This document shows, piece after piece, positions 1-64,000 of a stretch of DNA of 64,000 nt (positions are counted from its first letter, which is position 1; the number at the start of each line of letters is the position of its first letter). Below the pieces are notes generated by a model. That model was not told the DNA's origin. It was given only the letters and a program-made list of their open reading frames with translations, and ran no database searches. Source of the DNA: Octopus bimaculoides (lineage: Eukaryota); contig NC_068990.1 in the NCBI RefSeq assembly GCF_001194135.2, positions 44,942,379-45,006,378 on the forward strand, given 5' to 3'. Both the position numbers and the translations under genes were made by a program.

Positions 1-660
1 TCTTCAGTAAATATGAGAAAGTCATACCATAAGTTACTTCTAATGAAGATAAATAACAAACATCTTAAATTATTCCACTCAGATAAATGTTGTGATATAA
101 TGCTATATCTCATGAAGATAAACTTTATGACAGATGTATTAGTTATTCCTGCTAGGCAAAAGTTATAAAGCCACATTGTCTTACATCTCATAATGATAAA
201 ACCCATTATAATAGATGTCTTTATTTCACTCTGGTAGCTACTATAGCAGTGTCACATCCTAGGCAAACTTCCAAAATGATATCCTGTTCTACCATTCTAG
301 ATTTAACCCTTTTGTTACCATATTGCTATTGAAATAACACTGCCTTTGTTTCAAATAATTCTGAAGAATAATTTAGTAAAATGACTATGTTATTAAGCTG
401 GTGTTTGGAACATAGATTAACACAAAATTTTGATAGGTTTTAATATGCATCACTTTAAAATGGTAAGTTTGTATCATAGAATCAGGTGCAGCATCAAGTG
501 GGTTAACAACAAAAGGGTTAAATCCTTTAGTTCTTTGCTAATGTGAAAAGTATAGTCCATCTATATCTATCTGTGTAGACTCACAATCAAGTAGAATATT
601 TTTTCATTTACTTACATCATAAATTAACGATAACCACTGGAAGTTATTTAAAATACTCAC

Positions 661-810
661 ATATGGCTCAGAGCTTATCATCTGAAATGTTTCAGTGTCA
701 TCTATTTCCAAAGTTTCATTTGCTTCCTTCAAATGTTGCAGATAGTTGTAGTCATCTTCAAAATAAACGCCATATTTTCTTTGTTCTTCCAATTGCTGCT
801 CTTTCTTATT
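661..810 (-). CDS. LTV1: LTV1 coding exon 3 (150 nt)
   Basis: Acceptor TAG at 811-813, donor GTGAGT at 655-660; encodes NKKEQQLEEQRKYGVYFEDDYNYLQHLKE...SEPY. Confidence 0.93.
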
Positions 811-3038
811 CTATACAATAAAGGTTAGAATTACATTAAATTTTCCAAAAGTTAATCTAGGGGTGAACAAAGAATGCATATTTATACATTGATATAAAAA
901 TTAAGTGTGGATGCAAAAAGATATAACTCTTCTGGAAGGGAACTAAAAGTGAGTATCTGAAAGACTGTTATATCCTTATGGATAAATGAATACACTGCAA
1001 CAGTGTCATAACAATATAATCAAAACAAATGGCAGTAACCACACAGAACATAACAATCTTTTAAAAACCAATAATCCAATACACTAACTCTGAACTCCAA
1101 CTTTGGACTATCAACACACGAACTATGGAACTAGCACGAACTGTGGAACTAGCACGAACTGTGGAACTAGCACGAACTGTGGAACTAGCACGAACTGTGG
1201 AACTAGCACGAACTGTGGAACTAGCACAAACTGTGGAACTAGCACAAACTGTGGAACTAGCACAAACTGTGGANNNNNNNNNNAACTGTGGAACTAGCAC
1301 GAACTGTGGAACTAGCACGAACTGTGGAACTAGCACAAACTGTGGAACTAGCACAAACTGTGGAACTAGCACAAACTGTGGAACTAGCACAAACTGTGGA
1401 ACTAGCACAAACTGTGGAACTAGCACAAACTACTTCACTTACTCAGACCGCTACTATTTATGTTGTGGTCCAGTTCATTCTCGCCAAGAGGTGTCGTACT
1501 CTCGCACAATATAGACTCAATATTTTATAAGCCACATATAAGTTTATATTTATATTTAAAGTACAACCAGGTACAGGCATGATTGTGTACTTAAGAAGTC
1601 CACTTTGAAATCCAATTTGGGTTCAGTCTTGTTCCACAGTAACTCAGACAAGTATCTTCTGCTACAACCTTGGGCTAACAAATGCTCTCGAGAGTGAATC
1701 TGGTACAATGGAAACTGTGCATGTGCAGGCATCTTTGCTGTGCTTGTTTCTCCTGTTTACTGCTCGATCATCATCATCATCATCATCGTTTAACGTCCGC
1801 TTTCCATGCTAGCATGGGTTGGACGATTTGACTGAGGACTGGTGAAACCGGATGGCAACACCAGGCTCCAGTCCGATTTGGCAGAGTTTCTACAGCTGGA
1901 TGCCCTTCCTAACGCCAACCACTCAGAGAGTGTAGTGGGTGCTTTTACGTGTCACCCGCACGAAAACGGCCACNNNNNNNNNNNNNNNNNNNNNNNNNNN
2001 NNNNNNNNNNNNNNNNNNNNNNNNNNNNNNNNNNNNNNNNNNNNNNNNNNNNNNNNNNNNNNNNNNNNNNNNNNNNNNNNNNNNNNNNNNNNNNNNNNNN
2101 NNNNNNNNNNNNNNNNNNNNNNNNNNNNNNNNNNNNNNNNNNNNNNNNNNNNNNNNNNNNNNNNNNNNNNNNNNNNNNNNNNNNNNNNNNNNNNNNNNNN
2201 NNNNNNNNNNNNNNNNNNNNNNNNNNNNNNNNNNNNNNNNNNNNNNNNNNNNNNNNNNNNNNNNNNNNNNNNNNNNNNNNNNNNNNNNNNNNNNNNNNNN
2301 NNNNNNNNNNNNNNNNNNNNNNNNNNNNNNNNNNNNNTTCCTTAAAAGACTGATACCAAACAAATAATGATCCATAATGGTTCAGGCCATCAGAAAATTA
2401 TAAAAATCTATTCAAATACTCACTCAAGGAAAAATAACCAAAATAATTTCTAACTTTGGCTCCTTATGACTCACAATAAAATTTGATCTGAGCACTAGAT
2501 CAAATAAGAGCCACTTGAGCATGGTGAATTGTTCTCTCTCACAGCACCTATTTTCAGACTGTGCAATTAATTAGGGAAAGTTAAGTGCATTTGTCAGAAA
2601 CAGAGCACAGAGTTCATGCTCCATGAACTCTCAACTTTATGGTTACTAGTTCAATTCTCTAACAAAACTTCATTTAAAATAAAGCATTAAAAAAATCCTG
2701 AAATCAATGAACCAGTAAGAAAAGAAAATAATGAAATTGAAACTTACCCTACCAGAAGGCAGTAGTACAAAATGAGAAGCATCTTCAGACACAAGCATAG
2801 GATCTTGTTGACTTCGATGCACAAGATGGAAAGTAACTGCATTCTTTTTGTCGATGAATTTCGTCTTGCGTCTAGGCTAAAAAGAAATTTCAAATCAAAC
2901 TGTTTTATTAAAAAATATACATGTAAGCTACAGATAAATTCAAACCTGTCACTTTTATAAAAGATCTTTGTATTATAAAAGAAATTTGAAAAAAGTAACA
3001 AAGAAAACAATGGTAATGTAAAATGTATGTGCGTTTGT

Positions 3039-3070
<32 letters not shown>

Positions 3071-5937
3071 TTGCTCGTTGAGTACTTCATATAGACTGCA
3101 TTATGAATAAACATTGTTTGGGTTTTTCGACTAAAAATATCCCCATACCTTCAAGGTACATATATATGTACCACCGAGTTTATCAACAGGCTAAGATGGC
3201 ATGCCTTCTTTGATTTGAAAAATAACAGAAAGGATAGTAATAATAGGAATGGAATTAAATCTTAAGGTGGGAAAAACAACTATAACGTCAAAACTTATAG
3301 AAATCCACCATCCAACCCAGTTCTTGTGAATTTTGAAAATGAGCTTATGAGTATGATTTAACGGCTGAAGTTTTCCAGATACACAAATCCTTTCCACAAA
3401 CTCCTGTCTGAGAAAGTCTCTACAATGAAATCATCTCCAGATTTGCACATCCTATCTGATAAGACCAGGAATATTTATTCTGTACCGCCGAGTTTTTATA
3501 ATGACTTGATCCTGAAAGAGCTTAATTCTGGATATAAACATGCAAGCAAAACTGCTTTGGATGAGATTAATGACACTCATCTAGATATCATCTCTAGTTT
3601 GGGCCTACTTGATAGAACTCAACCTTATGCTCCAAAAACTCCCCATTGTCTCTTGAAGGACCATAAGTCTGATTTTTTATCAAATCCTTCAATTAGATTA
3701 ATCTGCCCAACCAAGTCTGATTTGGGCAGAATTAGTAAATATATTATACATCAGATTATTCCCGTTGTGAGGGATAAGGTTCAGCTACCCCTATGAAACT
3801 TTACTGTGGACGTTATCTTATGATTTGACTCCTTTACTGATAAGCCAAATTTAGACTTTATCCAATTTGATATCTCAAATTATTACAATTCCATATCCCC
3901 TGTATTGCTAAATAAGGCTTTGATTTTCGCTCAGAAATTTGCGAATATCTCTAGTTTGGATGTTGATGTAATTTTAGCAGCAAGGGAGACTCTCATCTCC
4001 TACAACGAGCGTAATTGGCAGAGGGCTGCAGAATCTCTAACGTGTCCACAAGTAAAGAGATTTTTGATCAACATGCACCAGTATACAACAACGCTCTAAA
4101 ATCAAGTGGCTTCAAAACTAAAATCTCATATATACCTAACGCGAAATTTAAGAACAAAATGGCTGGTCTACCGCCTGACCATGTCACGGAAAGTCGAGAG
4201 AAATGTAATGCATTTTTTATTGCAACCAATATAAGCCATCAGTTACATATGTATATAAAGATGTTAGGAATAGATACTGGAAGCAAAATAGTGGCAGTGA
4301 GGAGATGAGTAAGACCAAGAGCTCACATTCTAGAATAAGGGAAGTCATATGGTTTGCACCCACTTTTTCTCTTAGGATAAGAAATTTGCCCAAATTGTTT
4401 TTTAAGATTCTGAAGGAGAACTTCCCTAAGAATCATAAATACTACAGCATCTGTAAATAAATCCTCCATCAAATTTTCTTACTCAATAATGCCAAATTTG
4501 GCCTCCATTATTGCTTCTATTAATAGAAACAAATTAAATGGGCGAGTCCACTGGAAGTATTCCTCTGTTGGTAACCCTGGTATTGGGCATGTAAGTTCTA
4601 ATAAGCCTAAGGTTAGTATTACAAACCATTTACTTCCACTGGCCTTATCAACCCCCCGTAATGAGATATCTGAAAAAAAGAATGTGGGAAGCCAGATAAG
4701 TAATGTTAGTATTAGTAATAGGGATATGGGTGGTTCTGGTAAATCTTGTAACTGTAGAAACCCTACATTATGTCCCCTTAACGGATTCTGTCTGACTACT
4801 AATGCCATATATAAATGCGTTGTTAAAGAGGAGGGTAATTTGGATAGGTTTTACATAGGCAGTACTGTCAATTTTAAGGCTAGGTATAGAGCCCACATGA
4901 ATTCGTTTTTGAATTTAAAATATTGTAACTACACTACACTTGCCTCTTATATACATGGTTCAAAGAGGAATAAAAAGAGTTATTCTCTTGAAAGGTCTGT
5001 TATCTCGAGGGCCCCTTATTTTAGAGTTAATAACAAGTGTAAGTTGTGTGTAAGGGGCCTAAAACATTACATAAATTTACAGAGGTGATCCCTTTTTACA
5101 ACCATAAGTTTTCTTCTATTTTTCTGAACATATATAGAAGTAAAATTAGATGTGGTAAAAAATATTTAGTTTTACAGGGTTTTGAAACTGGATAGTTAAA
5201 ATTCCTATTATTAGCAGTCACTTGCACGTTTAGCAATGAGATATTTTTTTTTTCTTTTGTTAGAAAATTTCGACTGGTCTTGTGATGGATTATTATCTTT
5301 AAGTTAGTTAGCCATGCGGCGTTGTAACTCCCGTGAACGAATAATTTGAGATTCCTGTTCATCCTGATGAGGGGGTCATTGCCGAGATGCACCTTAACTC
5401 GTAATCGAACCACGGCAATGAACTCCTGAAATGGCCATAGATGTGTTTGACTTGATTTTGTGGAACTCTTTTACACTCCTGGACTCCAACCTACCATGGT
5501 TTTTATGAAATGAACTTTTTTGACATATATTTTTTTGTTTGAGGGGAGTAAGAAAAATCTTTTTAGTCAATTGATACTTTATTTTATTTAGATTTTTAGT
5601 TGCATGACACGCTTTAGAATTTTTAGTCAACCATATATACCTTCTTAAAAGGCTGTTTTATATATCTGTATTTTTATTTGCATATATATTTTTTATCTTC
5701 CATATTTTTTATATATATGTATTCTTTATATGTTGAAAGGCCATGGTAATATTTATATATGATCAAATGTTTGGAGGCATGGTGTTATGTATGAAGTTGT
5801 TGACTCGAATTTGAGGTTTGTTCTCTGATCAATGTTTTTTCATCCCTGTCTCAATTACATTTGAGCACTTCTTTTTTGCAGTCTTATAAACTCTTTTGTC
5901 ACCATAAAAAGAGGCAAAAATTACCTCGTCATATATG

Positions 5938-5975
<38 letters not shown>

Positions 5976-7283
5976 CACACACACACATACATATGTCACC
6001 AGTTCATTCAACATTTAATTGAGAAGATATATATATATTGAAATAAAGAAGGGACGGTCACAACTGGGACGTATTTGAACATAGGTTTGTTCAATCAGGG
6101 CTGATCTGGGAGTAAACAATATTAACAATCTTGTGGCATTTGGTTGCATCTTTTTACTTCCAGATTGACATAATCGACTATAAAAACTCTTGAAAAATTG
6201 CCGTGCATAAAAGAATGAAAGAACAACTAAAGCGTTAATATTGTGAAAGAACCTAAACTGGTTCTCTATCACCTATTACAGATATTGTTTACAATTAGGA
6301 GAGGAAGGAGACTGTGACAATATGGAAACATCGAGAGATACTTGAACAAGAGATGTCGTCTAGAATGTTATCTTTTAGTTCCGATCGAGCAAATCTAGAG
6401 TCAAAAGCATTCAAGGTATAATCAACCGTTATAATTAGTATATCTCGGGTTATTCAATGTTCTTCCAGTTCTAAAGATAGTATGGTAGTATTGTGCGATT
6501 CGAAGATTTGACTGGTATTTCAGTAAATTTATAGTTTCACACCAGACTCGATTTCGGTAGTAGATAATTTTTTCCCCGCAGTTTTCGGGGGGGGGGCACT
6601 TTTTTCCGCAGAAAACGGAGAGGGTGGGGGTATTTCTAACGGGTTGAATAAATACGACGTAGAGTTGACCTCTTATCAGAATAAAAGACAATCCTAATAC
6701 CCCAGACATTAATGATACTCCCAGCAATGAGGGTGTTCGCTTTTTTTTTTTTTTTTCCCCTCGAAATACTTTTAATCACGACTATTTCTGACATGTGTAG
6801 GGTTTAGTCGATTAAACGAATATTATTGATAATCGCATTAGGTGGGCGTACCTACATGTGCACACTTGCTTCTATGTCATTAAATGAAGGAACAAACTGT
6901 GAAAAGTTACTAAGGCGAAGAACGATGATGGCGCTGAACACGTGTCTAAAAGTCGAGGATCAGGAAATCATCTAAAATGATAAACTATCAACAAACTATA
7001 ACAGATCTTTATTAGAAAGTGAAATATGAGTAAATGAAATGTTTATTTGAAAGTAAATTAAGATTATATAAATATGAAAGTTCAAAAAAAAAAATAACAC
7101 ATTCGTGTACGAGGAAGAATTTTTGGTAGAAGATACGTCTAAAGCTGCAATACTATAAACAGATTAACAACATAGAGAATTACATATGTATATTAACTAA
7201 CATATTAAATTAGAGAGATAAATAAAATTCAATTAAAGTATGAGAACGGGTGTAAAATGATATTAAATAAGTTTACTTACCAT
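661..7283 (-). CDS. LTV1: LTV1 ribosome biogenesis factor homolog, 5' part (coding exons 7281-7283, 2748-2876, 661-810; continues beyond the left edge)
   Basis: Spliced translation M|PRRKTKFIDKKNAVTFHLVHRSQQDPMLVSEDASHFVLLPSGR|NKKEQQLEEQRKYGVYFEDDYNYLQHLKEANETLEIDDTETFQMISSEPY. It matches the LTV1 N-terminal motifs 'KKxAVxFHLVHRSQxDP' and 'EQRKYGVxFxDDYxYLQHLKE'. All introns are GT-AG, phase 0. Confidence 0.93.
1122..1430. repeat. 18-bp minisatellite GGAACTAGCAC(G/A)AACTGT in LTV1 intron 2
   Basis: About 16 visible units interrupted by a small N-gap; source of the TVELAR / NCGTST / VLVPQF ORFs. Confidence 0.97.
1767..1973 (-). mobile_element. 5'-truncated RTE-LINE 3' UTR copy with (GAT)n tail
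   Basis: Matches 9540-9717 and many other copies (about 22640, 32585, 34305, 38575, 41485, 47400, 51640, 52910, 57480, 58400, 62290); ends in GGACGTTAAAC(GAT)n on the minus strand. Confidence 0.85.
2748..2876 (-). CDS. LTV1: LTV1 coding exon 2 (129 nt)
   Basis: Acceptor ttctttttAG, donor GTAAGT; encodes PRRKTKFIDKKNAVTFHLVHRSQQDP...; absent from the ORF track in this frame because it has no ATG. Confidence 0.93.
3103..5630 (+). mobile_element. Penelope-like retroelement (RT plus C-terminal GIY-YIG endonuclease), decayed and internally deleted, antisense in LTV1 intron 1
   Basis: Frameshifted translation: MNKHCLGFSTKNIPIPS..RLRWHAFF..SDKTRNIY..LKDHKSDFLSNPSIRLICPTKSDLGRISK..FIQFDISNYYNSI..MPNLASII..CNCRNPTLCPLNGFCLTTNAIY..RFYIGSTVNFKARYRAH..CKLC. 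(TA)n tracts lie near both ends. The 3' boundary is uncertain (up to about 5935). Confidence 0.92.
5360..5443 (+). ncRNA. Type I hammerhead ribozyme in the Penelope 3' (pLTR) region
   Basis: Stem I CATC 5360-63 / GATG 5440-43; core CTGATGA 5364-70; stem II GGGGTCATTGCCG / CGGCAATGA(A)CTCC; GAAA 5428-31; palindromic stem III A-TGGCCA-T; NUH = AUA, predicted cleavage after 5439. Confidence 0.8.
7281..7283 (-). CDS. LTV1: LTV1 first coding exon contributing only the ATG
   Basis: Minus strand reads cccaaacATG|GTAAGT. Exon 2 starts in phase 0 with Pro and needs only a Met upstream. The site lies in a CpG-retaining region. Confidence 0.7.
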
Positions 7284-7289
7284 GTTTGG

Positions 7290-7600
7290 GTAAAGCTAAG
7301 ATCAACAACGTGCTGGAAAAGCAACTAATTGTATCTCATTTCTAGAGATCTGATCGTGTGACTTACCTCCCTTTATTTAGTTCTGTGTGGATAGATTCAT
7401 TAGTTTTATGAATAAATTAACTGTTAAGAATTCCAATGTAAAAATTAATGGTCAGACATTAAACTCACTAATCTGTGACAGTAAATAGCAACAGACTCGC
7501 TGTCAGAACACAAACCACGTACCCATCGCATACAGGTCGACCGGGTTAACGTTTCTATCTCAAATTAGTACTTATTTTGCACATAGAGAATTAGAAAAAA
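7290..7600 (-). promoter_or_regulatory. Probable LTV1 5' UTR / promoter region
   Basis: Immediately upstream of the ATG exon. CpGs are retained from about 6300 to 7600, whereas most of the window is CpG-depleted. A second donor-like GAG|GTAAGT lies at 7361-7369. Confidence 0.45.
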
Positions 7601-7820
7601 AAATTTGAATGTAAAAGGAATGTTTGAGGCGTTTTGCAATTTAGCCCTTAGTCCTATGTAATACATGTGTGTGTGTGTGTTTTAACAAGAATTGGCAGAC
7701 GTCATACAGTGTCTCGAGGGCCAAGAGTTTCATGCATTGTAACTTAAATACTAAATATATAGTATATACAACAAATGTTGCAATTTGTCATGCTTTTGTT
7801 ATGCCTCCTTCAGCTGCTAC

Positions 7821-7856
<36 letters not shown>

Positions 7857-7892
7857 TACACACACACACATAAAATCTTCAACATTTAATGT

Positions 7893-9717
7893 CTAGCTAA
7901 AGATAAACCCCTATACTTAGCTTTTGTGGACTTGGAGAAAGTCTTTGACAAGGTCCCCCAATCCCTTATCTGGTGGGCAATGCGGAAACTGGAGATTGAT
8001 GAATGGTTAATAAGGGCTATACAGAGAGGCTGTTAGTAAGGTTAGGATTGGCAATGAGTATAGTGAAGAATTCCAGGTAGAAGTAGTCCTCCGGGCAATA
8101 ACAGAGGAATTCAAGACGGGTTGATCCTGAGAGCTCCTCTACGCTGATGACCTGGCCCTCATAGCAGAATCACTACCGGAACTAGAAAAGAAATTCCGGG
8201 TGTGGAAGTAAGGCTTAGAATCAAAAGGCCTTAGAGTCAATGTAGCAAAGACCAAAGTTCTAATAAGTAGGAAGGCGAACTCATCACACACCCCCTCAGG
8301 TAGGTGGCCCTGCTCGATCTGTAGAAAAGGTGTAAGTAGAAACTCTATAAGATGTATCCAGTGTAAGCTATGGACACAAGAGGTGCAGCAACATCAAAGG
8401 ATTAACCGAGAAGATAGCTTTCGTGTGCAGCAGATGCACAGGGGCAATANNNNNNNNNNNNNNNNNNNNNNNNNNNNNNNNNNNNNNNNNNNNNNNNNNN
8501 NNNNNNNNNNNNNNNNNNNNNNNNNNNNNNNNNNNNNNNNNNNNNNNNNNNNNNNNNNNNNNNNNNNNNNNNNNNNNNNNNNNNNNNNNNNNNNNNNNNN
8601 NNNNNNNNNNNNNNNNNNNNNNNNNNNNNNNNNNNNNNNNNNNNNNNNNNNNNNNNNNNNNNNNNNNNNNNNNNNNNNNNNNNNNNNNNNNNNNNNNNNN
8701 NNNNNNNNNNNNNNNNNNNNNNNNNNNNNNNNNNNNNNNNNNNNNNNNNNNNNNNNNNNNNNNNNNNNNNNNNNNNNNNNNNNCAGAGTGAAAGGTAGAT
8801 TGTATGATGCATGTGTGCAAACTGCCATGCTTCACAGCAGTGAAACATGGGCCGTGACTGCGGAGGACATGCATAGGCTCGAAAGAAATGGAGCTAGCAT
8901 GATCCACTGGATATGTAATGTCAGTGTGCACACACGACAGAGTGTAAGCGCCCTGAGAGAAATGCTTGACATAAGAAGCATTGGATGTGGCGTGCAAGAG
9001 AGACGTATGCGCTGGTACGGTCATGTACTACGGATGGGTGAGGAAAGATGTCTGAAGAAGTGCCATTCCCAAACAGTTGAAGGAATCCGGTATAGAGGTA
9101 GACCCAGGAAAACATAGGATGAGGTTGTGAAACACGCCCTTAGAACATTGGGCCTCACAGAGGCAATGACGAAAGACCAAGAGCTCTGGAGATAAGCTGT
9201 GACCGTGAAGACTCGATAAATAAAGTGAGTTCATGGCTGTATCCTACACCAATTTTGCATAACCAGCCCCAGCCCATTCAAAAGTACCTTGGATCGTAGG
9301 ACGACCTGCTGTGCTTACCTTGGATCATAGGGCAACCTGCTGTGCTTGAGGAGACCTATTGAGTCAAGTACATCAACATCAAAATAAAAATCAAATGGAA
9401 ATTGTAGTTGTGATACCTGTGCTGGTGGAATGTAAAAAGCACCATCCGAACATGGCCGATGCCAGCGCTGCCTTGACTGGCTTCCGTGCCGGTGGCACGT
9501 AAAATGTACCAACTGATCGTGGCCGTTGCCAGCCTTCTCTAGTCACTGTGCCAGTGGCACGTAAAAAGCACCCACTACACTCACGGAGTGGTTGGTGTTA
9601 GGAAGAGCATCCGGCTGTAGAAACACTGCCAGATCAGACTGGAGCCTGGTGGAGCCTGGTGCAGCCATCCAACCCATACTAGCATGGAAAACGGACGTTA
9701 AACAGTGATGATGATGT
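7893..9717 (+). mobile_element. RTE-clade LINE, 3' portion: RT, Cys/His finger, C-terminus, long 3' UTR and (GAT)n tail
   Basis: [68 protein letters not shown], with stops, frameshifts and an N-gap; continuous into the UTR shared with the many short copies. Confidence 0.92.
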
Positions 9718-10084
9718 ATGGGTTGAATGATTCAAAAAGAATGGACAAGCCAGATGATTGTGCCAAGGCCCATTGTCTGCACTGGCATGGTTTCTAAAGC
9801 TGGATGCCCTTCCTAACACCAACCATTTTACAGAAAGTATTAGGTGCTTTTTTCATGGCACCAGCACAAGTAACTTACAAGACAAGACGCCATCAATTGA
9901 GGGAGGTGGTTTTATGCCAGGTGTGGAAAGGTTAAAGTATGGCACAGGGACAAAAATAGATGTCTTGGTGTAGAAAAGATATATGGTTACCCCAAATCTT
10001 CAGTGATAATGGTCTGAACTGAGCCGTAAGTAATTTGCACATCCTCTGATAACACATGAATAGTGATTCAACGATCCCCCCCCC

Positions 10085-10440
10085 CCACAGCTGCATGCAC
10101 ATCTGCAATGTTTTTCTCTGTTCTGTTGGTTGCGGGTCTCTCAGAATGTTCGTCAATATCGACATTTTCTCAGCCATCTTGGAAACATCTGAACCACTTG
10201 TACACTTGTGTGCAACTCATACACTCCTCTCTATACACATTCTGCAACTTTGTGTAGGCCTCTGAGCAGGTATCATCATAACAGCTTTCTCTGTCATGGT
10301 CAATGCGATGATCACATGCTACACAACTTCCTTCCGAGCACTGTTGTAAAAAGCAGAAGTGAGCTAGAATATTAAAACTTAGTGCGCATGCACAACAGAG
10401 TTTAAGGTCAATCTGTGTCAAGTAGCTTCAACCTGTGTGC
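10085..10440 (-). mobile_element. mariner transposase N-terminal (HTH) fragment
   Basis: Minus strand EAYTKLQNVYREECMSCTQVYKWFRCFQDG*ENVDIDEHSERPATNRTEKNIADV resembles the mariner '[34 protein letters not shown]' motif. Confidence 0.8.
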
Positions 10441-25049: not shown

Positions 25050-25493
25050 TCAAACATCAGCATATTTGGATTCACGGCGGATAGTGACTTGCATGTTTTG
25101 ACAAAATTTGGGAGATGCAAAAGGGACACAATTGAAATACTGACAAGCATCACATTGATAGACAGGAGATACATAAAATAGGATAATGAGAATTACAAAA
25201 AACGTAATACATAGACCAAGGCTAGCAAAAATTAATATCAGTTTCTTCCTTTTGTCCTTGAAACCAAAGGTAATATAAGGTAGAAATGCAAAAGCAAGGA
25301 ATAATCCGACAAAGAATCCAAAAATGTGTGCCCAGTTGTCTATCCAAGGAAGTAAACCGAGTACAAACAGGAGTAGAAGAATTGCAACAAATTTTATGAC
25401 AGATTGCCAAGGAGATTTCTGAATTTCCCAGCTTTGTATAATTTCAACGATATAGCAAGCAAGAATTCCTAGTTGGGCACCAGAAGGTCCAGC
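25050..25493 (-). CDS. RHBDF1: iRhom last coding exon (444 nt including stop)
   Basis: tttttcAG acceptor; [54 protein letters not shown]. Confidence 0.97.
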   Translation of the reverse strand, partial: AGPSGAQLGILACYIVEIIQSWEIQKSPWQSVIKFVAILLLLFVLGLLPWIDNWAHIFGFFVGLFLAFAFLPYITFGFKDKRKKLILIFASLGLCITFFVILIILFYVSPVYQCDACQYFNCVPFASPKFCQNMQVTIRRESKYADV

Positions 25494-28400
25494 CTGAAAA
25501 ATAAAAATAAAAAAAAGAAAGGAATAAAAGATGCATTTAAAATAGAGGAGGAGGGGGGAGGGATATTGGCGTTGTAACAGTGNNNNNNNNNNNNNNNNNN
25601 NNNNNNNNNNNNNNNNNNNNNNNNNNNNNNNNNNNNNNNNNNNNNNNNNNNNNNNNNNNNNNNNNNNNNNNNNNNNNNNNNNNNNNNNNNNNNNNNNNNN
25701 NNNNNNNNNNNNNNNNNNTACCTGGACATCCTTCTGTATTGAAAGAATGTTGCATCCCAGATAAGATTTCCTCAAAGAAGTTACTGAATCAGTACTTCTT
25801 CACTATGGCTCTTCAACATGGACACTGAACAAGAGACTTGAAAAGAAGCTTAATGGTATGTACAGAAGAATGCTTCATGCAATTCTCAGTATTTCTTGGC
25901 AGCAACACCCTACAAAGCAGTGACTGCATGGTGGTCTTCCTACTATCACCTCAGTATTCAGAGAAAGAACACATTATGCAGGACACTGCTGGAGAAGCAA
26001 GGATGAAATATCAAGCAATCTCCATCTCTCAAAACCCATGCATGGACATGTGAGTATTGGCAGACCAAGAAGAGCATATATCAATCAATATGTGAAAGAC
26101 ATTGAATATCAAGTTCAAGATATGACGACTACTATGGAAGATCAGTACAGAGGGTGTGGAAGAGTTGCATTAGTCCAGGCAAGTCAACTGACCAGATAGA
26201 CAGAGAGTAGTAGCAACAATTTCTGATTTGGGCACCAGACTGACAATGAGAAGTGATTAGTCAATGCCATCAACTCACGGACTTGACTGGTACTTCATTT
26301 TATCCTTGAAAGGATGAAAGGCAAAGCTGACCATGGCAGGATTTGAACTCAGAATATAAAGAGCTAGAACAAATACTGCAATGTGTTTTGTTTGATGTTC
26401 CAGTGATTCCATCAATCCACTGCTCTCAAAATAATTTCTTACAAAGGCCATAATTTTAGGGAGGGCAGAGTAAAGTTGATTACATCAATAATAATAATAA
26501 TAATCCTTTCTACAATAGGCACAAGGCCTGGAATTTGTGGGGAGGGGGCTAGTCGATCACATCAACCCCAGTACATGACTGGTACTTAATTTATCAACCC
26601 TGAAAGAATGAAAGGCAAAGTTGACCTCGGCAGCATTTGAACTCAGAATGTAAAGACGGACAAGATACCACAAAGCATTTTGCCGGGCATGCTAACGATT
26701 CTGCCAGCTCGCTGTCTTACTAATAATAATAACTATCATTATGATGATATTTTCTTTTATTTTCCACCAGGGCAAAGGATGACAGGGACAATACAATGAC
26801 AGACATAATTCATGAAGATTTACATATAATAAAATGATTTTAATAAAAAAAGGGAAAGTACACATCATATGCAATAAAACAAAGAAGGGAAGTATACATA
26901 GTATACAACAGTAAAAGGAAGGAAGTAAAATAATGAAATAATGATGTGATCCTCCTGTATCAGGAAGACCTCTCGAGATAATCAAGGAACTCCACCATCC
27001 AAGATCTCCCGGAATACCAAGAACAAGTGCCCTCTCCAATTCCTTTTCTCTGAATCACAGGTCTACACTTCAAACAGTATCATTTCTGCAACTTTCATCC
27101 ACTTTTCAATAAATTCACTAGAGGGCAGCACCTCCCTCTCCACCCTCACTTTCCTTTCCAAGTGAAACTTGGAAAAGTCGATGAGGGCTCTACCAAAGAA
27201 GAATGTCTGTCCTCATTCTTTTCGGCCTCATCTACCAAACAACCTCTTTTGTCACAGTCCCCAATCAAAGGGTGGCGGGGCTATCAGCACTATAAACTCT
27301 ACCAACAGATGGATCCGTCCCACTTGTGACAGCAGTTGTTCAACATAACTCCATAAGTCAGCAATAACCGGACATTAAACAAGTGAATGCAGAACAGTTT
27401 CATCGCTCTGCACACACCTCAGATAAGCCCATATGACAACACATCTGTTCCTGTAAAAATTATCTGAAACTGGTAGCACGGCCAGGCCAAAGACATCTGG
27501 AAATTATCCATAGTAGTCCCCTGGAAAGTCCTCCAGAACAGACTAGCCAATTCATTATCATCAATGCCCAGGGTCTCCCTGAGGACATTGTCGCACTTTC
27601 CTGCAACTAATTCTTAGTGGAACATCCACCAATCCTATTACCTGACTGGTAGAGGACAGTGAGCACCTGACAACATTCTAGGTGCCAGGTGCCAGGTGCT
27701 GAGTCTCAGTCTATCCTTCACCCAGAACTGCAGCTCCATAGAACCCACACACATGTTCAGTGTCTAGAAATCGTTGCAGGTGGCACAACCTAAGTGCATG
27801 TCTGTGCATCAGAAGCTACAGCATGCCTAAGCCACTAATGCAGAGGGTGCTGGCAGCAGACTAACTGCCTAACCATTGGAACGCGTCCCTTCCACCTGAT
27901 CAAGCAGTTTCTGGGGCAAAGCACAATGATCAGGTGATGACAAAAGCAATATAGGCATTTGCCACCTCTGCCTGACCTTTCAGGGACAGCTTCCTCTTTG
28001 CCCATTTCTGGCTAAATCTGGCCACCCTGTCTGTCACCTCATCCCAGTTCTTACCACTGAGCAGGTGCCACTGTGTATTGCAACAATTCAGCCTCTGAAA
28101 ACATGTCTGAAACTGGTCACTTTCATGACGGGTTCTAAGTAGCTATTGAATGCTTTCAACTGATGCAAATTGATGAGGGCCCCACGGAAACCAGGTTTAA
28201 TTCCAGCCCTTTCAATGATGTATCACATAAGGTGGAGGTTGTGATGGATAGGTCTGTTTAGGATTCTACATGTCTGCACTTCCACCACCAATATTTTTGT
28301 TAACACCTTGGCCAAAATTTTAAGCTCTTGGTTTAGCAGAGTTATGGGCCAAAAATTCCCTAGCACATCCCCATTGTCAGTGTCCTTCCTCAGCAGTGTC

Positions 28401-31400
28401 ACCACACTCCGGCTAACAGCACTAGGAATTCCCCCGTTCTGCTGTTAGTTATGACAGAAGTTTGCCAAGAGGCCACAAAACAAATCTGGCACGAATGCAT
28501 GAAATCCATAGGGCAGACCATCCAAACCAGGCGATCTGTGACTTGTGCAATCGCTCATCACCTCCTATATTCCAGTGGCCATTATCAGCTTTTCACTGAA
28601 CCTCATGACAGCTGCTGAGAGCTGTGGCAAAATGTCTACATATGAACTAAAGTCTTCTACTATCGTCAACCCATCATCCTCCCCAAACAGCTGTGCAAAG
28701 TGCTGCTGGAAAATCACACACATCTGCTCAGAACCAAGTAGCATGTGCCTGTCCTGATTTATCAAAGATTCAATCGTGGTTTTGTGGCCATGTCACATCT
28801 CCACTGTTCAGAATGTTTCTGGACACTGGAAGAAATCTGGCCTTCTAGCCTCTGTCGGAGCATAAATAGCCCCCAATCTTTAAAGGCACTACATTCACTG
28901 CCATTCATGTCTAGGACCACCAACCTACAGTCTAGGTCTAAGACGACAACCCTTACTTTAAGACCTAAGGATTTTTGGAATAGCACTGCTGCACTGCCAC
29001 TCACTCTAGACAGACCACAAAATGAGAATATCTCATAGTCTTCTTCCAAACTGAATCTAGGCCCTGAACATTTACACAACCTACTCTAAGTGTAGCCATT
29101 TAGATTAGAGAAAATAAAATGGATTCATTTACCTTTGACTTCAGGGATGACTGTCTTCTTTGTGGCCGAAGAGAGAGTGGAGAAAGGTCTTTCTAGTAAG
29201 TTTTTTTTTGAAGTACTGACTAAAACTCCAATAACCTATGGGAATTTCAGTTTTAAATCCAAACAGATACATATACGTATCTGTTTGGATTAACATTCTG
29301 TCCGATGGAGTTTTCGGGAGGAGTTCAACAAAACCTTCCCCACTTAAAATGTTTTGCTGTTAATTACTTCCTCAATCAATTCAAAGTTGCTCTTCTGAAC
29401 AAAAATGAAGTTAATGAAGGGAGTAAGTACCTAAGAGTGTGTCTGTTGGTCATTTTGTCTTTCAGGTGTTTCTTTTTTGTTTTCATGCTTTTTTTTGTTT
29501 TCATGCTGTGAGTGCTTGTAAAATTGGGTTTTATTCTTGTGATGAAGGTGATGTTAGTGTTGAAGTTTTTTGTATTTGGTTTTGTAACAGACTTCTTATA
29601 TTATTGTTGTGTCTTATGGCCTTCAATCTAGGGCTGGCTTCTATTTATTTCAGTTTCAGTCTTTCTCTTATCTCTCAACAAAGGCTTTTTGGTGCAATTT
29701 CAACAAGGTCTTTGCTTTTGTAAAGACTGAGTTGGAGAAAAGAAGCAGATGTGAGCTAGTTGTATTATTCACACCTTGAAGAGTGGTAGTAACAGTGGAG
29801 AGCTTCATGCCTTCTCCAACATGGGTCCAGATGTTTCTGCAAGTGTATCACTCTCAGTACATGCTTACATGTCATCAGTAATTTCCACTTGGCTCTTCAG
29901 AGACATCTCAGTGAGAGTCAGAATGCCACTCTACTTGCAACCACTTCCTAGTTTTTATCCACCAGAAGGTCCAACCTAAATCATACCCTGAGCACCTTAA
30001 GTGGGCCCTTGATCCAGTGTCAGGCATTTTCTATCATTAAATAATGATATTGTAACATCTTTTCTCAAAAGTAAGCACAGCGAAAGAAAGAAAGCAATAT
30101 ACACAACACATATAAAACAATGTTTCTCCTAATTAACATTATTAATTGAAAAGAATAAACATACCTCCACTTGATATGGTAGAAAAATACCACTTGCAAG
30201 GTTGCCAGCAATACCACTACCAATATATATGATTGATATTCGCACCCAACCAGTTAATTTTTCAATATCTCGCATCACAAAAGCTTGGTATAACACTGTA
30301 AGTATCAGGTGGATGAAACTGAAATAAATCAATAAAAACACTAGAATATTTAGAGAGATTAACACCAGCAGAGTTAGAAACAATGCTTGAATGTAGAAAT
30401 AAAATATAACGTACACATATACATCCATGCAAACCTAGGCGCATATGTGCACACACACACACACACAAATTCCAACTAATTAATGTAAGTATTCAGCTAA
30501 TTTCTACAGAAAAGAAATTACATTGGTGCAAGCAACCAAATTCACTCACAAGGCATTGCTTGGCCTGGGAAGTAGAAAATATTTGCCCACAGTGCTGTGC
30601 TGTGCAGTGAAACTGAACCTGAAATCATGAGGTTGTGAAGAAAATTTTTTAACCACACAGCCATTCCTGCACATCATATATAAGCATATTTTCTTCTGCG
30701 AAAAACTGTTCAAAATCTACTCCAGGAGTCAGTCTCAGCTTCACTTATCAAAGCTACTTCAACATCACTGAAACAATGCTGACCAAAGCTACTAATATGC
30801 TCTATTGACATAGCTATTAACCAATTAGATATTCCAACTACAATACACCTAAGAAATTTACTATCACAATATAAAGCTTACAACCTCTGAATAAATATAA
30901 TTTATGTAGTTTATAAAACACTGGGATCAGTGTAATAGATTGTTCCCTATAACCAACTAACTCCCTTCTCTCAAAATTACTGGCCCTGTGGCTAAATTAC
31001 AAACACTTATTATAATTATCTAAATATAAAGGTATGAATCTACTATGCAAGCCCCTTGTTAACCAAATAGCTAAAAGGATTTGTTTGTTTGTTTATTTGT
31101 GTGTATCCTTGTTCAGACATCATATGATGCTTGCAAATCAGCATCATACAAGAGATGATGTTCATTTCTAGTCTTTTGAGAAAAACATATCTAGCTAAGG
31201 GAAAATACCATCTTGCCAGTGAGATTTGTTGACAGGAAGTATATCTAGACAGAGAAAAATTTACCCCAACAAATTTTGTCTCATCCATAACAAGCATGGA
31301 AAAGTGGATGTTAAATGATAATGATGAGGACAAGGATGATGCTGATGATGACAATTGAACCTATTTCGTTAACAGCTCAATTCAATAACCTCATGTATTA

Positions 31401-34400
31401 ATGCATTACTTAAATGGTCAAGTCAGCAAGGTAGCATCAATAAGATCACACCATCTGCTGGAAATAGGAGCCAAATCTTCCTCAAATAGCATCAGACCAT
31501 CTTAAAATGTTTATAGCACTAATATGTCAGTATGGTCTGCTCTCAAATGATGATGATGATGACAACAATAACAATGATAATACTTACCCTGCATGAAGAA
31601 ACAATGTTGTGAACAATCTATAAAACTGATCAGGTTTGTCTTTGTAGAGGAATGGTATCATGCCACATATTTGACTCAAACAGTCAACCTGCATAAGATA
31701 TAAATTAAATAGAATTTATCAATAGATATATAAATAACAAACCTCTAGTGAATGTGGCCTTACATGGACAATTCCTTAGTAAAAGTAGTAGAGAAAGAAT
31801 AGAATGGTGGTCATCAAACAACATCAAAGAAAGGCGGGGAGCTAAATGGCAGTAAGTCTGATGATTGGGAAAAATGGAAGAAAGAGGTTGTCTCTCTGGC
31901 TTTACAGCTATGGCCTTCTTAGGCTACAGATTTTCATGACAAAATAGCAAAACAATGCAAAGAAGCACAAAGAACACAAATCTAATAATGTCATAAGCCA
32001 ATTCAAAAACAGGCTTTTATTCAAACTTTGCTTGCCATCTAATCAGTAGATTAGACGAGTGGTTTTATATTAGGTAAAGACAGTATCCATTCATCAACAT
32101 CATTCAACACTGTGACATCCTTTCGTACTCAATTCAAAATAGCATTTCTATATTTTTATCTGCTATTTACTATTATAGAAAAGAATTAATAAGAGAATAT
32201 AATAGTTCATAAAAAATATCATGGCTTTGTAGTTAAAAAGTTTGCTTTGCAACCAAATGGTTTCAGGTTCAAACCCACTACATGACACCTTCAGATTGAC
32301 CGATGCCCTGTGAATGAAATTTGATTGATGGAAAAAAAATTATGGATAGGAAGGATTTAGCAAAATGTTTAATGCAACGTTTGGAAATTGAGACACAATA
32401 TGGATGACAAGAGCAGGAAAAGATTGTACATAAGTAGGGTTTAACAAAGGTGATACACAGCTTGCTATTTTATGGAAATAGAAGTAATTATGTAGAAGTA
32501 GAAGAAGAGACAGAAAGAGAGGAAATAGCATATTTATAAGGCAGTGATTGCAGTATGTTGGTGAGTAAATCTTTGACAATGATCATCATCATTAGACTTC
32601 CACTTTCCATGCTGGCATGGGTCAGATGGGTCATCACAGCTTGAGTCAGTTGTTACTTGAAACTAGAGTCCTCATCAAAGGACCATATCTCACCTGTACA
32701 TTTCGTTTTTGGTATAGTTTCTATAGCTAGATACCCTTTCCTAACACTAACTTTAGAAAGAGTATGGGGGGACGTTTTACCATGACACCAACATTAGAGA
32801 GGTTGGCATATCCTCAAAAAGACTAAATGGTCCTTTTTACTCTATGTTGTTTCCACATGTTTACCAACTACTTTACATTATATACTGGGTGCATTTTATT
32901 GAGACACCAGTACTAGAAAGGTTGTCTCCTGCAAGACAAAGGGGTACTTTCTACATTGTTTTCATTTGTTCAAAGCAAATGTGACAGAGGGTGAATGAAG
33001 GAAGAGAGAATAAAAGTATGAGTGCACAGAAGCAGTACATTCCTTAACATGTGAACCAAACACTCAAATCTGGAGCAGTCTTGCTCTTTAAAGAGAGTCA
33101 GTAAATCACTGAATCTGGGGAGAAAACCAAGTCTTTGGAATACTTTTTTAGGGAAAGTGACAGATATAAGAGGTCACTCTGACAGAACATAAAAGATTGC
33201 GAAACCTAGCATTTGTAGTGGCTTGTAGGGTTTTAGTTTTGTGATGTTAAAGAGTAGGTAGACTATAGTGTTGGTATACAATACCAAAGTCAATTTACAA
33301 TGGACAAATAATAAAAAAATAAATGCGCCCTTTTAAAGCCTAGCCAGGCTCATGGGCCAGGTTTCAATAGCGTATGTGTTCCCCAGCTGGACGGGACGCC
33401 AGTCCATCGCAGCGTTACTCATTTTTGCCAGCTGAGTGGACTGGAGCAACGTGAAATGAAGTGTTTTGCTCAAGAACACAACGCGTCGCCCGGTCCAGGA
33501 ATCAAAACCACAATCTTACAATCATGATGCTGACACCCTAACCACTAAGCCACGTGCCTACACTGGACAAAGCTTATGCAAAAAAGAAGTGTTGCAACAG
33601 AAGCATGAAGAAACAGAACTTCTGAGCTTTAGAAACTCCATATGCACAGTGCTTAACCTAATAAATAACAAATGCAAGAAAAAGAACCACAGCAGCTGTA
33701 GTTGTAGTACTAATAGTATAATTAACAAAAATCAAATACCTGAGAACAAAGGAAAGCCTCTTCATGAAAGTAACCCCGAATGAATTCACAATGTTTCCGT
33801 GTAGTTATAAAACATTCTCCCTGAATACCATGGCAACACGGTCGGGCTACAATTTCACATGACATATGTCGGTCAAATTTGCTTGCTTTTGATTGATTTG
33901 GTTTAGTACTTTCTTCACAAATCTGAAAAGGAAAACAATTTTCTGATGAAATCTCAATGAAATTTAATATCCATTCTTCCATGTTAGCATGGATAGGGGA
34001 GATTTTGAGTAATTCTACCACTAGAAACTGAGGCAATCATATATTTTGGGCCTTGGCAAGGGAGCACAGCATAATGGACATGAGCAAGCTACATTCTACT
34101 ATTACCATCCGTTAGTCATACCATCAGAGCAACAATTTCAATGAAAAGAAACAAATGAATTTCACATGAGCCAATGAGGAAGGCTCTTTGTAGTCATTTG
34201 ACCTGCTGTAAATAGCAGGCAAACCTATCTTCCAATCAAATCCAACTGTCTTTAAAAAAGAAGAGCACACTTGATGATGTAGTCCCAGATATACTCATCA
34301 TTATCCTCATCATTTAAAGTCTGTTTTCCATGTTGGCATGGGTTAGACGGTTTGACTGAAAACTGGTAAGCTGGGGAGCTGCACTATGTTCCAATCGGAT

Positions 34401-35512
34401 TCGGCTTAGTTTCTACGGCCGGATGCCCTTCCTAACGCCAACCACTCCATGTAGAGGGTACTTTTTACATGCCGCTAAGTCTAAATAAAAAAAACATACA
34501 ATGATAGTCAAAGCTGGAACACCTTAAATCATGGCTCTGTTCAATCTGGGATGACTTGGCCAAACAACAACAATCACAACATTATAGGTATAGTAATATT
34601 TGAGTTTTATTACTCATGTGGCATATGACTCGTGTGGCATATGACTCATGTGGCATATGACTCATGTGGCATATGACTCATGTGGCTCAGGTTACAATTC
34701 TTTGATATTACACATTGAGTTTAATAATAATTGGATTATGGTCAAAGATTTTGTCAGATGCTGGGTATGTTTTTACTGATCTTAAACAGATTTTAAATCT
34801 TTGGTTGACCACGATATAACCAATTTGGTTTCTGAATACATCAATGAGACTCTCCTAGGTTTATAGCTTTATGGCTGGTTGCTGGAATAAGGCATTTGCA
34901 ATTATTAAGATATTTCTCTCATAAAATCCCCATACTCTTTTACCTCTTTCATTCTTTTCTCCTAAGCCATGTGTTCCCATTGCATTGTTGATTTTTCTCT
35001 TTGCCTACCTTTGCATTTAGGTCTCCCACTACACATGTTATGTCTCCATCCTTGACATACTTTAAACATTTCTGTACTTCCTTGTAAAACTTTTCAATAT
35101 CCTCATCATCATGATCTTGGGTTGGTGCATATATTTGAATTATGTTGATGATAAATGGTAAGAATGTAAGTTATAGAAAGACTATCACTATAAGGAAAAA
35201 TAAATGGCAAAAGCTCGAAGAAGTAGACCTAGCACAAACTGGTTTGATAACATCAAACCAGTTTGTTGATGAGTACCAAGGATGTTTCTGCAGACTGACA
35301 GGTAATAACTATTACTTCAGCATTGCAAACTAACAAGGGATTTCTTGATTTTACAGTATTACCACTACATTATTTACATTTGACAGATATTTGTCCTCAT
35401 CTTGTTTGTTGTTAACACAATGTTTTGGCTGATATACCCTCTAGCCTTCATCAGGTGTCTTGGAGAAATCTCAAACCTGGGTTCTCATTCCTAAAGTATT
35501 TTTCAACATTAC

Positions 35513-35544
<32 letters not shown>

Positions 35545-37168
35545 TTACTGCTTGGAATCGAACTCAGAATCTTGTAGTTAGTAGCCCGCGCTCTAAACCA
35601 CTACGTCATATGGCATAGTGGTTAAGAGTGCGGGCTACTAACCCCAAGATTCCGAGTTCGATTCCAGGCAGTGACCTGAACAACAACAGCAACAACAACA
35701 TCGAAAAATACCTTAGGAATGAAAACCCAGGTTCAAAATTTCCCCAAGACACCTGATGAAACATGTTAACAACAAACAAGATGAGGACAAATATCCATCA
35801 AATGTAAATAATGTAATTAATGTACATAATTCCTCATCTCTTAAATATAGAACAGAGGTTGTTTAGAACAATGATCAGTTTCCACTTTGTGGTATCTAAC
35901 TGGACAACTAAGATTTTTGAGAGTTAAGCATTTTGCTTACAGATACAAAGCATTTCTGTTAACATGTTATGAACTGCTAATCCCTTGTATGGTTAGCCTA
36001 TCCACCCAGCCATTTGTATTCCCCTGCTATATTTATAACATTTGATATAAAGTGGATGAAAATAAGTAATATTTAAAGACAATCTTACTGGCCAGTTCAA
36101 AATATCTGTGTCCCATTCAAAAGGAGCTTGTGATGCTGGTTTATTGCAATATCTGTAAACAAGATGAATGCAAACAAATTAAAATTTTGGAGAATGAAGA
36201 TAACTAGGTATAGATATTTACTTTTCAAAGATGGGATAGAGTTAGCTGACTGATTACTCTTAACATAATTATACATTATTATTAATATTCCTCAATCCTG
36301 TAGTAATGAAAGGTATAGCTGCCAATGTGTATACATATGCACACACACACGTGAGTGTGTGTATGTGTGTTCACATACATAAAATACATAGAAACACACA
36401 CACGCATGATGGACTTCTGCACATTTTCACTCATTAGTTAGCCCAAAGCTAAAGAAGACAGTTGCCTAAGATACTGCAAAGTGGGATGGAACTCAAAACC
36501 ATGTGGTTACAAACTGAACTTTATAACCACACAGTTATGTTTTATATAAACACATACACATACAAATTGTGAAGGTGCATGACCTAGTATTAGGCAGGCA
36601 ACCTCTCCGGTGTTGGTGCCATGATAAAATGCATCTAGAACACATTATAAAGTGGTTGGCATTAGCAAAGGGCATCCAGCTATAGAAACTACACCAATTG
36701 GTATATACAAGAGAGATATGGTACTTAGACTCATCCAGGACAGACATAAAAACTGAGTCAGACAATGATGACTCATCTAATCTTTGCCAATATATATTGG
36801 ATTCTGTGATTTAACTTAATGCTGTTCTTCTTAGTCTTTTGTCATCTTACAAAAGCCTTGCAATTCGATTTGGTCGATGGGAACTAGAAGATCATTGTGT
36901 GTGTGTGCGTGTGCATGTGTGTGTGTGTGTGCATGCACACACACGCGTGTGTATCTTTGTGTTGATTTCACATGATGATTGTAAACAAGCATCACTGTCA
37001 TACCAGTAATATTTTTCACTTCTAATCTTCTGGGCACTGGGAAATATTACCTTGTTTGGAAACAGGTGAGGGTTGGCAACAAGAGTGTCAGCCACAAAAA
37101 AATCTGTCTTGTCAAATTCTATCTGACCTGTGCAAGCATGGAAAAGTGGATACTATATGATGATGAGT

Positions 37169-37199
<31 letters not shown>

Positions 37200-37950
37200 A
37201 TATACTGTTAGGATTGGCACTCTCAACGTCGGCACGCTGAAAGGTAGATCTGGTGAAATTGTTGAGATGCTTGAACGGAGATGCGTAGATATGTGCTGCN
37301 NNNNNNNNNTATATATATATATATATATATATATTGTTTTACTTGTTTCAGTTATTTGACTGTGGCAATGCTGGAGCACAGACTTAAAGGGTTTTAGTGG
37401 AAGAAATTGACCCCAGGACTTATTCTTTGCAAGCCTAGTACTTATGCTATCAGTCTCTTTTGCTGAACCACTAAGTTATGGGGACATAAACACACCAGCA
37501 TCAGTTGTCAAGCAATAGCAGGGTGACAAACACATTCACACACATACACATATATGTATATATAAAACAGGCTTCTTCCAGTTTCAGTTTACCAAATCCA
37601 CTCACAAGGCTTTGGTCAGCCTGAAGCTATAGTAGAAGACACTTGCTCAAGGTGCCACACAGTGGGACTGAACCCGAAACTATGTGGTTGGGAAACAAGC
37701 TTCTTACCACACAGCCATACTTGTACCTGTACTTAATATTTTCTTGAGTCTTTGTCACTACATTATATTTTCATCAGTATGCTGGTTAAATTTTCTTAAA
37801 ACTCATATGCCTCTATACTAATGACAATGTACAGAGCAAGTTCGGTTACCAGTTTGCTAGAAAATTACATAAGTACATAAATGTTCTGATGCACCTCAAT
37901 ACTGTATTGTCTGGTATCTTTCTTATTAATGTTGTACACACACACACACA

Positions 37951-38021
<71 letters not shown>

Positions 38022-41000
38022 TTCCTAGATCCTAATAAAATACTTCTCACCCATGATCTAGCTTGCATTCAATCTACAAGAGTTCTAGGTTTTGAAACCT
38101 GATACACAAACACACACATACTCACTGAAGCTGAAAGAGCTTCTATGCAGTCACTCAACAAACTAGAAATAACAAACAAATCCTCATCATATCGCACTTA
38201 CTATCTTGTAAAATTGTAAGAAAAGAAAAGAACACATTTGGTAATTGAATCATGTGGTCCTCATATACAAACAAATGGGAGCAGACAAATGTTCAAAAGC
38301 TTAAGTGCCCTACAGGCATATATCAACATCATAAATATAACAAAAGAAGCAACATATACAGAGAACGATATACTCACTTTGGATCAAGACCACATACAGC
38401 TTGAATATCTCTTTTCTGAGACAATAACATCTCCTGCTTATCATAAAACGTGGATAATGTTTCCTAGAATGACATGAGAAGTGTTGAATTTATTCATTGC
38501 AATGAAACAAGTACAATACATTTTGAACAACAACAGCTGCTGCCACCACTACCACCATCCCCTCATTGTTGTCATCATCATTTAATGCCTGTTTTCCATA
38601 CTGGCATGGAATGGTGGTTTGACAGAATCGAATGACCCACAGAACTGTGCTGAGCTCCAATGTCAATTTTGGCACAGTTTCTACAACTGGATGTCCTTCC
38701 TAGCACCAACCAGTTCACAGTACATCCTGGGTGCCTTTTCTTCATGCCACTGGGACTAGTGAGATTATGAAGTAAATTGCAAGGTAAGTGAAGTAATAAA
38801 GAAAAAGTCCCCTTCACTGAGTGGACAGGTGTATTTGAGAGAGGGGAAGGTAGCTTTATACTAGGTGTTGAAAGGCTAGCAACATATAACAGAGGAACAA
38901 GCTATAGGAGAAGATACATAGTTACCCTACATAATGCAAGAAAGGATGGGAGTGGCTGGAAAGAAGATAGAAGAAACTCAAAGTACAAGAAGGTGAATAG
39001 AAAAGAAAATATGGGCAGTAGCACAGGGGAGGAAGGAGGAGAGTGTGGGTAATTTCATAAGTGTGGGAAGAAAGTAACAGCAAAGAGGTTAGAGATAGGG
39101 GTAGAGGTGAATGTAATGAGTGATGAACAAGAGTGTAGTTAACAGGAAATATTGGTATGGGGTGGGAAAGTGAGAGAGATAAAAATAGCTCAAGAAGGAG
39201 GATAGATTAGAAAGTAGCTGGATAATGTGCAAGGTGGTGCAGTTACAGAGCTGGAGGTTACTGCATAATTTTAAAATGACATTAACATAAAAATCTATGG
39301 TAAAATTAGTTCCAACAAAATTTACCCACATAATTATGCAGAAAGAATAAAAAGAGGAGCAATGGTAGTGACAATAATTTCTGCTTTTGCATGTGAGCAA
39401 AACTGCTGTAAGATTAAGCTGGACTAACAACTACATGATGATGAGTTCAAGTTTAATTACAAGCAGTGTTTTTTTTTTTGTTTTTTTTTCACAATTCAAA
39501 TATCTCAGTTTGCCTGACTGACTAAATTGTTCACTCCTTCTTTACAAGTTAGAAGTAGGAAGAGCATCCAATAGCAAAACTTATGGCTCCAACAAAATAA
39601 CTGTAATTTGAGGAAGATTTCACTTATTTCTAGTATATGGAGATACTTTATAGAGGCATTTTCGTTGGCTCAATAATGTTGTGTTATAACAACAAGGAAT
39701 ATCTTTATGAGATCTAATCCCTGATTTACTTAAAACCTTGCCAGGCTTATTTATCTCTGCTCTTACAAGCCAAACAGGGAACTGATAAGCAGTTTCTCAA
39801 TTTGTAGAAATAGCAGCCACATCTTCTTCAAACCACACCCTATTATTATCAACATGCTTATATCTACTTTCCCATACTGGTAGGTTGGAACAGGTCATCA
39901 CAGTCAAAATCAGTTCTTATTGGAAACTACTGCCCTCACGGACTGAATCTTGTACATTTCATTTTCGGCACGGTTTCTATGCCTGGATGCCCTTCCTTTC
40001 ACCAACCACTTTCCAGAGTGTACAGAGTATATTTTAATGTGGTACCAGCACTAAAGAGGTTGTCATATCCTACTTACAAACAAAACAAAAAAAAAACATG
40101 CATATTCAATCATGTGTATAAATGTAAGCAAACAAATTTGTTTTTGTTTTTTTTTATTAGAGGAGTTGAAATGTATATTGTACAATACAAATAAGATCAT
40201 ATTTTTTCAAAAAACAGAGCTGCAGAAATACTGGGTAAATTACCCTTAAAAGACAGAAAAATTTGTCAACAACCAGTCATGGAACACAAATATTTGTTTG
40301 TTTACATTTATACACAAGCTTGTTTGTTATATAAAACTAAAGTTTTTAGCATCTAATTTGGCAGATGAATTTGTCAGCGGACAGTTTAGCTTAATGGTAA
40401 AGCACCCAGCCAGAGTCTCTGAAAGATATGGGTTCAAGTCCCATGGCTGGTTGTTGCCAAATTTTTCCACCTTGTAAGGGTAATTTACCCAGTATTTTTG
40501 CTGTTCTAACGGCAACTCTGCATTTGAAAGAATATGATCTTCTTATTTGTATCGCATATTCAATAATGTATACCAATAAGCATGAAAAGATGCGATAATG
40601 ACAAGATGACACAATTTTGATCATACATGTTTGCTTTGGCAACTGCATGGCTTCAAGTTTGCAAGTTTGATCCCAGTCCAAGATACATTTAGTGAGTTTT
40701 CTATCCTAGCCTTGGATTGACCAATACCTTGTTATGGGAATCTGGTAGTGGAAACAGTGTAGAAAGAAACCTGTTGGATGAACCATCTCCGTTGCTCTTT
40801 TGTAGTTTTAATTTGATGCACTATCTCCACCACCTGACCCTTGAGCAATTTTAACAGAATTCACTCTGAAGTAAGTATCCAAATCAGAGGCTCTGATAAA
40901 AAGCCATATGCACTGTTTTCATCCTCTGGTTAAACCACAAATATAAAAATGAAAAAAAAAACCTTATTCAGTATTTCAAAACCGCTGGTTAACTAATTCT

Positions 41001-43379
41001 TTTGATACCAACCTACCTAATGCTGCTTTTGGTTCTGTGATCAAATTTCCTATTGTAAAGTTTTCTACATTAAAACTTTCATTAAAATTTCAGGTTACTT
41101 TAGGTTTCAAATACAAGCATAATTAATAATTACAGCTATTTTATTAAACTCCTCGTTATTTTTTAAATTAATTGAAACAAAGGCAGTGTTTTTCAACAGA
41201 AATATGGTAACAAAACTGGCACTTTGTTGGTTACAACAACAGGCATTACAGTCAATCCGATCAATGGAACAGCCTACTTGTGAAATTAACGACCAAGTGG
41301 TCGAGCCCTCCACAGACACATGTATCCTTAACATAGTTACTACTCATTTTTGCCAGCTGAGTGGAATGGAGCAACATGAAATAAAGTATCTTGCTCAAGG
41401 ACACAACATGCCGCCAGGAATCAAATTCATGACTTTACAATTGTGAGCTGAATTACCCCGAACACTAAGCCATGTTCCTTCACAATCATCATCATCATCG
41501 TTTAACGTCCGTTTTCCATGCTGGCATGGGTTAGATGGTTTGACTGAGGTCTGGAGATCCAGCAGCTGCACCAGGCTCCAATCTGATCTGGCAATGTTTC
41601 TACAGCTGGATGCCCTTCCTAACACCAATCACTCCGGGAATGTAGTGGGTGCTTTTTACGTGCCACCAGCACGGGGGCCAGTCAGGGGATACTAGCATCG
41701 GCCACGTTCGGATGGTGCATTTTACATGCCACCGGCATGAGAGCCAGTCAAGAGGTACTGGCATTGGCATCAAAAGGGTTAACAGAGGTAGCTGAAGAAA
41801 ATAACAATATGGTAACAAAAAGGCTGATGTCTATAGAACCTCTTGTGAATTCCTCTTCATAATCCTGATACTCAAATATGTTATTGTTACTTACACTGCA
41901 TCTGTTTTCAGTCATCTGAGAACAACCTGATCCATCATTACGGACACAACAAGCTGATTTGCGCTCAAGGTCTCGATCTTTTTCCAAAGCATCCAATATG
42001 TTCTTATCTTTTCGCATACAGGGAGAATATTTGGCACCCAAGTGAATGAGATCAGCCTAAGGAAAATACAAAAATAACTGTTAGAGGTAAACAAAATATT
42101 AGACTTTGATAGAATAACAGGGCCGTACAGTGTGGTTTAATAGTTGCTTCTCTGTTTCTGATCAGAAAGTACTGTTGTGGAGATAACAGATTCTTATTAA
42201 CAATCCATTCTCATATATGAATATCTATTAGAATTATTGTCTACAAAGAGTGATACTGAGTGTTATCATAGACACTGGCCNNNNNNNNNNNNNNNNNNNN
42301 NNNNNNNNNNNNNNNNNNNNNNNNNNNNNNNNNNNNNNNNNNNNNNNNNNNNNNNNNNNNNNNNNNNNNNNNNNNNNNNNNNNNNNGACAGGTGCTTATA
42401 TTTACCTATTAAAAAAAGTTCAAGTCTAAATCTTCAGCCTATGGATCCATTAAAATTTATCAGAATTTATCCCACTTTCTTTGGTATTTAAGGCAACTGA
42501 ACATACAAGACTCCTTCAAGAATGTGTCAGTGTGTTGAAGAATTAACCTCCTTCTCCAGTTGCCACAAGTATATGTGTTCAACTGAGTAAACAAGCATTG
42601 TGAGAGTAAGCGCTTTGCTCAAGGACACAACACTCCACTCAGTACAAGAATCAAACGAGCTACCTACTTCCTCCCTCCACTCACAACTGCTTGCCTTCCT
42701 CTTCACCCATTTTACCTTTAAATTTCCCTGCATTATGATTTGAAATGTTAGATTTTGATTTCTCCACCCTGAAGACAAAGGCTGGATCTACTCAATGTTT
42801 ATATGCTTCCATTATTGATTGCATATTATTGTAAAATAAATCTGCCACATTACAAAGTAGCTACAACCCCCAGAAACAGTTATCGGACCTGTCCCACCAT
42901 ACCTTCTCCCCTTTAATTTTCTGTCTTTGCACTGAGTAAGTTTGTTCTATTAATATATAAATGCCTATATACTTATACTTGAATATTCATTATCTGAAAA
43001 TTTTTCCATTTTTGCTTTCTCTCTATTCACATGTATAAACATATATATATTTTGTATATCTAACCCAAGCAGTTATATTTGTTTATGTGATTATATATGT
43101 ATATAGTTACCTATGTAGATATGTTGGCGAGCTGGCAGAATAGTTAGCACGACAGGCGAAATGCTTAGTGGTATTTCGTCTGCCATTACATTCTGAGTTC
43201 AAATTCCGCCAAGGTCGACTTTGCCTTTCATCCCTTTCGGGGTCGATAAATTAAGTACCAGTTATACACTGGTGTCGATGTAATCATCTTTATCCCTTTG
43301 TCTGTCCTTGTTTGTCCCCTCTATGTTTAGCCCCTTGCGGGCAATAAGGAAATAAGATATGCTATAAATGTATGTGTAT

Positions 43380-43413
<34 letters not shown>

Positions 43414-46400
43414 ACATATGTTAATATACATTATACCTATTAGTTATTGTGTTTATTATATATACCAACATCTCAATGTTAAACAGTTTTTGTTTACATG
43501 AGGCATGACAAGTGGGGAGTCAAGGTGAACAGTCATCTCCAGATGTAGGTGTAAAGGGATGCAATATTTCCTTTTGCTTATCATGCTGTCTAATTAAAAT
43601 AGGGGCATCAAAACTCTTGACCATCAAGCAGAGAACCCTTCACTATATCACTGATAAATACAGAATGTTTTTTTTTATAAATTAACACTAAATAATGTTC
43701 TCATTTAAAGCTATACATCTGAAGTAGACAATAGACAGTTGACTGAATAAACCCCAAAGCATGACAGGTATTATAAAAGACAAGAAGCAAAGATAAGAAG
43801 CCTTGTAATATGTGAACTCAGAGCAGCAGATTTATGAACAAGAGTTTAGTCTAATAAGATATAGTTTTTGCTAAATACTGTTTACTAATTAATATTAATT
43901 ATTGCAACAGTTGTTAATATTTCTAAAATCATTAATATGGTGAGCTGGAAGAAAAATTAACATCCCAGGCAAAATGCTTATCAGCATTTCATCTGTCTTT
44001 ATGTTCAAAGTCCAAATTCTGTCAAGGTCAACTTTACTTTCATCCTTTCAGGGTCTAGTGACTCCTGGCAGTCAAGCAGGAAAGCAAAACGAAAAAGGGA
44101 TCTAACAAGAGTAATCTCCCTCGACCTTCTCGAAAATTCTTGGATATTCTAGAAGCTTTCAATTAACTTCCAGATGATGTGGAAGTCAGGGATTTCTGGT
44201 TCATCCCTTATATAAAGCAAACACAATTCTAATTTCGCACTCCTTTTGCCTGTCAGTTCCTAGGGATGCACATTGAGCCACGCCACTCACACACACACCC
44301 GCACGTGCACATATTCACTTCATTCGCTTTGAGACGTGGTTCCAAAGTATGGTCAGGTAATATGTTACAAGCCTTTTCTTTCAAACCATTCTTATATGTT
44401 AACGTATTGCATCCAGTAATAAATATGTTATGACTTATTTTGAACAACTCACAAGTTCTTATTTTTCTTGTCATTTTACATACAAGATGGTGATCCCTCT
44501 TTTTCGCATGCAATTGTAAAATTGTAGGTTGTCACATACTGACAAGGGGTTGGTAAAAGAAGTACCAGTTGAGCGTTGGGGGTCAATACAATCAGCTTGC
44601 CCATCTTCTTGAAACAGCTGACCTTGTACCAAAATTTGATGCCAATATTTCTAACATCATTCAACTTTTGTTGCACTTCAGTTTCATTGCATTTGAATAT
44701 CATGAAACCATATATGACATTTATATCTGGCATATTAAATACTTAAATAACTACTTAAACATACACAACTGGATTCATTTTCCCTGATTATTGAGGAATG
44801 GGAAAGAAAATCAATGCCACAAGGCATCAAACAGGATATTGTCAGCCACTAGTAGAGATCAGTGCCCCCATCACCACTGTTTATCCTCTAATACTGATCA
44901 CTGTTGATCAACCATAATGGTCGTTCTCCTATTGTGGATTCTGTTCCCCCACAACTGACTTCCTTCTACTGTAGATCATTGCTCTTCCACTGCTATCTAT
45001 CCACTACTGTGGATCTTATCACCTCCATCACTACTACAATCCTCTACTATGGATCATTGCTGTTCTACTGTTGCCTAGGCCCCTAGTTTGGCTATCTGCT
45101 CTAGGTCATTGTCTAACTTGTTCTTTCAACACATTTTTCTTAACCCTTTTCATAACAACCCACCTGAGACTGCCTCTGGTTCTATGATACAGTTTTCTTG
45201 TTTAAGATTATCTAAATTAAAACCATCCATACAAAATTTTATGTTAATTTAAGTCCAGAACACCAGCTTAATAATGACAAAGTTGTATTTTTAAATTCAT
45301 CATTATTTTCAAAATTAATTGAAACAAAATCAGTGTATATCAACAGACTGTTGGCTGCGTCTCATGTTTCCGAGCTTGCAATCCAGTTCATTTTCTTGGG
45401 TTTTTGAACCACAGATGGCTCCGCAATCCAAGGGTTGCATGAAATATACGGGGACATTGTAGACAAGGTATAGAAGGGGTTGGTTTGGGAAGGAGAAGGT
45501 GCTGCTTTCTCTCCCGTCTCTTGAGTTCAGCTCTTGCTACTCGGGCTTTCTTGAAGTCTGCTGAACCCGTTTTGATGGTGTGTCTCCAGAGAGGTCTGTT
45601 TGCCGAGATATCCTCCCAGTGAACGGGGTCAATGTTGGTGCTTTTCAAGGCTGATTTGAGTTGGTCCTTGTACCGCCTCAAGGGGCTCCACGAGGACGTT
45701 TTCCTTCAGACAGTTCACCGTAGAGACAGATCTTGGGAAGGCGGTGTTCATTCATCCGACAGGCGTGACCTGACCATCGGAGACGATGTTCAATGATCAA
45801 GGCTTCGACAGAAATATGACAATAAAATATCAACAGCAATATGATAATAAAAGGGTTAAACAACAATACATTGATAATACTTTGTATGTTACCTGACTAG
45901 GACCAAACCACATATTAGCAACATCTCGATATTCCTTATATTCAATTGCCAGGCTTGGCATCAGAACCTGAAGTAATAACAAAAGAAAAAAAGCTACAAA
46001 TGAATATTTACAACTTTTAGTTTAACAAAGATACATAACAATGTTTCCATCAATAAAAATTAAACAACTTTTTTTCTATTTCAAGTAAAATACTCATCAA
46101 TATAAAATGTAGATCAAATTAATTAGTCAAAAACTTTCTAGACAGATTACAAAGAGGTGCTGAAAAGTTCCTGGCTTTGGGTAAAAGGAAATACAGGAGG
46201 ATCAGTTAATTATGATTATATTGAACATATTCCCCTCTCAGATTCACACAGTTATTGCAGCAGTTCTTCAGTTTTCCTAAACTGTGCAAAAGAACTTGGA
46301 AGATTGGGCCTCCAACCAGGCCTTTCACAATACCCTTAAAGTCAGGAACTTTTCAGCGTCCCCTCGTACATCAAAAACAACAGCCAATGTATCAAATACT

Positions 46401-46714
46401 ACTCTCTGTAGTCCAGGGAAAGAATATTGTGAAATGTCTTTTTTTTCTGCCTTCAGTGCCAGAACACTTTATCACCATCATCAACACTTTTCTATTCTTG
46501 CATGAGTTGGACAGAATTTACTGACACAGATTTTATATGGATGGGTGACCTTCCCATTGCCAGTCCTTACATGTTTCAAAGGAAGGTAATATTTCTCTAT
46601 GGTCAGACATACTTTTGCAAAATAATAAATGACATTCATTTACAACAATCACGATATCTCGACAAGGAGACACAAACATACACACACTCTCATACACACA
46701 ACATGCATAAATAA

Positions 46715-46746
<32 letters not shown>

Positions 46747-47362
46747 NNNNNNNNNNNNNNNNNNNNNNNNNNNNNNNNNNNNNNNNNNNNNNNNNNNNNN
46801 NNNNNNNNNNNNNNNNNNNNNNNNNNNNNNNNNNNNNNNNNNNNNNNNNNNNNNNNNNNNNNNNNNNNNNNNNNNNNNNNNNNNNNNNNNNNNNNNNNNN
46901 NNNNNNNNNNNNNNNNNNNNNNNNNNNNNNNNNNNNNNNNNNNNNNNNNNNNNNNNNNNNNNNNNNNNNNNNNNNNNNNNNNNNNNNNNNNNNNNNNNNN
47001 NNNNNNNNNNNNNNNNNNNNNNNNNNNNNNNNNNNNNNNNNNNNNNNNNNNNNNNNNNNNNNNNNNNNNNNNNNNNNNNNNNNNNNNNNNNNNNNNNNNN
47101 NNNNNNNNNNNNNNNNNNNNNNNNNNNNNNNNNNNNNNNNNNNNNNNNNNNNNNNNNNNNNNNNNNNNNNNNNNNNNNNNNNNNNNNNNNNNNNNNNNNN
47201 NNNNNNNNNNNNNNNNNNNNNNNNNNNNNNNNNNNNNNNNNNNNNNNNNNNNNNNNNNNNNNNNNNNNNNNNNNNNNNNNNNNNNNNNNNNNNNNNNNNN
47301 NNNNNNNNNNNNNNNNNNNNNNNNNNNNNNNNNNNNNNNNNNNNNNNNNNNNNNNNNNNNNN

Positions 47363-47397
<35 letters not shown>

Positions 47398-50300
47398 TCA
47401 TTGTCACTTAACATCAGTTTTCCATGCTGGCATGGGTTGAATGGTTTAATAGGACCTGTTAATCCACAGGGGTGTGCCAAGCTCCAACATTAGCTTTGAT
47501 GGGTTTTCTATTATTGGATGCCTTTCCCAACACCGACCATCTTACAGTGTGTACTGGGTACTGTTTACATGCCTCTGGTATGTAAAAAGTCACCAAGTAG
47601 TTTGCAAGACAGAAAAAGAACAGAAGAGAGAAAAGCTCCCATGATTAAGTGTGAGGTATTAGAGAAGGGGAGGTAGCTTTTTGCGAGATGCTAATGTATG
47701 ATAGAGAGACAAGCACAGGTATCTTGCCATAGAGGGAGTACATGGCTACCCAACATTATATAAGGTTGGTAGTAGAAACTGGGAAGAAGATGAAGATAAA
47801 AATGGTAGTGACAGAGTGCCAGAGCAAACTTTCAAAGTACAAAATGGTGAGCTTAAGAAAGAATATGGTAAGTGGATCAAGAGGAAGGAAATGGTAGGTA
47901 GTTCATAAGAATGAAAGGGGAGATTAGAAGATGGTTAGAGATGAGAGTAGAGGTGAATGTAGTGAATGATGAGCAAGGGTGAAAGTGTGATTGGTAGGAA
48001 ATATCAGAATAGAGAGGGAGACTCTAAGAAAGACAACAGTTGGAGGATAGATCATAAGGGAGGAGGAGGATGTGCAAGGTGAAGGAGTGATGGAGAGGAA
48101 GATAAGTGGGTACATAAATGTGTGTTTAGTGAGTAAAGTATGATGGTGGATATGAGAGAGTATTGAGAATGATAGCAGATATATGAGGTGATAAGATGGA
48201 GTATGGTGGAGAAGATGAATATCTGAAGGCATAGAGAGGAGGTGAGAATAGCATGGGAAAAGGAAAGGAAGATAAAGAGAATAAGTAAAGATTCAAGAGG
48301 AGGAAGAGGTAACTGCCAGTGCAAATAAAGTGAGAGGAGGGAGTAATATGTGCTGATTCTGTACTCAAGCAATTATTGCCACTGAGTAGTGTCATAGAGA
48401 TATGATGTGGAGAAAGAGGCTAAGTGTTAGGAGAATGAAGTACAAGGAAATGCTTAACATGGTCTTAGAATGGGTTACAAGCTTACATAGATTGTATTTA
48501 GGACATTGTTTTTCTTGTGATGGATGGCTCTTTTCATGCACAGTGAATCATCAATCATCTCAGTCCTTTGTCATTTTCTTTATTAGAGTGTGTTCTTAAT
48601 TTCTTGAAATTATCTCCCATCCTTCTTGAGAATCTCTGTTCTAATCCAGAGGGAAATTTCAAAACATTCAGTACACCTTCCTTAATTTTATTCAAAAATT
48701 TGAATAACTGGTGCTCCTGAATTATTCCTCTTAATTTCTTTTACTTTTATTTTATACATAAATGTGTATTATGTGTTGTTTTTGCTTTTTTTTTTCCGTT
48801 TTTGGAAATAAGCATGTAATACACATGCACACAAACACACACACATAAATTTGTAGTAAACTTTACAGCAAAAAAAAAAGCTATGTTATTCTTATTAATA
48901 AACCGTCTCTATAATTAATAAAATTAATTAATGTTGCCATTTTCATGAAAAGGGTACACAAGTATTAACTTATAATGTAATAATATTATGAAGCCAGTGG
49001 TCAACAGAAAGACCATCCAGTTCCAAATTCCAAGTCAAGACCTCATACAATATGATGCAGGATCTGAGACATTTGAAAAGAATCTATAATTTAAATGCAC
49101 TCAACTCTCACCATCATGAAAACTCGAATCAAAACATAAGCAAGGTGACAATGATAATTAAGTATCATACTTGAAAATAAGTAACAAAAAAATTCTAAAC
49201 TATCAAAAGAAAGTCTGTTTTTTTTGTTCATTTGTTTTTCTAGATTGGCATGTAAGATACTCACAGGTTCTGATTTATCATATTCCATAATTCCAAAAGG
49301 AGCAGGACCATAAACAGAAATGGAGACCAGGAAGACAATAATCTGTACAAAGGTGACCCAGTATGTGAAATAAGGCCTGAACAAAGAAAATAAATAAGAT
49401 GTCTTATTGTATAAGAATACAGCAGAGCTAAATATGGTGGGTCTTTTTTGTTTTGTTTGCTTTTTTTAATGGTTTAGTCAAAGGCTCTTTGGCTCTTTTC
49501 AGGGCCAAACAGGATTGGTGGTAGAAAGTTCTCCTAAGACCAGACACTTAGCCTGAATGCTTGCAACAGAGTGAACCTCTTCTAAAAGCACTCAAGAGCC
49601 TGATGGTGGTGCCAAACCAGATGACAGATTAAAGTTTACCACATAAGAACAGAAATGTTTCACCAAACTTTATGCACAAGGAGCTGGTTAACTCAAAGCA
49701 GTAGTAGAAGACAGTGACTTGCCCAACCCAAGGTGTTGCACTGTGGGATCAAACCTGAAACCATGTAGTTTGAAAGCAAATTTCTTAATCACACAACCAT
49801 TCATTATAATTTATCCTCAATGTGTTATAACATTTCCTTTGCAGCCCAAAGTTGTATTAACAACTTACACATCTTGATAATATGCATACAGAACAACATT
49901 AAATACAGAAATGTGAAGGCATGTGGCTTAGTGGTCAGGGTATTCAGTTCACAATTATAAGGTCATGAGTTCGATTCCCAGCAGCACATTGTATCCTTCA
50001 GTAAGACACTTTATTTCACATTGCTCTAGTCTACTCAGCTGGCAAAAATGAGTAGTACCTGTAATTCAAAGGGTTGATCTTGTCACATTTTGTGTCATGC
50101 TGAATGTCCCTAAGAACTATGTTAAGGGTCTCTGTGGAGTGCTCAACCACTTGTACATTAATTTCACAAGCAGGATGTTCTGTTGATTGGATCAACTGGA
50201 ACCCTTGTCATCATAACTGATAAGTTCCAGTAGTAAGTACAGAAATGATATAATAATTCCACATAAAGGATGTAACTAAATATCATAACAATAATGACAT

Positions 50301-60808: not shown

Positions 60809-63629
60809 AGCACATACATATACACATAACAGGCTTCTTTCAGTTTCCATCTACCAAATCCATTCACAAGGCTTTGGTCAGCCCGAGGCTACAGTAGAAG
60901 GCACTTACCCAAAGTGCCACACAGTGGGGTTGAACCCAGAACCATGCAGTTGGGAAGCAAAATTCTTACCACACAACCATGTGTGTGCTATGATGTTAAT
61001 TTAAATTTTAATATCATTAGTCATGTAATGATTTTCCTTTTAATAATTTTCAGAACTGTCAGAAGCCACCGAGAAGGCAAGAGTGAGGATGAGTGGTGCA
61101 GCAGGAATGAACATTGAGAATGGTAGAAACATCTGACTCAATAAAGCTTGTGCTGTTCTGCATGAGCTTTGTCACCTATATTGACAGGTGGTACTGAGCA
61201 GCTCTGGTGTTGCAGTGGAAGGAACCAGAACACTCACAGAGCTGCTTTACCATCTGATGAGACATCAACTTCTGCATTTGAAGACAGAGTACAGCAGCAC
61301 CTTCAGCACACAAGTGTTTGCCCTATATTGTTATTATACACTGATATAGTCAGAGTATTGTTCCCATCTTGGTCTGTTTCAGCTACTGTACCCTCCAGCT
61401 TTTTTCAGATGTTTGTCATATTCAGTAATGTTATTTGAAATTTGGAACTAAACCCTTTGTTTAATTCCACAGGAGTAGATTGTTCCCATTCTATTGTTCA
61501 TAATAGAGATATTTTCCTTATTAGTTATTCTGCAACAAGTGATGTAACTAATTTGTTAATGATTTCAATCCCTTTTATTTGTTTCAGTCTTAGGACAGTA
61601 GCCATGCCAGAAGACCAGCTTGAAAATTTTAAGTTGAACAGTTTGACACTAGTAACTTATTTTTAAGTCTGGTACTTATTCTGCTGGTCCCTTTTGAAAG
61701 CCACTAAGTTATGAGAATGTAAACAAACCAACACTGGTTGTCATTCAGTCTGTGTGGAGGGGAAAAACACAAACACATATATGCACACATACACACACAC
61801 ACATATACAATGGGCTTCCACACAGTTCCTGTCAACTAAATTCACTCACGTGGTGCTGATCAGCCTAGAGCTTTAGAAGACATTTACTCAAGGTGCTATA
61901 CAGTAGGACTGAACCTGAAGCTACATGGTTGCAAAGCAATCTTTTTAAGCACACAGTCATGCCTGCACCTATATGTACAACTTTAGTTGGAACACAAAAA
62001 ACTAGGGGTATCACAATTTGAGAAGTTATAAATAGAACATCCCCAGTACAGACAATAGAATGAGGAAAATCTACTGACATGTATTTAATAAAGAGTTTGG
62101 TTCCAAACCTCAAACACCTTACCAAATATAACAGGCACCTGAAGAAGACTAGAAAATACAACAGCCAAAACTTTGCTACTATAACAACTAAGAATGAGGA
62201 AACCTTTCTGAATATATCAGGGCATAATAGTGTAGCTACAAGACATAGCATCAACTGGAAGTCATTTTACCAGTACCACGTAAAAAGTACACATGGCAGT
62301 GTCATGTAAGAAGCACTTATGCTGGTGCTATGTACAAGCATTCATGCTGGTGCTACATAAAAGCACTTGTGCTGGCGCCACATTCAAAGCACACAGCACA
62401 CACTGTAAAGTGGTTGGTGTTAGGAAAGGCATGCAACCATAAAAACCAAGCCAAATCAGGCTGGAACCTGGTGCAGTTCTCTAACTGCCAGTTCTGGTCA
62501 AACCATCCAACCCATGCCAGCATGGAAAACAGGATGATGAGGATGAACCAAAATTATACATTTAGAGTATTGAAGAGAGAGAGAGAGAGAGAGAGAGAGC
62601 ACCTATATATAGGTGTGTATCTTATATCATAGGTGAAATTTCCCACTATATTTCAGATGATGTAAGTTGGAGTAAGAAATAAAAAATAAGAGTTGCAAAA
62701 TGCAGCAAATGGCAGATTTATGCAAGTGAACTGAAGAACTCAAATTTTCATAATGTTATTCAAGAGAAACTAAAAACTAACCAGCTTCAGTGACAATGAA
62801 TATCTATCTAAAGCTATTAGAAATTTGGCATATTTAACTTAGTTCTACTGATAGTTTTGACATTTTCTGGTATTTCATGTCTCTTCTAAACCTTGACTGC
62901 TCTGTTGAACTTTAAATAGTCCTTTCAACTAAAGTTAAGTGGTAGCTGTAAACAAACAGATATATGATACTTATCTGCCAGAAAGTGAATGTAGTTTTCA
63001 ATAAGTCAAAATTTGCAACCATTTCATGGCCACTAAATCATTCAGATTAACTAATTTTGAAAATTTTATTTAAAGTGCAGCTGTGTGTAAGGAGTTTGCT
63101 TCCCAACCACATGGTTCCAGGATCAATTCTCTACTAGAGCTCTGGGCCAACCATAGCCTTGTGAGTGGGATTTCATGATATATATATACAGTATATCCCA
63201 GCTTATTTGTGGTCCCGGTTATTCATGGAACTAATAATTGTTCACAGAAACCACTGCATATTTGTGGAATCGCAAATATCGTCCATGATATTTTATGGCA
63301 TTTTTCCTGGCAATATATATTTTTTCACACTTTTTAAGGCTAAATTATTAATAATAATATACTGTATTTCCCAGCTTACTGGACACCCCTTCGCAGTTGA
63401 AGCTCCCTCTGATTAGAATAGCCACACATCACGTCGCTTGATTGTTTTAGATACAAGTACACTGCATCTTGTATCTCTTATTCCTGCTTTCAATCAAAGC
63501 TTGCTAATTAGTATAGCAACATCTATCTATATTTCACACATACACATGCTCTCTCCCTCTCTTGCTGTATTTGTCTCTCAACAACAACTTCTCATTGTAG
63601 TGAACATATATATATAAATATTGCAATAC

Positions 63630-64000
63630 CAACTGGTTTGCAATACCAGCTTCAGGAAACCTGCCTGCCACCTAGTCACCTACCGATCCGGCAGACACTC
63701 TAGCCAAATCGACTACATCCTCGCCAGAAATAAGGAAAGAGGGAGGCTTATAAATGCCAAAACCCTCCCTGGCGAAGAATGTACACCCCAACACAGATTA
63801 GTAGTCAGCGACTTCAAGATCAAGGCAATATGGGTGCCCAGAAGTAGACCGGCTTGGAGGAGAAGGGTATGGAAGCTTAAAGACCCTGCAAATGGACAGA
63901 GACTTAGAGACAAGTTACTTGAAGCATTTGACGAAATAGAAGGGGATATAGCATCATACAACGTGGAAGACAATTGGAGATTTCTGCGGGACAACTTGTT
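63630..64000 (+). mobile_element. RTE-clade LINE AP-endonuclease / linker, running off the window
   Basis: Open frame LVCNTSFRKPACHLVTYRSGRHSSQIDYIL..EECTPQHRLVVSDF..VWKLKD..NWRFLRDNL. Confidence 0.9.

What the first reader, a model, noticed from the sequence alone, without database searches (positions are those of the whole stretch)
44059..44780. Heat-shock promoter cassette inserted antisense inside an iRhom intron (possible heat-inducible LTR)
A SINE (43938-44055) is cut off mid-core and followed by a CpG-retaining block found nowhere else in the window. On the plus strand it carries seven contiguous alternating nGAAn units (five perfect, two with one mismatch; 44126-44160), TATATAAAG at 44209, an Inr-like GCACTCC about 30 nt later (44237-44243), a strong donor CAG|GTAATA (44357), AATAAA (44418) and acceptors at 44486 and 44527. 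HSE array plus TATA is the canonical HSF-driven promoter layout. Reading 1: a TG...CA LTR (44059-44484) followed by TGGTGATCCC (44488), a weak match to a tRNA-Trp primer-binding site (TGGTGACCCC). That would be a heat-responsive LTR retrotransposon end, analogous to plant ONSEN. Reading 2: a small spliced transcript (ATG 44349, MVR|[27 protein letters not shown]). Either would give stress-induced antisense transcription across iRhom exon 45893-45967.
Basis: partly seen in the sequence, partly recalled or inferred. Interest (0 to 1): 0.75.

Follow-up and report, generated by a model that had tools for sequence, protein, structure and literature searches.

The report
Heat-shock-motif solo LTR in iRhom intron
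The block is one copy of a roughly 490-base mobile element, most likely a solitary LTR, that landed inside a SINE in an iRhom intron and carries a textbook heat-shock-factor binding array in front of a TATA box; the motif is ancestral to the repeat family, but nobody has shown that heat switches it on.

Summary
The seven-unit nGAAn array matches 19 of 21 core bases, against 15 for the next best site in the window and 17 for the best of 60 shuffles.

The block is not a host promoter. It is a 492-nt insertion (44054-44545) that splits one SINE, whose second half resumes at 44546, and it is flanked by AGGG/GGGG. DNA reads show tens to about a hundred diverged copies elsewhere in the genome. These end in TGTAGTGA...TCACTACA and have unrelated flanks on both sides, so the best reading is a solo LTR.

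Other copies keep the array, and some carry seven perfect units, so the array is ancestral to the family.

The proposed LTR end (44484) and primer-binding site (44488) lie inside the element. No internal gag-pol region or second LTR was seen.

The donor at 44356/44357 is used in one RNA run. It joins to 46457, a repeat-derived exon, not to 44486 or 44527. This gives a non-coding plus-strand RNA whose intron crosses iRhom exon 45892-45967 antisense. The RNA is rare, and that contig starts 107 nt upstream of the predicted start site. Three deep RNA runs show nothing from this copy.

Heat induction is untested. This is a new member of a known kind, of moderate interest.

The parts
43938..44053 (+). 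First half of a SINE copy, interrupted by the insertion
   Evidence: Aligns with three other SINE copies in the window up to ...CCTTTCAGGG. DNA read depth is in the thousands.
44050..44053 (.). Left copy of the putative 4-bp target-site duplication (AGGG; the SINE consensus here is GGGG)
   Evidence: In alignment A1 both SINE halves cover the same GGGG columns. Sequence read.
44054..44545 (+). Inserted repeat unit (492 nt), best read as a solo LTR. It starts TcTAGTGA (family: TGTAGTGA) and ends ...CTGACAA. It lacks the family's terminal TCACTAC.
   Evidence: Joint 44055->44554 appears in dozens of reads from SINE copies that lack the block. Read depth is 10-75 against 0-2 in unique flanks. Other copies give the termini TG|TAGTGA and TCACTACA, followed by unrelated flanks.
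44126..44160 (+). Heat-shock element array: seven contiguous inverted nGAAn units, five perfect, 19 of 21 core bases
   Evidence: Among other copies, the only core positions that vary in 20% or more of reads are 44143 G>A and 44159 T>C, and both changes restore perfect units.
44156..44166 (+). 11-nt stretch absent from a minority of family copies. Without it the array ends in a perfect cTTCc (44167-44171).
   Evidence: 'Left out 11' at 44156. Loose-end string CTTCTAGAAAGTTCTTGAACATTCTAGAAG lies before 44167.
44209..44217 (+). TATA box TATATAAAG
   Evidence: It lies in the 44175-44218 block, which is strongly conserved among copies.
44237..44243 (+). Initiator-like GCACTCC, the predicted transcription start (A44239, 30 nt after the TATA box)
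   Evidence: Sequence only. One low-depth contig in run X41 starts at 44238. The spliced contig in X20 starts upstream, at 44131.
44238..44356 (+). Exon 1 of the plus-strand spliced RNA. The 5' end is not mapped. The 3' end is the donor CAG|GTAATA.
   Evidence: The 249-nt X20 contig covers 44131-44356 and then 23 nt equal to 46457-46479.
44357..46456 (+). Intron of the plus-strand RNA (GT...AG, 2100 nt). It spans the iRhom exon in antisense.
44418..44423 (+). AATAAA, the candidate polyadenylation signal at the R/U5 border of the LTR
   Evidence: Sequence only. No read evidence of use.
44488..44497 (+). It lies inside the element.
   Evidence: Other copies align colinearly across 44336-44543. 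The SINE resumes at 44546.
44546..44549 (.). Right copy of the putative target-site duplication (GGGG)
44546..44677 (+). Second half of the interrupted SINE. The far end is approximate and taken from read depth.
   Evidence: Alignment A1. Depth is 50-690 up to 44677 and 0-2 beyond it.
45892..45967 (-). Exon on the minus strand (the iRhom strand) that the plus-strand RNA's intron crosses
   Evidence: A 565-nt RNA contig in X1 matches only 45892-45967 and then leaves the genome sequence. The gene is identified as iRhom.
46457..46585 (+). Exon 2 of the plus-strand RNA, derived from a repeat. The acceptor ttttttttctgccttcag| is shown by reads. The 3' boundary at AAG|GTAATA is only predicted.
   Evidence: 46430-46640 matches seven repeat copies in the window. 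46485-46519 is shared with other repeat contigs.

Best explanation
The block is one copy (44054-44545, plus strand) of a repeat family of about 490-500 nt with tens to about a hundred diverged copies in this genome. It inserted into a SINE inside an intron of an iRhom gene, antisense to that gene, and duplicated four bases of the target (GGGG).

Its anatomy fits a solitary long terminal repeat of an LTR retrotransposon:
- 8-nt inverted termini TGTAGTGA...TCACTACA;
- a U3 part with an array of seven inverted nGAAn units 48 nt upstream of a TATA box;
- a predicted start about 30 nt after the TATA box;
- AATAAA about 180 nt further on;
- a short U5 part.

The heat-shock array was already present in the family's ancestor. 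In this copy two of its seven units have decayed by one base each.

Inferred mechanism: under proteotoxic stress, HSF trimers bind the array and fire the TATA-directed promoter. In a complete element this would yield genomic RNA. In this solo copy it would yield a plus-strand RNA that uses a copy-specific donor (44356/44357), splices 2.1 kb downstream into a repeat-derived exon (46457), and runs antisense through iRhom exon 45892-45967 as primary transcript.

- **Shown:** the insertion, its multi-copy nature, the termini, the ancestry of the array, and the existence of the spliced plus-strand RNA.
- **Inferred:** LTR identity, the start site, HSF binding, heat induction, and any effect on iRhom.

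The confidence of 0.6 is for the structural claim, a solo LTR-type transposon copy carrying an ancestral HSE-TATA promoter module. Heat inducibility in vivo is rated separately at about 0.25-0.3.
For: **Insertion.** Many DNA reads from other SINE copies join 44055 directly to 44554. Alignment with three SINE copies in the window shows the two halves abutting at GGGG, which is present on both sides.

**Multi-copy.** At 80% likeness or more, raw-read depth summed over both read orientations is about 45-75 at 44066-44137, 30-45 at 44138-44215 and 10-15 at 44450-44540. Unique flanks give 0-2. Contig word-depths in X6 give the same ratios, about 2200-2800 against about 30.

**Termini.**
- Other copies read ...TG before TAGTGA (15 contigs with otherwise random upstream flank, agreement 0.45).
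- Further 5' strings are GTTGTAGTGAACC..., GGGTTGTAGGGAAC and AAGGATGTAGTGACC.
- At the 3' end they read TCACTACA followed by unrelated sequence in three runs.

**HSE.**
- 19 of 21 core bases match, beyond all shuffles.
- Within the array, every position that varies in 20% or more of reads is either a free 'n' position or restores a perfect unit.
- Subfamily strings carry six or seven perfect units.

**Promoter layout.** TATA spacing and the initiator-like motif. An X41 contig starts at 44238.

**RNA.** An X20 contig joins 44356 to 46457 across GT...AG.

**Youth or low methylation.** CpG observed/expected is 0.61, against about 0.3 around it.
Against: - No second copy, internal gag-pol, primer-binding site or polypurine tract was found. 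The window has no other copy. The sequences next to other copies' ends are unrelated to each other. LTR status therefore rests on termini, target duplication and signal layout alone.
- This copy has TC rather than TG at its 5' end and lacks the last seven bases of the family's 3' terminus, so the target duplication rests on one imperfect pair (AGGG/GGGG).
- The only spliced contig begins at 44131, 107 nt upstream of the predicted start. X20 has no intronic coverage that could explain this as pre-mRNA. That RNA may not start at the TATA-directed site.
- The copy is silent in three deep RNA runs.
- RNA from paralogous copies reads straight through the TATA and start region, which indicates read-through rather than LTR-initiated transcripts.
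- About half of the copies that keep the 5' part lose alignment within the array. Some carry a 30-nt palindrome there.
- Core positions do not vary significantly less than free positions (2 of 21 against 4 of 14). Selection on the array is therefore not shown, only ancestry.
Confidence: 0.6

Rival explanations
1. The family is a short non-autonomous element of another class that carries a captured or self-evolved heat-shock promoter. Candidates are a MITE-like DNA transposon with 8-nt terminal inverted repeats, or a fragment spread by a Helitron-type element. It was never an LTR.
For: Every copy that could be sampled has unrelated flanks on both sides, and no conserved interior follows TCACTACA. 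The unit has true terminal inverted repeats. Helitrons are known to spread HSEs in Caenorhabditis (PMC6927752, found).
Against: The TG...CA termini are constant across copies, so they belong to the element. A 4-bp target duplication together with a TATA-then-AATAAA order in a unit of about 500 nt is the LTR pattern. Helitron hallmarks are absent: no 5'-TC...CTRR-3' ends, no insertion between A and T without duplication. Eight-nt inverted repeats are short for a MITE.
Confidence: 0.2
2. It is the genuine promoter and 5' exon of a host heat-shock-inducible gene nested antisense in the iRhom intron.
For: The HSE-TATA-start layout is canonical. A spliced plus-strand RNA exists. The block retains CpG.
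Against: The block sits inside a SINE with a target duplication and is present in tens of copies. No plus-strand ORF of 90 codons or more lies between 44.5 and 52 kb. Exon 2 is repeat-derived and the spliced RNA has ORFs of 52 codons or fewer. The G at 44356 that gives the CAG|GT donor context is specific to this copy; other copies have T there.
Confidence: 0.04
3. The HSE-like array is incidental sequence of a dead repeat. It does not bind HSF in chromatin, and the rare RNA is transcriptional noise or part of a longer antisense transcript that starts upstream.
For: The X20 contig starts upstream of the TATA box. The copy is silent in three deep RNA runs, and paralogs are only read through. 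No statistical sign of selection on core bases. Two units have decayed in this copy.
Against: An array this good is not expected by chance. It is ancestral across subfamilies, with up to seven perfect units. From established knowledge of HSF, three contiguous inverted units suffice for trimer binding, and this copy has two separate runs of three perfect contiguous units (units 1-3 and 5-6 plus the near-perfect unit 7). Silence without stress is what an inducible promoter would show.
Confidence: 0.3

Closest known systems
[quoted passage not shown]
   Same: A repeat unit with LTR-like ends carries heat-shock-factor motifs upstream of its own core promoter, so the host stress response would drive the element. 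Solo copies could confer heat-responsive transcription on neighbouring sequence.
   Different: This is an animal genome. The target duplication is 4 bp, where copia-type elements make 5 bp. No internal region is known. The array is longer and more regular (seven contiguous units). Heat activation is not shown here.
HSE-bearing Helitrons of Caenorhabditis (PMC6927752; also PMC6765114)
   Same: An animal transposon family disperses canonical HSEs through the genome and can create heat-inducible non-coding transcripts and new HSF targets.
   Different: Different transposon class. Here the termini are TG...CA with a target duplication, not Helitron ends. Here the HSEs sit with a TATA box and a poly(A) signal in a compact promoter-like unit.
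Canonical hsp gene promoters (for example hsp70: proximal HSE array plus TATA box)
   Same: Contiguous inverted nGAAn units lie about 50 nt upstream of a TATA box, with a start about 30 nt after it.
   Different: No chaperone ORF follows. The unit is mobile, multi-copy, and bounded by inverted termini inside a SINE.
LTR-initiated or LTR-exonised long non-coding RNAs
   Same: A solo LTR contributes the first exon and splice donor of a spliced non-coding RNA that picks up a repeat-derived second exon.
   Different: Initiation inside the LTR is not proven here, because the contig extends upstream of the TATA box.

Membership tests
LTR of an LTR retrotransposon (solo LTR) | Termini 5'-TG...CA-3' forming a short inverted repeat | tested here: met
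   The family termini TGTAGTGA...TCACTACA were recovered from other copies' reads and contigs. This copy is degenerate: TcTAGTGA at 44054, with the 3' terminal TCACTAC missing.
LTR of an LTR retrotransposon (solo LTR) | Target-site duplication of 4-6 bp | tested here: met
   AGGG (44050-44053) and GGGG (44546-44549) occupy the same GGGG columns of the SINE alignment. This is a single copy with one mismatch.
LTR of an LTR retrotransposon (solo LTR) | U3-R-U5 order of signals: enhancer and TATA box, start, poly(A) signal | tested here: met
   HSE 44126-44160, TATA 44209, initiator-like motif 44237, AATAAA 44418. These are motifs only, and their use is not shown.
LTR of an LTR retrotransposon (solo LTR) | Occurs as paired direct repeats around an interior with a primer-binding site, polypurine tract and gag-pol | tested here: inconclusive
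   No second copy in the window. The sequence after TCACTACA and before TGTAGTGA in other copies shows no consensus. The whole genome could not be searched.
HSF-dependent heat-shock promoter | At least three contiguous inverted nGAAn units | tested here: met
   Seven units, five perfect, 19 of 21 core bases. The shuffle maximum is 17.
HSF-dependent heat-shock promoter | Array placed shortly upstream of a core promoter | tested here: met
   48 nt between the array and the TATA box, and 30 nt from the TATA box to A44239.
HSF-dependent heat-shock promoter | HSF binding and heat-induced transcription from the predicted start | not testable with these tools
   Run conditions are coded, and no stress-labelled run could be selected. 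In unlabelled runs the copy is silent or rare.
ONSEN/copia-type heat-activated retrotransposon | Ty1/copia element with a 5-bp target duplication and a copia-type interior | tested here: not met
   The duplication is 4 bp. No interior is known. The resemblance is functional, not membership.
Helitron carrying HSEs | 5'-TC...CTRR-3' ends, a 3' hairpin, and insertion between A and T without duplication | tested here: not met
   The family ends are TG...CA. The insertion lies in GGGG with a duplication.
Host heat-shock protein gene | Chaperone ORF downstream of the promoter, at a single-copy locus | tested here: not met
   No plus-strand ORF of 90 codons or more between 44.5 and 52 kb. The spliced RNA has ORFs of 52 codons or fewer. 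The unit is multi-copy.
iRhom (inactive rhomboid) host gene, minus strand | Rhomboid-fold C-terminal domain plus an iRhom homology domain, with closest similarity to iRhom1/2 | tested here: met
   Joined minus-strand exon translations match iRhom2 (8snl) at E=2.9e-85 and iRhom1 at 1.6e-83. Pfam Rhomboid at 8e-14.

The most novel reading that the evidence does not exclude
A family of LTR-type elements in an invertebrate animal carries an ancestral seven-unit HSE array and so hijacks the HSF response, as ONSEN does in plants. This would scatter heat-inducible promoters through the genome. This solo copy would then drive a heat-inducible antisense non-coding RNA across an iRhom exon and could modulate iRhom expression or splicing under stress.
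Probability: 0.25. Interest if true: 0.65.

Novelty: new member of a known kind. Interest (0 to 1): 0.4.

Why it matters
Transposons that carry stress-factor binding sites are one route by which stress-responsive regulation spreads through a genome. Well-worked cases are ONSEN in plants and Helitrons in nematodes.

An LTR-type family with a canonical HSF array and its own TATA box in another animal lineage would be a further, independent case. It would also be a ready-made natural reporter of the heat-shock response in that animal.

For this locus the practical consequence is narrower: a possible stress-dependent antisense RNA over one iRhom exon. None of this is established without heat-shock expression data. 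As it stands the finding is a well-characterised transposon insertion with a suggestive motif.

Tried and rejected
1. **Nested heat-shock gene.** I looked for a plus-strand chaperone ORF downstream and found none. Exon 2 turned out to be repeat-derived.
2. **Following the spliced RNA beyond 46479.** The contigs break in the repeat, and an assembly gap begins at 46747. The 3' part of the transcript is unknown.
No read or contig uses them.
Rejected, because other copies align through to 44543 and the SINE resumes at 44546.
5. **Structured RNA or ribozyme in the block, as in Penelope-type repeats.** Rfam at E of 1 or less over 42000-47000 gave only a microsatellite-type mir-297 hit far below threshold.
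6. **Identifying the organism and fetching an orthologous empty site through the iRhom protein.** The best database hit is only 64% identical, and the organism's own proteins are not in the collection. I dropped this route. For the same reason I ran no further search on ORFs inside the element.
7. **Test for selection on the array.** Core against free positions varying at 20% or more is 2 of 21 against 4 of 14, which is not significant. Only ancestry can be claimed.
8. **Literature.** No paper was found that describes an HSE-bearing LTR in molluscs or cephalopods.
9. **Taxon.** From memory, the SINE-rich, AT-rich sequence resembles a cephalopod genome. This was not verified.
Full report
**1.

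- The array 44126-44160 is cTTCt cGAAa aTTCt tGGAt aTTCt aGAAg cTTTc, with five perfect nGAAn/nTTCn units and two with one mismatch.
- TATATAAAG is at 44209-44217, 48 nt after the array.
- GCACTCC is at 44237-44243, with A44239 30 nt after the first T of the TATA box.
- CAG|GTAATA is at 44356/44357.
- AATAAA is at 44418-44423.
- AG dinucleotides end at 44486 and 44527.
- TGGTGATCCC is at 44488-44497.

A scan of the whole window for seven-unit arrays gives 19 of 21 core matches here. The best independent site elsewhere gives 15. The maximum over 60 shuffles that keep local composition is 17.

The block has no other copy in the window. Its CpG observed/expected ratio is 0.61, against 0.26 for the window and 0.29-0.34 for the flanks.

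**2. The host gene**

Minus-strand exon translations between about 25 kb and 54 kb, joined together, match human iRhom2 (8snl, E=2.9e-85) and iRhom1. The last exon has a Pfam Rhomboid domain.

An RNA contig in run X1 matches exactly 45892-45967 and then leaves the genomic sequence, as an internal exon would.

The block therefore lies in an iRhom intron, and its promoter-like strand is antisense to iRhom. The organism could not be named. The nearest protein in the large collection is only 64% identical.

**3. What the block is: an insertion into a SINE**

I laid raw DNA reads from three runs, plus one run's contigs, at 80% likeness or more.
- 43938-44055 and 44554 to about 44677 have depths in the hundreds to thousands.
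- Many reads join 44055 directly to 44554. These come from other copies of one SINE that lack the block.
- Alignment with three SINE copies from the window shows the left half ending ...CCTTTCAGGG and the right half beginning GGGGTTGGTAAAAGAAGTACC.
- Both halves cover the same GGGG of the SINE consensus.

The SINE is therefore interrupted, not truncated. The insert is 44054-44545, flanked by AGGG and GGGG, which reads as a 4-bp target duplication with one mismatch.

**4. The insert is itself a repeat family**

Unique intron sequence to the right (44678-44900) has depth 0-2 per run. Inside the insert, depths summed over both read orientations are:

| Region | Depth |
|---|---|
| 44066-44137 | about 45-75 |
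| 44138-44215 | about 30-45 |
| central part | about 5-12 |
| 44400-44540 | about 10-28 |

Contig word-depths in X6 give the same ratios, about 2200-2800 against about 30. The copy number is therefore roughly 70-90 for the 5' part and 10-20 for the 3' part at this likeness. Most reads are 80-95% alike.

A 757-nt RNA contig in X20 holds a whole paralog. Its two ends match 44056-44217 and 44476-44502. Between them lie 241 unlike letters, where this copy has 258. The fall in depth across the centre therefore reflects divergence between subfamilies, not truncation.

**5. Ends of the family**

*5' end.*
- Fifteen X6 contigs have unrelated sequence before 44056 (agreement 0.45), but their consensus ends in ...TG.
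- Other contigs read GTTGTAGTGAACCCTGG..., GGGTTGTAGGGAAC and AAGGATGTAGTGACCC.

*3' end.* Reads from three runs continue after 44544 with TCACTACA and then diverge.

The family unit is therefore 5'-TGTAGTGA...TCACTACA-3', an 8-nt inverted repeat beginning TG and ending CA. This copy begins TcTAGTGA and has lost TCACTAC at its 3' end.

These termini, a 4-bp duplication, and the order enhancer-TATA-start-AATAAA in about 490 nt form the pattern of an LTR.

What is missing is the rest of a retrotransposon. There is no second copy or gag-pol in the window. No conserved sequence sits next to either terminus in other copies. I therefore call it a solo LTR with moderate confidence, not certainty. The nearby reverse-transcriptase tail at 45388-45866 lies on the minus strand and shows no connection to this element.

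**6.

*Reading 1.* It placed the LTR end at 44484 and a tRNA-Trp-like primer-binding site at 44488. Both lie inside the element. Other copies align colinearly to 44543, and the SINE resumes at 44546. There is no primer-binding site and no interior here.

*Reading 2.* It proposed splicing from 44357 to 44486 or 44527 and a 30-residue peptide.
- The donor is real. A 249-nt X20 contig covers 44131-44356 without a mismatch and continues with 23 nt that occur once in the window, at 46457-46479, behind ttttttttctgccttcag.
- The acceptor is therefore 2.1 kb downstream, and the proposed peptide, which reads into SINE sequence, does not exist.
- Exon 2 is repeat-derived.
- The spliced RNA has no ORF longer than 52 codons.
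- Other family copies have T at 44356 where this copy has G, so the CAG|GT donor context is peculiar to this copy.

The GT...AG orientation fixes the RNA to the plus strand. Its primary transcript therefore crosses iRhom exon 45892-45967 in antisense.

**7. Is the heat-shock array a property of the family?**

One search lists all positions in 44040-44245 where 20% or more of reads from other copies differ. Within the array these are:

| Position | Change | Kind of position |
|---|---|---|
| 44131 | C>A | free 'n' |
| 44136 | A>G | free 'n' |
| 44141 | T>C | free 'n' |
| 44145 | T>C | free 'n' |
| 44143 | G>A, about half of reads | core; turns tGGAt into a perfect GAA unit |
| 44159 | T>C, about 40% of reads | core; turns cTTTc into a perfect TTC unit |

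The other 19 core bases vary in fewer than 20% of reads.

Strings recovered from subfamilies:
- CTTCTAGAAAGTTCTTGAACATTCTAGAAG followed by cTTCc gives seven perfect units. These copies lack the 11 nt at 44156-44166.
- ...CAAACATTCTAGAAGCTTCC.
- ...TGTTCGAGAGCTTTCTGAAAGCTTCC.

The array is therefore ancestral to the family and was probably perfect.

Three cautions apply.
- Core positions do not vary significantly less than free positions (2 of 21 against 4 of 14).
- Depth halves across the array.
- Some copies carry a 30-nt palindrome (AGGTTCGTCCATCGATCGATGGACGAACCT) at 44127-44140. A good share of copies have therefore lost or disrupted the array.

**8. Is the promoter used?**

The evidence is thin and mixed.

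*In favour.* A low-depth X41 contig starts at 44238, one base before the predicted start. The plus-strand spliced RNA exists.

*Against, or neutral.*
- The spliced X20 contig begins at 44131, upstream of the TATA box. X20 has no coverage of the adjacent intron that could explain this as iRhom pre-mRNA.
- Only four of the RNA or unclassified runs listed hold any exon 1 words.
- Three deep RNA-seq runs, about 6% of each sampled, show zero depth on the copy-specific parts.
- RNA reads from paralogous copies run straight through the TATA and start region, as in read-through transcripts.

Silence without stress is what an inducible promoter would show, but it is also what a dead one would show. No run could be chosen by treatment, so heat induction is untested.

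**9. Mechanism and confidence**

- Transposon insertion into a SINE: about 0.95.
- LTR type: about 0.65.
- Array able to bind HSF as naked DNA: likely, from established knowledge that three contiguous inverted units suffice. This copy has three perfect units in a row, then one imperfect unit, then two perfect units and a near-perfect one.
- Heat-inducible transcription in vivo from this copy: about 0.25-0.3.
- An effect on iRhom: speculation.

**10. Comparison with known systems**

The closest functional analogues are ONSEN, whose LTR HSEs make a plant copia element heat-activated (PMC13602373, PMC8376061), and the Caenorhabditis Helitrons that disperse HSEs and heat-induced non-coding RNAs (PMC6927752, PMC6765114).

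The present element is a member of neither.
- A 4-bp rather than 5-bp duplication and an unknown interior exclude filing it with ONSEN/copia.
- TG...CA ends with a duplication exclude a Helitron.

It works like, or at least is built like, these systems. Full-text searches found no description of an HSE-bearing LTR in molluscs or cephalopods.

**11. Verdict**

It is a new member of a known kind and of moderate interest. The decisive data are a genome-wide census of the family and heat-shock transcript mapping.

Noticed in passing
other genomic copies of the family (reads laid at window 44106-44140 and 44439): A perfect 30-nt palindrome, AGGTTCGTCCATCGATCGATGGACGAACCT, follows positions 44106, 44127 or 44140 (and a related string follows 44439) in about 20 reads from other copies. 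It may be a small nested insertion or hairpin-forming element that repeatedly hit this family, and it disrupts the HSE array in those copies.
   Followed up: no
window 46457-46585: The second exon of the plus-strand RNA lies in a degenerate copy of a repeat that has at least seven other copies in the window, which makes it an exonised repeat. Its ATG-initiated reading frame (MSWTEF...) is unlikely to be a real protein.
   Followed up: partly
window 43364-43434: An Rfam mir-297 match (40.4 bits against a gathering score of 90) sits on a (TG)n microsatellite and is almost certainly an artefact of low complexity.
   Followed up: no
window 44059-44780 in run X19: A run labelled as a different organism (organism B) holds 30% of the block's 31-mers and 36% of exon 2's. 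The insertion, or a near-identical one, may therefore be shared with a close relative, which would date it.
   Followed up: no
window 45388-45866 (-): Two adjoining minus-strand ORFs ([12 protein letters not shown]... and ...RKRYKDQLK...) look, from memory, like the C-terminal tail of a non-LTR retrotransposon. Pfam found nothing, and they are unrelated to the HSE element.
   Followed up: partly
window 4489-5088 (+) and 52331-52867 (-): The ORF at 4489-5088 has a weak GIY-YIG match (19.7 bits, below the cut-off), as in Penelope-like elements. The ORF at 52331-52867 has an RVT_1 reverse-transcriptase match (37.8 bits), and a PHD/C1-like zinc finger lies next to it at 51780-52061.
   Followed up: partly
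window 46747-47362, 15132-15481, 1970-2340, 8450-8790, 57720-58300 (approximate): Runs of N (assembly gaps), several next to TA or CA microsatellites. The gap starting at 46747 blocks tracing of the plus-strand RNA downstream.
   Followed up: no
window 44175-44218: This 44-nt stretch, which includes the TATA box, is the best-conserved piece among family copies. Contigs and reads match it with one change (T44193C, the family majority) even where the flanks have diverged.
   Followed up: partly
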